Assembly: GCA_965230425.1 (NCBI GenBank)
Contig: CBDDKW010000024.1
Coordinates: 141,727-205,726 of the forward strand
Reading direction: 5' to 3'
DNA: 64,000 nucleotides
DNA from: Gammaproteobacteria bacterium
GTDB lineage: Bacteria > Pseudomonadota > Gammaproteobacteria > UBA1113
The translations under genes were made by a program, and so were the position numbers. The notes under the pieces were generated by a model. It was not told where the DNA came from and did not search any database. It saw only the letters and a program-made list of their open reading frames with translations. Every line of letters begins with the position of its first letter. The first letter of the stretch is position 1. Positions 1 through 64,000 of the stretch are shown here, one piece after another.

Positions 1-10143: not shown

Positions 10144-11430
10144 ATGACAAAATCTCAGCAAATCTTTGATCGAGCACAACAATTTATCCCAGGCGGGGTG
10201 AATTCACCCGTGCGCTCCTTTGCTGCCGTTGGCGGTAATCCCCTGATTTTCAGCAAGGGCGAAGGCGCCTATATGGTGGATGTGGATGGTCAACGCTATA
10301 TCGATTACGTTGGCTCTTGGGGTCCTCTCATCCTTGGTCACTGCCATCCGAAGATTATGCAAGCAGTGCATACTGCTGTAGACAATGGCCTTAGCTACGG
10401 CGCATGCTGCGAAACCGAAGTTAAATTAGCCGAGAAAATCTGCAAAATCATGTCCCATATTGAACAAGTGCGTTGTGTAAACTCAGGTACTGAAGCTACC
10501 ATGTCAGCGATCCGCTTAGCTCGTGGTTACACCGGTCGCGATAAAATCATCAAATTTGAAGGCTGCTATCACGGCCACAGTGATGCACTATTAGTAAAAG
10601 CAGGCTCTGGCGCTCTCACCTTTGGTGTCCCCAGCTCACCTGGCGTACCAGCTAGTTTTACTGAACATACCCTGGTGGCAACCTTTAATGATCTTGACAG
10701 TGTGCAAGCGCATTTTGAAAAACATGGCGATAATATCGCCTGTATTATTCTAGAACCTGTCACTGGCAATATGAATTGTGTCCCTGGCGAGCCAGCGTTT
10801 ATTCAAGGCTTACGCGATCTGTGTGATCAATACAAAACCGTATTAATTTTCGATGAAGTCATGACCGGATTCCGGATTGGCCTAGGCGGTGCTCAGGCCT
10901 ATTACGGCATTACCCCAGACCTAACAACGCTTGGTAAAGTCATCGGTGGTGGTATGCCTGTGGGCGCCTTTGGCGGCAAGCGTGACATTATGCAATATTT
11001 GGCTCCTGTTGGCCCGGTTTATCAGGCAGGCACACTATCGGGGAACCCCATTGCCATGGCTGCAGGCTTAACTAATTTAATTGAAATTTCTAAGCCGGGT
11101 TTTTATGAACAATTATCTCAAACTACCGAGCAATTAATGCAGGGATTACAAGAGCGTGCACAAGCAGCGAATATACCGCTCGCTACGCAGGCAATTGGTG
11201 GCATGTTTGGGATCTTCTTTACCCAGGAACCTAGCGTAAATTACTTCGAACAAGTCATGGCCTGCAATTTAGAACACTTTAATCGCTTCTTCCATGGAAT
11301 GCTCAATGCCGGTGTATATTTTGCACCCTCTGCCTATGAAGCAGGCTTTGTATCAAGCAGCCACAGTCCCGATGAAATTGAAACCACCTTGCTTGCTGCA
11401 GAGCAAGTTTTTAATACATTAACCGATTGA
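10144..11430 (+). CDS. hemL: Glutamate-1-semialdehyde 2,1-aminomutase
   Basis: Class III PLP aminotransferase. [26 protein letters not shown] is the canonical HemL N-terminus. An RBS (aagga) precedes the internal ATG at 10144. Confidence 0.93.
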
Positions 11431-13025
11431 GGATTAATATGTCTGACAACCCACTTTTGAGCCATTTATTAACTGAGGACTTCTATCCTCATCCTGTAAA
11501 ACACTTAGAATTGATCGAGACACATATCTCTTGGGTTATTTTAACCGGTGATTATGTCTATAAAATTAAGAAACCTTTAGATTTAGGTTTTTTAGATTTC
11601 TCTTCCTTAGAAAAGCGTCAACACTATTGCAATGCAGAAGTGGAATTAAATAAAACCTTAGCACCGGATATTTATTTAGATGTATTACCTATTACCGGTA
11701 GTGAAACCGCACCTGAATTAAATGGCAGCGGTGATGCCATTGAATACGTCATTAAAATGCGCGAGTTCTCCCAAGAATGTTTATTCACAGAATTATTGTC
11801 TCAGAATAAATTACAAGCCACCCACATACTCCAAACAGCCACAGCATTGGCTGATTTTCATAGTAAGGTACCTTGCGTTGCGGATGACTCACCCTACGGT
11901 ACCGCTGAGCAAGTCCACGAACCTGTTGTACAAAATTTCGATCAAATTGCACCAATGCTTGATCTTGATCGACAATTAGCACAGTTACAGGCTTTATCTC
12001 ATTGGGCTAATCTCGAACATAAGAAAATAAAAACAGAATTAAGCAAACGTCGTGAAAATAATTTCATCCGTGCCTGTCATGGCGATGTGCATTTAGGTAA
12101 TATTGCCTTAGTGGATGATGCGGCGATGATTTTTGATTGCATTGAATTTAATGAAGCTTTTCGTTGGACTGACACTATGGCAGATTTAGGTTTTCTTGCC
12201 ATGGATTTAGAAGATGTGGAACGCCCTGATTTAGCCAATCTTCTCGTCAATCAATACTTACAAACCAGTGGTGATTATCATGGTTTGAGTGTTTTACGCT
12301 ACTATAAAGCGTACCGCGCCGTAGTCCGCGCTAAAATCACCTTATTCCAATTACAAGATGATACCTTATCAGATACTGCACGCTTAGAGCTAGAATCAAA
12401 ATACCAACGCTGTGCTGATCTTGCTGATTACTATAGAGAACCGGCACAACCTCTATTATTAATCACTCATGGTGTGGCTGCCTCAGGCAAATCAACCCTC
12501 AGTAATGCGCTCGTTTCTACACTGGGTTGTATATCTCTCTCCTCTGACTTAGAACGTAAACGTATGCTCAATCTTGATGCTCATGCCAAAACTAATTCCC
12601 CGCTCAATCAAGGTATCTATAATGAAGACATCAATCAACAAACTTATGAGCGTTTGTATGCGTTGGCTAAACAGCTCATCAGTTATGGCTATCCGGTGAT
12701 CGTTGATGCGACTTTCATTAGACAAGAACATCGAGCGATGTTTAACCAATTAGCTCAAGATCTGCAAGTACCACACGCTATACTGCACTGCCAAGCATCA
12801 GCAGAAACATTAGAAAAATGGTTGCATACGCGCCACCAGCAAGGCAATCATCCCTCTGAAGCAAGGCCAGATATCTTGCAAATGCAGCAGGACACTATGG
12901 ATAGTTTAGATAACACTGAAAAAACTTATACAATCGCTGTGGACATGGAACAATTTCATGATATAAATACAGTCCTTGAGGAATTAAGTCGATTGTTCAG
13001 TAAAGAAAATGAGGCTGTCGCATAA
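11427..13025 (+). CDS. Bifunctional aminoglycoside-phosphotransferase-like kinase domain plus P-loop (AAA_33/zeta-toxin-like) kinase domain protein
   Basis: The N-terminal half has APH/Ser-Thr-kinase-fold motifs ([13 protein letters not shown] ... [13 protein letters not shown]). The C-terminal half has a Walker A motif ([16 protein letters not shown]). The start overlaps the hemL stop (ATGA). Confidence 0.7.
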
Positions 13026-13118
13026 GCACAATATCGGCTTGTAGGAGCGCAGGATATCACAGTAGAACGCTACATATGTAGTTATTACTTTGACAATAGA
13101 TAACACGGAGAAACGCTG

Positions 13119-14069
13119 ATGAAATGTATTATCGCTGGTGGTACCGGTTTTGTTGGCCGGGTACTGATCAAGCGTTGGCTGGAAAAAGAAATTGAAATCA
13201 CCGTTATCAGCCGTTCTGAAAAAAAAGTTAAGCGTTTATTCGGCAAGACGGTCAATGTTGTCAGTTGGGCGGATTTTCGTCGACATAGCCATGCTCTGCT
13301 GCATGACTGCCAGTTAGTCATCAATTTAGCCGGTGCTAATATTGGTGACAAACGTTGGTCTACTGAGCGTAAAAGACAAATTCTTGATAGTCGAGTTGAG
13401 ACAACAAAGATACTAGCCTCTGCCTGTGAATCCTTAGCAGATCATGCACCACCATTATTTAATGCCAGTGCGATTGGTGTTTATGATAGACAAGAGGAGT
13501 TAGCTGATCAATTACCTCCTGCGGTGGATGAATCAACTAATATTGATTTTGCTACAGCTCCCAGCTTCCTCACAAAAGTCGGGCGAGCTTGGGAGAGCGC
13601 CACTAATTCAGCTAAAGCTCATGGCGTGCATGTGGTTAACTTACGCTTTGGTGTAGTGTTAGGTAAAAAAGGCGGCGCCTTGGCTAAAATCATGCGTCCC
13701 ATCCAATTCGGTCTCGGCGGCCCCATAGGTACAGGCCATCAACCCTTTAGTTGGATCCATATTGATGATCTCATTGCCGCTATTGAATTTCTTTATGATC
13801 ATCAAGAAATCAGTGGACCAGTAAATTTAGTCGCCCCGCAATGCCTCATGCAAAAACAACTAGCCTCTGCCATTGCAGCCCAATTACACCGACCTTGCTT
13901 TATTTCCACCCCTGGGTTTATCTTTGAATGGATCTTCGGTGAGATGGCTAAAGAATTACTGCTCACTGGTGTACATACAAAACCACAACGCTTGCTCGAT
14001 AGCGGTTTTAAGTTCCAATACCCCCACATTGATGCTGCATTGCAAGCAATTCTTGCTAAAAAGAAGTAG
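13119..14069 (+). CDS. NAD-dependent epimerase/dehydratase of the TIGR01777 (YfcH-like, DUF1731) family
   Basis: Has an N-terminal Rossmann motif (IIAGGTGFVGRVL) and a conserved C-terminal DUF1731-like tail. Confidence 0.8.
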   Translation: MKCIIAGGTGFVGRVLIKRWLEKEIEITVISRSEKKVKRLFGKTVNVVSWADFRRHSHALLHDCQLVINLAGANIGDKRWSTERKRQILDSRVETTKILASACESLADHAPPLFNASAIGVYDRQEELADQLPPAVDESTNIDFATAPSFLTKVGRAWESATNSAKAHGVHVVNLRFGVVLGKKGGALAKIMRPIQFGLGGPIGTGHQPFSWIHIDDLIAAIEFLYDHQEISGPVNLVAPQCLMQKQLASAIAAQLHRPCFISTPGFIFEWIFGEMAKELLLTGVHTKPQRLLDSGFKFQYPHIDAALQAILAKKK

Positions 14070-14319
14070 ATTACTCGCTTAGACAGCCCAAACAAGCATC
14101 CATTAACTGTGCTAGCAAGTATGCAAAGTTTTCTGGCTCTTTGCCTAGCTCATTCACCTCATACTACCCTCCAGCCCCAACAGAGGATATATTTTTAATT
14201 ACCTTGAGAATAATTCTGCTATAATCAATTAACTTATAAAAAATGTATAAAAAAATAAATTCCAAATAATACTTGTAATTATAACACTTAGTGGTATATT
14301 TAAAACATAAGGACATAGT

Positions 14320-14842
14320 ATGGTTATTTTAAAGGGTAAGTCGTTCACAAAGTGGGCAAAATCAGCAGGACTCAAAGACACTCAACTAGAACATGCAGTG
14401 AAGGAAAATAAAAATCCCCGAGGCAAGCCTCGGGGTATTTTATTTCCTAGTCATATTTCGCCTGCGCGAACCAAGTTCGCGCGACGGCGACTTAAGGGGA
14501 GTCTACACTGACTCCCCTTAAGAATCCCCAAGCGTAAAATGCCCGCAGCAAGCTGCGGGGAATCAAGTTGAAGTAGGATTATTCGACGTTCATCTTGGCA
14601 ATGGATTATACAAAAAACGTATTGCTAAAAAAGGCTTCGGCAAACGCTGTAGTTATAGAACTGTCTTAGCCTTTGCAGAAGATAAGCGAGCCATCTTTTT
14701 ATATGGTTTTCATAAAAAAGATAAAGCAAACTTATCAACTATAGAGCTAAAAGTTTATAAACAATTAGCCAAATTATTTTTGACAAGTAAGAATGATGAA
14801 TTACGTACATTGATTAACAATGGTGACTTAATGGAGGTTTAA
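14320..14842 (+). pseudogene. Disrupted HigB/RelE-family (COG4737-like) type II toxin gene. A 29-codon N-terminal fragment and an approximately 85-codon C-terminal fragment lie in different frames, separated by a hairpin-rich insertion.
   Basis: The N-fragment MVILKGKSFTKWAKSAGLKDTQLEHAVKE is followed by translation of the insertion. From about 14576, the C-fragment LFDVHLGNGLYKKRIAKKGFGKRCSYRTVLAFAEDKRAIFLYGFHKKDKANLS... is in another frame with no start codon. Together the fragments span a full-length toxin of about 114 aa. Confidence 0.6.
14407..14575. repeat. Composite element of four GC-rich hairpins (REP/MITE-like) inserted into the toxin gene
   Basis: H1 (14407-14444) is aataaaaa-tccccgagg-caag-cctcgggg-tattttatt. 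H2 (14464-14482) is gcgcgaac-caa-gttcgcgc. H3 (14491-14522) is cttaaggggagtc-tacact-gactccccttaag, a 13-bp stem. H4 (14542-14559) is cccgcag-caag-ctgcggg. H1 and H4 share the gcaagc loop core. Confidence 0.7.
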
Positions 14843-14843
14843 A

Positions 14844-15167
14844 ATGTCTATTATCAAAAAAAAGGATAAGTCAGCCCTTGAGGTTGCACATGAGTTAGCA
14901 CAAGGCTTGCATAAAGCCGGCGTCATTGATGCTGTTACCATGCGAGAGTTTGATGCTGATTGCTTGCCGGAGGTCAAAGTACTATCAGCACAAGACATTA
15001 AAGCATTAAGACTCAGAGAGAATATCAGCCAGCCTGTGTTTGCAAAATGCTTAAATACTACGCCATCCACAGTAAAACAATGGGAACAAGGTGATAAAAA
15101 CCCACGAGGCACATCCTTAAAGTTACTCAATCTTGTCTATGATAAAGGCCTAGGGATCTTATTCTAG
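14844..15167 (+). CDS. XRE-family HTH antitoxin (HigA-like partner of COG4737 toxins)
   Basis: 107 aa with a C-terminal HTH (ENISQPVFAKCLNTTPSTVKQWEQGDKNPRGTSLKLLNLV). It starts 1 nt after the toxin-remnant stop. Confidence 0.7.
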   Translation: MSIIKKKDKSALEVAHELAQGLHKAGVIDAVTMREFDADCLPEVKVLSAQDIKALRLRENISQPVFAKCLNTTPSTVKQWEQGDKNPRGTSLKLLNLVYDKGLGILF

Positions 15168-15206
15168 CTGCAGCTAATATGTAATACTGTGAGGCATGCA
15201 ATGACG

Positions 15207-15422
15207 CTACTGCGACTCCTCTTGTTCTAGCGTCGGTGAATTTAAATGGATGTGTCGTTCACCTGTAAGGACAATATCTTGCTGTGCCTTCTGTTGTATT
15301 TGTTTCCCATTAACTTGCACACTGCCTGACTCTGATAGCTCAATTTGACTATGAGTATTTTTCAATTGGATCTGACCTTGCTGTGTCAGCCTTATTTCCG
15401 CATCACCAAATTTGAGAATCAA
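15207..15422 (-). CDS. Small ORF with beta-helix-like repeats (the frame is open upstream to about 15512). It may be the C-terminal piece of the degraded gene upstream.
   Basis: Has a TTG start in the track. The sequence FGDAEIRLTQQGQIQLKNTHSQIELSESGSVQVNGKQIQ alternates hydrophobic and polar residues. There is no independent ATG or RBS. Confidence 0.3.
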   Translation of the reverse strand: MILKFGDAEIRLTQQGQIQLKNTHSQIELSESGSVQVNGKQIQQKAQQDIVLTGERHIHLNSPTLEQEESQ

Positions 15423-15506
15423 CGTATCTCGAGTGATATAAACATAATCTTCAAGCTGTGTTGAAAACTCTAGGTCTTCAGCTTCACTCGCTCGCTCAAA
15501 AGGCCG

Positions 15507-16497
15507 TTACCTTATCAAACATACACTCTCTCCTATTCCGACTTGTGATTGAACAATCAAAATATGGTGCTTACATTGTCGTATTTTGCGTAGTTGATAA
15601 TGATATGCAAGCAACAATGGCATACTCGCCGCACCTACATAACCCAAAGAATACTCTAATGAAAACAATTCGGGTTGACGGGGATCAGTTTTTCGTGAGT
15701 TTAAAAATACATCTCGGCGTATAATCTGCCACTTGTTAGCTTGCTGCTTCGAAGCAAGTGCATCAAGATATACAGCATTAATAGCATCTGTAGTAATAGA
15801 CCATGCTTGACACCTGTATTTTATACTATCTGTCCAATTAGAATATGATTTCCCTCTATTAGATTGTTTGGAAGATCTTATTTTAAGGTTATTGGCCTTA
15901 TCGGCTAAAGATATCTCCACAAATGCTGCCGCCTCGCCTGGAATAAACCCTACTTCTTGCGCATAATTATCGAGTAATTTATTTTGTCGCATCAGCGCAT
16001 ATAGAATATTCACTGTCAATAAAACTATCCACAGCACCTAGTAACACCTTATTCTCTGCATTATTTTTTAGATCAGTATACATCTGCTGACACAGTAGAT
16101 TAAATGGTGTATCCATTCCCTTAAATTGAATCGATACCTGGCAATCGCCAACATCACACAGCGTTAAAATGAATTTAAACAACGATTCACTAAAATAATC
16201 ACGTCGTTCTGCAGACAGTTCAGGCATCAATAAATAAATGGTAATGTGCTTATCTGATTTATACTGTGCGAGTAAGGGCTGTAAAGCTCGCTGCATTAAA
16301 TCAATAAGACGTTTTTCATAATTATTCATGGGTAGACTTGAATCATCAGCAATTAAGCCATAACTCAAATACTCTTGCTTAGCACAACGCAACCAATCTG
16401 CCTTATGAACTAAACTTTTACGTTGCTTCACTAGAGTAATTAACTCGACTAAAGAATCAGTTAAACCCGTTGCTATACTGGCATTGTTGATATACAT
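15507..16497 (-). pseudogene. Gene remnant split across two overlapping frames (172-aa and 176-aa ORFs overlapping by 59 nt), probably a frameshifted hypothetical gene
   Basis: ORFs 15979..16497 and 15507..16037 are on the same strand in different frames with a 59-nt overlap. A third frame (15207..15512) follows directly after the second stop. Confidence 0.45.
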
Positions 16498-16907
16498 AGC
16501 ATTTAGTTATTCTAATGGAGTTAATTACTCATTTTACAGTTATCGTGCTTGTTCTGACACGAGGCTAATCAGCCTCTAGTGGAGTACAACGTCAATTACT
16601 CGCCCATCATAGGATAAATAAAAAATATTAACAAGCATAAACCAACAGTGTCAGAAAACTATATCCATAGCGTCTCATATTTAAGGTTTTATGGCATGAG
16701 ACATCCCCCACGCTATCAGAGAATCAAACACTGGGCTTTGCTAAGGGAAGATCACACACTCAGCTTGGAGCAACATCAACAGAAACTTTCTAAGTAGGCA
16801 ACATCGCATCAAGAAAAACTTATATCACTCTTCTGTAAAAGCACACCTTGTTGACTTTAAATACATATCCTTTATTATCGAGCACGAGAGTGAGATGAAA
16901 CCACACT

Positions 16908-19900
16908 ATGAGGATAATAACAGTGGCAAAGCATCTTCCTGCAGTGATTGCTGCAATTAAATCGACCTATGAAAATAATAAAGAAGTTATTGAAAGTAAT
17001 GAAAATACCAGTGAACTTATCCAGCTACTCGAACAAGACTCACCTCAATTTATTGATATTGTTCGCCATCTCTATGCGCTGCGCAACCAAACCACAAATG
17101 CTACTATTACAAAACTCACAAGAATCATTTTTTGTGCAGGTCATAAATATCCTTTGTCGTACCTAGCTAAACCAGAAGCTTCATTAAATCAATATGAACT
17201 ACAGCAGATTGAACAAAGTTATCAATTATTTGAAGCATGTGGAAACCAGGATAACAAATTTGAGACGCTACTAGTATTCATACTTAGTCTGTACAACATC
17301 GATGATTGTCAAATCGTCACAATGGACCAAACGGCAGAAAATACTCAAAAATTCCAGCAAGGTATTATCAAGATACTTCGGCTAGCCAATACCCCTGCTA
17401 GCAGAGATCATGAAGATAAAAATGAATATTCTTATCTATTGCGAATTATGATTTATGCTGATGCTACTGCAACTATTGATTTCCTAGATTGTTTTTGTAA
17501 AAAAGACGGATGTTACCAAACCACGGTCGAACAATTTTTTCAAAATGAGCGCATCATAGAGCCATTATGCACAGAATTTTTAAGTCAATTCAAAAGTATC
17601 ACCTCAAAACATGGCCGTTTATTACTGGCGAAACATCAACTATTGAGCCAGCTACACAGTATTCAGAATATAGAAGTTGATGAACCCTTTGCTGACATAT
17701 TCGCTCAATGCTCCGGCTATCAGATTAAGCAAGCAATAGCTAACATACAAAATCATCCTGCTTCAAACAGGAACACAGAACTATTATCTGCAATCATTGC
17801 ACGTTACCAATCACTTTGGCCTGAAAATGCCAACCCTATTCTTGAGAACAATGTAGATAATCTAGCGTTGCTTGTACGTTATTTCTATCTAATAGATGTT
17901 GTATTTAATCCTATACGCAACTTTATGAACTTCACTGCCCCTATTCCGAACACATTACCAGCAGATAAAACATCAACAGTTAGCCAGGTACTCTGTCTGC
18001 ATAATATGGATTGCCCAGTTACTCGTGCACCTTTACTGCTAACTGAAGATACTCCGCTAGTAACTGAGCGTAAATACATAAAGACCGCACAAACATATGT
18101 TATTACAGCCATAGACGTCATCGAAGAATTGATACAAATCATGGATAGCTTAAACGCAAAGATACAGTTACAAAATCAACTCTTGAAAAAATGCATAGAT
18201 TATTTTCACGCACTATTAGATGCCATACGATGGAATGATGGAAGTACATCACAAGAAACTTATGAAGGTTATATTCGTAATCTTCTGGAAGCAATGATGC
18301 CCTTATTAAAATCGAATAAGACACAAGAGCTTGCCACTGATCATTCTGAATTACCTAGCGATGCACTTAAAACTATCTATAAATCTTTAGTCAGCAAGCT
18401 ACCGCTAATGCAGTTGACTAGTCCATTTATAGACAATTTAGTAAATATATTCGACTGTTATCAAGATTTAACCATTTGGTCATTGCTTAAGAAATTTAAA
18501 CAGAATGAAACAAGATCAGATACTGTTCAAAAATTATTAGCGCATTTGAAGGTATCACCCAACTCAACGCCGCAGATGCAAGTTAATTATGCACAAGTGC
18601 TTTATCATGCGCATAAATATCACAGTTACGTACTCACACGAGATGACCTTAGCCAGATACTTATTTTTTGTCCTGAGCTTAGACAACAACTACGAGATGA
18701 CTTTAAAGATGATAGCAAGCAAACAGGCCGCTTAGTCTATTTGTCTTATATGATACAGACCTTTTATGGTGAGGATCTTGAAGCAGATACTGAATTTAAA
18801 GAAATAGCAGATGCACTTAGTAAACAAACAACCCTGGCAGCAAAATACTATGGACAACACCGCCCCACATTATTCAAATTAACTCAGCGCAGTACTTTCT
18901 TAAGCTTCGTCGGAAAACAGCAATTAGCAGATGAGAAATTTAGTGATGTCGATAATATTCAGACATTCCGTCAAATGATGTTGGATGTGCTACGCGAAGA
19001 TATTCCTCTCAGTGCCGAGCTCATAAGCTACGATCTTGTGAGTGAGTGCCCAACTGGTAGAGAACGCACACCAACAGACTTTATGACTCGTGAATTCTTA
19101 GGAGAGACTGCATCAACAACCATGCTATGGGCCTTGGTTATTATGCGTCATTACGCACTAGAAGATGAAAACCCAGATAATGAATTTATTCAAGCCTGTG
19201 AACATAACATCGTTGCATTATTGCATGAAAGTATGGCTACTCGCTTTAAACCATCACCCTATATGGACCTCCCAGGCTATTTAGATGCCCATTTAGCCGA
19301 GTGCTTAGTAAACCTATCTGACAATGAACGTGCTCATATCCCTAATACAGAGGAACTCATCACTGGCCATTATCAACGTGCATTTACGCGAGGTTATCAG
19401 ACGAGGCAGCTTGCTAATCCCGCTCACTTTCCTCGCTATATCGATGTGCTAACAAAAGAAGTCTCACTATCACACTGGCAGATGCTGCAGGCCCTGTTTG
19501 CAGAATGTATACGCGCTGACGAACAAGCTAGCTTTGACAATGAAATATATGCCAAATTAATTATTTATTATAATACCTTAAGGAGCCAACACCCCCAGCA
19601 TCAACGCTTGCATGATATTGAAGCTCAGCTAGATCAGCTAGGCGCCGCACCTTATCAAACATCAGAAAGCTCGGCTCCCCTTGGTCATTGTCGCCTCAGA
19701 TTTTATTTGGCATTGATTTGCATGAATATCTATTGCGATACAATTTTAGATGAAATACTGGCTATACGAACAATCACAGATGAAACACAACAACGAGTTA
19801 TCTTAATTGATATACTGCAGCAATTAGTTGAAAACTATGAACGGTTTAACTTTGATGCGACCAAAGTATCTCAATCACTCGGCAAACTTTTTAAGGCTAT

Positions 19901-29807: not shown

Positions 29808-31328
29808 CTATTTGCGGCGTGAACGTATTTTTTCAGGTTTTTGTCGCTTGCCTACTTTTCGCTTTGCAGAAGACGGGGCTTTCTTCTTTGCACCCTTAAA
29901 TGAGCGTTCCTTCTTGAATTCACGATCTTTTGTGTTACGAGAACGACTAGATGGCTTCCCTCTCGAGCGAGCAGGCTTATGACGTCGCTTCTCAGGCTCA
30001 GCGTCAACGGCAACAATATCATGGGTAGGTAATTCATTCGCCTGATCCATCAAATAAGCCAGTGCTGCAGCAATATCTTCTGCGGCATAGCCTTCATCTT
30101 CTTGCATAATCTCTTGAACCATTTCCCGATAGGTATCCAAACGCTTACTCTTGTTAATAATACCCGTTACTTTTTCGGTGAGCTGTTTACTGCGTATGGC
30201 TTTCATTTCTTGTAGGGTGGGTGCTTCAATTTGTGTAATTGATTTATTGATAGCGCGCTCAATATCTTTTAATAAACGTTGCTCTCTTGGAGTCACAAAC
30301 AACAGCGCCTTACCCTTGCGTCCTGCACGGCCAGTTCTACCAATACGATGAATATAGCATTCAGCATCATAGGGAATGTCAATATTAATCACATGACTGA
30401 CTCGCTCTACATCAATCCCCCGTGCAGCAATATCTGTGGCCACGACAATATCTAAAGAGCCATTTTTTAAGCGTTCAACCACTTTTTTACGCGCAGCTTG
30501 GTTCATATCACCATTGAGTGGAGCCGCTGCATAACCGCGTGCCTGTAGCCTCTCAGCAAGCTCTGTTGAATAGGTCTTCGTGCGTGAAAAAATAATCGCA
30601 GCTTGGATATCTTCCACCTCAAGGAAGCGGGTCAAAACATCAAGCTTTTGATTTCTGGCAACTCGAATAAAACATTGCTCAATGGTATCCACTGTATTGT
30701 GTTGTGGCTCAATATGAATTCTTTCAGCATGTTTTAAATAGCGCTTAGCTATTTTTTGAATCGGTGCAGGCATGGTCGCAGAAAACAGTGCCGTTTGGTG
30801 TTGATGAGGAATTTGTTCAAGGATCCATTCAATGTCCTTTACAAACCCCATATTCAGCATTTCATCTGCCTCATCTAACACCACCATTTGTAGTGCGTCA
30901 ACGCTCAAAGTACCACGGCGCATATGGTCCATCACCCGCCCTGGCGTCCCCACCACCACGTGTGCACCACGTTTCAAAGCACGTAATTGGATCCTGTATT
31001 CCTGACCACCATAAATAGGCGCAACATGAAAACCAGGCATATCTTTAGCATAACTTTGGCAGGCTTCCGCCACTTGGATGGCTAGCTCGCGGGTTGGAGC
31101 AATAATCAATACCTGTGGTTCATCCATGGATAGATCTAATTGCGACAATGCAGGTAAAGCAAAGGCGGCTGTCTTACCCGTGCCTGTTTGCGCCTGCGCT
31201 AATAGATCATGCCCTTGCATTAAAACCGGGATACTTTGTGCCTGGATTGGTGTCGGCGTCTCATAGCCCAAGGTCTTTAAAGCTGTTAACAGTGCAGAGG
31301 CAAGGCCCAATTCATTAAATTGACTCAT
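29808..31328 (-). CDS. DEAD-box ATP-dependent RNA helicase (RhlE/DeaD family) with a basic C-terminal tail
   Basis: Has a Q-motif, Walker A (AQTGTGKT), DEAD (VLDEADEM), SAT and HRIGRTGR motifs. The C-terminal 70 aa are rich in Lys/Arg/Ser. Confidence 0.9.
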   Translation of the reverse strand: MSQFNELGLASALLTALKTLGYETPTPIQAQSIPVLMQGHDLLAQAQTGTGKTAAFALPALSQLDLSMDEPQVLIIAPTRELAIQVAEACQSYAKDMPGFHVAPIYGGQEYRIQLRALKRGAHVVVGTPGRVMDHMRRGTLSVDALQMVVLDEADEMLNMGFVKDIEWILEQIPHQHQTALFSATMPAPIQKIAKRYLKHAERIHIEPQHNTVDTIEQCFIRVARNQKLDVLTRFLEVEDIQAAIIFSRTKTYSTELAERLQARGYAAAPLNGDMNQAARKKVVERLKNGSLDIVVATDIAARGIDVERVSHVINIDIPYDAECYIHRIGRTGRAGRKGKALLFVTPREQRLLKDIERAINKSITQIEAPTLQEMKAIRSKQLTEKVTGIINKSKRLDTYREMVQEIMQEDEGYAAEDIAAALAYLMDQANELPTHDIVAVDAEPEKRRHKPARSRGKPSSRSRNTKDREFKKERSFKGAKKKAPSSAKRKVGKRQKPEKIRSRRK

Positions 31329-31717
31329 AGATAGATCCTAATTGTGATACCCAACATTATTGGCGGATATAGTAAACAAATAACCAGCCGGACATGAAAC
31401 CATGAGGGATTCGTAATGAAAGCCTGAGCAACATATTAGGCGCTGCGCATTATACGACCAGAATGTTCGGATGTCACGGATTATAGACCATAAATTAAAC
31501 AAAGAATCGCTATCATATAGTGTTTTTATTTTAAATCAATGAGTTACAATCAATTCTACCAATGGATGAATGCTGTCATACCGAGCGCGACGAGATATCC
31601 CCTTACAACTTGACTACCTAGAACGCTATTTTGTTGACATTAACTCAACCACCTGGAGATATCTCGCTACGCTCGATATGGTAAGCGCTACAGCCAGCCA
31701 CCACATAAGATGGACAT

Positions 31718-31775
31718 TGACTAAACAGCGTTGTATACTGCCCCACCCTTATATTTAGGTCGCATAAATATAAGG
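31718..31775 (+). promoter_or_regulatory. Putative sigma70 promoter (TTGACT, 17-nt spacer, TATACT) followed by a 9-bp-arm palindrome (ttatatttaggtcgcataaatataa) at the predicted transcription start, upstream of rplY
   Basis: Hexamers match consensus. A perfect inverted repeat overlaps the transcription start. About 100 nt of 5' UTR precede the rplY RBS. Confidence 0.45.
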
Positions 31776-31873
31776 AGAATCAAGTTAAACTAATCGTAGC
31801 GGTCTACCACAGGAAAGTGCTGATTTTGGCAATAAATTTCCTAGTAAAGGCTGACTACAGCAGGAGAAATACA

Positions 31874-32539
31874 ATGTCTACTGAATTTGAATTACACGCG
31901 CAATCACGCAGCGATATAGGGAAAGGTGCGAGCCGCCGCCTACGTCGACTAGCGGATCAAATACCTGGCGTCATTTATGGCGGCGGTCACGATCCTCAAC
32001 CGTTAACATTTGATCATAAGAAAGTGATTAAAGCTTTAGAAAATGAAGCATTCTACTCACATATCTTAACGATCCACGTAGATGGCAAACCTGAACAAGC
32101 CATCTTAAAAGATATCCAGCGCCATCCTTACAAGCCTAAAGTCTTACACATGGACTTTCAGCGTATTACGGGTAAAGAAACCTTGCACCGCAATGTGACC
32201 TTACACTTCCTAGGCGGAGCAGATTGCCCAGCGGCTAAGCAAGGCGGCGTGATCACTCATCACATGAAAGATGTGGAAATCACCTGTAGCGTTAGCAACT
32301 TGCCTGAATACATCGAAGTTGACCTAGCCAATTTAGAAATGGACCAGGTAGTTCACTTATCTGATTTAGTGTTACCTAAGGGTGTTGAGTTAGTCCAGCT
32401 TAAACAGGGTGAAGAGCACAACTTACCTGTAGTTGCTGCGCACATGCCTAGAGCAGCCGTAGAAGCAACAGCAGAAGCAGAAGATACAGAAGCTGCTGCT
32501 GATGCTGATGAGTCAAGTGACGCTGCAAAAGAAGACTAA
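31874..32539 (+). CDS. rplY: 50S ribosomal protein L25 / general stress protein Ctc, with an acidic C-terminal extension
   Basis: From the internal ATG at 31874 (RBS aggag) the protein is MSTEFELHAQSRSDIGKGASRRLRR. It has the long Ctc form. Confidence 0.9.
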   Translation: MSTEFELHAQSRSDIGKGASRRLRRLADQIPGVIYGGGHDPQPLTFDHKKVIKALENEAFYSHILTIHVDGKPEQAILKDIQRHPYKPKVLHMDFQRITGKETLHRNVTLHFLGGADCPAAKQGGVITHHMKDVEITCSVSNLPEYIEVDLANLEMDQVVHLSDLVLPKGVELVQLKQGEEHNLPVVAAHMPRAAVEATAEAEDTEAAADADESSDAAKED

Positions 32540-32541
32540 GC

Positions 32542-33126
32542 TTGAGTACGCCAATTAAGCTGATTGTGGGCTTGGGTAATCCAGGCCCACAATATGAAAC
32601 AACACGACACAATGCCGGAGCGTGGTTTGTCCAGCATATTGCAGAGCAAGCCAATGCAAGCTTACGACCGGAAACCAAATTCCAAGGTCTCGCCGGTAAA
32701 ATCAATCTTGATGGTAGAGAATGTCGTTTATTACTACCCACCACGTTTATGAATCACAGCGGTCGCGCCCTCATTGCCATAGCAAAATTCTTTAAAATTG
32801 AACCACAAGCCATTCTTGTGGCCCATGATGAATTAGATATGCCTGCTGGCCAAGTGAAACTAAAGCAACAAGGTGGACATGGCGGCCATAATGGCCTACG
32901 CGACATTATTACCCACTTAGGCAGCAAAGATTTTTTACGCTTGCGCTTGGGTATCGGTCATCCAGGTCATAAAGATGCCGTGTTAAATTACGTACTTGGC
33001 AAACCAAGCCAAGCTGATCGAGACAATATTAATCATGCCATCGACGCTGCAAGTCATGTGTTGAACTTATTATTAGAAGGCGATATTCAAAAAGCCATTC
33101 TACAATTACACAGCACACCAAATTAG
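32542..33126 (+). CDS. pth: Peptidyl-tRNA hydrolase
   Basis: IKLIVGLGNPGPQYETTRHNAGAWF is the canonical Pth N-terminus. The start codon is TTG. Confidence 0.9.
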   Translation: MSTPIKLIVGLGNPGPQYETTRHNAGAWFVQHIAEQANASLRPETKFQGLAGKINLDGRECRLLLPTTFMNHSGRALIAIAKFFKIEPQAILVAHDELDMPAGQVKLKQQGGHGGHNGLRDIITHLGSKDFLRLRLGIGHPGHKDAVLNYVLGKPSQADRDNINHAIDAASHVLNLLLEGDIQKAILQLHSTPN

Positions 33127-33255
33127 TCGTTGGCCAAGAGCATAAGCCAGAGCGTCTTATAGTCAGGGTTTTATCTGGCGCAGCATAGCAAGCTAGAAAA
33201 ACCTCACTGTACGACCTTATGGATAACTCATACTACGAGTAGAGGATAATAAACA

Positions 33256-34347
33256 ATGGGATTTAAATGTGGCATCGTTGGCTTACCTAATGTGGGTAAA
33301 TCCACCCTGTTTAATGCACTGACAACGGCCGGTATCGCCGCAGAGAACTATCCCTTTTGTACCATTGAGCCTAATGTGGGGGTTGTGCCGATGCCCGATC
33401 CGCGTTTGGATCAACTCGCCGCCATTGTTAATCCACAAAAAATCATCCCAACCAGTATGGAGTTCGTTGATATTGCTGGCTTAGTGGCGGGTGCCGCCGA
33501 TGGTGAAGGCTTAGGTAATAAATTTCTTGGCCATATCCGCGAAACCGACGCCATTGCACAAGTAGTACGCTGTTTTGAAAATACCGATATTGTCCATGTC
33601 TCCGGTCAAATTGATCCGATTAATGATATTACCACCATTAATACCGAACTTGCTTTAGCCGACCTCGACACCGTTGAAAAAGCACTACAACGCGTGGGTA
33701 AAAATGCCAAAAGTGGCAACAAAGAGGCAGTACGTGAAAAAGAGCTACTAACACGAGTGAAAGCACACTTAGACACCGGTGCCATGGCTCGCACATTAAC
33801 ATTAAGCGATGAAGAAAGTGTAACGATAAAATCACTGCACTTACTCACACAAAAGCCAACCCTGTATATTGCCAACGTTAACGAAGATGGCTTTGAGAAT
33901 AATCCGCATTTACAAAAAGTCATGGATCACGCCGCACAAGAAAATGCCCAAGTAGTACCTGTCTGTGCCGCCATTGAAGCAGAGCTAGTTGAACTTGAAG
34001 AAGCCGATAAACAAGAATTTCTTGCCAGTATTGGCCTAGAAGAGCCGGGCTTAAATCGTATTATTCATGCGGGTTATAAGCTCTTAGGCTTAGAAACTTA
34101 TTTTACCGCCGGTGTTAAAGAAGTCCGCGCTTGGACCATCACAGCACACTCCACCGCACCACAAGCCGCAGGCCGTATTCATACCGACTTTGAGCGCGGC
34201 TTTATTCGTGCTGAAGTCGTCAGCTTTGCCGACTATATTCAATACCAGGGCGAACAAGGTGCCAAAGAAGCGGGCCGATTACGCGCAGAAGGTAAAGAAT
34301 ACATTGTCCAAGATGGTGATGTGATCCACTTCTTGTTTAATGTCTAA
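33256..34347 (+). CDS. ychF: Ribosome-binding ATPase YchF
   Basis: Has an OBG-type G domain ([18 protein letters not shown]) and a TGS domain. The rplY-pth-ychF order is conserved. Confidence 0.95.
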
Positions 34348-34430
34348 GCTGTTTGCGTCATATGTGATGCTATAGCCTTAAAAAGCAAGTTGACAAAAAG
34401 TCCGCTTGAGGAGAGAATAGCACCCCTCGT

Positions 34431-34507
34431 GGCTATGTAGCTCAGCTGGTTAGAGCACAGCACTCATAATGCTGGGGTCGGTGGTTCGAGTCCACCCATA
34501 GCCACCA
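34431..34507 (+). tRNA. tRNA-Met (elongator, anticodon CAT)
   Basis: GGCTATGTAGCTCAGCTGGTTAGAGCACAGCACTCATAATGCTGGGGTCGGTGGTTCGAGTCCACCCATAGCCACCA is very similar to E. coli metT. A TTGACA -35 element lies at 34390-34395. Confidence 0.9.
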
Positions 34508-34655
34508 TTCATTTTGTGTCCTTACCGGAGACAGCATTCACTGCCCACTTCAATACCCCTGTAGATGATAAAGAACTAGAAGAGCCAACTTTGAGCCACA
34601 GGATGACGCAGCTTATAAACTGCAAGTCATCCATTAAGCAACTCAGCCTATGCTT

Positions 34656-35357
34656 TTAAGCTTCTGCTCCAGCAGCCGCACCATGCTCATAGCTCTCTAG
34701 GTAAGAGGCTGTATCATGGCAGTGTTTTGTTGACATATTTTTACCAGGACGCACGAATAAAGAATGGTATTGCTCCATGAATTCGCGGTTAGGATATTCT
34801 TTTTCGCTCAGGCTATCGCTCGTTTCAGACATATCAGATTTACCTCCAATTTTTGCCTGTATACGAGAAGAATAGCCCACAATATTGCGAGTGACAATTT
34901 CCTTTAAGCAATAAGCTTTAAATGCCTCTACAAAACGCTCTAATTTTGCATATCTGCGGTGGGCGAGCACATTCCACACTTGCCATTTTGCGGGCATATA
35001 ATTAAAGCAAAAATGCTCTAATAACCGGGCAGCATGCATTTGGTCGATATAACCATAGGCAAAAGAATGTACAATCTTTAACAGCTCTTTTTTAGGCTTA
35101 TCGGCACAGGATAACTGTAACATTTCCTCTAAGGACATCTGCGCTGCTGGTAGTGGTGCGAGAAATGCAGCGAGTAACTCTTGCTGTGTATTAGACAAGT
35201 ACGTTGCTTTTAATTGCACAAACCTATCACTTTGCATTTTACTTTTGGTATTTGCTGTAGACGTAGCCTTAGCGCTGTCTTCGCAGCTAGTACTTGAGCC
35301 TTTGAGTGTCTCCAGCAAAAAGCTCCGTCTCATTGATTGTCTCCCTATTGTTGTCAT
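34656..35357 (-). CDS. Hypothetical protein (233 aa), Ser/Thr-rich N-terminus; effector-like orphan
   Basis: A clean ORF with no recognisable motifs. It is located at the island edge next to tRNA-Met. Confidence 0.6.
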   Translation of the reverse strand: MTTIGRQSMRRSFLLETLKGSSTSCEDSAKATSTANTKSKMQSDRFVQLKATYLSNTQQELLAAFLAPLPAAQMSLEEMLQLSCADKPKKELLKIVHSFAYGYIDQMHAARLLEHFCFNYMPAKWQVWNVLAHRRYAKLERFVEAFKAYCLKEIVTRNIVGYSSRIQAKIGGKSDMSETSDSLSEKEYPNREFMEQYHSLFVRPGKNMSTKHCHDTASYLESYEHGAAAGAEA

Positions 35358-35606
35358 TTTTTTTCCTTATTTTATCCGTCATTATTTTCCATTTTTACTT
35401 TAACAATCATGGCCATAAACTGGTTTTTGAAAGTAGGATAAAAAACATAGAACCTAGTCTGCAATAACTCAAGTTAGCTTCTTGGGTAAATGCTGTGGAT
35501 AAAATGTGTTTTTCCTGAGAGTTTTAAAAAAACTGTAAATAATTTAGATCTTTTGGCAAAAGAGCTATAAAATGCACAGCCTTTTCATAAAAACAAGGAT
35601 AACAAA

Positions 35607-36278
35607 ATGAAAATCTTCAACCGTACGATCGCACTGTTAATTGGCTTATTTGTAAGCATCTCTACTGTCTATGGCGCTGAGCCTGAAAACTTAGATACGG
35701 CTAAACAAGCGCTGGTTAACTATCATGACAGTGGTGAGTATATGCAAGATCTCAATGCAAAAATTATGCAAACAGAACTGTATTTACTCCAGCAAGTCAA
35801 AGCAAACCAACAATCGGCCCATCCACAAAAATTGGCAATCGTATTAGATATCGATGAAACAGCGTTATCTAATTATGCGCGTATGTATAAGATGGACTTT
35901 GGTGGGACTCGACAAGCACGAGAAGCCATTATGGATAAAGCGCAATTACCTGCTATCGCCGCAACCTTGGCACTCACCAAACTAGCGCAAGAAAATCATG
36001 TGGCAGTATTTTTCATCACGGGCCGCCCAAGCGACATGCGAGACAGTACGATTAAAAACTTGCATAGAGCAGGTTTTAAAGACTGGCAGGGTTTAAGCCT
36101 AGCACCGAATAAATACACACAACCTTCTATGAGCACCTTTAAAACTGCAGCTCGTAAAGCGATTACGCATCAAGGTTATGACATAATTTTGAATATCGGT
36201 GACCAGGATAGTGATCTAAACGGTGGTTATGCTAAAAAAACGATTAAACTACCTAATCCTTTTTACTATACGCATTAA
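35607..36278 (+). CDS. Secreted class B/C acid phosphatase (HAD superfamily, subfamily IIIB)
   Basis: Has a signal peptide, the DxDxT motif (VLDIDETALSNY) and C-terminal GDQDSD. Both are hallmarks of HAD IIIB acid phosphatases. Confidence 0.75.
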   Translation: MKIFNRTIALLIGLFVSISTVYGAEPENLDTAKQALVNYHDSGEYMQDLNAKIMQTELYLLQQVKANQQSAHPQKLAIVLDIDETALSNYARMYKMDFGGTRQAREAIMDKAQLPAIAATLALTKLAQENHVAVFFITGRPSDMRDSTIKNLHRAGFKDWQGLSLAPNKYTQPSMSTFKTAARKAITHQGYDIILNIGDQDSDLNGGYAKKTIKLPNPFYYTH

Positions 36279-36386
36279 TAAGATTGATTCTTTGCTGACA
36301 TAAACAATAGCCTGTGATTAGCAGGCTATTGTGCTGTTACTTGATATTAACTTTAGCGACGATGAGCGCGTGCCAAAGGATAAATC

Positions 36387-37592
36387 ATGAAATTTCGTCA
36401 ATTACTACCTATTTATTTTGTAATATTTTTGAGTTTCTTGGGTTATGCACTGACCATAACCATGTATATCCCTATGCTCTTGAGTCCACACTTTAATTTT
36501 TTACCAGTGGAAACATCATTACCACTACGCATTGCTCTGACTGGATCCCTGCTTGCTACGTACCCACTTGGCCAATTAATTGGCTCACCCATAATAGGCA
36601 AGCTTTCCAATAACTTTGGACATAAGCGTGCATTATTAATCAGTCTATTCGGTTGTGCCCTTGGATTCGCAGGTATCGCTATAAGTATTCGATTTCAGCA
36701 AATCAGCCTACTCTTTTTCAGCTCTTTGTTCACTGGAATGTGTGAATCTAATATGCAACTCTCTTTAGCTATTATTACTGATAGAACTGAAGAACCTGCA
36801 CTAAAGACGAAATTGATTAATAATCTATATGTTGCTTGTAGCTTAGGCTATATCATCGGCCCACTACTCGGTGGCACTAGCGGTATGCTACTTACTTATA
36901 GTATCCCCTTCTGGATAACTGCTCTCTGCATTGCTGGTCTAATTATCTGGGTAAGCTATAGCTTAACTGAACATAAGATGACTTCTGAAGCTTCCTCTGG
37001 CATACGTTTTCATTCATTTACAGCTCTCAAATCAATATTTCGTGAAAAAAGACTTCTTCCTTTCTACTTACTTAATTTTCTCATATTTTTTGCCGCACGA
37101 GGGATTTATCGAATGGTGCCCTTATATATTGTTGACAAGTGGCATCCATCATTACTAACCTACTCTCTATTAATTTACTCTGTAGCTTACGTTTGTTTTT
37201 TAACAACTTCGTTCATATTAGGAAGAATTGTAACACGTTTCTCACTACCTAAATTATTGAGTAGTTTATTATTAATCGGCGGCATACTCATACTCAGTCT
37301 TGTCATCCCCTACGATTTTAGACAAGTTTGGGTAATTTACGTAATAGCAATGATACCCATTGTAATGACTATACCTATTTGTAGTGCTTGGCTATTCCAG
37401 CAAGCAAAAGATGATAAACAAAATACAGCAGATGCAAGTAACTATGCTTTACTCACACTCGCAGAGTCTTCTTCAGCAGCCATCGGCGGACTCATTGCAG
37501 CACTATTAGTACCATTATCTATTGTGACTATGGGCATTATCTTATTAATTACAGGCTTCATTGTTATTTGGCTCAGTCGGTACGATGTATAG
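36387..37592 (+). CDS. MFS transporter (12 TM)
   Basis: 401-aa polytopic hydrophobic protein with an MFS-like loop 2-3 (GKLSNNFGHKRALL). Confidence 0.8.
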   Translation: MKFRQLLPIYFVIFLSFLGYALTITMYIPMLLSPHFNFLPVETSLPLRIALTGSLLATYPLGQLIGSPIIGKLSNNFGHKRALLISLFGCALGFAGIAISIRFQQISLLFFSSLFTGMCESNMQLSLAIITDRTEEPALKTKLINNLYVACSLGYIIGPLLGGTSGMLLTYSIPFWITALCIAGLIIWVSYSLTEHKMTSEASSGIRFHSFTALKSIFREKRLLPFYLLNFLIFFAARGIYRMVPLYIVDKWHPSLLTYSLLIYSVAYVCFLTTSFILGRIVTRFSLPKLLSSLLLIGGILILSLVIPYDFRQVWVIYVIAMIPIVMTIPICSAWLFQQAKDDKQNTADASNYALLTLAESSSAAIGGLIAALLVPLSIVTMGIILLITGFIVIWLSRYDV

Positions 37593-37896
37593 ACAAGGTA
37601 CTTAGGAAACGCTAATTGTTACTGGGCCTCGATCAACGCGCCCATGTAATATACTGTAACTACACTAAATCTAGATACTCTAGTTTTCAGTAGGTATCCA
37701 AAATGTGATGATCTGTCCCTCAATTCCCCTAACCATATGATATTTCTACTAAATCTTTTATTCTTCTTCAATATGAACTATATATTGTATGTCAATTTTT
37801 AATTATAGAATAAATTATATTGCATAAAATATAGCAAAACTCATTGATTGGTATATAATGTAAGTAAAATTTTATAATTTTGTTAAATTTTTACAT

Positions 37897-38703
37897 ATGA
37901 AATATAGTAATTCAACAGATTTTGCTCGCAAAGGACTTGGTAAAACACAGGCAAGACACTACTCTAGCTTGCTCAGAAATACTAATGGCACCATAACTGT
38001 CAGTGAAGCAGCTAAAATTTTACGCCAAACTAATAGCAAAACTTCTATGTTTCTGTCATTACTGGTAAAGAAAGGTTGGTTAAAACGTATTGGATATGGT
38101 GTTTACATTCCAATTCCGATTGAGTCTTCTACAACAGAGTATATAGCTAATGAACCATTTCTTATCGTAAATGAACTATTCTCACCTTGCTATATAGCCG
38201 GTATGAATGCAGCTAATTATTGGGGGTTAACCGACCAATTGTTTCGAACAACAACGGTCATGACTCAAAAACTTATTAGAGATCGTAATCCAATAATTGC
38301 GGGGAATGAATATAAAATACATACTATTAACTCGCGATATTTCTATGGGCTTAAATCAACTTGGATAGACTCCGTAAGAATAAAAATTTCAGATCCGACT
38401 CGCACGCTTGTGGATATGGGTATTTTTCCTCAATTTTGTGGTGGTATTCGATTTATAGAAGATGTCCTGATAGCGTATTGGCAGTCTGAACTTAAAGATC
38501 TCCAACTCTTGATGCAATATTTGGAGCAATCAGAAAATGGTACAGCCTTTAAACGTATTGGCTACCTTACAGAAAAGCTTTTTCCAGATGAAAAAAAATT
38601 TATTCAGTTCTGTCAAAATAATTTAACACAAGGTTATTCAAAAATCGAACCATCTATCCAACAAACTAAATTAAGTACCAGATGGCGATTATGGATAGCT
38701 TAA
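37897..38703 (+). CDS. AbiEi-type antitoxin (type IV TA / abortive infection), winged-helix N-terminus
   Basis: ITVSEAAKILRQTNSKTSMFLSLLVKKGWLKRIGYGVYIPIP is an AbiEi_4-like wHTH with the R.G.Y motif. It lies immediately upstream of the AbiEii gene. Confidence 0.7.
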   Translation: MKYSNSTDFARKGLGKTQARHYSSLLRNTNGTITVSEAAKILRQTNSKTSMFLSLLVKKGWLKRIGYGVYIPIPIESSTTEYIANEPFLIVNELFSPCYIAGMNAANYWGLTDQLFRTTTVMTQKLIRDRNPIIAGNEYKIHTINSRYFYGLKSTWIDSVRIKISDPTRTLVDMGIFPQFCGGIRFIEDVLIAYWQSELKDLQLLMQYLEQSENGTAFKRIGYLTEKLFPDEKKFIQFCQNNLTQGYSKIEPSIQQTKLSTRWRLWIA

Positions 38704-38723
38704 ATTATAAATAGTGGTGCATT

Positions 38724-39587
38724 ATGATCAAAAAAAATGAAATTCAAAGAGTAGCACAGGCTTTCTCATTACCTCAGAACTCCATTGAAAAAGATTATAT
38801 TCTCAGTTGGCTTTTAGCTGGTATCTATAACAGACATGCGTTAAAAAACCAATGGGTTTTTAAAGGAGGTACTTGTATAAAAAAATGTTTCATCGAAACT
38901 TACCGATTTTCAGAAGATCTTGATTTTACTATCTTAGATCCTAAACAGATTGACACCTCATTTTTACAGTCTGAATTTCAAGCCATTAGTGAGTGGATAT
39001 ACGAACACTCAGGCATTGAAGTGCCATTCCATGAAGTAAAATTTGAAAAATACATTAATCCTAGAGCACAAGAATCTATTGAAGGTAAAGTTCCATATAA
39101 AGGGCCTCTGCAGAGACGAGGCAACAATCCTAATGTTAAATTAAATTTAACATTTGATGAAATCCTCGTTACTCCTCCAAAACCCACACCAATTTTGCAT
39201 CACTACACTGATAGTGAAGATTTTGATAATCTAAAAGCACTATCATATTGCCTCGACGAATTATTTGCAGAAAAAATGAGAGCTTTTATTGAACGCACTC
39301 GTCCGCGTGATTTATTTGATATTATCAGCATATTTTCACATGATGAACTTGTACTAAATAAAGGTAACGTACAATCTATCTTCATCAAAAAGTGCCAGCA
39401 TAAAGGTATAAAAAATATCAAAACTGAGCTACTCAATACAGAACTTAAAAAAAATGAGCTTTTTAGTGACTGGGAATATATGTTGTCACATCAGATAGCT
39501 AATTTACCACCTTGCGAAAACTATTGGAGTAAAATACCCTCTTTATTTGGCTGGCTAACAGATGGATTAAATGATGACACTACGTAG
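38724..39587 (+). CDS. AbiEii/AbiGii family nucleotidyltransferase toxin (DUF1814)
   Basis: Has motif I (FKGGTCIKKCF), motif II (YRFSEDLDFTI) and motif III (ELFAEKMRAF), all characteristic of AbiEii NTases. Confidence 0.8.
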   Translation: MIKKNEIQRVAQAFSLPQNSIEKDYILSWLLAGIYNRHALKNQWVFKGGTCIKKCFIETYRFSEDLDFTILDPKQIDTSFLQSEFQAISEWIYEHSGIEVPFHEVKFEKYINPRAQESIEGKVPYKGPLQRRGNNPNVKLNLTFDEILVTPPKPTPILHHYTDSEDFDNLKALSYCLDELFAEKMRAFIERTRPRDLFDIISIFSHDELVLNKGNVQSIFIKKCQHKGIKNIKTELLNTELKKNELFSDWEYMLSHQIANLPPCENYWSKIPSLFGWLTDGLNDDTT

Positions 39588-39616
39588 CAAACTGTTGTGT
39601 CATATATTACTCCCAA

Positions 39617-39671
39617 ATTACTTCTGGATTACTTCTGGATTACTTCTGGATTACTTCTGGATTACTTCTGG
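39617..39671. repeat. Perfect tandem repeat (attacttctgg)x5 with an 11-bp unit, directly downstream of the AbiEii gene
   Basis: Five identical head-to-tail copies plus a partial sixth (att). Confidence 0.95.
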
Positions 39672-39760
39672 ATTTAACTATTAACAGTCTACCAAACCGG
39701 AGCTTAAGCCTAATTTCGCACATAGTAAATTGCTCGTGTAGCGAAAAATCATGGGCAATT

Positions 39761-41875
39761 TCAGCCTATCATGCCATACTGTTCCTTACTACCCAACCAA
39801 CGCTCAACAATACACTCTGCTGCTTGTGGTTGCTGTGCTAATAACTCTTGGGCTACGCGCTGTACTTTAGGTAACAAGCGTTGATCACGCACAATATTAG
39901 CAATGCGCATATGGATGTTACCTGTCTGGCGGGTACCTAGGACTTCACCAGGGCCGCGTAACTCTAAATCACGCTGAGCGATTTTAAAACCATCATTGGT
40001 TTCACGTAAAATACCTAAGCGTGACTTTGCCATTTGTGATAAGGGCAATTGGTATAACAGCACGCAATGACTTTCCACTGAGCCACGGCCAACACGCCCA
40101 CGTAGTTGATGTAACTGTGCCAGACCTAGGCGTTCTGGGTTTTCAATAATCATTAAACTGGCATTGGGTACATCCACCCCTACTTCGATCACAGTGGTTG
40201 CAACCAGTAAATCCGTCTCGCCAGCTTGGAAGCTTGCCATAATGGCTTCTTTTTCTGCTGGTTTTAGGCGTCCATGAATTAAAGCAACTTTTAAGGCAGG
40301 TAATTGCTCTTGTAAGTCTGCTGCTGTGGCTTCTGCGGCTTGGCATTGTAAAACTTCAGATTCTTCAATCAGCGTACACACCCAATAGGCTTGACGTTTT
40401 TGTTCGCAGGCTTGGCGTACTCGCTGGATCACTTCACCGCGCTTTTCATTGGAGATAGCAACAGTCGTCACTGGTGTGCGCCCTGGCGGTAATTCATCAA
40501 TCACTGAGGTATCTAAATCCGCATAAGCAGTCATGGCCAGTGTACGAGGGATCGGCGTAGCCGTCATAATTAACTGATGAGGATGGATGCTGGCTTGCTC
40601 ACCTTTTTCTTTTAAAGCTAAGCGCTGATGCACGCCAAAACGATGTTGCTCATCAATCACGACTAAAACAAGATCAGCAAATTCCACATCCTTTTGGAAC
40701 AAAGCATGTGTGCCTACAACCACTTTCACTTCTCCTGCAGCGATTTGCGCTAAAATGGGCTTGCGTTGTTTAGCGGTCATTTTACCAGATAACCAAGCAA
40801 CTTTAATATCTAGCTCTGCCAGCCAGCGTTCAAAGGTTTTAAAGTGTTGTTCCGCTAATAATTCAGTAGGTGCCATTAACACTGCTTGCTTACCTTGCTC
40901 TATGGCTTGCAACATGCTCATGGCGGCAACAACCGTCTTACCCGATCCTACGTCGCCTTGCACTAAACGTAGCATGGGTGAAGCTTGGGCAAGATCCGTG
41001 GCTATTTCGTCGACCACACGCCCTTGAGCTGCGGTTAACTTAAATGGTAAAGAGGCGAGAAACTTCTCTTGTAAGCTACCTTGGCCCGTTAACGCACATG
41101 CCTGTTGATGTTTTACCCTATCGCGCAAGCGTCGTAAGCTAATTTGATGCGCAACTAATTCTTCAAAGGCTAAGCGCTGTTGCATGGGATGGATGCCTTC
41201 GAGTAGCTGCTCTTGATTAGCATCGGGTGGTGGGCAATGTACATATTCCACCGCTGCTGCCAGCGGTGCCAGATCATATTGTTCCAGCAAGACCTGGGGA
41301 AAATGTTCTTGTAACACCGCGCCATTTTTTAAAAACTGTAATGCCTGATCAGCTAACTGGCGTAATGAGTGCTGTGATAACCCTTCCGTCGTTGGATAAA
41401 TAGGCGTGAGGGTTTCGGCCACAGGCATAATTTTATCAGCATCAACGAAACGGTATTCTGGGTGTATCATTTCAAATCGACTGGCACCACGGCGCACTTC
41501 ACCAAAACAACGAATACGCCGACCTACCTTTAAATTATCGCGTTGCGCTCCGCTAAAATGAAAAAAGCGTAAACCTAAACGCCAACCTTTTTCTTGGATA
41601 GTACAATAAAGACTCATTTTGCGGCCACGCTTGGTTTCCGTACTAAGAATTTCCCCCTCGACCACGACAAATTCACCGAGCTGTACATCAGCCATGGGGG
41701 TGACTCGGGTACGATCTTGATAACGTAGAGGCAAATGAAATAACAAATCTTGTACAGTATGTAGATCACGTTTAGCCAATTGTTCGGTGAGCTTGGCACC
41801 CACGCCACGCAAAACCGAGACGGGCATCTTATCCAGAGATTGTTGTGCTGCTGTCGACAGGGTTGGTTTGGCCAT
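39761..41875 (-). CDS. recG: ATP-dependent DNA helicase RecG
   Basis: 704 aa with a wedge domain plus SF2 helicase motifs (GDVGSGKT, VIDEQHRFGV, QLRGRVGRG). Confidence 0.95.
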   Translation of the reverse strand: MAKPTLSTAAQQSLDKMPVSVLRGVGAKLTEQLAKRDLHTVQDLLFHLPLRYQDRTRVTPMADVQLGEFVVVEGEILSTETKRGRKMSLYCTIQEKGWRLGLRFFHFSGAQRDNLKVGRRIRCFGEVRRGASRFEMIHPEYRFVDADKIMPVAETLTPIYPTTEGLSQHSLRQLADQALQFLKNGAVLQEHFPQVLLEQYDLAPLAAAVEYVHCPPPDANQEQLLEGIHPMQQRLAFEELVAHQISLRRLRDRVKHQQACALTGQGSLQEKFLASLPFKLTAAQGRVVDEIATDLAQASPMLRLVQGDVGSGKTVVAAMSMLQAIEQGKQAVLMAPTELLAEQHFKTFERWLAELDIKVAWLSGKMTAKQRKPILAQIAAGEVKVVVGTHALFQKDVEFADLVLVVIDEQHRFGVHQRLALKEKGEQASIHPHQLIMTATPIPRTLAMTAYADLDTSVIDELPPGRTPVTTVAISNEKRGEVIQRVRQACEQKRQAYWVCTLIEESEVLQCQAAEATAADLQEQLPALKVALIHGRLKPAEKEAIMASFQAGETDLLVATTVIEVGVDVPNASLMIIENPERLGLAQLHQLRGRVGRGSVESHCVLLYQLPLSQMAKSRLGILRETNDGFKIAQRDLELRGPGEVLGTRQTGNIHMRIANIVRDQRLLPKVQRVAQELLAQQPQAAECIVERWLGSKEQYGMIG

Positions 41876-41967
41876 GTTACTGTTATGCTATCCTAAGAAA
41901 GTGTCGGTAGTAGTACTTATTAAGTATGATATCCGATGTACAAAAGGAATTGGCATAGGATACCTCA

Positions 41968-43104
41968 ATGACAAAAAAACTTGCAACTGCTGATGACTCA
42001 TCTTGTCTATTATTTTGGCGTTACCGCACGGACGACCCTGAATCTATCCATAAAAAGATTATTGATCCTGACACTGGCCCTTACGTGTTCTTTCGTCGCG
42101 TCAAAACGCCGATTCAAGCGCGTCATGCACAATTAATGGACCATAGCACTATTCCCACTGTATTTTTACATGGTAGTCCCCATGTAGATAATTATGCCAA
42201 AACCCACACAGGCGCTGGCATTGTTGATTTTGACCGTGCCCATGATGGACCTTATACCTGGGATTTACTGTGTTTAACCATCGCCATGTCGCTACGCAAC
42301 CCGGATGCCATTGCAAACTTTCTGGAACCACAAGCCATCAAGGTATTAAAAGAAGGATATCTGCAGGGTTTATTACAAATGCGCAGTGATTATCACCGTT
42401 TCCAAGCCTTAGAAAACATCGAGCCAAAGAAGTGGGAGATGAATACCCGTGCTTACTTAAAAGCGGGTAAAAAATGGGCAAAACAATTAGATAAGTGCGC
42501 CATCGATTTAGCAGACCCCATGGCGAATGAAGTTTTCCAACAGTATTTATTGTCTCGTCAAGATACGAGCTTACTCAAAACTCATTGTTTAGAGAAAATG
42601 GCACACTGTCATGGCACCTTTGGGCGCCCACGCTTTTTATATGCCTTAATCGCCAAAGATAAAACTGAAGATGATATTCTCATTGATATTAAACATACAC
42701 GTGACTATATGATCCCTGCCTGGTCACATAATCAGTGGTATCGTCATGGCTTTGATCATCAAGCAAAACGTATGATCACCGCTTCACAGTTATATGCACC
42801 TAGCTGCTCCTTACGTGAAGGCTTTGCGAATGTGAACGGCATTGATTATTGGGGACGGCAAATTCCAACCTTGAATCGCAAACCGAACAAACTCTTAGAT
42901 AAAGATGAGATTGAAGACTTTGCTTATGCGGGCAGTACTCAATTAGGTCGTGGCCATAGTTTATCCTTGGCACAAATTGGTTCTGATGACATGGTCAAAC
43001 ATGTCCATGAAAACTTCGACACTCTGATTGAATGTGCACGTCAAATTCAACAGGAAATGTTAGCTAGCTGGCGCAATTATTGTGATCGTTATAAACAGGC
43101 TTAA
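41968..43104 (+). CDS. Hypothetical protein with a phosphotransferase/kinase-like (APH/CAK fold) signature
   Basis: HGSPHVDNYAKTHTGAGIVDFDRAHDGPYTWDL resembles the HGDxHxxN catalytic loop plus the DFD/DFG metal-binding motif of APH/eukaryotic-like kinases. Confidence 0.5.
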   Translation: MTKKLATADDSSCLLFWRYRTDDPESIHKKIIDPDTGPYVFFRRVKTPIQARHAQLMDHSTIPTVFLHGSPHVDNYAKTHTGAGIVDFDRAHDGPYTWDLLCLTIAMSLRNPDAIANFLEPQAIKVLKEGYLQGLLQMRSDYHRFQALENIEPKKWEMNTRAYLKAGKKWAKQLDKCAIDLADPMANEVFQQYLLSRQDTSLLKTHCLEKMAHCHGTFGRPRFLYALIAKDKTEDDILIDIKHTRDYMIPAWSHNQWYRHGFDHQAKRMITASQLYAPSCSLREGFANVNGIDYWGRQIPTLNRKPNKLLDKDEIEDFAYAGSTQLGRGHSLSLAQIGSDDMVKHVHENFDTLIECARQIQQEMLASWRNYCDRYKQA

Positions 43105-43140
43105 CAGAATAATAGACTAAGAATAGAAGGGACATTATCA

Positions 43141-44352
43141 ATGAAATGGTTTAAGCGCAGTAAGGAATTTGCCGCTAATTTTAATATTATCTGTTCTTGG
43201 TATGTGACTAAGTTTTCCCGGGATATTTATTTACCCTCATTACCAGCAATTGCTTCTGCACTACACACCAGTAATGACAATGTACAGTATACTGTCTCTG
43301 CTTACTTTTTTGGTTTGGCACTGTCACGATTCATCTGGACCCCCTTATCTGATATTTATGGGCGTAGAACGATTATTCTCGCTAGTATCCCTATTTTTAT
43401 TATTGGCTCCTTGATGGCGGCTATGTCACATCATATTTTGACCTTCTTCATGGCAAGAATGGTACAAGCACTGGGGATCGGTTGTGTCACATCCATCGGC
43501 AGGGCAATTTTAAGTGACTTATATGATATTAAAGGTACAACCAAGGCATTAACTTACTTAAGTTTATTTGCTGCGTGGGCGCCGGCTCTAGCCACTACCC
43601 TTGGTGGTATTTTTACTCACTTTTTTAGTTGGCGTGTGAGTTTTATTTTCTTAGCTGCTTGTGGTTATTTATTATTCTTACAGAGCTTAAAGATATTGCA
43701 AGAAACCAATGACAATCGCCAACCGGCTAAACAAGTGATTGTGCAAGTTGCCAAGAACTATGTTGCACTCATGAAAAACGTCACCTTTTGGCGTTATTTG
43801 CTCTGCTTTAGTTTATTATTTAGCGGTACTGTGGTTTATTACACAGCCTCACCTTTTTTGTTCGTCGATACCATGCATATTAAACCCGCTATCTACGGTT
43901 TATTTTCTTTTATTACCGTGGCTGGTTTACTCACAGGAAAATTTGTCGCCACTGGCCTTGGTAAATTTATCAAAACTGAAGGCATTATGCTTACTGGGAT
44001 CTTAGTGGGACTCGTCAGTGGAATTATTATGGCAATTCTAGCCGCAACGATGAAAGCATCAGTCATTAATATTATGGGACCCACATGTTTATTTTTTATT
44101 GGTGCTGGAATCATGTCACCTACCAGTAAAGCCGTATCCATGGCTATCTTGCCCCAGCTCGCTGGTACAGGAGCCGCCTTATTTGGTGTCGCTCAAGGGC
44201 TGGCTTCTTCGGGTTCTAGTATTATCATCGGTGCCTTACATGAACGTACCGCATTACCTATGGCCATTACCCTGATTGGTGTCGCAATATTGGCTTTATT
44301 AACCTATTTGTTTGTTAAGCCGAAAGGCGGTGTGGTGTTTGCCCACGAGTAA
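43141..44352 (+). CDS. MFS drug-efflux transporter (Bcr/CflA-like, DHA1)
   Basis: 403 aa with 12 TM segments and the DHA1 motif (LSDIYGRRTIIL). Confidence 0.8.
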   Translation: MKWFKRSKEFAANFNIICSWYVTKFSRDIYLPSLPAIASALHTSNDNVQYTVSAYFFGLALSRFIWTPLSDIYGRRTIILASIPIFIIGSLMAAMSHHILTFFMARMVQALGIGCVTSIGRAILSDLYDIKGTTKALTYLSLFAAWAPALATTLGGIFTHFFSWRVSFIFLAACGYLLFLQSLKILQETNDNRQPAKQVIVQVAKNYVALMKNVTFWRYLLCFSLLFSGTVVYYTASPFLFVDTMHIKPAIYGLFSFITVAGLLTGKFVATGLGKFIKTEGIMLTGILVGLVSGIIMAILAATMKASVINIMGPTCLFFIGAGIMSPTSKAVSMAILPQLAGTGAALFGVAQGLASSGSSIIIGALHERTALPMAITLIGVAILALLTYLFVKPKGGVVFAHE

Positions 44353-44911
44353 GTGGCTGCCAGCAACGCGGCACGATGATCATGAACAGCACAACCTGCA
44401 CCAGGCTTTGAAATAAAAATAAGCCGACCAAGTGAATACCACGGATCTGTAGTAATTCGCCATGGTGTAACAGGTAAACACCCGTAGCGTAGGTGATAAA
44501 TAAACCGATAAAAGCAATGACGCCAATGGCTGTGGTAGAAGCAGCGTATTTATACTCGATAAAATAAGCTGTGAAAAAAATAGCCGGTAATAAACCTAAC
44601 TGATAACCATTATAAGACGCCATAAAAGCTTCAACTCCCCCTTGGTGATGACCAAAAATAGGTAAACCCGCACAGCCCATGGCGAGATAAGCTAACATGG
44701 TTAATACGCCTAGACGCACACCATAGATCATGCCCAACAACAGTCCAACAAAAGCTTGCAGTACCGCCGCTGAAGAAAATAATGCAACAGACAATTGTGT
44801 CGCTACCCCAATGGCTAAAGCGCCAAAGATCACCAAGCCACAGTAATACACACAGCGCAATGGATGTTGACTCCAGAGAATGCTTTGATATTTTTTTTGT
44901 GTTATGTTCAT
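44315..44911 (-). CDS. bioY: Biotin transporter BioY
   Basis: Has the BioY core (QAFVGLLLGMIYGVRLGVLTMLAYLAMGCAGLPIFGHHQGGVEAFMASYNGYQLG). The start was chosen at the internal Met (MNITQKK). Confidence 0.75.
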   Translation of the reverse strand: MNITQKKYQSILWSQHPLRCVYYCGLVIFGALAIGVATQLSVALFSSAAVLQAFVGLLLGMIYGVRLGVLTMLAYLAMGCAGLPIFGHHQGGVEAFMASYNGYQLGLLPAIFFTAYFIEYKYAASTTAIGVIAFIGLFITYATGVYLLHHGELLQIRGIHLVGLFLFQSLVQVVLFMIIVPRCWQPLTRGQTPHRLSA

Positions 44912-44943
44912 AAGATTATCCTTAATATGAAGATCATTATAAT

Positions 44944-45660
44944 ATGCTAACTCGCCTGATAAACACAATGACTAATATCCTCTTACCCGGGCAATGTCAC
45001 CTGTGCCATTGTAAACTAAACCATAACTTACTCTGTTCCGCCTGTGGTAGTAATTTACCGCATATTAGTACATCCTGCTGTGGTATTTGTCATGCACTGC
45101 TAAATACACAAACCAACACCGTATGTGGTCAATGCTTAAGGGAACCACCACCCTTTAGAAAGATACACACACTGTTCAGCTATGATTATCCTATTGATGG
45201 CATGATTATGGGAATAAAATTCGCGCAGCAGTTAAGCACTGCAGATTTACTCGGAAAATTATTGTTAGAGAAAATTAAAGACTGGTATCAACATACAGCA
45301 TTACCCGAATGTTTAATTCCTGTCCCTTTGCATACAAAACGTTTGCGCCAACGTGGTTACAATCAAGCCATAGAAATAGCACGACCGATTGGCAAAGCCT
45401 TAGGTCTGCCTATGGATATAAGCAGTATCAAACGTGTTAAAGCAACGTTGGCTCAAGCAGAGTTACCAGAAAAACAACGAGCCGCTAATATCAAAGGTGC
45501 ATTTGCACTGCAGCGCGCTCTATTGGCAAAACATGTGGTTATTATTGATGATGTCATCACCACCGGCCACACCGTCTCTGAACTAGCAACGACTCTCAAG
45601 CAAGCAGGTGCAGAAACGGTGGATGTTTGGTGCTGTGCTCGAACCTTACTAGCTCGCTAA
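44944..45660 (+). CDS. comF: ComF/GntX family phosphoribosyltransferase-domain protein
   Basis: Has an N-terminal CxxC...CxxC zinc finger and a C-terminal PRTase motif (VVIIDDVITTGHT). Confidence 0.8.
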   Translation: MLTRLINTMTNILLPGQCHLCHCKLNHNLLCSACGSNLPHISTSCCGICHALLNTQTNTVCGQCLREPPPFRKIHTLFSYDYPIDGMIMGIKFAQQLSTADLLGKLLLEKIKDWYQHTALPECLIPVPLHTKRLRQRGYNQAIEIARPIGKALGLPMDISSIKRVKATLAQAELPEKQRAANIKGAFALQRALLAKHVVIIDDVITTGHTVSELATTLKQAGAETVDVWCCARTLLAR

Positions 45661-46122
45661 GCTACGTAACATCCAAGCTGCTTTTTCATGTACGGCAATC
45701 CGACCAATACATAAATCTGCAGACACTTGGTCACCACCCTCTTCAGCAATGGATACAATGGAGCGTGCTGTACGGATCACCGCTTCATGGCCTTCCAGTA
45801 ATTGCTCAACCATGGCTTCAGCATTGGGCACTTCCACAGTTTCTTGGATTGAACTCAATTCTGAAAATTGACGATAGCTACCGGGAGCTGTATGTCCTAG
45901 GGCGCGGATCCGTTCAGCCACCTCATCAACCGCTGCGGCTAATTCAGTATAATGTTCTTCAAACAATACATGCAGTGTTTGGAACATAGGACCTGTGACA
46001 TTCCAATGGAAGTTTTGTGTTTTTAAGTAAAGTGTATAGCTATCAGCCAACAACTTACTCAAATTCTGCGCGATAGTAGCGCGCTGGGTTTCAGAAATAC
46101 CTGTATTAATGTTCATCATCAT
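45649..46122 (-). CDS. dps: Dps family DNA-binding ferritin-like protein
   Basis: LYLKTQNFHWNVTGPMFQTLHVLFEEHYTEL carries the Dps ferroxidase-centre residues. Confidence 0.9.
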   Translation of the reverse strand: MMMNINTGISETQRATIAQNLSKLLADSYTLYLKTQNFHWNVTGPMFQTLHVLFEEHYTELAAAVDEVAERIRALGHTAPGSYRQFSELSSIQETVEVPNAEAMVEQLLEGHEAVIRTARSIVSIAEEGGDQVSADLCIGRIAVHEKAAWMLRSLAS

Positions 46123-46329
46123 CTCCTTTCAACATGATATTCTCACTGACATGATGAGAGTATAACCAAGATATGCAAAACCAGCCATGTCAAAGATCCT
46201 ATCAAGCTCATAGCTTCTACCTATAAAACCCTAAATATGAGACGCTATAGGTATATATCTATGATGATGCAGATTTGCAAAATTAACTATGCTATCTTAA
46301 GACTATATTATGTGATAGGTAGGTCCCTG

Positions 46330-47388
46330 ATGTCTGAGACAACTGATAACCCTGAAGTAAAAACTGGCAAGATGAGCATCAAACAAATTATATTGTGGAT
46401 TATTTTAGCAATCATAATTGCCACTGGCCTTTATGGTTATATTTTATACCGAAACTATTTCCCCTCCACCGATGATGCCTACGTACAAGCCAATGTGGTG
46501 GATATTGCTGCTGAAGTCAGCGGCCCAGTATCAGCAATCTACGTAAAAAATAATCAAACGGTTAAAAAAGATCAGCCTTTATTCGATATTGACCCGCGCC
46601 CTTTTATTGATGCAGTGAATGAGGCAAAAGCGAATCTAAAACTTGCAAAACAACAAATGCAAGCAGATGTAGATAGCGTTGAAGTCGCCACAGCACAAGT
46701 TAATCAAGCTAAAGCCCAATTATTTGTCAATGCACAAAATTACAGGCGCGTCTCTGACTTAGTAAAAACTGGCAATGCCTCCATTGCTGATGGCGACAAT
46801 GCTAAAGGTGCTTATGATAATTCAAAGGCAGCCTTAGTGGCAGCAAAGAAACAATTACTGCAAGCTGAAGCAAACCTTGGTGATGTGGGTGAGCGCAATG
46901 CGCAGATCCAAAAAGCCCGAGCTAATTTAGCGGATGCAAAATTAAACGTCAGCTATACCAAAATAGTCGCCTCAGCAGATGGTTACGTCACAAACTTTGA
47001 AGTACGTAAGGGCACCATGGTCACTGCGCAACAAGCCCTATTCCAGTTAGTTGAAAATAACCAATGGTGGGTCTATGCAAACTTCAAAGAAACCCAAATG
47101 CAACGCATAGAACCCGATCAAACCGCTCGCATTGCGGTAGATATGTATCCCCACTATCAATTTAAAGGTTATGTACAAAGCATTAGTCGGGGTAGTGGTA
47201 GTGCTTTTTCCTTACTACCGCCTGAAAATGCAACGGGAAATTGGGTCAAGGTCACACAACGCTTTCCCATCAAAATAGTGATTACTAACACTAGTAGCAA
47301 ATACCCACTACGCGTAGGATCCAGCAGCACAGTAACAGTTAACACACGCAAAACCTACCAACCTGAACCCGCACAGACGCATGAATAG
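46330..47388 (+). CDS. HlyD-family membrane fusion protein (EmrA-like)
   Basis: Has an N-terminal TM segment, a coiled-coil hairpin and a beta-barrel. It is followed by an EmrB-type pump. The start was chosen at MSETTDN. Confidence 0.85.
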   Translation: MSETTDNPEVKTGKMSIKQIILWIILAIIIATGLYGYILYRNYFPSTDDAYVQANVVDIAAEVSGPVSAIYVKNNQTVKKDQPLFDIDPRPFIDAVNEAKANLKLAKQQMQADVDSVEVATAQVNQAKAQLFVNAQNYRRVSDLVKTGNASIADGDNAKGAYDNSKAALVAAKKQLLQAEANLGDVGERNAQIQKARANLADAKLNVSYTKIVASADGYVTNFEVRKGTMVTAQQALFQLVENNQWWVYANFKETQMQRIEPDQTARIAVDMYPHYQFKGYVQSISRGSGSAFSLLPPENATGNWVKVTQRFPIKIVITNTSSKYPLRVGSSSTVTVNTRKTYQPEPAQTHE

Positions 47389-48898
47389 TCCTTCAGAATA
47401 CGACAAACGCTGGTGGATTACCGTTGCGGTAATGTTAGTAGCTATTGTCGAAGTTCTCGACATGACTATCGTCAATGTGGCATTACCCAATATGATGGGA
47501 GCGCTAGGTGCCAATGCCGATCAAATCACTTGGGTGCTCACCTCATATATTGTCTCTTCGGCTATTTGTATGCCGCTTACTGGTTTTTTAGTGAATCGTG
47601 TGGGTCGTAAACGTTTACTGTTAATCGATATTGTGGGTTTCCTCTTATCTTCCATGTTATGCGGCCTTACTAATGATCTCACTACCATGGTGATTTTCCG
47701 TACCTTGCAAGGCGCTTTTGGTGCCACTCTGGTACCACTGTCGCAGTATATTTTGCGCGATACCTTTAGCCATGATGAGCAAGGCAAAGCCATGGCAATT
47801 TGGGGTATCGGCATTATGGCTGCACCTGTACTTGGCCCCACCTTGGGTGGTTATATCACTGAAAATTTAGATTGGCGCTGGATTTTTTATATTAATGTTC
47901 CGGTGTGTATTATTGCTTTTTTTATGACAATAAAATTTATTAAAGAAACCGTGCGCATTAAACAATCTATCGACTGGGTAGGCTTGTTTTGGATGGCTTT
48001 GGGCATTGGCACATTACAAGTATTTCTAGACCAAGGTAATGAATATAATTGGTTAAGCTCAGATTATATAATCACCTTGATTGCGATATCAGGTTTTAGC
48101 TTAGCACTCTTTGCCTATCGCGGTGCAAGATATTCCCACAACATTATTAACTTACATTTATTCAAAGATCGTAATTTGAGCTTAGCCTGCATTATATTAA
48201 CGCTCTATTGCTTGAATATGTTTGGCTTGATGGCCATACAACCCATGATGTTAGAAAACCTCATGAATTACCCTACTGAAACCACAGGTATTGTCATGGC
48301 ACCGCGTGGCTTCGCCTCAGCAGTAGGCATGGCTATTGTCGTACCCTTGATGAAGCGTATTGATCATCGCTGGTTTATTGGTATAGGCGCACTACTATCC
48401 GCCTACGGATCCTATTTAATGGCTGAAGTGAGCTTATCCACGGGTCCTTATTTTATTGCTTTAAGTGGTGCGGTACAGGGCTTAGGCATGGGTATACTAT
48501 TTGTGCCAATATCCGCGATTGCTCTAAGCACACTATCGCCTAAAGATACGGCGGAAGGCTCTGGATTATTCAGCTTCGGTCGTAGCTTAGGTAGCTCTAT
48601 CGGCATTTCGATTCTCGGTACCCTCGTATCAGAACTCACACAAATTAACTGGAATCGTTTAGGTGGCCATATCAACCCCAGTAATCCAGCTCTCATGCAA
48701 TGGCTAGCTGCACAAAACCTCACGCTCTCCAATCCATTAACACCCCAATTATTAGGCCAAGAATTATCACGCCAAGCCAGTATGGTTGCCTTCGTAGATT
48801 GTTACTGGTTTACCGCCATCGGATTTTTAGTAATTATTCCACTCACATTTTTCTTCAGTAAAACAGATTTCAGTAAACCCGTTAGTATGGGGCATTAA
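47381..48898 (+). CDS. EmrB/QacA (DHA2, 14-TM) MFS multidrug efflux transporter
   Basis: 505 aa. Has DHA2 motifs (LDMTIVNVALP, GRKRLLLIDIVGF). It overlaps the upstream MFP gene. Confidence 0.9.
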   Translation: MNSPSEYDKRWWITVAVMLVAIVEVLDMTIVNVALPNMMGALGANADQITWVLTSYIVSSAICMPLTGFLVNRVGRKRLLLIDIVGFLLSSMLCGLTNDLTTMVIFRTLQGAFGATLVPLSQYILRDTFSHDEQGKAMAIWGIGIMAAPVLGPTLGGYITENLDWRWIFYINVPVCIIAFFMTIKFIKETVRIKQSIDWVGLFWMALGIGTLQVFLDQGNEYNWLSSDYIITLIAISGFSLALFAYRGARYSHNIINLHLFKDRNLSLACIILTLYCLNMFGLMAIQPMMLENLMNYPTETTGIVMAPRGFASAVGMAIVVPLMKRIDHRWFIGIGALLSAYGSYLMAEVSLSTGPYFIALSGAVQGLGMGILFVPISAIALSTLSPKDTAEGSGLFSFGRSLGSSIGISILGTLVSELTQINWNRLGGHINPSNPALMQWLAAQNLTLSNPLTPQLLGQELSRQASMVAFVDCYWFTAIGFLVIIPLTFFFSKTDFSKPVSMGH

Positions 48899-49385
48899 GA
48901 AAATATACCGCATACACTAAGCCTTGCATCACCACCCAAGCGAAAAAACCCGCGATGATATCATCCAACATGATCCCAACACCGCCACTGACTTTACTAT
49001 CAACCCAACGGATAGGCCATGGTTTTAAAATATCAAACAAGCGAAATAAGCCAAACCCTATAAGGATCCAATACCACGTGAGTGGCACTAAAATCATTGT
49101 CAATAAATAACCGACGATTTCATCCCAGACTATGCCAGGATGATCGTGCACCCCCGTATCGCGAGCAGCTATACCGCAAATCCAGACGCCGATAATTGCA
49201 GCGAATAACAAAATAGCTGCATATAGCCAGAGTGGGCCCTGCATGAGTAAATAATAGATAGGGATCGCAACTAAGGTACCACAAGTCCCTGGCATAATAG
49301 GACTCACACCGGCCCCAAACCCAAAGGCTAAAAAATGAATGGGATTTGTCCATATCGTTTTAGGAATAGGATGCTGCTTAGCCAT
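48882..49385 (-). CDS. pgpA: Phosphatidylglycerophosphatase A
   Basis: IHFLAFGFGAGVSPIMPGTCGTLVAIPIYY is the PgpA signature. Confidence 0.85.
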   Translation of the reverse strand: MAKQHPIPKTIWTNPIHFLAFGFGAGVSPIMPGTCGTLVAIPIYYLLMQGPLWLYAAILLFAAIIGVWICGIAARDTGVHDHPGIVWDEIVGYLLTMILVPLTWYWILIGFGLFRLFDILKPWPIRWVDSKVSGGVGIMLDDIIAGFFAWVVMQGLVYAVYFLNAPY

Positions 49386-49399
49386 ATAATAATGTCTCC

Positions 49400-50344
49400 T
49401 TAAAAATGCCGGTAACCTAAACTGGACAAATCGATCCGGTTATTTGCTGCATCGATAATACGTAAACCCGATTGTGCTTCAATCTGACCAATGCAGGTTA
49501 CTGCACAATTATACTGCCGAGCTATTTGCAATAATGATTCATGATACTCGGGCGCTAGTGTAAAACATAATTCGTAATCATCACCTTCTGCAAGTGCACA
49601 CTGTAATATCAAGTTAGCATCACCACAGTGTGCTAGAGTATCGTTTAAGGGTAATTTTTCACTATAGATAGTTGCACCCACACTGCTGGCGGCTAGAATA
49701 TGCGATAAATCTGCGGCTAAACCATCTGAAATATCCACCGCAGCATGTGCTATATCGCGCATAGCTATCCCAATTTCAACACGTGGTGTTGGTCGATTTA
49801 ATTTTTGCAAACACACAGGATCCACGGTGAGTTCATGCTGTAAACAATGCAGTCCATAAGCCGCAGCACCTAATTGCCCAGTAACATAAATTGCATCACC
49901 TACTTGTGCTTGGTCACGACGTAAGACATTACCCTGCTTTGGTAGAAACCCCGTGGCTTGGCAACTGACATTCAAGGGACCTCGGGTTGTATCGCCACCA
50001 ATCAGACTCACTCGGTATTTATCTAATAAATTAAAAAAACCTTGGCGAAATTTTTCTAACCAGGTTTTATCAAATTCAGGTATAGTTAAATTCAGAGTTA
50101 ACCAAGCAGGCTCAGCTCCCATGGCTGCTAAATCACTGAGGTTAACGGCTACTGTTTTATAAGCAATATCTTCAGGCGAAGTATCTGCAGGAAAATGTAC
50201 GCCTGCTACTAATATATCGGTAGTTATGGCTAGTTGTTTATCCGCAGGCACTTGAGTAATCGCACAATCATCACCAATGCCCAAGACTACATCGCCTGTA
50301 ACTGTACGCTGAAAAAATTCTTTAATTAAGTTGAATTCATCCAT
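49400..50344 (-). CDS. thiL: Thiamine-monophosphate kinase
   Basis: Has the AIR-synthase-related fold (DEFNLIKEFF..., GDDCA). It lies in the conserved nusB-thiL-pgpA context. The start is probably at the internal Met. Confidence 0.88.
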   Translation of the reverse strand: MDEFNLIKEFFQRTVTGDVVLGIGDDCAITQVPADKQLAITTDILVAGVHFPADTSPEDIAYKTVAVNLSDLAAMGAEPAWLTLNLTIPEFDKTWLEKFRQGFFNLLDKYRVSLIGGDTTRGPLNVSCQATGFLPKQGNVLRRDQAQVGDAIYVTGQLGAAAYGLHCLQHELTVDPVCLQKLNRPTPRVEIGIAMRDIAHAAVDISDGLAADLSHILAASSVGATIYSEKLPLNDTLAHCGDANLILQCALAEGDDYELCFTLAPEYHESLLQIARQYNCAVTCIGQIEAQSGLRIIDAANNRIDLSSLGYRHF

Positions 50345-50460
50345 AGGATCACTTTTATCGGTTGATGTCACCACGCTATAGAATAACTAACCTGAACTCC
50401 ATCTCGGATCCAAGCAGAACTGGGCAGAACTGACCTCAATGGAATGAGCTTATGCTCACG

Positions 50461-50898
50461 CTATTGCTTTTGCATTTCAGTAGTTCGTGTGACCGCTGCT
50501 AATTTATCTAACACACCGTTAACATATTTATGACTTTCGTTGGCACCAAACTCTTTAGCTAACTCAATAGCTTCATTGATACTTACACGATAAGGTATAT
50601 CTAAACGGTGCTGAAGCTCATAAGCACCCATACGTAATATGATTAACTCAATAGGTGTTAATTCATCTACAGTACGGTCAAGATATTGGCTGAGTATTTC
50701 ATCCAATTGGTCAAAGGTGCTGGGTATTTGCGCTAATAGTTCTCGAAAATACTCAACATCGAACTTGCTGGGTTCATGATACTCTAAATACTGCATTTCA
50801 ATGTCTTGAATATTAGTTTGGGATATTTGCCATTGATATAATGCTTGCAAGGCTAGATGACGGGCTTTTCGCCTCAACTTTGGATTAAACTCGGACAC
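50461..50898 (-). CDS. nusB: Transcription antitermination factor NusB
   Basis: RRKARHLALQALYQWQIS is the NusB signature. A GTG start with an RBS (agagg) sits at about 50896-50898. This is shorter than the track ORF. Confidence 0.85.
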   Translation of the reverse strand: MSEFNPKLRRKARHLALQALYQWQISQTNIQDIEMQYLEYHEPSKFDVEYFRELLAQIPSTFDQLDEILSQYLDRTVDELTPIELIILRMGAYELQHRLDIPYRVSINEAIELAKEFGANESHKYVNGVLDKLAAVTRTTEMQKQ

Positions 50899-50911
50899 TA
50901 AGGTATTACCT

Positions 50912-51397
50912 CTATTCTTGTGGGTCAGATACAAGCGTTGTATCTGCTGAACGACGAAGCCGTTGGATCTCACTGCGGAATGCCTCTAAGTCTTCAAAAC
51001 TACGATAGACCGAGGCAAAGCGCACATAAGCTACTTCGTCTAATTTTAATAACTCTTCCATGACCCATTCACCTAATAGTTGGGAACTAATTTCACGTTC
51101 ACCACAGCTACGTAAGCGATGTTTGATATGCAACATGGATGCTTCCATGGCATCGGTATTAACTGGACGTTTCTCTAAGGCTTTTAACATACCTGAGCGT
51201 AATTTTTCTTCATCAAAGCTTGAGCGTACACCATCTCGCTTAATCACCCGGGGTAATACTAATTCAACCACTTCATAGGTTGTAAAACGCTCCTGACATG
51301 ATAGACATTCACGACGTCTGCGCACTTGGTCACCTTCATTGACTAAGCGTGAATCTACCACCTTAGTTTCTGCATAATGACAATACGGACAATGCAT
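50912..51397 (-). CDS. nrdR: Transcriptional repressor NrdR
   Basis: [19 protein letters not shown]...[12 protein letters not shown] gives a zinc ribbon plus an ATP-cone. Confidence 0.9.
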
Positions 51398-51412
51398 AAT
51401 GATTCCTTAGCG

Positions 51413-52663
51413 TTATTGATAGACTGGAAATTGCTGACACATGGCAATGGCTTTTTGTTTAATGGTCGCAATTTTATCTTGGTCACTAATATCATCCAAA
51501 ATATCACTGATCCAAATAGCTAATTCAGCCACTTGCTCTTCCTTGAAGCCACGCGTAGTAATTGCTGGTGTGCCGATACGTAAACCACTGGTGACAAAAG
51601 GTGAACGCGGCTCATTAGGCACTGTATTTTTATTCACGGTAATATTAGCCGCATGCAATGCCGCTTCCGCATCCTTACCAGTGATATCTTTTTCGATTAA
51701 ATCAACCAACAATAAGTGATTATCTGTACCATTAGATACGATCTTATAACCTCGCTCCATTAATACTTGTGCTAATAGCCTAGCATTATCAATAACCTGC
51801 TGCTGATACACTTTAAATTCCGGTTGCATAGCTTCATATAATGCAACCGCTTTAGCCGCAATCACATGCATTAATGGGCCACCTTGAATACCGGGGAAAA
51901 CCAGAGAATTAATTTTCTTTTCTATCTCTGGATTAGCTTTCGCTAAAATAATACCACCACGAGGACCGCGCAGGGTTTTGTGTGTGGTAGACGTGGTGAC
52001 ATCGGCAATCTGTACAGGGGAATCATACACACCAGCAGCCACTAAACCTGCTACATGGGCCATATCTACCATTAGATAGGCACCCACACTATCAGCAATC
52101 TCACGAAAACGCTGCCAATCCATCACCCGAGAATAGGCAGAAAATCCGGCAATAATCATTTTGGGTTGGTGTTCTTTTGCTAAGGCTGCTACTTGGTCGT
52201 AATCAACAATGCCCTCTTGATTTAAACCATATTGAAAAACATTATACATTTTGCCAGAAAAATTGACTTTAGAACCATGAGTTAAGTGCCCGCCTTCATT
52301 GAGATTCATACCGAGTACAGTATCTCCATGGTTCAACAAAGCCATGTAGACCGCAGCATTCGCTTGCGAACCTGAATGTGGTTGCACATTGGCATAATCA
52401 GCACCAAATAATGCCTTAGCACGGTCAATGGCTAGCTGTTCTGCCACATCAACGTGCTCACAGCCGCCATAATAGCGTTTACCTGGATAGCCTTCAGCAT
52501 ATTTATTAGTGAGGACGGAGCCCTGCGCTTCCAGCACTCGCGGGCTGGCAAAGTTTTCTGAAGCAATTAACTCAATATGATCTTCTTGGCGCTGCTGCTC
52601 ATCACTGATCGCTTTGGCTAACTCTGAGTCGAAATCTGCAATACGCATCTCTTTACTAAACAT
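51413..52663 (-). CDS. glyA: Serine hydroxymethyltransferase
   Basis: Has the PLP-lysine motif ([12 protein letters not shown]) and a typical GlyA N-terminus ([15 protein letters not shown]). Confidence 0.95.
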
Positions 52664-52891
52664 AAATCCATACCTCACTGTAGTAAAAAACCACTAAAAC
52701 TTGATATTTTGGGGTGGCGTCAGTATATCTGAAAAATATTCAGCCGTCGCCTATCTTATGCACAAAAAAATATTGCATTAATTGATATAACAATTATAAT
52801 TCTGTGATATATTCTGATTGATTACAAAATAATGTGAAAAAATATAGCGCATAATTGATAAATGCTTGCTAAACTCAACAGTAAGGATAGA

Positions 52892-54025
52892 ATGATGGCA
52901 TCAGCAATAGACACGCTCACTATCACAAATGAATTGAAACAAGGTGGCTTCGATCAGCGTCAAGCTGAAGTACAAGCTAAGATATACTTAAATATTATGC
53001 ACTACTTAATATCTGACCAAATAGCAAACAAAGACGATGTGAAACATATCGAAAATACGTTTAAAGACGATGCAAAACACATCGAAATCATGTTTAAAAA
53101 TGATATCAATGCCCTACGTAAGAACAATGAAGAAAGCATACGCCAGCAATTTAAGCAACAAAATCTCATCTTCCAAAGTCAATTGCAAAGCTTTAGCACT
53201 GAATTTCAAGGCCAACTAAAAAGCCTTAGCAGCGAAGTTGATGCTAAAATCGCTAAACTTGATAGCAAAATCACAAATCTCGTCGTCCAATCTGAAACTA
53301 AACTCGATACAAAACTCGACGGCATCAACAACAAGATGGATGAGGGGTTTACTGATACCAACAACAAAACGGATAAGAAACTTACAGACACCAACAATAA
53401 AATGGATGAGAAATTTACTGCATTCAACAGCGAGATGGATAAGAGATTTGCTGAAGTTCACAGCAAAATGGATAAAAAATTCGTCGAAATCGACAATAAA
53501 TTCATCCAGCTTGAAAAGAAAATGGATGAGAAATTTACTGCCTTCAACAACGAGATGGATAAGAGATTTGCTGAAGTTCACAGCAAAATGGATAAAAAAT
53601 TCGTCGAAATCGACAATAGATTCATCCGGCTTGAAAAGAAAATGGATGAGAAATTTACTGCCTTCAACAACGAGATGGATAAGAGATTTGCTGAAGTTCA
53701 CAGCAAAATGGATAAGGGATTTGCTGAGGTTCATGGCAGAATGGATAAAAAATTCGCCGAAATCGACAATAGATTCATCCGGCTTGAAAGCAAAATGGAT
53801 AAAAAGTTCGCCGAAATCGATAAGAAATTCGCCCAAATCGATGATCACTTCATCAAGATTAACACACAGATTTCACAACTTACCACACAGATCTCACAAC
53901 TAGGTGAAAAAATTGTCCAACAAGAAATGAATATTTATCGCAAATTAATCAAATTCACATTTTGCTGCATCACAGCCGTCACCGGCATAAGTGGCACCAT
54001 CGGTTATCTGCTTCACAGCTTATAA
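52892..54025 (+). CDS. Coiled-coil protein with a DUF1640/XhlA-like N-terminus, tandem 40-aa repeats and a C-terminal transmembrane anchor
   Basis: The N-terminus (AIDTLTITNELKQGGFDQRQAEVQAKIYL) resembles DUF1640. The repeats have the form KMDEKFTAFNNEMDKRFAEVHSKMDKKFVEIDNRFIRLEK. The C-terminal hydrophobic segment is FTFCCITAVTGISGTIGYLL. Confidence 0.7.
   Translation: MMASAIDTLTITNELKQGGFDQRQAEVQAKIYLNIMHYLISDQIANKDDVKHIENTFKDDAKHIEIMFKNDINALRKNNEESIRQQFKQQNLIFQSQLQSFSTEFQGQLKSLSSEVDAKIAKLDSKITNLVVQSETKLDTKLDGINNKMDEGFTDTNNKTDKKLTDTNNKMDEKFTAFNSEMDKRFAEVHSKMDKKFVEIDNKFIQLEKKMDEKFTAFNNEMDKRFAEVHSKMDKKFVEIDNRFIRLEKKMDEKFTAFNNEMDKRFAEVHSKMDKGFAEVHGRMDKKFAEIDNRFIRLESKMDKKFAEIDKKFAQIDDHFIKINTQISQLTTQISQLGEKIVQQEMNIYRKLIKFTFCCITAVTGISGTIGYLLHSL
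53332..53860. repeat. Intragenic tandem repeat with a 120-bp period: two perfect-register copies at 53401-53520 and 53521-53640, a third partial copy, and flanking degenerate 33-bp sub-repeats
   Basis: The copies at 53401-53520 and 53521-53640 differ at only a few positions. The third copy keeps about 75 nt and then diverges. Confidence 0.9.
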
Positions 54026-54147
54026 ACCGTCACTGAAGCATTATGTATTCCTTGTTTGAACTAACCAACAGGTGGAGATTTCCTGCTGTAATGATACGAC
54101 TAAGGGAGAGTAGACGCTCCCCCCTAGAAATTCTCAATCATGCAAGC

Positions 54148-55383
54148 TTATCCTCCCTGCATGGGCTGCATCTCATGACCTGTTCTGCTATCACCTTCTA
54201 CCCTGACTTCCATTAACGGAGTTTGCTCATGTGCTGGGGTTTCTTGTGGGGTTTCTTGGCTACGTTCAGTGCGAAGCTTCTGCAACGCAAATAATAACTC
54301 ATTGGATAATTGCTGTGGCCCGGGTGCTTGAGGTTTAATATTTTCGTAACCATAATGCAGGGCATTGGCAGCAGCTACCGCTGCAAATAATGCAGAAAAC
54401 ATCAAAATTTTCGGATGCTCTGGATCTAAATCAATATGGCCATCATAAGCGCCATCAATTAATAATGGCCCAAAGGGTGCCCCAAACTGAAAAGCTGTAA
54501 ATATTAACATTAAAATCACATGGCCGGCTTGTTTGATATATCCCTTTGGATTTTTCTGCAAACCCACATAGACATTTTGCAAATACTTATGCATATCTTC
54601 TTCAGTTAAGTCTTGTAAATACTCAAATTCTTTTTGTGGTTCCGCAACATTAAGTTGCTGTAATAGCTCAATGGCTTTACCTTCATAATCACGCTGGTAA
54701 ATACGCTGTAAAATATAGTTAGCCGCGTTTTCAGCACTGACGCCCGCTTGCCTTAGTGCAAAATAGGCATTTGCATCACTCATGGTATCTAAGCCATCAA
54801 TTTCAGCATCACCCAGCAGTACAGCCATACTTTCCTGATTAGGTGAATTCTTGAAAACCTCATGCACTAAAGCATCTGCTCGAGTATCTGCATCCTCTGT
54901 AAATAAGTCCCCCTTGACAAAATCCAGAAAATTTCGCCCCTGTAGCGCGGCAACAGCCTTTTGTTGCATCAGTAATAAATTATACGCCCCCGCCGATGTC
55001 AAACCATTACCATGCAAAAACTCATATGCCATCTCTGGCTCACTCATTAATTCTTGCATAATCGTCACCACTGACGCTTGCATCTCCTTTTGCACCTGTT
55101 GCGCAGCAAAGGCATTTTCTTTACGAAAAATAAAATCCCTAATTAACTTAATCGTAATTACAAATACACCCACAGCAATAGTAGATGTCGATCCGATCAG
55201 CCCATAATCATCCACTACTTCAGAAATACGGAAAAAAGACCCAACGGTAAAAACTAAGCCAGTCACACCACCGACAAAGCCCAAAGACTCACGCACTGCA
55301 TCTAAAATATTACGTAACCACACTTTGACTTTATTATTTTCTGTACCTGCCATGGAAGACTCCTCGTTATTATTATTGAACAC
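54148..55383 (-). CDS. Hypothetical membrane protein (411 aa) with a Pro/Gln/Glu-rich C-terminal tail
   Basis: Has two TM hairpins (residues about 30-80 and about 285-345). The tail is PQAPGPQQ...SQETPQETPAHEQTP. No known domain is recognised. Confidence 0.65.
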   Translation of the reverse strand: MFNNNNEESSMAGTENNKVKVWLRNILDAVRESLGFVGGVTGLVFTVGSFFRISEVVDDYGLIGSTSTIAVGVFVITIKLIRDFIFRKENAFAAQQVQKEMQASVVTIMQELMSEPEMAYEFLHGNGLTSAGAYNLLLMQQKAVAALQGRNFLDFVKGDLFTEDADTRADALVHEVFKNSPNQESMAVLLGDAEIDGLDTMSDANAYFALRQAGVSAENAANYILQRIYQRDYEGKAIELLQQLNVAEPQKEFEYLQDLTEEDMHKYLQNVYVGLQKNPKGYIKQAGHVILMLIFTAFQFGAPFGPLLIDGAYDGHIDLDPEHPKILMFSALFAAVAAANALHYGYENIKPQAPGPQQLSNELLFALQKLRTERSQETPQETPAHEQTPLMEVRVEGDSRTGHEMQPMQGG

Positions 55384-55507
55384 TCACAAAGGAGCGGCGA
55401 TTGTACCCACAAATACTTAAGATTGCCTTAAGAATTTGTTAAAAAATTGCTTTTATCACATAAATTGGGTAATTTAGCGGCATTTCAAGTTGGCATAAGG
55501 CAAAGTA

Positions 55508-57187
55508 ATGGCACAATATATATACACCATGAACAGAGTAAGCAAGCTCGTTCCACCGAAGCGCTTCATTCTCAAGGATATTACCCTCTCTTTCTTCCCA
55601 GGCGCTAAAATCGGCGTCCTAGGTTTAAATGGTGCCGGAAAATCCACACTCCTTAAGATTATGGCGCAAATTGACCAAGATATTGATGGTGAAGCACGCC
55701 CCATGGCAGGCATTAATATTGGTTATCTCGCTCAAGAACCTCAACTTGACCCTGCCAAAGATGTACGTGGTAATGTGGAAGACGGTGTGGCCGCAACCAA
55801 GCAATTACTCAAGGATTTCGACGAATTAAGCATGAAATTTGCCGAACCTATGAGCGACGATGAAATGAACAGCCTATTAGAACAACAAGCTGACCTACAG
55901 AATAAAATCGACGCAGTGAATGGTTGGGAACTGGATCGACATCTGGATATTGCTGCTGATGCCTTGAGATTACCCCCCTGGGATGCCGATGTCACCAAAC
56001 TCTCTGGCGGTGAACGTCGCCGCGTAGCACTCTGCCGTTTGCTGTTATCAAAACCCGATATGCTATTACTTGACGAACCTACCAACCACTTAGACGCAGA
56101 AAGTGTCGCTTGGCTTGAACGTTTCTTACATGAATATTCCGGTACAGTCATCGCCGTAACCCACGATCGCTATTTCCTCGATAATGTAGCAGGCTGGATA
56201 TTGGAATTAGATCGCGGCCAGGGGATCCCCTATGAAGGTAACTACACCGCCTGGTTAGAACAAAAAGAAAAACGCTTAGTCATTGAAGAAAAACAAGAAC
56301 AAGCTCACCAAAAAACTCTCAAATCAGAATTAGAATGGGTACGTTCTGGAGTCAAGGGCCGCCATGCGAAAAGTAAGGCACGTTTAGCTCGTTTTGAAGA
56401 ATTAAACACGAAAGAATTCCAAAAACGTAATGAAACCCAAGAAATTTATATTCCACCAGGCCAGCGTTTAGGCGACTTAGTCATAGAAGCCAACAATATC
56501 AGTAAGCATTTTGGCGACAAGCTATTATTTGAAAATCTCAGCTTTAATATTCCTAAAGCCGCCATCGTCGGTGTCATTGGTGCTAATGGTGCCGGTAAAT
56601 CCACTTTATTTAAGATGCTAAGCGGACAGGAACAACCAGATAGTGGTGAAATCCGCATTGGTGAAACCGTACAACTTTCCTATATTGACCAAAGCCGCGA
56701 TCACTTAAATGGTGAGAAAACTGTATGGGAAGAAGTATCCGATGGCTTAGATTTAATTACTGTAGGTAATTATGAAACACCATCACGCGCTTATATTGGC
56801 CGATTTAACTTCAAAGGCAGCGACCAACAAAAATTGGTCAAAGACTTATCTGGTGGTGAGCGTAACCGCTTACATTTGGCTAAGCTGTTAAAAACAGGTG
56901 GTAACGTCCTATTACTAGACGAACCTACCAATGATTTAGACGTAGAAACCTTGCGCGCACTAGAGGAAGCAATTCTTAACTTCCCTGGTTGTGTGATTGT
57001 GATTTCCCATGATCGCTGGTTCTTAGATCGTATTGCCACACATATTTTGGCCTACGAAGATGACAGTCACGTAGAATGGTTCCCAGGTAATTACTCAGAC
57101 TACGAGGAAGATCGACGTAAGCGCCTCGGTACGGATGCTTTGAACCCACACCGTGTGAAGTATAAGAAAATTACCAATGACTCATGA
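55508..57187 (+). CDS. ettA: Energy-dependent translational throttle protein EttA (ABC-F ATPase)
   Basis: [25 protein letters not shown] is the EttA N-terminus. Two ABC cassettes carry Walker A/B and LSGGE motifs. Confidence 0.95.
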
Positions 57188-57234
57188 TAACAGAAGAACT
57201 TGTCGCCTTATAAACGTTCAGCTTTGAGGCAAGG

Positions 57235-57307
57235 TTGGACAAAAAATTGGTGAAAAGCGCGCAGTGTATACTAATACATGAGCACTTTGAGCGGATTTTT
57301 TGTCCAA
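57235..57307. repeat. 13-bp perfect inverted repeat (ttggacaaaaaat / attttttgtccaa) separated by 47 nt, in the ettA-ompA intergenic region
   Basis: The arms are at 57235-57247 and 57295-57307. An adjacent direct repeat is tccaagatgg / tccaaagatgg. Confidence 0.6.
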
Positions 57308-57462
57308 GATGGTCCAAAGATGGACGTTTTCAGAACTTTGCTAAACAAATATGAAAATAGACGACAATTAATAGCTGGAATGCTACATTAAGCACATACT
57401 ATCTGTGGAAGTATATGCGCACAAAATAGATGAACCAATATTCAACATTCAGGAGCAATGGC

Positions 57463-58167
57463 ATGCATAAAATCCTTCGGCTACTTGGTTTAAGCTTACT
57501 AACCACAACCGTTCTATTAAACGCTTGCAAGAGCATGGAACCTAATCCTGATGGCACGCCCCCTGAAGGTAAATACATGGATGTCAATAATACGGCTAAA
57601 GGCGCAGCACTTGGCACACTAGCGGGCGGTGGTGTTGGCATGCTAGGCGGGTCCAGTAAATCAACGGCCATTGGTGCCGCAGCAGGTTTAGCTGCAGGCG
57701 CGGCCATTGGCTATTATGTAGACCAGTCGCAAGAAAAAATTGCTGAAGAAATCCACGAAGCCGGTGTCAGTGTCATTAAAAAAGACCACCATCTAGAATT
57801 AGTGACTCCAAGTAATATTGAGTTTGCCCCCAAAAGTACCTATATCAGCGAAAACTACTACCCTATGCTGAATGCTGTCGCCTTAGTATTAAAACAAAAT
57901 CCCCATAGCACCTTAGAAATTGCTGGTTACACCGATGATCAAGGCAGCACTGCTAGCAATCAACAACTCTCGGAAAAACGTGCCTATAATGTTGCCACCT
58001 ATTTAGAAAACCAAGGGATTCTACCCGACCGACTCCACGTGGTTGGCCGCGGCGAACATCATCCTGTACAACGTAACAATACTGACCACGGCCGCGCCCT
58101 AAACCGTCGTGTAGAGTTACAACTATACACCATCCCACAACGGGCTAAGTATGTGAAACCCATCTAA
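57463..58167 (+). CDS. OmpA-family lipoprotein (peptidoglycan-associated, C-terminal OmpA domain)
   Basis: Has a signal peptide with lipobox (LLNAC), a Gly/Ala-rich linker, and the OmpA C-domain (NQQLSEKRAYNVATYL...NRRVEL). An RBS (aggag) precedes the internal ATG. Confidence 0.85.
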   Translation: MHKILRLLGLSLLTTTVLLNACKSMEPNPDGTPPEGKYMDVNNTAKGAALGTLAGGGVGMLGGSSKSTAIGAAAGLAAGAAIGYYVDQSQEKIAEEIHEAGVSVIKKDHHLELVTPSNIEFAPKSTYISENYYPMLNAVALVLKQNPHSTLEIAGYTDDQGSTASNQQLSEKRAYNVATYLENQGILPDRLHVVGRGEHHPVQRNNTDHGRALNRRVELQLYTIPQRAKYVKPI

Positions 58168-58282
58168 TGCGATAATCTCACAGGTTGCCGCACTTACCTT
58201 ACACGTTGGAGATCCTAGTAGCCAAGCTTGAACTGTCTCGCAGCCTCATTGACATAAGACTCTTTAAGCTACCTACATTGAG

Positions 58283-58386
58283 TTTCAGTTTATTCTTCTG
58301 TCCGGGCGAGTAAAAAGCGCTATCAGCGACGATAGCGCAAGCTACATGGATGTAGCCGAGCCCGAACAGAAGAATAAACTGAAAAT
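58283..58386. repeat. Long inverted repeat (22-bp arms with 1 mismatch) enclosing two nested hairpins; structured element in the ompA-iscR intergenic region
   Basis: The arms are cagtttattcttctgtccgggc (58286-58307) and gcccgaacagaagaataaactg (58360-58381). The internal palindromes are gcgctatc..gatagcgc and gctacatggatgtagc. Confidence 0.65.
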
Positions 58387-58483
58387 CAGCAGATATACCC
58401 ACAATACAATTTAACTTGCCCTCATGTATTATAATTAGTACTATAGCGGTCCTATTTATTTGGGCACTTAATAGAGCGTTAAG

Positions 58484-58524
58484 TGAGTCATATATCTAGC
58501 GCGGCAAGAACACGGTATGACTCA
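58484..58524 (+). promoter_or_regulatory. Inverted repeat tgagtcata-N23-tatgactca upstream of the Rrf2 regulator gene; candidate Rrf2/IscR-type operator
   Basis: Perfect 9-bp arms are at 58484-58492 and 58516-58524. They lie just upstream of the regulator RBS. Confidence 0.4.
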
Positions 58525-58541
58525 TTTACAAGGACATAAAG

Positions 58542-59006
58542 ATGTTTAGAATCAGTAAGTTAGCAGATTATAGTACGGTGGTGATGGCCTACTTAGCCAG
58601 GCGTCCAGACGTGCTACATAATGCCCGCGATATTACTGACCACACCCATATTGCTCTGCCCACTGTGAGTAAAATTTTAAAGTTATTAGCCAGAGGCGAA
58701 TTACTTACTTCGCACCGTGGTATGAACGGTGGTTATAGTTTGGCACGTCCCGCTGAAGAGATTTCCATCGCCGCCATTATCAAAGCTATTGAAGGCGATT
58801 TAGGACTCACAGAGTGTGCTTACCAAGAAAGCCATTGTAGTATCGAATCACTTTGTAGCATCCGCTCCAACTGGCAATTTATTAGCCAAGTTGTTGGTGA
58901 TGCCTTGGAACAAGTCACACTAGCACAACTCATCAGCCGTACGCCGATGGATTTTAATTTTAATATCAATGAACCCAATGAGAAGCAACTGGATAAATCA
59001 TCATGA
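58542..59006 (+). CDS. Rrf2-family [Fe-S] transcriptional regulator (IscR/SufR-like) heading the suf operon
   Basis: Has a wHTH ([33 protein letters not shown]) and three clustered Cys residues ([14 protein letters not shown]). Confidence 0.85.
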
Positions 59007-60451
59007 ACACTGAAAATCGCGAATTAGAAGCGATCATTGAACAAGATTATCAACACGGTTTCGTTACTGATGTGGAAACTGACACTTTGCCCTGCGGCTT
59101 AAATGAAGACGTCATCCGCACTATTTCACAGAAAAAAAATGAACCAGAATTTCTGTTAGCGTGGCGTTTAAAAGCCTTTGCACATTGGCAAACCATGCAA
59201 GAGCCACAGTGGGCCAGTGTCGAGCACCCTCCCATTGACTATCAAGCCATTAGCTATTATTCAGCACCAAAAAGTAAAGCTGATGCGCCTAAGAGCTTAG
59301 ATGAAGTGGACCCAGAGCTATTAGCCACTTATGAAAAACTAGGGATCCCACTTAAAGAACAAGAATTACTTGCCGGTGTTGCTGTGGATGCCGTATTTGA
59401 TAGCGTCTCTGTGGCCACCACCTTTAAAGCTAAATTATCTGAATTAGGTATTATCTTTTGCTCATTTTCTGAAGCCGTACTGGAGCACCCAGAGTTAGTA
59501 GAAAAATATATGGGTTCCGTAGTGCCTTACACGGATAATTTTTATGCCACCCTCAATTCTGCAGTCTTTACTGATGGATCCTTTGTTTATATTCCGAAAG
59601 GCGTACGTTGCCCCATGGAATTGTCCACCTATTTTCGTATTAATACTGCGAACACTGGCCAATTTGAGCGTACCTTAATTATTGCTGATGAAGGTAGCTA
59701 TGTTAGTTATTTAGAAGGCTGTACAGCACCCATGCGTGATGAAAATCAACTTCATGCTGCTGTGGTAGAATTAGTGGCACTTGGTGATGCTGAAATTAAA
59801 TATTCTACTGTACAAAATTGGTATCCTGGTGATAAGGAAGGTAAAGGCGGCATTTATAATTTCGTTACTAAACGTGGCGCCTGTCGCGGTAATCAAGCAA
59901 AAATTTCTTGGACTCAAATCGAAACCGGTTCTGCCATTACTTGGAAATATCCTAGTGTGTTATTAGAAGGCGATAATAGTATTGGCGAATTTTACTCAGT
60001 AGCACTTACCAATAATTATCAACAAGCCGATACAGGCACCAAGATGATCCACATCGGTAAAAACACCTCAAGTACAATTATTGCTAAAGGTATTTCTGCA
60101 GGTAAAGCACAAAATGCCTATCGCGGTTTAGTCAAAGTATTAAGCAGTGCAGACAATGCACGTAACTATACGCAATGTGACTCTTTACTGATGGGCGACC
60201 AATGCGGTGCGCATACTTTCCCTTATATTGAGGCGAAAAATGCCAGCGCCCACATTGAGCATGAAGCATCCACATCGAAGATAAGCGAAGATCAATTATT
60301 TTACTTACAACAACGTGGCCTAGATATGGAAGATGCTGTATCTATGATTGTGAATGGATTTTGTAAACAGGTATTAAAAGAATTGCCGATGGAATTTGCT
60401 GTAGAGGCACAAAAATTATTAGGTATTAGTTTAGAAGGTAGTGTGGGTTAA
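59003..60451 (+). CDS. sufB: Fe-S cluster assembly protein SufB
   Basis: 482 aa. Has conserved SufB blocks ([30 protein letters not shown]). Confidence 0.95.
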
Positions 60452-60485
60452 GACCTACCGAATTGTATCATTTTAGGAGTACAAC

Positions 60486-64000: not shown

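What the first reader, a model, noticed from the sequence alone, without database searches (positions are those of the whole stretch)
14407..14575. Four-hairpin REP/MITE-like composite element, with a dispersed copy at the prs/helicase terminator
About 170 bp made of four tightly packed GC-rich palindromes (H1-H4, including a perfect 13-bp stem) sit inside a toxin gene. H1 and H4 share a ggcaagcc / agcaagct loop core. Module H1 (A-run, ccccgagg-caag-cctcgggg, T-run) recurs at 29768-29805 with 36 of 38 identities, where it acts as the bidirectional terminator between prs and the DEAD-box helicase gene. A 38-bp near-identity at two unrelated loci is unlikely by chance. This implies a dispersed, possibly mobile, small palindromic repeat family that also supplies terminators.
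Basis: seen in the sequence. Interest (0 to 1): 0.72.

Follow-up and report, generated by a model that had tools for sequence, protein, structure and literature searches.

The report
IS200-type miniature transposon splitting a toxin gene
The four-hairpin block is a 160-bp gene-less derivative of an IS200/IS605-family insertion sequence that has jumped cleanly into a RelE-type toxin gene, and the 44-bp "copy" behind prs is a leftover right end of the same element; this is a real but ordinary kind of mobile DNA.

Summary
Window 14406-14575 holds four stable hairpins, and 14406-14449 recurs at 29767-29810 (41/44 identical).

The element is not a REP/BIME, Correia, ERIC or RPE element. It is a non-autonomous IS200/IS605-family element (a PATE-like MITE).

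- H1 and H4 are the right-end and left-end subterminal hairpins, read on the minus strand.
- The same hairpins, with a conserved CTTG loop and covarying stems, flank Y1-transposase (tnpA) genes in 17 fetched loci and TnpB genes on haloarchaeal plasmids.
- The insertion is seamless: 160 bp, no terminal inverted repeats, no target duplication.
- It lies 3' of TTCAA, which fits the family target TTNAA.
- Removing it restores a full-length RelE (PF06296) toxin.
- Sibling four-hairpin copies exist in metagenomes. These include identical copies at different sites and compensatory stem changes.

The prs/deaD copy is a right-end-only remnant. It plausibly acts as a bidirectional terminator, as the IS200 end hairpin does, but this was not tested.

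Verdict: new member of a known kind, low to moderate interest.

The parts
14408..14567 (-). 160-bp non-autonomous IS200/IS605-type element (PATE-like MITE). The top (tnpA-sense) strand is the window minus strand. Boundaries are uncertain by 1-2 nt (alternatives 14407-14566 and 14409/10-14568/9).
   Evidence: Seamless interruption of the RelE ORF. Ends match autonomous IS200-like elements. Sibling copies end at the same bases.
14408..14449 (-). Right end (RE) with hairpin H1 (14416-14435). On the minus strand it reads AATA-CCCCGAGG-CTTG-CCTCGGGG-ATTTTTAT|. It is also terminator-like on both strands.
   Evidence: Same geometry and near-identical sequence to the REs directly downstream of tnpA in L038, L041, L064, L069, L112 and others. 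Terminator scan hits on both strands.
14458..14490 (.). Internal hairpin H2 (TCGCC-TGCGCGAAC-caa-GTTCGCGC-GA-CGGCGA).
   Evidence: Conserved with changed stem bases in sibling copies L045, L115 and L142.
14491..14522 (.). Internal hairpin H3, a perfect 13-bp stem with a conserved AAGGGGAG/CTCCCCTT core.
   Evidence: I4. Seven distinct sibling sequences; four stem positions show 2-3 Watson-Crick pair types and no broken pairs.
14536..14567 (-). Left end (LE) with hairpin H4 (14541-14560). On the minus strand it reads |CTTGATT-CCCGCAGC-TTG-CTGCGGG. The linker is unusually short, 7 nt instead of 19.
   Evidence: CGCAGCAAGCTGCGGGGAAT is 20/20 identical to the reverse complement of the LE of the tnpA-carrying element in L033. 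Siblings L063, L119 and L121 have the same short end.
14568..14572 (-). Target pentanucleotide TTCAA (minus strand) immediately 5' of the LE.
   Evidence: The family target is TTNAA. With this boundary the restored codon is ATT (Ile), the residue found in all three homologs.
14320..14407 (+). 5' part of the interrupted RelE/PF06296 toxin gene (MVILKGKSFTKWAKSAGLKDTQLEHAVKE...).
14568..14842 (+). 3' part of the toxin gene, in a different reading frame from the 5' part (...EVGLFDVHLGNGLYKKR...DLMEV, then stop).
14844..15167 (+). Cognate antitoxin-like ORF (HTH_3), intact and downstream of the insertion.
   Evidence: PF01381, E = 1.2e-6.
29767..29810 (-). Solo right-end copy. On the minus strand it reads TAGGCAATAAAATA-CCCCGTGG-CTTG-CCTCGGGG-AGTTTTATTT. 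It lies between convergent prs (stop at 29730-29732) and deaD, and overlaps the deaD stop codon at 29808-29810.
   Evidence: 41/44 identity to 14406-14449. Folds at -17 and -21 kcal/mol with flanking T-runs. No left end nearby.

Best explanation

Anatomy, read on the window minus strand:
- A left end: hairpin H4, preceded by a 7-nt linker.
- Two internal stuffer hairpins, H3 and H2.
- A right end: hairpin H1, followed by ATTTTTAT.

Inferred mechanism:
- A Y1 (HUH) TnpA transposase encoded elsewhere would bind the two CTTG-loop hairpins on single-stranded DNA.
- It would cut at sites chosen by base pairing with the bases just 5' of each hairpin, excise the top strand as a circle, and paste it 3' of a TTNAA target.
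- Here it landed 3' of TTCAA inside a RelE-type toxin gene. The insertion splits and frameshifts the gene and places a bidirectional terminator-like hairpin in the toxin-antitoxin operon.
- This family excises precisely, so the disruption is reversible in principle.

The 44-bp copy behind prs is a right end only (guide, hairpin and cleavage site). It is most likely the remnant of a full copy truncated when the deaD segment came to lie between prs and rplY. It now probably serves as the shared terminator of prs and deaD.

Shown: the anatomy, homology of the ends to tnpA-flanking ends, the seamless insertion, the target motif, and stem covariation.
Inferred: mobilisation in trans, terminator activity, and the origin of the solo copy.
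For: 1. The end hairpins flank real transposase genes.
- L033 carries a complete IS200-like element. Its LE is TTTAA|TCAAAAAGAGGGTTTAATT-CCCCGCAGCTTGCTGCG, its tnpA matches Pfam Y1_Tnp (E = 4e-35), and its RE is ATA-CCCCGCAGCTTGCTGCGGGG-TAGTTCAT|.
- A scan with the window's RE pattern hit its 120-stretch limit. In the 80 loci classified first (L037-L116), a tnpA ends 3-56 nt from the hairpin in 11, and a second-hairpin MITE follows in at least 32. In all, 17 of the loci fetched by then (L001-L156) carry a TnpA homolog.
- On haloarchaeal plasmids the same hairpin flanks TnpB genes (OrfB_IS605 plus Cas12f1-like_TNB).

2. The geometry matches IS608.
- In L033 the linker from the LE cleavage site to the hairpin foot is 19 nt, exactly as in IS608.
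- RE cleavage is 8-9 nt 3' of the hairpin foot, against 10 nt in IS608 (PMC3201880).

3. There are no TIRs and no TSD. Removing 160 bp restores a RelE protein that matches PF06296 at positions 1-120 of 120.

4. The target fits.
- The LE-flanking pentamer is TTNAA in 40+ distinct copies.
- Its middle base is Watson-Crick complementary to the base 4 nt 5' of the LE hairpin foot (T:A 22, C:G 13, G:C 3). This is the guide/cleavage-site rule of the family.
- The window copy has G there and TTCAA as its flank.

5. The stems covary.
- 85% of the two free RE stem pairs are Watson-Crick across 78 loci, with 6 different fully complementary two-pair combinations.
- H3 shows compensatory changes at 4 positions.

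6. The element is mobile. Identical four-hairpin copies sit at different sites (L045 versus L052; L119 versus L121), and L146 holds at least two further interior-type matches within 8 kb.

7. Orientation fits. The top strand is the minus strand, which is the leading-strand sequence here: GC skew is negative on the plus strand and the 16S gene is on the minus strand. That places the active strand on the lagging-strand template, as is typical for the family (PMC5027513).

8. There is precedent for the terminator role. The IS200 left-end hairpin is a bidirectional rho-independent terminator (PMC4513863).
Against: - No tnpA or tnpB was found in the 64-kb window, and the rest of the genome could not be fetched. 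A cognate transposase in this organism is therefore unproven.
- The window element's LE linker is 7 nt, not about 19. Whether TnpA can use it is unknown.
- Three sibling copies with the same LE (L063, L119, L121) do not obey the G:C guide/target rule (flanks TTTCA, TTAAA, TTTAA).
- The exact boundary is ambiguous by 1-2 nt because no empty site is available.
- The orientation argument rests on n = 2.
- The solo copy's stem has an A-A mismatch and was not called terminator-like by the simple scan.
Confidence: 0.85

Rival explanations
1. It is a REP/BIME-type (REPIN) repeat mobilised by a RAYT (TnpA_REP), not an IS200/IS605 derivative.
For: REPs are short GC-rich extragenic palindromes. They resemble IS200/IS605 end hairpins, are handled by Y1-family enzymes and can act as terminators (PMC3333891, listed). 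The solo copy is extragenic and sits at gene ends.
Against: - The two end hairpins are in direct orientation (CAAG loops on the same strand), not inverted as in REPINs or BIMEs.
- There is no GTAG or CGTC head next to the stems.
- The full copy is intragenic.
- The same ends bracket roughly 650-700-bp elements that carry tnpA and occur at several different sites, which is IS200 organisation and not that of a single-copy RAYT.
Confidence: 0.05
2. It is a classical cut-and-paste MITE with terminal inverted repeats and target-site duplications. Examples are Coxiella QMITE2, Correia, ERIC and Rickettsia RPE.
For: The size (160 bp), the strong secondary structure, the Legionellales-like host and the location near gene 3' ends all resemble QMITE2 (150-190 bp, full and short versions; PMC5896051).
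Against: - There is no direct repeat abutting the ends and no TIR beyond the internal palindromes.
- QMITE2 has 7-11-nt DRs and a GTAG REP core. Neither is present here.
- The insert is 160 bp (not a multiple of 3) and brings an in-frame stop (ORF 14320-14511), so it is not an RPE-like in-frame insertion.
Confidence: 0.03
3. The 44-nt similarity is convergence between two ordinary intrinsic terminators, not common descent.
For: Both copies are GC-rich stems flanked by A- and T-runs.
Against: - 41/44 identity covers the loop and the non-pairing flanks (TTTCCTA versus TTGCCTA).
- Zero matches were expected in shuffles.
Confidence: 0.01

Closest known systems
IS200 (IS200/IS605 family, Y1 HUH transposase TnpA) and its gene-less derivatives, the PATEs (palindrome-associated transposable elements; Dyall-Smith 2011, PMC3119063; PATE-like elements in Geobacillus, PMC10055086, and Halanaerobium, PMC7290912)
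   Same: - Subterminal hairpins at both ends in direct orientation.
- No TIRs and no TSD.
- Insertion 3' of a fixed pentanucleotide.
- Guide/target complementarity.
- Right-end geometry.
- Ends nearly identical to those of tnpA-carrying elements.
- No coding capacity.
   Different: - The left-end linker is 7 nt instead of about 19.
- The interior is not a remnant of tnpA or tnpB but two extra conserved hairpins (H2, H3). These define a four-hairpin subfamily that I did not find described.
- No cognate tnpA was seen in the available 64 kb.
IS608 (Helicobacter pylori), the mechanistic model of the family
   Same: - Cleavage sites lie at a distance from the hairpins: LE 19 nt 5' of the foot (found identically in L033), RE about 10 nt 3' of the foot.
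- Cleavage sites are recognised by the bases 5' of the hairpin foot.
- Excision is precise and transposition is strand-specific.
   Different: - The target is TTNAA rather than TTAC.
- The hairpin sequence and loop (CTTG) differ.
- The window element carries no genes.
REP/BIME elements with RAYT transposases
   Same: Short GC-rich palindromes related to IS200/IS605 ends, often at gene 3' ends with terminator-like effects.
   Different: REPs carry GTAG or CGTC heads, occur as inverted pairs and are extragenic. Here the hairpins are direct, lack those heads, and one copy sits inside a gene.
Coxiella burnetii QMITE2 (PMC5896051)
   Same: Similar size, very stable multi-hairpin fold, full and short versions, gene-end locations, and a host in the same broad lineage.
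   Different: QMITE2 has TIRs, 7-11-nt direct repeats and a GTAG REP that IS1111 targets. None of these is seen here. The sequences could not be compared.

Membership tests
IS200/IS605-derived non-autonomous element (PATE-like MITE) | Subterminal imperfect palindromes at both ends, in the same (direct) orientation | tested here: met
   H1 and H4 both carry the CAAG loop on the plus strand (28 nt, 79% identical).
IS200/IS605-derived non-autonomous element (PATE-like MITE) | Ends homologous to those of autonomous elements encoding a Y1 TnpA | tested here: met
   L033 carries LE, tnpA (PF01797, E = 4e-35) and RE. In 11 of the 80 metagenome loci classified, a complete tnpA ends 3-56 nt from an RE that matches the window's 30-nt RE pattern, which leaves four stem positions free. 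17 of the loci fetched by then carry TnpA homologs.
IS200/IS605-derived non-autonomous element (PATE-like MITE) | No terminal inverted repeats and no target-site duplication; seamless insertion | tested here: met
   Removing 160 bp restores RelE, which then matches PF06296 at positions 1-120 of 120. No direct repeat abuts the ends.
IS200/IS605-derived non-autonomous element (PATE-like MITE) | Insertion 3' of a specific tetra- or pentanucleotide that flanks the LE | tested here: met
   The family flank is TTNAA. The window flank is TTCAA with boundary 14567/14568. The boundary itself is uncertain by 1-2 nt.
IS200/IS605-derived non-autonomous element (PATE-like MITE) | Cleavage-site geometry (LE site about 19 nt 5' of the hairpin foot; RE site about 10 nt 3' of it) | tested here: inconclusive
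   RE: 8-9 nt, which fits. LE: 19 nt in L033 and other autonomous copies, but only 7 nt in the window copy and its siblings L063, L119 and L121.
IS200/IS605-derived non-autonomous element (PATE-like MITE) | Target base pairs with the guide bases 5' of the LE hairpin foot | tested here: met
   Covariation table: T:A 22, C:G 13, G:C 3. The window copy has G with TTCAA. Three short-LE siblings do not follow the rule.
IS200/IS605-derived non-autonomous element (PATE-like MITE) | A cognate tnpA in the same genome to mobilise it in trans | not testable with these tools
   None in the 64-kb window. The source assembly (a 207,884-bp contig) could not be fetched.
IS200/IS605-derived non-autonomous element (PATE-like MITE) | Active (top) strand on the lagging-strand template | tested here: met
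   The top strand is the minus strand. The plus strand has negative GC skew and the 16S gene is on the minus strand. Only 2 copies, so this is a weak test.
REP/BIME (RAYT-associated) | GTAG or CGTC tetranucleotide head next to the palindrome; inverted REP pairs | tested here: not met
   The stems are preceded by AAAT and AATG. The loops show direct, not inverted, orientation.
REP/BIME (RAYT-associated) | Extragenic location | tested here: not met
   The full copy interrupts a RelE ORF.
Coxiella QMITE2 | TIRs, 7-11-nt flanking direct repeats and a GTAG REP core | tested here: not met
   None of these is present. Definition taken from PMC5896051.
Coxiella QMITE2 | Sequence similarity to CbsR16/QMITE2 copies | not testable with these tools
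   No QMITE2 sequence was available. There was no Coxiella hit in the plasmid collection.
Classical TIR MITEs (Correia, ERIC) and in-frame RPE | TIRs with a TA or short TSD; for RPE, an in-frame insertion tolerated by the protein | tested here: not met
   No TIR and no TSD. The insert is 160 bp, shifts the frame and brings a stop (ORF 14320-14511).
Rho-independent (intrinsic) terminator | GC-rich stem-loop followed by a T/U tract | tested here: inconclusive
   H1 in the toxin gene is called on both strands. The prs/deaD copy has an A-A mismatch and was not called, but it folds at -17 and -21 kcal/mol with T-runs on both sides. No transcript data are available.
Described structured RNA family (Rfam) | Match to a covariance model | tested here: not met
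   Nothing at gathering score over the element. The best E-value hits are weak chance-level matches. Nothing in sibling loci.

The most novel reading that the evidence does not exclude
The four-hairpin elements may be more than dead transposon ends. Their interior (H2-H3, with the conserved AAGGGGAG/CTCCCCTT core and compensatory stem changes across hosts) could be a functional cargo. One option is a structured RNA, such as a guide (omega-RNA-like) scaffold used in trans. Another is a module that makes the element a precisely excisable, terminator-carrying switch that reversibly silences the genes it enters, here a toxin-antitoxin operon.
Probability: 0.1. Interest if true: 0.6.

Novelty: new member of a known kind. 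Interest (0 to 1): 0.3.

Why it matters
- It explains a pseudogenised RelE-type toxin and a shared prs/deaD terminator-like hairpin in a poorly sampled Legionellales-like genome, so annotators can avoid calling spurious short ORFs there.
- One IS200 end type (CTTG-loop hairpin, TTNAA target) is shared almost base for base between bacteria of several phyla and haloarchaeal TnpB elements.
- Natural copies display the guide/target covariation that was demonstrated experimentally for IS608.
- The four-hairpin subfamily, with its short left end and conserved interior, is a convenient natural test case for how much left-end linker TnpA needs.
- None of this changes current understanding of the family.

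Tried and rejected
- **Coxiella QMITE1/2.** This was my first guess, from GC content and size. It was dropped because QMITE2 is defined by DRs, TIRs and a GTAG REP that are absent here. The paper's supplements hold no sequences.
- **Rfam.** No family was found at gathering or E-value thresholds, in the window or in sibling loci.
- **Ribozyme, CRISPR-repeat, attC and IS91 resemblances.** I considered these from memory and dropped them once tnpA- and tnpB-flanking copies were found.
- **Fetching the source genome.** Exact-protein look-ups failed five times. Cluster look-up gave no accession.
- **Literature search by sequence string.** Nothing found.
- **Search for the H2 interior motif in viral contigs.** Nothing found.
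- **tblastn for TnpB and TnpA in the window.** Nothing found.
- **Interior versus autonomous elements.** blastn of the interior (H2-H3) matched only other four-hairpin MITEs, so its origin remains unknown.
- **Toxin homologs.** The closest are only 47-53% identical, so no empty-site allele is available to fix the boundary.
- **Formal covariance model of the whole element.** Not built. Stem covariation was counted directly instead.

Full report
**1. The observation**

- Between 14406 and 14575 there are four tight palindromes: H1 at 14416-14435 (CCCCGAGG-CAAG-CCTCGGGG, extended by complementary A- and T-runs), H2 at 14458-14490, H3 at 14491-14522 (perfect 13-bp stem) and H4 at 14541-14560 (CCCGCAG-CAAG-CTGCGGG).
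- The block folds far better than shuffled controls. As RNA it gives -91.1 kcal/mol, z = -10.0. As minus-strand DNA it gives -52 kcal/mol, z = -9.65.
- H1 and H4 with their flanks are 79% identical over 28 nt.
- The module 14406-14449 recurs at 29767-29810 with 41/44 identities. No match to its core is expected by chance.
- These are the only hairpins of this type in the 64 kb.

**2. The gene that is interrupted**

- The ORF starting at 14320 encodes MVILKGKSFTKWAKSAGLKDTQLEHAVKE....
- After the block, in a different frame, the sequence continues EVGLFDVHLGNGLYKKR...DLMEV.
- The joined 120-aa protein matches Pfam RelE (PF06296) over profile positions 1-120 of 120, E = 1.3e-35. An HTH_3 antitoxin-like ORF follows at 14844-15167.
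- The nearest database homologs are only 47-53% identical. They align without a gap across the junction and carry E-I-E where the window reads E-(N/I/V)-E.
- The insertion is therefore exactly 160 bp. It is not a multiple of three, and it is seamless, with no duplicated flank.

**3. What the hairpins are**

An exact scan of one genome per species for TCCCCGAGGCAAGCCNCGGGGTA did not find the source genome. It did find 22 loci in Treponema, Lentisphaeria/Victivallaceae, Deltaproteobacteria, Patescibacteria and a gammaproteobacterial MAG. Several genomes had more than one locus, and many hits lay at contig ends.
- All showed the same plan: a first hairpin, 60-130 nt, then a second hairpin with the same CAAG loop on the same strand. 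One-hairpin versions also occurred.
- blastn against plasmids found the same hairpins in Piscirickettsia, Leptolyngbya and haloarchaeal megaplasmids.

On the haloarchaeal plasmids the hairpin lies about 60-100 nt upstream of a gene matching OrfB_IS605 plus Cas12f1-like_TNB (TnpB). A second copy of the hairpin sits at the gene's 3' end.

A viral-contig hit, L033, carries a complete IS200-like element:
- LE: TTTAA|TCAAAAAGAGGGTTTAATT-CCCCGCAGCTTGCTGCG.
- A 156-aa ORF matching Pfam Y1_Tnp (E = 4e-35).
- RE: ATA-CCCCGCAGCTTGCTGCGGGG-TAGTTCAT|.
- The window's H4 plus flank (CGCAGCAAGCTGCGGGGAAT) is 20/20 identical to the reverse complement of this LE.

Of the 80 loci classified first:
- 11 have a complete tnpA ending 3-56 nt from the hairpin.
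- 27 were classified as two-hairpin MITEs and 5 as four-hairpin MITEs.
- 22 fell into a solo/other class. Many of these are, by eye, also two-hairpin MITEs with mutated loops.
- 15 are cut by contig ends.

In all, 17 of the loci fetched by then (L001-L156) carry a TnpA homolog. One search shows complete elements of roughly 650-700 bp with LE and RE.

[quoted passage not shown] The tnpA-sense (top) strand is the window minus strand. H4 is the LE hairpin and H1 is the RE hairpin.

**4. Fit to the known mechanism**

IS608 has the following features (PMC3201880):
- TnpA binds the two subterminal hairpins on single-stranded DNA.
- LE cleavage occurs 3' of a target tetranucleotide 19 nt 5' of the hairpin foot. 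The target is not part of the IS.
- RE cleavage occurs about 10 nt 3' of the hairpin foot.
- Both cleavage sites are recognised by pairing with the four bases 5' of the hairpin foot.
- Excision leaves the donor without gain or loss of bases.

Here:
- The LE linker is exactly 19 nt in L033.
- RE ends lie 8-9 nt after the foot (TNAT, usually followed by T) in all lineages.
- The pentamer 5' of the LE is TTNAA.
- Its middle base is Watson-Crick complementary to the base 4 nt 5' of the LE hairpin foot: T with A 22 times, C with G 13 times, G with C 3 times. Only the copies with T at that position are promiscuous.
- The window copy has G at that position. With the boundary at 14567/14568 its flank is TTCAA. 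That boundary also restores ATT (Ile), the residue present in all three homologs.
- Stems covary while the loop stays fixed. 85% of the two unconstrained RE stem pairs are Watson-Crick across 78 distinct loci, with six different fully complementary two-pair combinations.
- Orientation also fits, though weakly. The active strand is the minus strand, which has the leading-strand composition here and carries the 16S gene. The active strand therefore lies on the lagging-strand template, as reported for the family (PMC5027513).

**5. The four-hairpin subfamily**

Metagenome loci L045/L052/L116, L063/L065, L115, L119/L121, L132, L142 and L146 carry elements with the same order H1-H2-H3-H4 and recognisable sequence.
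- L045 and L052 are identical copies at different sites, as are L119 and L121. blastn of the interior gave at least two further matches within the 8 kb of L146. The subfamily is, or recently was, mobile.
- H3 shows seven distinct sequences with two or three Watson-Crick pair types at four stem positions and no broken pairs. H1, H2 and H4 show similar swaps.
- Their LE is short: CTTGATT, ATTTATT or TGTGAAGATTT before the hairpin. The window's 7-nt linker is therefore a subfamily trait and not damage.
- With this short LE the flank is TTCAA (window), TTAAA, TTTAA or TTTCA. The guide rule seen in canonical copies is not obeyed by the siblings.
- The interior matches nothing in the autonomous elements fetched and no Rfam family. 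Its origin and any function are unknown.

**6. The copy behind prs**

On the minus strand 29767-29810 reads TAGGCAATAAAATA-CCCCGTGG-CTTG-CCTCGGGG-AGTTTTATTT. This is a full RE (guide, hairpin and cleavage site) plus 14 nt of the element interior. There is no LE nearby.
- It is a right-end remnant of the window's own lineage of the element, not an independently mobile H1 module.
- It lies 34 nt after the prs stop and overlaps the deaD stop codon (29808-29810).
- Related genomes have hemA-lolB-prs-rplY-pth-ychF. In the window, deaD and about 490 bp of upstream sequence sit between prs and rplY. The remnant therefore marks the prs-side junction of a lineage-specific rearrangement, which may be what truncated it (inference).
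- As a terminator it is plausible. It has A/T-run flanks on both sides and folds at -17 kcal/mol (plus strand) and -21 kcal/mol (minus strand). The IS200 end hairpin is a documented bidirectional rho-independent terminator (PMC4513863).
- However, its stem has an A-A mismatch and the simple scan did not call it. By contrast, H1 inside the toxin gene is called on both strands.

**7. Consequences (inferred)**

- The toxin is truncated after 30 residues, with 33 element-encoded residues added (ORF 14320-14511).
- The H1 terminator-like hairpin probably also reduces read-through from the promoter-like site at 14273-14300 into the antitoxin gene.
- Because family members excise precisely, the toxin gene could in principle be restored if a TnpA is present.

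**8. Host**

Prs has a 100% identical entry from a 207,884-bp NCBI/ENA contig, but that contig could not be fetched. The next hits are 74-81% identical, and the named ones are Legionellales MAGs and Legionella. Window GC content is about 41%.

**9. Verdict**

- The interpretation (a small mobile palindromic family that also sits at a gene-end terminator position) is right in outline. It is wrong in family assignment and in treating H1 as the mobile unit.
- The element is a new member of a known kind (an IS200/IS605 PATE-like MITE) and belongs to an apparently undescribed four-hairpin, short-LE subfamily.
- The main gaps are that no cognate tnpA has been shown in this genome, the junction is uncertain by 1-2 nt, and there are no transcript data.

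Noticed in passing
window 31575-31681: A second, unrelated palindromic element of about 107 bp (GTCATACCGAGCGCGACGAGATATC ... GAGATATCTCGCTACGCTCGATATG) lies in the deaD-rplY spacer. It occurs once in the window. Its arms resemble the internal arms (gtcattccgagcacagcgaggaatc...) found inside several two-hairpin IS200-type MITEs from metagenomes (L050, L066, L107, L120).
   Followed up: partly
window 29733-31816, compared with L157 and L158: Relatives have prs directly followed by rplY-pth-ychF. In the window, deaD (minus strand) plus about 490 bp is inserted between prs and rplY. The solo right-end hairpin sits exactly at the prs-side junction.
   Followed up: partly
loci L001-L156 (LE flanks): Natural copies of this IS200 lineage show near-perfect Watson-Crick covariation between the middle base of the TTNAA target and the base 4 nt 5' of the left-end hairpin foot (T:A 22, C:G 13, G:C 3). 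Copies with T at that position accept any middle base.
   Followed up: yes
L024, L026, L027 (haloarchaeal megaplasmids) versus bacterial loci: The end hairpin (TCCCCGAGG(T)CAAGCCTCGGGGTAT) and part of the left-end tail (GACTTTYGAWTAAA) are almost identical between haloarchaeal TnpB-only elements and Treponema MITEs. This points to a very widely shared TnpA recognition module or to inter-domain transfer.
   Followed up: partly
L009, L011, L015, L016 (Treponema MAGs): One-hairpin mini-elements (RE tail, a single hairpin and the LE linker, about 50 nt) recur at different sites with the same boundaries. A single hairpin may therefore serve as both ends.
   Followed up: no
window 39606-39671: Tandem repeat of an 11-nt unit (ATTACTTCTGG, about 6 copies) just downstream of the ORF ending at 39587.
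   Followed up: no
window 52862-54025 (repeats at 53330-53856): A 387-aa ORF built from periodic 33/87/120-nt repeats (...KMDKKFVEIDNKF...-like units). It overlaps long ORFs in other frames that are probably spurious.
   Followed up: no
window 16908-22073; also 15507-16497 (minus strand): A 1721-aa ORF with no Pfam hit at all lies just downstream of the toxin-antitoxin locus, in a lower-GC stretch (about 36-39%). Two overlapping ORFs of 172 and 176 aa also have no Pfam hit.
   Followed up: no
window 26730-26757: A perfect 28-bp AT-rich palindrome (TACTATCGTATATCGATATACGATAGTA) lies in the hemA-lolB spacer.
   Followed up: no
window 1-212, 28572-28643, 34431-34504: The 5' end of a 16S rRNA gene lies on the minus strand at the window start. 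Two tRNA genes are present, one immediately upstream of prs.
   Followed up: no

Follow-up and report, generated by a model that had tools for sequence, protein, structure and literature searches.

We have identified a chromosomal locus that is, in all likelihood, a type II toxin–antitoxin (TA) operon of the HigBA2/ToxP–AntitoxP kind, with the toxin gene broken after codon 29 by a 160-bp MITE/REP-like element and the antitoxin gene orphaned. The operon lies in a 64-kb stretch of DNA that was analysed as a whole (hereafter 'the window'). A sequence-only reading of the same DNA had proposed inactivation of the toxin by an insertion that left a free antitoxin or regulator; the breakpoint, the frame shift and the missing start codon described below support this proposal. 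The other possibility that it raised, an unusual TA architecture, finds no support in the intact relatives, which show a plain toxin-then-antitoxin operon. Loss of the toxin with the antidote gene kept is a common decay route of toxin–antitoxin pairs. The locus is an ordinary case of a toxin pseudogene next to an orphan antitoxin, and its family already offers a direct precedent.

The following features are referred to throughout the text (coordinates are positions in the window).

14273..14300, forward strand: sigma-70-like promoter of the TA operon (TTGTAA, 16-nt spacer, TATATT; TG ahead of the −10 element)
14285..14293, no strand assigned: 9-bp palindrome CACTTAGTG within the spacer of the promoter, a putative operator for the antitoxin
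14320..14406, forward strand: toxin gene, N-terminal 29 codons (PF06296 profile positions 1–32; translation MVILKGKSFTKWAKSAGLKDTQLEHAVKE)
14320..14511, forward strand: truncated hybrid ORF of 63 aa (29 toxin residues and a 34-residue basic tail from the insert; TGA at 14509–14511)
14407..14566, no strand assigned: insertion with four tandem hairpins (160 nt, boundary ±2 nt; 52% GC)
14406..14445, no strand assigned: hairpin H1 (A-tract, CCCCGAGGC-AA-GCCTCGGGG, T-tract; −21 kcal/mol)
14459..14489, no strand assigned: hairpin H2 (CGCCTGCGCGAAC-CAA-GTTCGCGCGACGGCG; −20 kcal/mol)
14491..14522, no strand assigned: hairpin H3 (perfect 13-bp stem, CTTAAGGGGAGTC-tacact-GACTCCCCTTAAG; −23 kcal/mol)
14536..14563, no strand assigned: hairpin H4 (AAAATGCCCGCAGC-AA-GCTGCGGGGAAT; −14 kcal/mol)
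14567..14842, forward strand: toxin gene, C-terminal 91 codons and TAA (PF06296 profile positions 28–120; without a start codon)
14833..14837, forward strand: GGAGG Shine-Dalgarno sequence of the antitoxin gene, read directly from the sequence (6 nt 5′ of the ATG)
14844..15167, forward strand: intact antitoxin gene, 107 aa, with an XRE-type HTH domain (HigA-2/AntitoxP type)
29767..29810, no strand assigned: second copy of the H1 module at an unrelated intergenic site (93% identical over 44 nt)

Breakpoint and reading frames of the toxin gene

The insertion occupies 160 nt of the toxin gene (14407–14566); its boundary is defined to within 2 nt, as the dinucleotide AA is common to both sides. 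As 160 is not divisible by three, the reading frame is shifted. Upstream of the insertion, an AAGGA Shine-Dalgarno sequence (14309–14313) precedes the 29 N-terminal codons, which had been located correctly at 14320–14406 with the translation given above. The C-terminal part is in another frame than the N-terminal part, reads ...VEVGLFDVHLGNGLYKKRIAKKGFGKRCSYRTVLAFAEDKRAIFLYGFHKKDK...LMEV* and stops at the TAA at 14840–14842. Its translation contains the core GFGKRCSYR...FLYGFHKKDK that the sequence-only reading had singled out. That reading had placed ∼85 codons from ∼14576 in a different frame; the difference in frame held, and the coordinates had to be revised, with homology beginning at GTT 14567 and extending over 91 codons.

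When 14320–14406 and 14567–14839 are joined, a 120-aa protein results that matches all of the PF06296 ('RelE toxin') profile (positions 1–120 of 120) with 124.7 bits, where the cut-off is 27 bits; this score falls inside the range of nine intact homologs (113–165 bits). The junction, E29|V30, aligned without gaps both to three close homologs and to 100 full-length homologs. This alignment of the fragments to full-length toxins had been recommended as a check of the breakpoint, and against the 100 homologs the breakpoint was clean. The three closest proteins in a collection of 5.8 billion are 47–53% identical to the joined toxin and share the pattern ...E-(I)-E-x-G-L-F..., with no residue lost or gained at E29|V30.

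In the source genome record, the 63-aa hybrid ORF (with an identical product) and the antitoxin are both called as genes. Downstream of TAA 14519 the frame of the C-terminal part is open, and the first ATG, GTG or TTG in it is TTG 14780, which bears out the earlier observation that this part has no start codon. Of the near-cognate codons before 14780, only ATT 14621 leaves much coding sequence, and no Shine-Dalgarno sequence precedes it. A continuous translatable ORF, as expected of the PF06296 toxin family, is absent, and the sequence is therefore a pseudogene of this family.

Conservation of the toxin sequence

Characterised relatives of the PF06296 RelE-fold toxin are ribosome-dependent mRNA endonucleases. 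A HigB/RelE-like toxin paired with an XRE antitoxin had been recognized from the sequence alone, and the database searches agree: in addition to the PF06296 match, the toxin matches Vibrio cholerae HigB-2 in the PDB (E = 2e−4) and the antitoxin matches HigA-2 (E = 5.8e−7).

Active-site residues of HigB2 are K49, R51, R64, Y82 and K84, and the equivalent of K79 of the present toxin is essential in ToxP (PMC10098735). In the alignment with the 100 full-length homologs, the equivalents of the active-site residues (K45, R47, R60, F77 and K79) are all kept. Positions K45, R47, R60 and K79 are 99–100% conserved among these homologs; position 77 is occupied by F here and in 91% of them, and by Y in 9%. 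The toxin has the majority residue at 25 of the 27 conserved columns (≥70% conserved among the same homologs), and the remaining two, V37 and S58, carry a common minority residue. A search for decay of the toxin other than the insertion, covering conserved columns, catalytic positions and the Pfam score, found none. Since all conserved toxin residues remain, the insertion event was probably recent. A pristine toxin frame is equally compatible with continued constraint.

The locus is similar to V. cholerae HigB-2/HigA-2 (PDB 5ja8, 5ja9, 5jaa and 5j9i; PMC5416850) in that homology of both partners is detectable by sequence, in that the toxin retains the active-site equivalents K, R, R, Y/F and K, and in that the antitoxin, as HigA-2, has a toxin-binding region at its N-terminus and an HTH domain at its C-terminus. 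It differs from HigB-2/HigA-2 in that the identity is remote, the toxin is interrupted and position 77 has Phe instead of Tyr.

Intact relatives and a truncated precedent

In tblastn searches against plasmids, the best relatives were found in Legionellales: Aquicella lusitana plasmid 5 (toxin 50.0% and antitoxin 70.6% identical), Coxiella burnetii QpH1 (42.5% and 65.7%, respectively) and Legionella longbeachae (antitoxin 64% identical). On the Aquicella, Coxiella and Legionella plasmids the pair is intact, and a 121-aa toxin without interruption is directly followed by a 109–114-aa 'DNA-binding transcriptional regulator'. The Coxiella pair, CBUA0028/CBUA0027, is ToxP/AntitoxP. ToxP stops growth and translation, and AntitoxP binds and neutralises it (PMC10098735). 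The present locus shares with QpH1 ToxP/AntitoxP the Pfam family, the toxin-first operon and the promoter layout with CACTWAGTG between the −35 and −10 elements; unlike the QpH1 pair, it is chromosomal and belongs to a distant, poorly sampled lineage.

Strains of Coxiella genomic group V carry a natural N-truncated toxP (toxPG) next to an intact antitoxP; the truncated form was non-toxic when over-expressed, which led the authors to conclude that ToxP requires its N-terminus (PMC10098735). As in group V, the toxin here is disabled at the N-terminus and the antitoxin is kept. The lesions differ: a 5′ deletion in group V, and here an internal 160-bp insertion, with the promoter and the first 29 codons remaining.

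Promoter, operator and antitoxin gene

In an alignment of the upstream regions, the position of the promoter matches PtoxP of Coxiella QpH1 and the promoter of the Aquicella plasmid operon. A palindrome of the form CACT(T/A)AGTG (CACTWAGTG) is located just 5′ of the −10 element in all three operons. AntitoxP, free or in complex, binds the toxP promoter PtoxP in EMSA (PMC10098735). By comparison of these sequences, the palindrome CACTTAGTG is likely the antitoxin operator, to which the antitoxin would bind at this locus as well. Because the promoter and the spacer palindrome align with those of the Aquicella and Coxiella operons, we conclude that the regulatory front end of the operon is intact.

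The antitoxin gene was described earlier as an intact 107-aa HTH gene with its own ATG 1 nt past the toxin stop, and both points are seen directly in the sequence (ATG at 14844). Its HTH_3 domain scores 28.9 bits against a cut-off of 23, and the protein is 65.7–70.6% identical over ∼100 residues to AntitoxP and the Aquicella antitoxin. With the NCBIfam equivalog model NadS it scores 35.9 bits against a cut-off of 60; the antitoxin is related to NadS, below the membership threshold. No paralog of the toxin or the antitoxin was found in the 64-kb window.

Genomic context

The window is chromosomal, as it contains the start of a 16S rRNA gene, tRNAs, dksA, nusB, nrdR and prs. The epimerase gene upstream of the TA operon has its nearest relative at 59% identity, and its other matches are labelled as Legionellales MAGs. 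In the contig of this nearest relative the upstream gene order is kept, with an ankyrin-repeat gene in place of the TA module. Since the nearest available relative lacks the module at the syntenic position, this comparison of gene order indicates that it is accessory DNA in a variable spot.

The inserted hairpin element

The insert is distinct in composition (52% GC versus 41% in the window; the flanking TA coding sequence has 23–37% GC) and holds four of the nine perfect GC-rich hairpins (stem ≥8 bp) present in the 64-kb window. A 191-nt segment that spans it (14395–14585) folds with −91 kcal/mol, z = −10 against shuffled sequences; DNA parameters give a similar result. Hairpin H1 has a GC stem of 8–9 bp and received an intrinsic-terminator score on both strands; in these predictions it looks like a bidirectional intrinsic terminator.

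Compared as direct repeats, H1 and H4 share 79% identity across 28 nt, and their complementarity is 70% over 20 nt, both weak similarities; the two hairpins, each of them palindromic, may serve as imperfect, weak terminal repeats. The second copy of the 44-nt H1 module, at 29767–29810, lies between convergent prs and DEAD-box helicase genes and overlaps the stop codon of the helicase gene. This module is the only part of the insert seen twice in the 64-kb window; the full 160-nt unit is unique there, and H2 to H4 each occur once. Next to the insert we found no target-site duplication longer than 2 nt (the AA common to the left flank and the 3′ end of the element). A possible target duplication, the GAAG direct repeats at 14400 and 14570, was discarded, since deleting one copy creates an in-frame TAG and the homologs show that E-V-E-V-G-L is native.

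Because its end hairpins are alike, H1 recurs in the window and the duplication is at most 2 bp, the insert fits a small MITE- or REP-type repeat, non-autonomous and presumably mobile, with a short single-hairpin form. Among described elements it resembles QMITE2 of Coxiella, which is 150–190 bp long, has short REP-like versions and has direct repeats of 7–11 bp (PMC5896051). The two are comparable in size, in very stable hairpin folding, in the occurrence of a full form beside a shorter one with a single hairpin (here the H1 copy at 29767), in overlap with ORF ends and in the capacity to encode basic peptide tails. The direct repeats differ, with 7–11 bp there and at most 2 bp here, and the likeness is one of described properties.

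Searches of sequence collections gave no family for the insert. There was no match to plasmids and phages in blastn, and none for H1, H2 or H4 in viral contigs. No credible Rfam family was found at the gathering threshold or at E values up to 10; the best sub-threshold scores were 18–23 bits against cut-offs of 49–55. A search of the protein collection with the concatenated six-frame translation of the insert had no match and missed the known 63-aa ORF as well, so that this negative carries no information. Two further leads were discarded. The H3 stem had matches in a metagenome scan that turned out to be three copies of an unrelated 56-bp palindrome with only the stem in common, probably a chance event for a palindromic 13-mer. 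The H1 core CCCCGAGGCAAGCCNCGGGG was present in genome contigs at no fewer than 110 loci (at least 110) from unrelated phyla, and among the matches listed none had the A/T arms of H1; this query was too generic. The insert is therefore left unclassified, being assigned to no known RNA or MITE family, and is the sole unfamiliar part of the locus.

Expected expression of the interrupted operon

With the frame shifted by the insertion, translation from the toxin ATG would yield the 63-aa hybrid peptide and then stop. The catalytic 91 codons would be stranded, untranslatable for want of a start codon. Transcription from the autoregulated promoter would meet the terminator-like H1 ∼90 nt into the operon. 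Because the frame is shifted, the catalytic part has no start codon and a terminator-like hairpin lies inside the operon, we expect that active toxin cannot be made.

Transcripts that reach 14833 would allow translation of the antitoxin from its own strong Shine-Dalgarno sequence. The antitoxin is presumably still made, by read-through from the promoter or from a weak internal promoter. A consensus scan of the sequence 3′ of the terminator-like hairpin, including the C-terminal part of the toxin gene, returned no antitoxin promoter, and predicted internal promoters in the Coxiella operon were inactive (PMC10098735). A fall in antitoxin would de-repress the promoter and so increase read-through; because the antitoxin represses its own promoter, a low steady level is plausible. 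The orphan antitoxin may act as a repressor at its own operator and possibly confer immunity against related plasmid-borne toxins; a regulator or immunity role was also proposed for the conserved antitoxP (PMC10098735).

Alternative explanations

The insert could be an IS200/IS605-type (PATE) or REP/RAYT-type element that is moved by a single-strand HUH transposase encoded elsewhere in the genome, so that precise excision restores the toxin in some cells. In IS608, no DNA is gained or lost at insertion or excision, and the right end is TCAA, 10 nt 3′ of a hairpin (PMC3201880). In common with IS608 and palindrome-associated elements derived from IS200/IS605, the insert has hairpins near both ends (H1 and H4, alike in the same orientation), no duplication beyond 2 nt and a right end that finishes in TCAA a few nucleotides 3′ of H4; its removal restores the sequence and the frame exactly, and the toxin ORF is otherwise pristine. 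The resemblance consists of a few short features. Unlike the imperfect, strand-marking hairpins of IS608, the palindromes here are perfect; the left-end spacing is 9 nt versus 19 nt, the flank is GGAA versus TTAC, and no transposase (TnpA/Y1 and RAYT included) was present among the 20 window ORFs scanned. The likeness to IS200/IS605-type elements is weaker than that to MITE/REP elements and serves as a lead only, and we regard such a switch as improbable. Slightly less probable is the variant in which the insert represents an undescribed family of hairpin-ended elements served by a single-strand, HUH-type transposase, with scarless excision acting as a reversible off-switch and the toxin, whose catalytic residues, promoter and operator are intact, restored in rare cells. 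The 91 C-terminal codons could also be translated from a non-canonical start as a short functional toxin still paired with the antitoxin, which the sequence-only reading had named as the outcome that would overturn its own. An exhaustive HMMER search with the C-terminal fragment gave 1098 matches at E ≤ 1e−3, and lengths were examined in the best 150. About one-quarter of these best 150 of the 1098 are 72–113 aa long and begin near the start of the fragment; most of the 150 have 118–135 aa, with the fragment aligned from ∼residue 30. Several short homologs begin with V or L or with an internal consensus Met (M-E-x-G-L), the pattern to be expected where genes on short contigs are cut or miscalled. 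Given that relatives mostly carry ∼30 residues ahead of the fragment, that no ATG, GTG or TTG precedes 14780 and ATT 14621 has no Shine-Dalgarno sequence, and that N-truncated Coxiella ToxP is non-toxic (PMC10098735), this reading was dismissed as very improbable.

The least probable of all the readings, which we give hardly any weight, is removal of the insert at the RNA level or in translation, with the insert acting as a tiny intron, a ribozyme or a ribosomal bypass (a GAA-to-GAA hop), to give full-length toxin. In its favour, the structure is very stable, and GAA is found both at the take-off position (14404) and at 14570. Against it, group I and II introns are far larger than the 160-nt insert, Rfam gave no match to any family, intron or ribozyme even at E values up to 10, and the hop would lose two conserved residues. 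In the bypass of T4 gene 60, a stop codon directly follows the take-off codon; here there is none. Finally, the 160 nt could have arisen by misassembly through a repeated hairpin, the toxin gene being really continuous. H1 is indeed a repeated module, and palindromes are hard to sequence and assemble. Removal of the insert restores codons exactly at both junctions, which is not what a mis-join through a repeat produces; each of H2 to H4 is unique rather than a collapsed repeat, and the locus is on a long contig (207,884 bp). Since both junctions restore the reading frame exactly, an assembly artefact is unlikely, about as improbable as excision by an IS200/IS605- or REP-type element. The reading of a TA operon with a toxin gene broken by a MITE/REP-like insertion is the one that we retain.

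Significance of the interrupted operon

On this reading, the proper annotation of the locus is a toxin pseudogene and an orphan HigA-2/AntitoxP-type antitoxin instead of two hypothetical ORFs; its importance beyond annotation is small. The insert may represent a new family of small repeats; the lineage that carries it is deep-branching and poorly sampled and, judging from the best matches, related to Legionellales. The locus would be a second, independent case in the ToxP/HigB-2 TA family in which the toxin was lost and the antitoxin kept. Such loss of the toxin with retention of the antitoxin fits the view that these antitoxins are kept as regulators or for immunity against plasmid-borne toxins.

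Promoter and reading frame of the interrupted toxin gene

Between the −35 and −10 elements of the toxin promoter lies a 9-bp palindrome, CACT(T/A)AGTG (window 14285-14293). It occupies the same place in the toxP promoters of Aquicella plasmid 5 (locus L111, at about 1467-1475) and of the Coxiella QpH1 plasmid (locus L112, upstream of 1501). This palindrome is probably the AntitoxP-type operator; the study of ToxP and AntitoxP (PMC10098735) gives no definition of the site.

The truncated toxin ORF (14320-14511), which the source record annotates as a gene, ends in a strongly basic tail of 34 residues, NKNPRGKPRGILFPSHISPARTKFARRRLKGSLH, which is the translation of the GC-rich hairpins. The tail resembles the basic peptides reported for Coxiella QMITE1 copies.

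Hairpin sequences in the window and in other genomes

The H1 hairpin module has a second copy at 29767-29810 (AAATAAAAnTCCCCGAGGCAAGCCnCGGGGTATTTTATTnCCTA, 93% identical to H1). This copy is flanked by two convergent genes, prs (28782-29732) and, on the minus strand, a gene for a DEAD-box helicase (29808-31328), whose stop codon it overlaps. The module resembles a bidirectional terminator that occurs as a repeat.

Among the genome-contig matches listed (L001-L110), the 20-nt hairpin CCCCGAGGCAAGCCNCGGGG was found within several distinct multi-copy repeat families of unrelated phyla, for example:

Muribaculaceae/Bacteroidales MAGs: ggccatccgg...ctacagg
Opitutales: ccttcgcctggcca...catcatggccaggcga
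Treponema: aatgaggct...tatctgtaaac
Lentisphaeria: cccgtccatcctat...tattacggac

Three AT-rich metagenome contigs with differing flanks carry a perfect 56-bp palindrome, CCAAGGGGAACCCTTAAGGGGAGTCCTTAAGGACTCCCCTTAAGGGTTCCCCTTGG (L113, 568-623; L114, 3509-3564; L115, 536-591), whose sole part shared with hairpin H3 of the insert is the 13-bp stem.

Gene neighborhood and lineage

Four ORFs near the toxin–antitoxin module have no Pfam match:

7501-9723, 740 aa
15507-16037, minus strand, 176 aa
15979-16497, minus strand, 172 aa
16908-22073, 1721 aa

The 740-aa gene is missing from the syntenic contig of the nearest relative (L116), where an ankyrin-repeat gene is located downstream of the epimerase gene. 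The region around the module is variable and may contain many effector-like genes.

At the edge of the window (1-212, minus strand) a 16S rRNA gene is truncated, with its 5′ part inside. Taken with the best protein matches, it suggests that the source is a deep-branching gammaproteobacterium related to Legionellales, without a close sequenced relative.

Follow-up and report, generated by a model that had tools for sequence, protein, structure and literature searches.

Among described systems, those closest to the locus analysed here are the AbiE pairs of S. agalactiae and L. lactis and the MenA-MenT pairs. Four motifs (I-IV) have been defined in S. agalactiae AbiEii and shown by mutation to be needed for toxicity, and AbiE is autoregulated through promoter repeats bound by AbiEi (PMC3985639). 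Extension of tRNA 3' ends by AbiEii and MenT toxins is documented (PMC7450476, PMC10435456, preprint 10.64898/2026.01.19.700257), the nucleotide used being UTP or CTP for AbiEii, MenT3 and MenT1 and GTP for MenT4. Auto-phosphorylation of the toxin has been described as well (PMC11375011, preprint 10.64898/2026.01.19.700257), and S. agalactiae AbiE was recently re-classified as a type VII system, i.e., one in which the antitoxin induces auto-phosphorylation of the toxin (preprint 10.64898/2026.01.19.700257). In this system a loop of AbiEi (D85/E86/I87) inserts into the toxin active site.

The locus lies on the forward strand of a 64,000-nucleotide stretch of gammaproteobacterial DNA (the window). 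It consists of abiEi (37897..38703, ATG start, TAA stop at 38701-38703), encoding 268 aa, and the co-directional abiEii (38724..39587, ATG start), encoding 287 aa, with the antitoxin gene first and 20 nt separating its TAA from the ATG at 38724. The earlier note had described an AbiEi-like gene followed 20 nt on by an AbiEii-like gene, and both the ORF coordinates and the spacing proved exact. The same two-gene order is found in S. agalactiae and L. lactis AbiE (6Y8Q, 9HLO), which likewise combine a COG5340 antitoxin, built from a winged HTH and a C-terminal domain, with a DUF1814 toxin carrying motifs I-IV. Both window proteins belong to the AbiE family, the genes have an operon-like arrangement, and the validated catalytic residues are intact. 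We consider it likely that the module is an intact AbiE toxin-antitoxin/abortive-infection cassette of the COG5340-COG2253 (DUF1814) pair type that is integrated in the chromosome and was probably gained horizontally.

HMM, motif and fold comparisons identify the abiEii product as a DUF1814/PF08843 toxin of the Pol-beta nucleotidyltransferase type. It matches PF08843 over profile positions 1-229 of 238 (E=1.1e-31, 111 bits, cutoff 22.5) and the PADLOC AbiEii model at 5e-107. Motif I is formed by K47-G48-G49, with 15 residues leading to D65, motif II by R61-F-S63-E-D65-L-D67-F, and motif III by F-A-E-K184, within K184MRAFIER191. The GG, RFSEDLDF and FAEK elements listed in the earlier note were thus intact on re-inspection; motif IV (R195DLFD199), absent from that list, is present too. 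The spacing is exactly that of hG[GS]x15DhD, plus KLxAaxxR and +DxxD. The motif I-IV residues and S63 are invariant among 120 relatives. More than 4300 homologues of the toxin were found, the best 53 % identical. S63 aligns with the phospho-acceptor T65 of S. agalactiae AbiEii and with S67 of MenT4; S. agalactiae AbiE and the window pair thus both have a Ser/Thr two residues ahead of DxD, although the acceptor is Thr in the former and Ser in the latter.

Structure comparison placed the toxin in the same group. The AF2 model (pLDDT 88.9) has a predicted fold that matches the bi-lobed DUF1814 nucleotidyltransferase fold of MenT-type toxins in Foldseek, with hits to MenT4 (1.8e-10), TglT/MenT3 (3.9e-8, TM 0.67) and MenT1 (9.7e-5). 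A profile of the AbiEii family recognised S. agalactiae AbiEii (9HLO_B) at 5.6e-10 over residues 10-250, and MenT3 was beyond the reach of a sequence profile. For both window proteins the best structural match overall is MenA4-MenT4 (Rv2827c-Rv2826c; 1ZEL, 6Y56), and MenT4 shares the RFSxDLDF motif with the window toxin. Identities to the solved 6Y8Q and MenT4 structures in Foldseek are nonetheless just about 15-16 %. MenT4 differs in using GTP, in its weak activity and in not being phosphorylated by MenA4 (PMC11375011), and therefore its mechanism is not simply transferable in either direction. MenA3-MenT3 (TglT) and MenA1-MenT1 have toxins that are similar to the window AbiEii in fold; their catalytic D, K and D and their phospho-acceptor Ser/Thr have counterparts in the window toxin, which may also share their tRNA 3'-end activity. 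On the other hand, MenT3 has a larger size and a preference for CTP and tRNA-Ser, and MenA1 is an unrelated small antitoxin, unlike the window AbiEi.

The abiEi product was identified as a COG5340 antitoxin/repressor with a winged HTH at about aa 16-72 and an AbiEi domain at about aa 87-268. The PADLOC AbiEi model matched at 1e-76 (aa 13-267), and PF09407 (AbiEi_1) gave a bare pass at 22.6 bits (cutoff 22.2, aa 99-226). The two profiles proposed in the earlier note as checks behaved differently, PF08843 scoring far above its cutoff in the toxin and the winged HTH profile PF13338 (AbiEi_4) remaining just under it in the antitoxin (24.1 bits, cutoff 25, aa 24-71). The HMM searches as a whole thus recover both AbiE families, at scores well outside what chance would give. 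The TAA_AbiEi equivalog NF047376 reached 17.1 bits against a cutoff of 150, and the protein belongs to another AbiEi subfamily than the one described by that model. Neither phmmer nor a profile search connected AbiEi to solved AbiEi structures; this was achieved by fold search alone, in which the AF2 model (pLDDT 89.6) had as top matches 6Y8Q (S. agalactiae AbiEi, 1e-7) and 1ZEL (Rv2827c, E 1.6e-7, TM 0.64, about 290 columns). Rv2827c is similar in length to the window protein, which is longer than S. agalactiae AbiEi (268 versus 195 aa). In the window AbiEi, the conserved loop W109-x-L-T-[DE]-Q-[IL]-F116 is a candidate equivalent of the D85/E86/I87 loop. With HMM, motif and fold comparison (AbiEi, Rv2827c and MenT structures) in agreement, the call of an AbiEi/AbiEii module made from the letters alone is supported.

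By analogy with these systems, abiEi and abiEii would share one transcript, made from a promoter within the repeated boxes upstream of abiEi, and the winged HTH of AbiEi would bind these repeats and repress its own operon. The C-terminal domain of AbiEi would neutralise AbiEii, the likely route being induced auto-phosphorylation of Ser63, two residues ahead of the first catalytic Asp, as in type VII systems; possibly, neutralisation works without phosphorylation instead, as it does in MenA4/MenT4. Free AbiEii would be expected to extend tRNA 3' ends, which would block aminoacylation and translation and lead to bacteriostasis. Its nucleotide and tRNA preference is not predictable. The label 'type IV' used in the earlier note needs correction, since S. 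agalactiae AbiE, the best-studied member, is now placed in type VII (preprint 10.64898/2026.01.19.700257). Because of this re-classification, and because the neutralisation mode of MenA4/MenT4 is unsettled (PMC11375011), the label is provisional here.

Composition sets the module apart from its surroundings. It forms a low-GC cassette of about 2.2 kb (37593..39760), comprising the two genes and flanking intergenic DNA and lying between the ends of two genes, one for an MFS transporter and the other the convergent recG. The GC content is 27.6 % in the upstream intergenic region, 35.1 % in abiEi, 33.4 % in abiEii and 36.4 % in the downstream intergenic region, as compared to 41.3 % for the window and 47 % for recG. 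The earlier note had placed the pair in the most AT-rich part of the window, and the 1-kb bins covering 37001-39000 indeed have the lowest GC of all 64 (0.335-0.338). Among the 53 window ORFs of at least 130 aa, abiEi and abiEii are the two with the lowest GC (z = -2.7 and -2.2; GC3 z = -2.2).

A possible though doubtful reading is that the module is active but serves selfish addiction of a small acquired segment, or stress-linked growth control, instead of phage protection. AbiE systems have a stabilising effect on plasmids and ICEs (PMC3985639, PMC11062541), and relatives of the window pair often occur in integrase-bearing or defence islands, beside integrases, AlpA, primase genes and other TA pairs, or on plasmids, where they are annotated AbiEii/AbiEi. 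No toxin match was found in phage genomes, and IMG/VR gave only two AbiEi relatives, 32 % identical; the cassette is not phage-borne. In a panel of 32 coliphages, S. agalactiae AbiE conferred no resistance, so that a defence role is not guaranteed. The window module is solitary and outside any defence island: the earlier note had suggested a search for additional defence genes nearby, and PADLOC found none among 10 neighbouring or unannotated proteins. (The only PADLOC signals among these neighbours were ZorA/JetC matches to a repeat protein at 52862-54025, which are coiled-coil noise.) Phage resistance is, however, conferred by L. lactis AbiE and the related RlegTA and SanaTA pairs, and one close relative adjoins an AbiTii gene on a P4-like island. 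Moreover, the window copy is flanked by no integrase, att repeat or mobility gene, and therefore there is little left to 'stabilise'.

The idea of an island integrated at tRNA-Met (34431-34507) was dropped, because no direct repeat of the tRNA occurs downstream, apart from a chance 12-mer in recG, and the adjacent genes showed no integrase or transposase domains.

The earlier note called such a module unusual for an obligate or intracellular-type genome. This view is not supported, as there is a report of AbiE in Ca. Paracoxiella cheracis, an obligate intracellular organism (PMC12039232), close relatives of the window pair occur in Berkiella and Legionellales MAGs, and the window itself has the appearance of an ordinary, non-degraded chromosome. 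For the window YchF, the best relatives reach about 75 % identity, the top named match being from a Legionellales MAG. Those of RecG, from a recG-based scan of a genome contig collection, are 59-61 % identical and thus too distant for an insertion test against an empty site. A toxin-based scan of the same collection gave no match.

Relatives of the pair number in the thousands, of which the closest are just 53-61 % identical, and all those fetched retain the antitoxin-toxin gene order, with full-length pairs of this architecture among them. Uncharacterised metagenomic pairs (Candidatus Berkiella sp. GCA_050247135.1 and Legionellales MAGs), with 47-61 % full-length identity to the window pair, have the same gene order and upstream box architecture. 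They differ from the window copy in the features by which the latter stands out, i.e., its truncated antitoxin tail, 20-nt spacer, Asn141 and lack of neighbouring mobility genes. In most fetched relatives abiEi and abiEii overlap by 4-17 nt (L001, L002, L084, L086, L089, L090, L214-L216), and in others (L085, L087, L088, L091) they are 4-13 nt apart. The window AbiEi, for which 327 homologues were found (the best 61 % identical), lacks the C-terminal VPxxWK tail conserved in relatives. When the abiEi frame is read past its TAA, 7 codons follow before a TGA at 38725-38727 that forms an ATGA overlap with the abiEii start codon. Because the conserved tail has been lost, the 20-nt spacer (within 38704..38727, + strand) is a relic of this ancestral ATGA overlap. 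The abiEii ATG is preceded, at a distance of 4 nt, by a weak GGTG element resembling a Shine-Dalgarno sequence.

These losses raise the question whether the cassette as a whole is an AbiE relic, attenuated or in decay, with a weak or inactive toxin (D141N), a C-terminally truncated antitoxin and no growth arrest that could be triggered; the antitoxin would then survive as a stand-alone transcriptional regulator or be merely undisrupted so far. We think this unlikely. It draws on Asn141, at a position that is Asp in 116 of 120 relatives (97 %), and on the disappearance of both the tail and the ATGA overlap. Position 141 is placed centrally in a beta-strand whose pattern is h[DE]h-like. The catalytic carboxylates of MenT3 are D80, D82 and, as the third, E146, for which one candidate position in the window toxin is Asn; if position 141 is indeed the equivalent, the activity of Asn141 AbiEii may be reduced. 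In the window toxin D65 and D67 are present, and its E108, D145 and E146 are conserved as other candidates for the third carboxylate. Deviations at highly conserved positions amount to 8 of 66 in AbiEi and 11 of 100 in AbiEii, more than in any or nearly any relative, and the pair sits on the longest branch (at most 53 % identity for the toxin and 61 % for the antitoxin). Decay is known in relatives, an example being L089 with its split toxin gene, and a Mesorhizobium huakuii AbiEi is described as having regulatory roles beyond the TA pair (PMC8436566). Against decay, both ORFs are full length with start codons at the family consensus, every residue essential by mutagenesis is intact, and most deviations are conservative (I/L, F/Y, D/E). 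The upstream boxes are kept as well, and the D-to-N change at position 141 has arisen independently in at least 3 other otherwise intact relatives, which suggests that it is tolerated.

Conservation upstream of abiEi points to a candidate promoter/operator (37778..37896, + strand) composed of three boxes. Box A (CTATATATTGTATGTCAATTTTTAAT, about 37778-37803) recurs as a direct copy of about 26 nt in box C (TGGTATATAATGTAAGTAAAATTTTATA, about 37849-37876), at a distance of 73 nt, and box B (AAATATAGCAAAA, about 37826-37840) is an inverted partial copy. Box C contains a TGnTATAWT extended -10-like element with TAGCAA 16 nt upstream of it. The upstream repeats scored 39/59 in self-similarity; shuffled sequences averaged 31.7 and reached 37 at most. 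The repeated boxes are conserved across 10 loci and hold their position in loci whose AbiEi is just about 51-61 % identical (alignments A3-A5). Pairwise identity over -125..-1 was 55 %, versus 38 % in a control region and 43 ± 1.6 % after shuffling, and boxes A and C resemble each other more within a locus than between loci (p ~0.01).

Simple scans were less informative. A sigma-70 consensus scan called no promoter at boxes B/C and found fewer promoter-like sites than in shuffles; the only + strand sigma-70 site upstream of abiEi (37880-37908, 9/12) runs into the start codon. A metagenome scan with the pattern ATATAGCAAN{8,16}TGSTATAT, which is too loose and partly palindromic, was uninformative: AbiEi was downstream in 0 of the 80 loci fetched among the matches listed. 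A simple consensus scan found no terminator for the AbiE operon, the downstream intergenic region showed no significant folding (z -0.97), and Rfam showed no family in the AbiE region. The lack of a promoter or terminator call counts against the reading as an intact cassette, as do Asn141, the lost VPxxWK tail, the conserved-column deviations, the missing sequence match of AbiEi to solved structures, the failure with NF047376, the unphosphorylated MenT4 and the null result with 32 coliphages.

Repeats in the (here candidate) promoter region are a feature shared with S. agalactiae AbiE, but their arrangement is not: in S. agalactiae a pair of 23-bp inverted repeats, separated by 3 bp, makes up the operator, unlike the two distant direct copies with an inverted partial copy of the candidate operator described here. 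It is conceivable, if rather improbable, that the pair represents a distinct, uncharacterised AbiE clade with its own regulatory logic, frequent in environmental Gammaproteobacteria including Legionellales-like ones, in which toxins of about 280 aa without a WYL domain are sister to WYL-fused long forms and the window copy is tuned down. The metagenomic subfamily does include long forms with a C-terminal WYL domain, and 55 of 119 toxin relatives measure 380 aa or more and mostly carry PF13280, whereas the window toxin is a short form. If the clade reading is true, the S. agalactiae IR1/IR2 operator would be replaced by two units in direct repeat, spaced by 73 nt and each containing an inverted repeat of its own, and loss of the tail, loss of the ATGA and recurrent D141N would constitute a route for toxin down-tuning after chromosomal capture.

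The Pol-beta nucleotidyltransferase fold is common to aminoglycoside nucleotidyltransferases, CCA-adding enzymes and poly(A) polymerases. Together with weak Foldseek matches to ANT(2'') and Pol mu (E ~0.06) this speaks for a housekeeping or resistance-type nucleotidyltransferase beside an unrelated regulator, with no toxin-antitoxin system at all, a reading that we regard as highly implausible given that all strong, specific matches are DUF1814 toxins, that the family-specific motifs III and IV are present, that the partner is specifically AbiEi-like in sequence and fold, and that the gene pairing is kept in every relative examined.

As an AbiE toxin-antitoxin module, the cassette is an ordinary member of a very common and well-studied kind, and its identification is correct but ordinary. 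It matters little beyond annotation, adding one more divergent but canonical AbiE cassette from a poorly sampled gammaproteobacterial lineage. The new details are the upstream boxes across 10 loci, the tail-less antitoxin with its spacer relic, Asn141 and an 11-nt tandem repeat. They are of modest use: the box architecture provides a defined stretch of DNA on which AbiEi autoregulation could be examined in this subfamily, Asn141 and the tail-less antitoxin are natural variants that could show which DUF1814/COG5340 residues are dispensable, and the database label 'type IV' on AbiE is now to be taken as provisional. The tandem repeat (ATTACTTCTGG, 39617..39674) starts 30 nt past the abiEii stop and comprises 5.3 perfect copies. 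The array is unique in the window, where it is the sole perfect one with more than 2 copies.

The module consists of two forward-strand genes, abiEi (37897..38703, +; 268 aa) and abiEii (38724..39587, +; 287 aa). The TAA of abiEi lies at 38701-38703 and the ATG of abiEii at 38724, and the spacer is therefore 20 nt long, so that the ORF list agrees with the earlier note in coordinates and gap. In Pfam, the AbiEii family PF08843 matched the second protein over nearly the full profile (E = 1.1e-31; 111 bits, cutoff 22.5). For the first protein, the C-terminal domain model AbiEi_1 scored above its cutoff (22.6 vs 22.2 bits); PF13338 (AbiEi_4, the wHTH domain), which had been named together with PF08843, stayed slightly below (24.1 vs 25 bits). 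PADLOC subfamily models gave much stronger matches than Pfam (1e-76 for AbiEi and 5e-107 for AbiEii). An NCBIfam search with both proteins returned no model over cutoff; the AbiEi equivalog reached 17 bits vs 150, and the antitoxin therefore falls outside the subfamily covered by that model. At the sequence level, all testable defining features of AbiE are present, this narrow equivalog being the sole exception, and we regard membership in the AbiE family as almost certain. The pair is a divergent new member of a family that is itself already known, an ordinary though correct finding. The designation as an AbiEi/AbiEii type IV system holds in its first part; the type IV label is provisional because S. 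agalactiae AbiE has been re-classified as type VII.

The toxin contains the three motifs quoted in the earlier note, i.e., K47-G48-G49, R61-F-S-E-D65-L-D67-F and F-A-E-K184, the last within K184MRAFIER191, and additionally R195DLFD199. Four motifs have been described for S. agalactiae AbiEii, hG[GS]x15DhD (I and II), KLxAaxxR (III) and +DxxD (IV), and mutagenesis showed that G49, R63, D67, D69, K173, R180 and D192 of that enzyme are required for toxicity (Dy et al., PMC3985639). The window toxin matches this pattern and its spacing exactly. Re-inspection revealed no disrupted motif residue: all equivalents are intact, and G48, G49, R61, D65, D67, K184, R191, R195, D196 and D199 are unvarying in 120 relatives. 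The toxin-family profile aligns to residues 10-250 of the S. agalactiae AbiEii chain 9HLO_B (E = 5.6e-10), and S63 of the window toxin thereby falls on T65, the residue that is auto-phosphorylated in S. agalactiae AbiEii (2026 preprint 10.64898/2026.01.19.700257).

AlphaFold2 models built from alignments of 45 sequences were confident (pLDDT 89.6 for the antitoxin and 88.9 for the toxin). When the antitoxin model was compared with the PDB by Foldseek, the sole significant matches were the two solved AbiEi-type proteins, 6Y8Q (S. agalactiae AbiEi, 1e-7) and 1ZEL (Rv2827c/MenA4, 1.6e-7, TM 0.64), to which sequence searches alone had found no link. The toxin model matched the M. tuberculosis toxins MenT4 (1.8e-10), TglT/MenT3 (3.9e-8, TM 0.67) and MenT1.

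By analogy with these homologues, the wHTH of AbiEi would repress the operon and its C-terminal domain would neutralize AbiEii (PMC3985639). The nucleotide used by such toxins varies: MenT3 uses CTP (PMC7450476), MenT1 CTP and MenT4 GTP (PMC10435456), and S. agalactiae AbiEii prefers UTP over CTP (10.64898/2026.01.19.700257). In the type VII mode, the antitoxin induces auto-phosphorylation of a Ser/Thr before the DxD motif, as found for S. agalactiae AbiE, MenAT1 and MenAT3 (10.64898/2026.01.19.700257; PMC11375011), and this phospho-acceptor has a counterpart in S63 of the window toxin. MenT4, the closest solved structure, shares the local motif RFSxDLDF and has S67 at the equivalent position, but undergoes no phosphorylation, and PMC11375011 gives the neutralization mode of MenT4 as unknown. 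The pair quite likely functions as an active toxin-antitoxin system of the kind described, and we lean slightly toward neutralization through phosphorylation of S63. The module may serve in phage defense or addiction, two roles that are not mutually exclusive.

One substitution in the toxin calls for caution. Residue 141 (codon 39144-39146) is Asn, whereas 116 of 120 relatives have Asp. The position falls in the middle of a strand with an h[DE]h-like pattern and may be a candidate for the third catalytic carboxylate, which in MenT3 is E146. The same change occurs in three of the listed toxin homologues (P0027, P0031 and P0084), and the four Asn variants are not mutual nearest relatives; the change has therefore recurred and is probably tolerated, although it stays a caveat. 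Both window proteins also exceed nearly all relatives in the number of deviations at well-conserved columns, which fits a long branch or some relaxed constraint.

The gene junction seems to preserve a trace of an earlier arrangement. AbiEi stops two residues beyond the conserved RWRLW, whereas its relatives extend 6-14 residues further (VPxxWK...). Past the TAA, the abiEi frame continues for seven codons to a TGA at 38725-38727, which overlaps the toxin start codon as ATGA. This suggests that the 20-nt spacer (38701-38727 region) is what remains of an ancestral overlap, since the two genes overlap in most relatives.

Upstream of abiEi, three repeats were found: boxes A (~37778-37803) and C (~37849-37876), direct copies of each other within 120 nt before the gene, and box B (~37826-37840, AAATATAGCAAAA), an inverted partial copy. 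Boxes A and C are 73 nt apart and identical at 19 of 26 positions, and the self-similarity of the region lies above that of all 300 shuffles. The boxes occur at equal distances from the ATG in the loci of nine relatives, where AbiEi is only ~51-61 % identical. Across positions -125..-1 the alignment is almost gap-free with a mean pairwise identity of 55 %, compared with 38 % for a control further upstream and 43 ± 1.6 % after shuffling and realignment. Similarity between boxes A and C is higher inside one locus than across loci (p ~0.01). Box C contains an extended -10-like TGnTATAWT, with the TAGCAA of box B 16 nt upstream; a basic consensus scan did not predict a promoter at boxes A-C, and the box pattern was too loose for a metagenome scan to be informative. 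The region is plausibly a candidate promoter overlapped by candidate AbiEi operators, which follow the same principle as the S. agalactiae AbiE operator but in a different layout (PMC3985639).

As the earlier note stated, the module occupies the AT-richest part of the window, with a GC content of 0.335-0.338 in the 1-kb bins over 37001-39000 vs ~0.41 for the whole. A finer profile places the dip at ~37,600 to ~39,750, precisely the gap between the flanking genes, an MFS transporter upstream and the convergent recG (39761-41875) downstream. Of the 53 ORFs that reach 130 aa, the two of the module have the lowest GC (z = -2.7 and -2.2; GC3 z ~-2.2). The neighbors are ordinary chromosomal genes, namely ychF (33256-34347), tRNA-Met, an orphan ORF, a class B acid phosphatase, the MFS transporter, recG, a DUF2252/APH-like gene and another MFS transporter. 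Farther out, the window contains tyrS, hemA, deaD, sufB, efflux pumps, regulators of the TetR and LysR types and two large orphan ORFs; it does not look degraded. PADLOC identified no further defense proteins among 10 neighboring or unannotated proteins.

At 90 % identity, each protein forms a singleton cluster in a large protein collection, yet more than 4300 homologues of the toxin (best 53 % identical) and 327 of the antitoxin (best 61 %) exist. Compared with these homologues, both proteins are full length, with N-termini that agree with the family consensus. Among the names given to homologues is 'predicted nucleotidyltransferase component / transcriptional regulator of viral defense system'. 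A P4-like island that also carries integrase, AlpA, primase and AbiTii harbors one relative, and the surroundings of others include integrase fragments, HipBA, Phd, Fic or a second AbiE pair; 53 plasmids carry relatives of at most 45 % identity, viral contigs carry only two, both distant, and a search of phage genomes found none. Both the low GC of the cassette and these gene neighborhoods of relatives are consistent with horizontal acquisition. No tRNA-derived att repeat was found and no mobility genes are nearby. The notion that such a module is unusual for an intracellular-type genome finds no support, as AbiE has been reported in Ca. Paracoxiella cheracis (PMC12039232) and in mycoplasmas (PMC8562856), and Candidatus Berkiella and Legionellales MAGs are among the named sources of close relatives.

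GC decreases stepwise from tRNA-Met on (34431-39760), through the orphan ORF (42 %), acid phosphatase (41 %) and MFS transporter (37.5 %) to AbiE (33-35 %), and rises abruptly to 47 % in recG. Since neither a tRNA-derived direct repeat nor an integrase was found, a larger island at 34431-39760 is possible but unsupported. The lineage is poorly sampled: the best relatives are ~75 % identical for YchF (top named match a Legionellales MAG) and 59-61 % for RecG (species-representative genomes), and the acid phosphatase is also a singleton at 90 % identity.

Long toxin forms (380-490 aa; among P0032-P0121), most with a C-terminal WYL domain (PF13280), account for 55 of the 119 closest toxin relatives. 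The window toxin is a short form, matching its best PADLOC model (396 positions) only at positions 1-278. Several relatives have a second AbiE pair or fragment nearby (locus L089, 3822-4581 and 5659-6749; L001, 11076-11766; L216, 3661-3831), and in L089 the cognate toxin is broken into two parts, of 140 and 89 aa, beside a HipBA pair. Clustering of AbiE cassettes with other toxin-antitoxin genes thus occurs, as does their decay.

Elsewhere in the window, the ORFs at 7501-9723 (740 aa) and 16908-22073 (1721 aa) had no match in Pfam or PADLOC under the thresholds applied; they are orphans of a type that frequently turns up among the effectors of host-associated Gammaproteobacteria. APH-like phosphotransferase signatures without a defense-model match occur at 41968-43104, adjoining recG (DUF2252 and APH), and at 11427-13025 (APH and an AAA_33 kinase domain). 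The ORF at 52862-54025 is made of 33-nt (11-aa) tandem repeats (TRF arrays 53030-53098 and 53325-53748, then two arrays of 21-nt units up to 53901). Its weak matches are apolipoprotein-like and coiled-coil, and they also give rise to spurious PADLOC ZorA/JetC matches; the ORFs overlapping it on both strands are probably repeat artefacts. A perfect 11-nt tandem repeat (39617-39674; ATTACTTCTGG, 5.3 copies) begins 30 nt past the stop codon of abiEii and was found once only within the window. In L084, the locus that encodes the nearest relative of AbiEi, the AbiE pair is flanked on both sides by perfect tandem repeats of 12 nt and 11 nt with unrelated sequences, at 5783-5816 and 7750-7782.

Follow-up and report, generated by a model that had tools for sequence, protein, structure and literature searches.

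A probable bacterial DUF1640/CCDC90-like protein with a long stalk that includes tandem 40-residue modules

Introduction

Prokaryotic DUF1640/CCDC90-like proteins (PF07798; PDB 6H9L), described by Hartmann et al. (eLife 2016; PMC4786415) and, as far as PMC7519068 relates that work, by Adlakha et al. (Structure 2019), carry a head with the motif xFDTLxxxxxLxxxGFxxxQAE, a β-layer neck that opens the stalk, a stalk of 11-residue MDxRFxxVD-type repeats and a single C-terminal anchor, with no signal peptide. They have been described as integral membrane proteins, their necks follow the consensus [aliphatic]-A-T-K-[polar]-[DE], and β-layers have been described in trimers (PMC4786415). Human MCUR1 and CCDC90B and yeast Put6 and Put7, which reside in the mitochondrial inner membrane (PDB 6H9M), have the same head–neck–stalk–anchor plan. 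Their bulk faces the matrix, topologically the counterpart of the bacterial cytoplasm, and this matrix-facing topology has been reported for the yeast DUF1640 homologues (PMC7519068). Partner binding in MCUR1/CCDC90B-type proteins falls to the head, and the length of the stalk is reported to be important (PMC8224590; PMC7519068).

Here we examine a 64,000-nt stretch of DNA (the window) in which a gene at 52892..54025 (+) encodes a protein of 377 aa, followed by a stop codon, that has in common with the prokaryotic proteins the head motif, a β-layer neck, a stalk rich in 11-residue repeats and a single predicted C-terminal anchor, and likewise lacks a signal peptide. It differs from them in its longer stalk, its IANKDD neck, a Pfam score below the cut-off and an apparently very recent threefold array of 40-residue modules. 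The mitochondrial proteins, unlike this one, have targeting sequences, and their roles are binding of MCU or participation in proline and nitrogen metabolism; an MCU complex does not exist in bacteria. Their sequence similarity to our protein is confined to the head and visible only through the family profile.

Results

The gene and its start

The open frame extends in phase over 52862–54025 (+) from an upstream ATG at 52862. We prefer the start at 52892 because a Shine–Dalgarno sequence read from the DNA (AAGGA, 52883..52887, +) lies 4 nt before this ATG and because the head profile aligns from its Met. A sigma-70-like promoter candidate, GTGATA-18-AATAAT (52804..52833, +; 9/12 in a consensus scan), lies in the divergent spacer between glyA and the gene; it is weak, as the count of such sites does not exceed the shuffle expectation. 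A terminator 3′ of the gene is unsupported (fold z-score 0.18). The minus-strand 'terminators' within the gene are echoes of its repeats, and the overlapping open reading frames at 53216–53848 (−) and 53238–53903 (+) were treated as shadows, since only the absence of stop codons from the repeat in these frames keeps them open. At 0.368, the GC content of the gene lies below the mean of 0.415 (s.d. 0.032), and the GC3 of the gene is high; the low GC reflects the K/D/N/F-rich repeats, so composition gives no evidence of transfer. An AF2 monomer model of the protein is helical throughout, with a mean pLDDT of 78.5.

A DUF1640-like head and neck

Residues 1–43 (52892..53020, +) form the head, with helices at 8–17 and 22–43, an AF2 pLDDT of 86–96 and the motif xIDTLxxxxxLKxxGFxxxQAE. 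Three lines of comparison support placing this region in the DUF1640 family. First, a head HMM built from 22 relatives, with the target itself left out, matches its residues 1–51 at 36.7 bits (bias 0.1); run against the 523 ORFs of the window, it returns this protein as the sole significant match (i-E 1e-10). Second, positions 1–82 of the PF07798 profile match at E 1.5e-4 and 22.1 bits. PF07798 scores for the protein range from 17.4 to 22.1 bits (E 4e-3 to 1.5e-4), against a gathering cut-off of 33.5, and relatives of the same subgroup also fall below that cut-off (P0021, 31.0 bits; P0043, 25.5 bits). The same Pfam profile matches 19 of the 22 sequences of the head alignment at E <= 0.01, with a best E of 2e-12. 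Third, the family profile matches the CCDC90B head structure 6H9M (E 1e-5), and the protein sequence alone matches 6H9L (E 7e-4). A Foldseek search of the PDB and BFVD with the monomer head model returned no significant match. The DUF1640-like N terminus that a preliminary description had proposed from the sequence is supported by the profile evidence.

The neck (aa 44–49, 53021..53038, +) reads I-A-N-K-D-D and agrees with the published β-layer consensus at five of six positions, N standing in place of the consensus T. The helix is broken at residues 44–46 in both AF2 models.

A coiled-coil stalk

Below the neck, the stalk (aa 47–351, 53030..53944, +) runs for 305 residues in a continuous 11/7-residue register according to our register table, contains no proline and would measure ~45 nm if fully helical. 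Its hydrophobic periodicity is strongest at 3.65 residues, where the power reaches 7.6; shuffled sequences reach a maximum of 1.1 ± 0.2. Across 22 hendecads, strongly hydrophobic residues occupy three fixed positions of the eleven (91%, 86% and 77%) and appear at no more than 18% elsewhere, so the KMDxxFxEIDx sub-units named in the preliminary description are real. With this period and helicity in the AF2 model, the protein has the coiled-coil stalk of DUF1640/CCDC90-like proteins. The model places helices at 47–150 and 161–376, and the low-confidence stretch between them, residues 151–160, could be a hinge instead of part of a rigid rod.

At the beginning of the stalk lie two 33-bp repeats that encode KDDVKHIENTF and KDDAKHIEIMF, with KNDINALRKNN after them (53030..53098, +); Tandem Repeats Finder (TRF) reports a period of 33, 2.1 copies and 83% matches here. 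In phmmer this stretch aligns to the repeated ATKEDIEALRK units of 6H9L (E 7e-4), and it possibly represents further degenerate β-layer or hendecad units.

A periodicity of 11/3 is also typical of helices on lipid surfaces, and the top Pfam match of the protein is PF01442 (Apolipoprotein A1/A4/E; E 1.3e-12, 48.3 bits). Both observations would suit an arrangement in which the 11-residue repeats are not a rod but apolipoprotein-, perilipin- or phasin-like amphipathic helices, placed flat against the surface of a lipid layer or granule. The PF01442 score, however, is far under the cut-off of 90, the restriction of hydrophobic residues to three of eleven positions makes the narrow seam typical of coiled-coil cores and not the broad hydrophobic face expected of PF01442-type repeats, the protein lacks the proline punctuation of PF01442-type 22-mers, and its trimer-specific β-layer neck and its head place it in DUF1640. 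We regard the lipid-surface arrangement as very improbable and retain the coiled-coil rod.

The tandem array

Part of the stalk is built from a 120-bp tandem array, the sole long-period array within the window. TRF detects the 120-bp period at 53399–53715 (2.6 copies, 97% matches, score 606), with nested 33-bp periods at 53325–53748, and direct comparison of the units resolves three full units and a degenerate partial unit after the third. Unit 1 (120 bp, 40 aa, KMDEKFTAFNSEMDKRFAEVHSKMDKKFVEIDNKFIQLEK; 53399..53518, +) is identical to unit 2 (120 bp, 40 aa; 53519..53638, +) at 116 of 120 positions, the four differences being one synonymous and three conservative changes. Unit 3 (153 bp, 51 aa; 53639..53791, +) corresponds to unit 2 plus a 33-bp insertion of one hendecad (53716..53748, +), the segment whose removal gives the best fit to unit 2; with it taken out, the two units are identical at 117 of 120 positions. 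The partial unit KMDKKFAEIDKKFAQIDDHFIKI (53792..53860, +) is followed in the register table by six C-terminal heptads, and TRF reports 21-bp periods at 53793–53842 and 53859–53901. Each 40-residue unit comprises three 11-residue repeats and one 7-residue repeat. The array had been described as about three near-identical 40-aa copies of 11-residue sub-units, and both TRF and the unit comparison bear this out; near-identity in about three copies likewise stands for the '120-bp repeats', and calling them 'perfect' slightly overstated it. Part of the stalk arose when a 40-residue module was recently duplicated in tandem, and one hendecad was duplicated after that.

Near-identical repeats raise the possibility of a collapse or false expansion in assembly, with a different true gene length, since the sequence seems to come from a draft contig of 207,884 bp and the units have exact runs of up to 87 bp in common. 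Against this, three or four substitutions each and the 33-bp insertion tell the units apart, the reading frame and coiled-coil register are kept across the array, the longest exact repeat (87 bp) is shorter than an ordinary read, and relatives have arrays of a similar kind. We therefore consider an artefact unlikely and treat the array as genuine.

Relatives and stalk length

A phmmer search of 1.84 billion representatives gave 1,318 matches, all through the stalk. They include plainly unrelated repeat proteins, one of them 7,009 aa long, so stalk similarity alone is no proof of homology. About 21 of the best 150 matches combine a head of the DUF1640 type with an ATK neck, MDxRF repeats and an anchor at the C terminus, so that heads of this family turn up in proteins retrieved by their stalks alone. 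When 5.8 billion proteins were searched with a word index, the full sequence yielded one weak stalk match and the head alone none. The exact sequence, with either of two alternative starts, has no record, and no relatives of the protein were found in genome, viral or metagenome contigs.

Also among the best stalk matches are DUF3782/PD-(D/E)XK nucleases (for example P0006, P0012, P0016 and P0017), which share the MDxRF 11-residue repeats and have been linked to DUF1640 by a common ATK β-layer motif (PMC4786415). Unlike the protein described here, they end in a nuclease domain and have neither a membrane anchor nor a DUF1640 head.

The stalk is the longest of the 23 head-bearing proteins compared, at ~305 residues against 36–224 in the 22 relatives, whose stalks also contain near-exact tandem duplications, with periods of 11, 18, 33 and 51. 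The architecture was initially thought unusual. A head, a neck, a stalk of 11-residue repeats and an anchor are nevertheless standard for DUF1640 (PMC4786415; PMC8224590), and tandem expansion of the stalk is found in relatives too. Within this plan, length alone makes the protein stand out.

A predicted C-terminal membrane anchor

The protein ends in its sole hydrophobic segment (aa 352–377, LIKFTFCCITAVTGISGTIGYLLHSL; 53945..54022, +), which has a borderline Kyte–Doolittle 19-residue mean of 1.58, is helical in the AF2 model, is preceded by R/K/K and has no extramembrane tail after it. Relatives have their C-terminal anchors at the equivalent position, with Kyte–Doolittle values of 1.07–2.71. 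The early proposal of a C-terminal membrane anchor, and with it that of a long membrane-anchored rod, is supported. Its suggestion of a surface rod is not: the protein has no N-terminal signal peptide, its N terminus (MMASAIDTLTITNELKQ) is not hydrophobic, and with a hydrophobic segment only at the extreme C terminus the head and stalk should stay cytoplasmic.

A long membrane-anchored cytoplasmic helical rod is likewise found in the cytoplasmic tail of ZorA from the Zorya system, and PADLOC ZorA models give weak matches to the stalk (E ~1e-6), in coiled-coil segments only. Unlike ZorA, the protein has no MotA/ExbB Pfam match, has a single hydrophobic segment and has no ZorB–D neighbours. Membership of a defence system was rejected on the basis of PADLOC. 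A trimeric autotransporter adhesin was a further candidate, rejected on the absent signal peptide, a YadA model match of only E 0.31 and a C terminus that is a single helix, not a β-barrel.

Genomic neighbourhood

The neighbouring genes are pgpA, thiL, nusB, nrdR, glyA, ettA, an OmpA-like gene and the iscR–suf operon. In 6 of 11 other gammaproteobacterial loci, glyA and ettA are direct divergent neighbours; here a 2,829-bp insertion between them is filled by our gene and a convergent orphan gene (54148..55383, −) for a 411-aa membrane protein with hydrophobic segments near aa 33–86 and 289–344. The orphan belongs to no Pfam, NCBIfam or PADLOC family and has no relative in metagenome contigs. 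With one identical record set aside, GlyA has its best relative at 79% identity, in a locus of different synteny; NusB relatives are at most 57% identical (tblastn best segment). Exact-sequence look-ups gave no record for NrdR or for the identical GlyA. Elsewhere the window also holds large orphan ORFs of 740 and 1,721 aa without a Pfam family.

The protein had earlier been compared with the XhlA haemolysin family and suspected of a phage-derived role in lysis, which would make it a membrane protein acting with a holin and an endolysin. It resembles XhlA of Bacillus phages and prophages (PF10779) in gross shape only, a short coiled coil in XhlA being followed by a C-terminal hydrophobic helix. 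XhlA proteins are ~70–90 aa long and have no head or neck. Two PHROG families without assigned function do match, phrog_6701 in the stalk (E 2e-17) and phrog_17872 over residues 12–142 (E 1.5e-8), and DUF1640 proteins have been reported from prophage regions (PMC5291501). Yet PF10779 is absent from hmmscan results both for the whole protein (E <= 1) and for its C-terminal 67 aa (E <= 10). None of 50,697 phage records matched in tblastn, and a scan of viral contigs gave no relative. The neighbours are housekeeping genes, with no integrase, holin, endolysin or phage structural gene, and hence no lysis cassette, in the neighbourhood. The relationship to XhlA and the phage or lysis origin are largely refuted, and we consider them extremely improbable.

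The insertion itself bears on a different possibility, that of a host-targeted effector or secreted tail-anchored protein, exported for example by a type IV system, whose C-terminal helix would sit in a host membrane with the rod as a tether. The 2,829-bp insertion with its orphan partner, the other large orphan ORFs in the window and the lone lineage to which the GlyA comparison points would all fit such a protein. The window, however, contains no secretion-system gene, no effector family was matched in NCBIfam, and C-terminal translocation signals are not known to have a hydrophobic extreme C terminus. DUF1640 proteins, moreover, occur widely as small membrane proteins, in bacteria of many kinds and in archaea (PMC4786415). 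Export to a host is in our judgement very unlikely, and we favour a cytoplasmic member of the DUF1640 family.

Discussion

Taking head, neck, stalk and anchor together, we consider it probable that the protein is a new bacterial member of the known DUF1640/CCDC90-like family, and a long one, and we propose that it serves as a tail-anchored, cytoplasmic, trimeric spacer or scaffold. A parallel homotrimer is suggested by the β-layers, which are trimer-specific, and by the solved family structures, 6H9L and 6H9M, each of which contains three chains. The tail would be anchored in the inner membrane and leave head and stalk on the cytoplasmic side, as proposed from the lack of a signal peptide, the positive charges before the anchor and the matrix-facing yeast homologues. 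So arranged, the stalk would act as a rigid spacer that keeps a partner-binding head ~45 nm off the membrane.

The tandem module offers a possible route to changes in that distance. One 40-residue module corresponds to 11 turns of helix, because 40/11 = 3.64 is the period natural to a helix. Gain or loss of a module would change the reach by ~6 nm with the register of the core kept and the head not rotated. A bolder picture, which we think unlikely, takes the stalk as a length-tunable ruler that sets, in ~6-nm steps, the distance from the membrane at which the head engages a partner. In this isolated and possibly host-associated lineage, the protein and its orphan neighbour might then be no housekeeping scaffold but a tether specific to the lineage, or a tail-anchored effector that is exported.

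Bacterial DUF1640 proteins are common, function has been established for no bacterial member, and their mitochondrial counterparts MCUR1 and CCDC90B, which have medical relevance, are still under debate. The proper label for the present protein is DUF1640-family membrane-anchored coiled-coil protein, not haemolysin or lysis factor, and beyond stalk evolution this is an ordinary annotation result. For the family, it illustrates how DUF1640 stalks may lengthen, through in-register duplication of whole 11-turn modules, and it could help to test whether function depends on the length of the stalk.

Three near-identical modules in an open frame

The frame encoding the repeat-bearing coiled-coil protein (52892–54025, +) is open from 52862 to 54025 in the ORF listing of the window. 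ATG 52892 is the likelier start, because AAGGA (52883–52887) lies 4 bases 5′ of it and a family head profile, introduced below, aligns from exactly its Met. Counted from this codon, as are all residue numbers here, the product has 377 aa. Tandem Repeats Finder detects a 120-bp period at 53399–53715 (2.6 copies, 97% matches, score 606), nested 33-bp periods across 53325–53748 and a separate 33-bp × 2.1 repeat at 53030–53098. Direct comparison resolves three complete units on the same strand: unit 1 (53399–53518), 116/120 identical to unit 2 (53519–53638), and unit 3 (53639–53791), 117/120 identical to unit 2 after removal of a 33-bp block (53716–53748, +) that constitutes one extra 11-residue repeat. 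Units 1 and 2 differ by one synonymous and three conservative changes (S/N, K/R, Q/R). With three complete units and a longest exact repeat of 87 bp, the roughly three 120-bp tandem copies recorded in the preliminary description are confirmed, although calling them perfect was a slight overstatement. No other long-period array was found in the 64-kb window.

The source organism has no close relative in the collections searched, the closest NusB relatives being ≤57% identical and the closest GlyA relatives ≤79%, one identical record aside. An assembly collapse would be one way to obtain a three-unit array. We consider this artefact unlikely, because the units are individually marked by their own substitutions and an insertion, and because both the reading frame and the coiled-coil register are intact.

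On the minus strand, 53447–53769 contains six terminator-like matches versus 1.0 expected. These are the same two hairpin-plus-T-run motifs recurring in each 120-bp unit, and we reject them as independent terminator signals, reading them as an echo of the repeat.

Membership of the DUF1640/CCDC90-like family

PF07798 (CCDC90-like, formerly DUF1640) matches the N-terminus from profile position 1 at 17–22 bits (E down to 1.5e-4), lower than its gathering cut-off of 33.5 bits. A phmmer search of 1.84 billion representatives gave 1318 matches at E ≤ 1e-3, all through the stalk; similarity there is weak evidence by itself, because plainly unrelated repeat proteins, such as one of 7009 aa, match as well. 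About 21 of the best 150 matches are small proteins (134–309 aa) with four common features: an N-terminal head (xFDTLxxxxxLxxxGFxxxQAE), an ATK neck, MDxRF 11-residue repeats and a C-terminal hydrophobic anchor. A head profile built from 22 relatives, with the protein itself left out, matches its residues 1–51 at 36.7 bits (bias 0.1), the only significant match among the 523 ORFs of the window. PF07798 matches 19 of the 22 sequences in this head alignment (best E 2e-12), a profile of the relatives' alignment matches the head of human CCDC90B (PDB 6H9M, E 1e-5), and a search with the protein on its own reaches PDB 6H9L through that structure's ATKEDIEALRK repeats (E 7e-4).

Prokaryotes and mitochondria both have DUF1640 proteins, which are integral to the membrane and begin their stalk with a β-layer motif, [aliphatic]-A-T-K-[polar]-[DE] (Hartmann et al., PMC4786415). 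Here the neck reads IANKDD at residues 44–49, exactly where both AlphaFold2 models interrupt the helix. For MCUR1, a review describes a head, neck, stalk and membrane anchor, with partner binding assigned to the head and importance to stalk length (PMC8224590). We conclude that the protein belongs to the DUF1640/CCDC90-like family, though under the curated Pfam threshold; the DUF1640-like N-terminus proposed earlier is borne out by the head profile. The accompanying likeness to XhlA is not: PF10779 has no match to the protein, nor to its C-terminal 67 residues taken alone when E is relaxed to 10.

Stalk, anchor and topology

Residues 47–351 comprise 22 hendecads and 9 heptads with no break in register and with zero proline and zero tryptophan, upholding the 11-residue sub-units described previously; each 40-residue unit consists of three hendecads and one heptad. 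Across the 22 hendecads, strongly hydrophobic residues occupy three positions at 91%, 86% and 77%, and the other positions at ≤18%. Hydrophobic periodicity over the ~305-residue stalk peaks at 3.65 residues (power 7.6 versus a shuffle maximum of 1.1 ± 0.2), and in the duplicated part at 3.64, or 40/11. As judged from sequence, such a pattern marks a coiled coil of the hendecad type with almost no supercoiling (for background see PMC4786415); at 0.15 nm per residue the stalk would measure ~45 nm.

The top Pfam match of the protein is Apolipoprotein, at 48 bits versus a cut-off of 90. This match reflects the common 11-residue periodicity, and the narrow three-position hydrophobic seam and absence of prolines favour a coiled-coil core over a lipid-surface helix. 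PADLOC models of the ZorA tail also match weakly (E ~1e-6), through coiled-coil segments only.

AlphaFold2, with a mean pLDDT of 78.5 on the full-length protein and 83 on the head fragment, predicts helices at 8–17 and 22–43, a break at 44–46 and then helix to the C-terminus except at 151–160 (GFTDTNNKTD, 53342–53371; pLDDT ~38). In this segment T replaces M at a core position and T/N/G residues accumulate; it may be a stalk hinge, or the monomer model may have created it artificially by folding back. The last 26 residues, with R, K and K ahead of them and no tail beyond, are the only hydrophobic segment (Kyte–Doolittle mean 1.58, borderline) and, with the helix modelled to the C-terminus, agree with the membrane helix expected there. 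No signal peptide was found in the protein and its single anchor is C-terminal, so head and stalk should be cytoplasmic; yeast homologues face the matrix, consistent with this predicted topology (PMC7519068). The suggested cell-surface rod is therefore unlikely.

Genomic setting

Upstream of the gene lie pgpA, thiL, nusB, nrdR and glyA, and downstream ettA, an OmpA-like lipoprotein gene, an Rrf2-type regulator gene and sufBCD: a chromosomal housekeeping neighbourhood. Together with the lack of relatives in 50,697 phage records (tblastn) and in a scan of viral contigs, this speaks against the phage-derived lysis factor previously entertained.

The divergent glyA–ettA neighbourhood is conserved across distant gammaproteobacteria, the two genes being neighbours in all 11 comparison loci containing both (L002, L005, L006, L009, L010, L012, L014, L059, L060, L062 and L080). 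The gap between them ranges from 156 to 2988 bp, with <500 bp in 6 of the 11 and 835–2988 bp in the remainder. In the window it measures 2829 bp (52678–55508) and contains the coiled-coil gene and a convergent orphan gene (54148–55383, −) whose 411-aa product is a membrane protein, hydrophobic near aa 33–86 and 289–344. Searches of Pfam, NCBIfam and PADLOC placed the orphan in no family, and metagenome contigs yielded no relative of it. Because the gap varies and the orphan lacks detectable relatives, the two genes are a lineage-specific insertion at a variable site, and this spacer appears to accept such genes repeatedly.

Elsewhere in the window, tyrS (484–1689, −) adjoins the 5′ end of a bacterial 16S rRNA gene (1–212, −; model positions 1–217), cut by the window start. 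Two large ORFs within an otherwise housekeeping region, 7501–9723 (+, 740 aa) and 16908–22073 (+, 1721 aa), matched no Pfam family at E ≤ 1e-5. A gene pair at 37897–39587 (+) is low in GC (0.33–0.35 versus 0.41 for the window). The toxin, an AbiEii-type nucleotidyltransferase (PF08843, E 1e-31), is encoded by the second gene. The first gene, for which no family matched, probably encodes its antitoxin, and the pair looks like an acquired type IV toxin–antitoxin module. A perfect 11-bp tandem repeat (ATTACTTCTGG × 5.3, 39617–39674) lies in the intergenic stretch from the AbiEii gene to recG (39761–41875, −).

Stalk expansion in the family

Among 23 head-bearing proteins compared, drawn from the best 150 of 1318 matches, this stalk is the longest, at ~305 residues versus 36–224. 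Near-exact tandem duplications are common in the relatives' stalks, with exact runs of 34–35 residues at periods 11, 18 and 33 and of 24 residues at period 51; tandem expansion is therefore a habit of the family and not peculiar to this gene.

The protein shows a head, a neck motif, a periodic stalk, a C-terminal hydrophobic helix and a recent in-frame duplication. We propose that it forms a parallel homotrimer, tail-anchored in the inner membrane with its N-terminus in the cytoplasm, whose head would act as a partner-binding module ~45 nm away from the membrane. Each 40-residue module would add 11 helical turns (~6 nm), leaving register and head orientation unchanged, and recombination or slippage between units could alter length in frame. 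A scaffold or spacer role is suggested by analogy to MCUR1/CCDC90B. On present evidence the protein is not XhlA-like, phage-derived or surface-exposed; it is a new member, of unusual length, in a known family.
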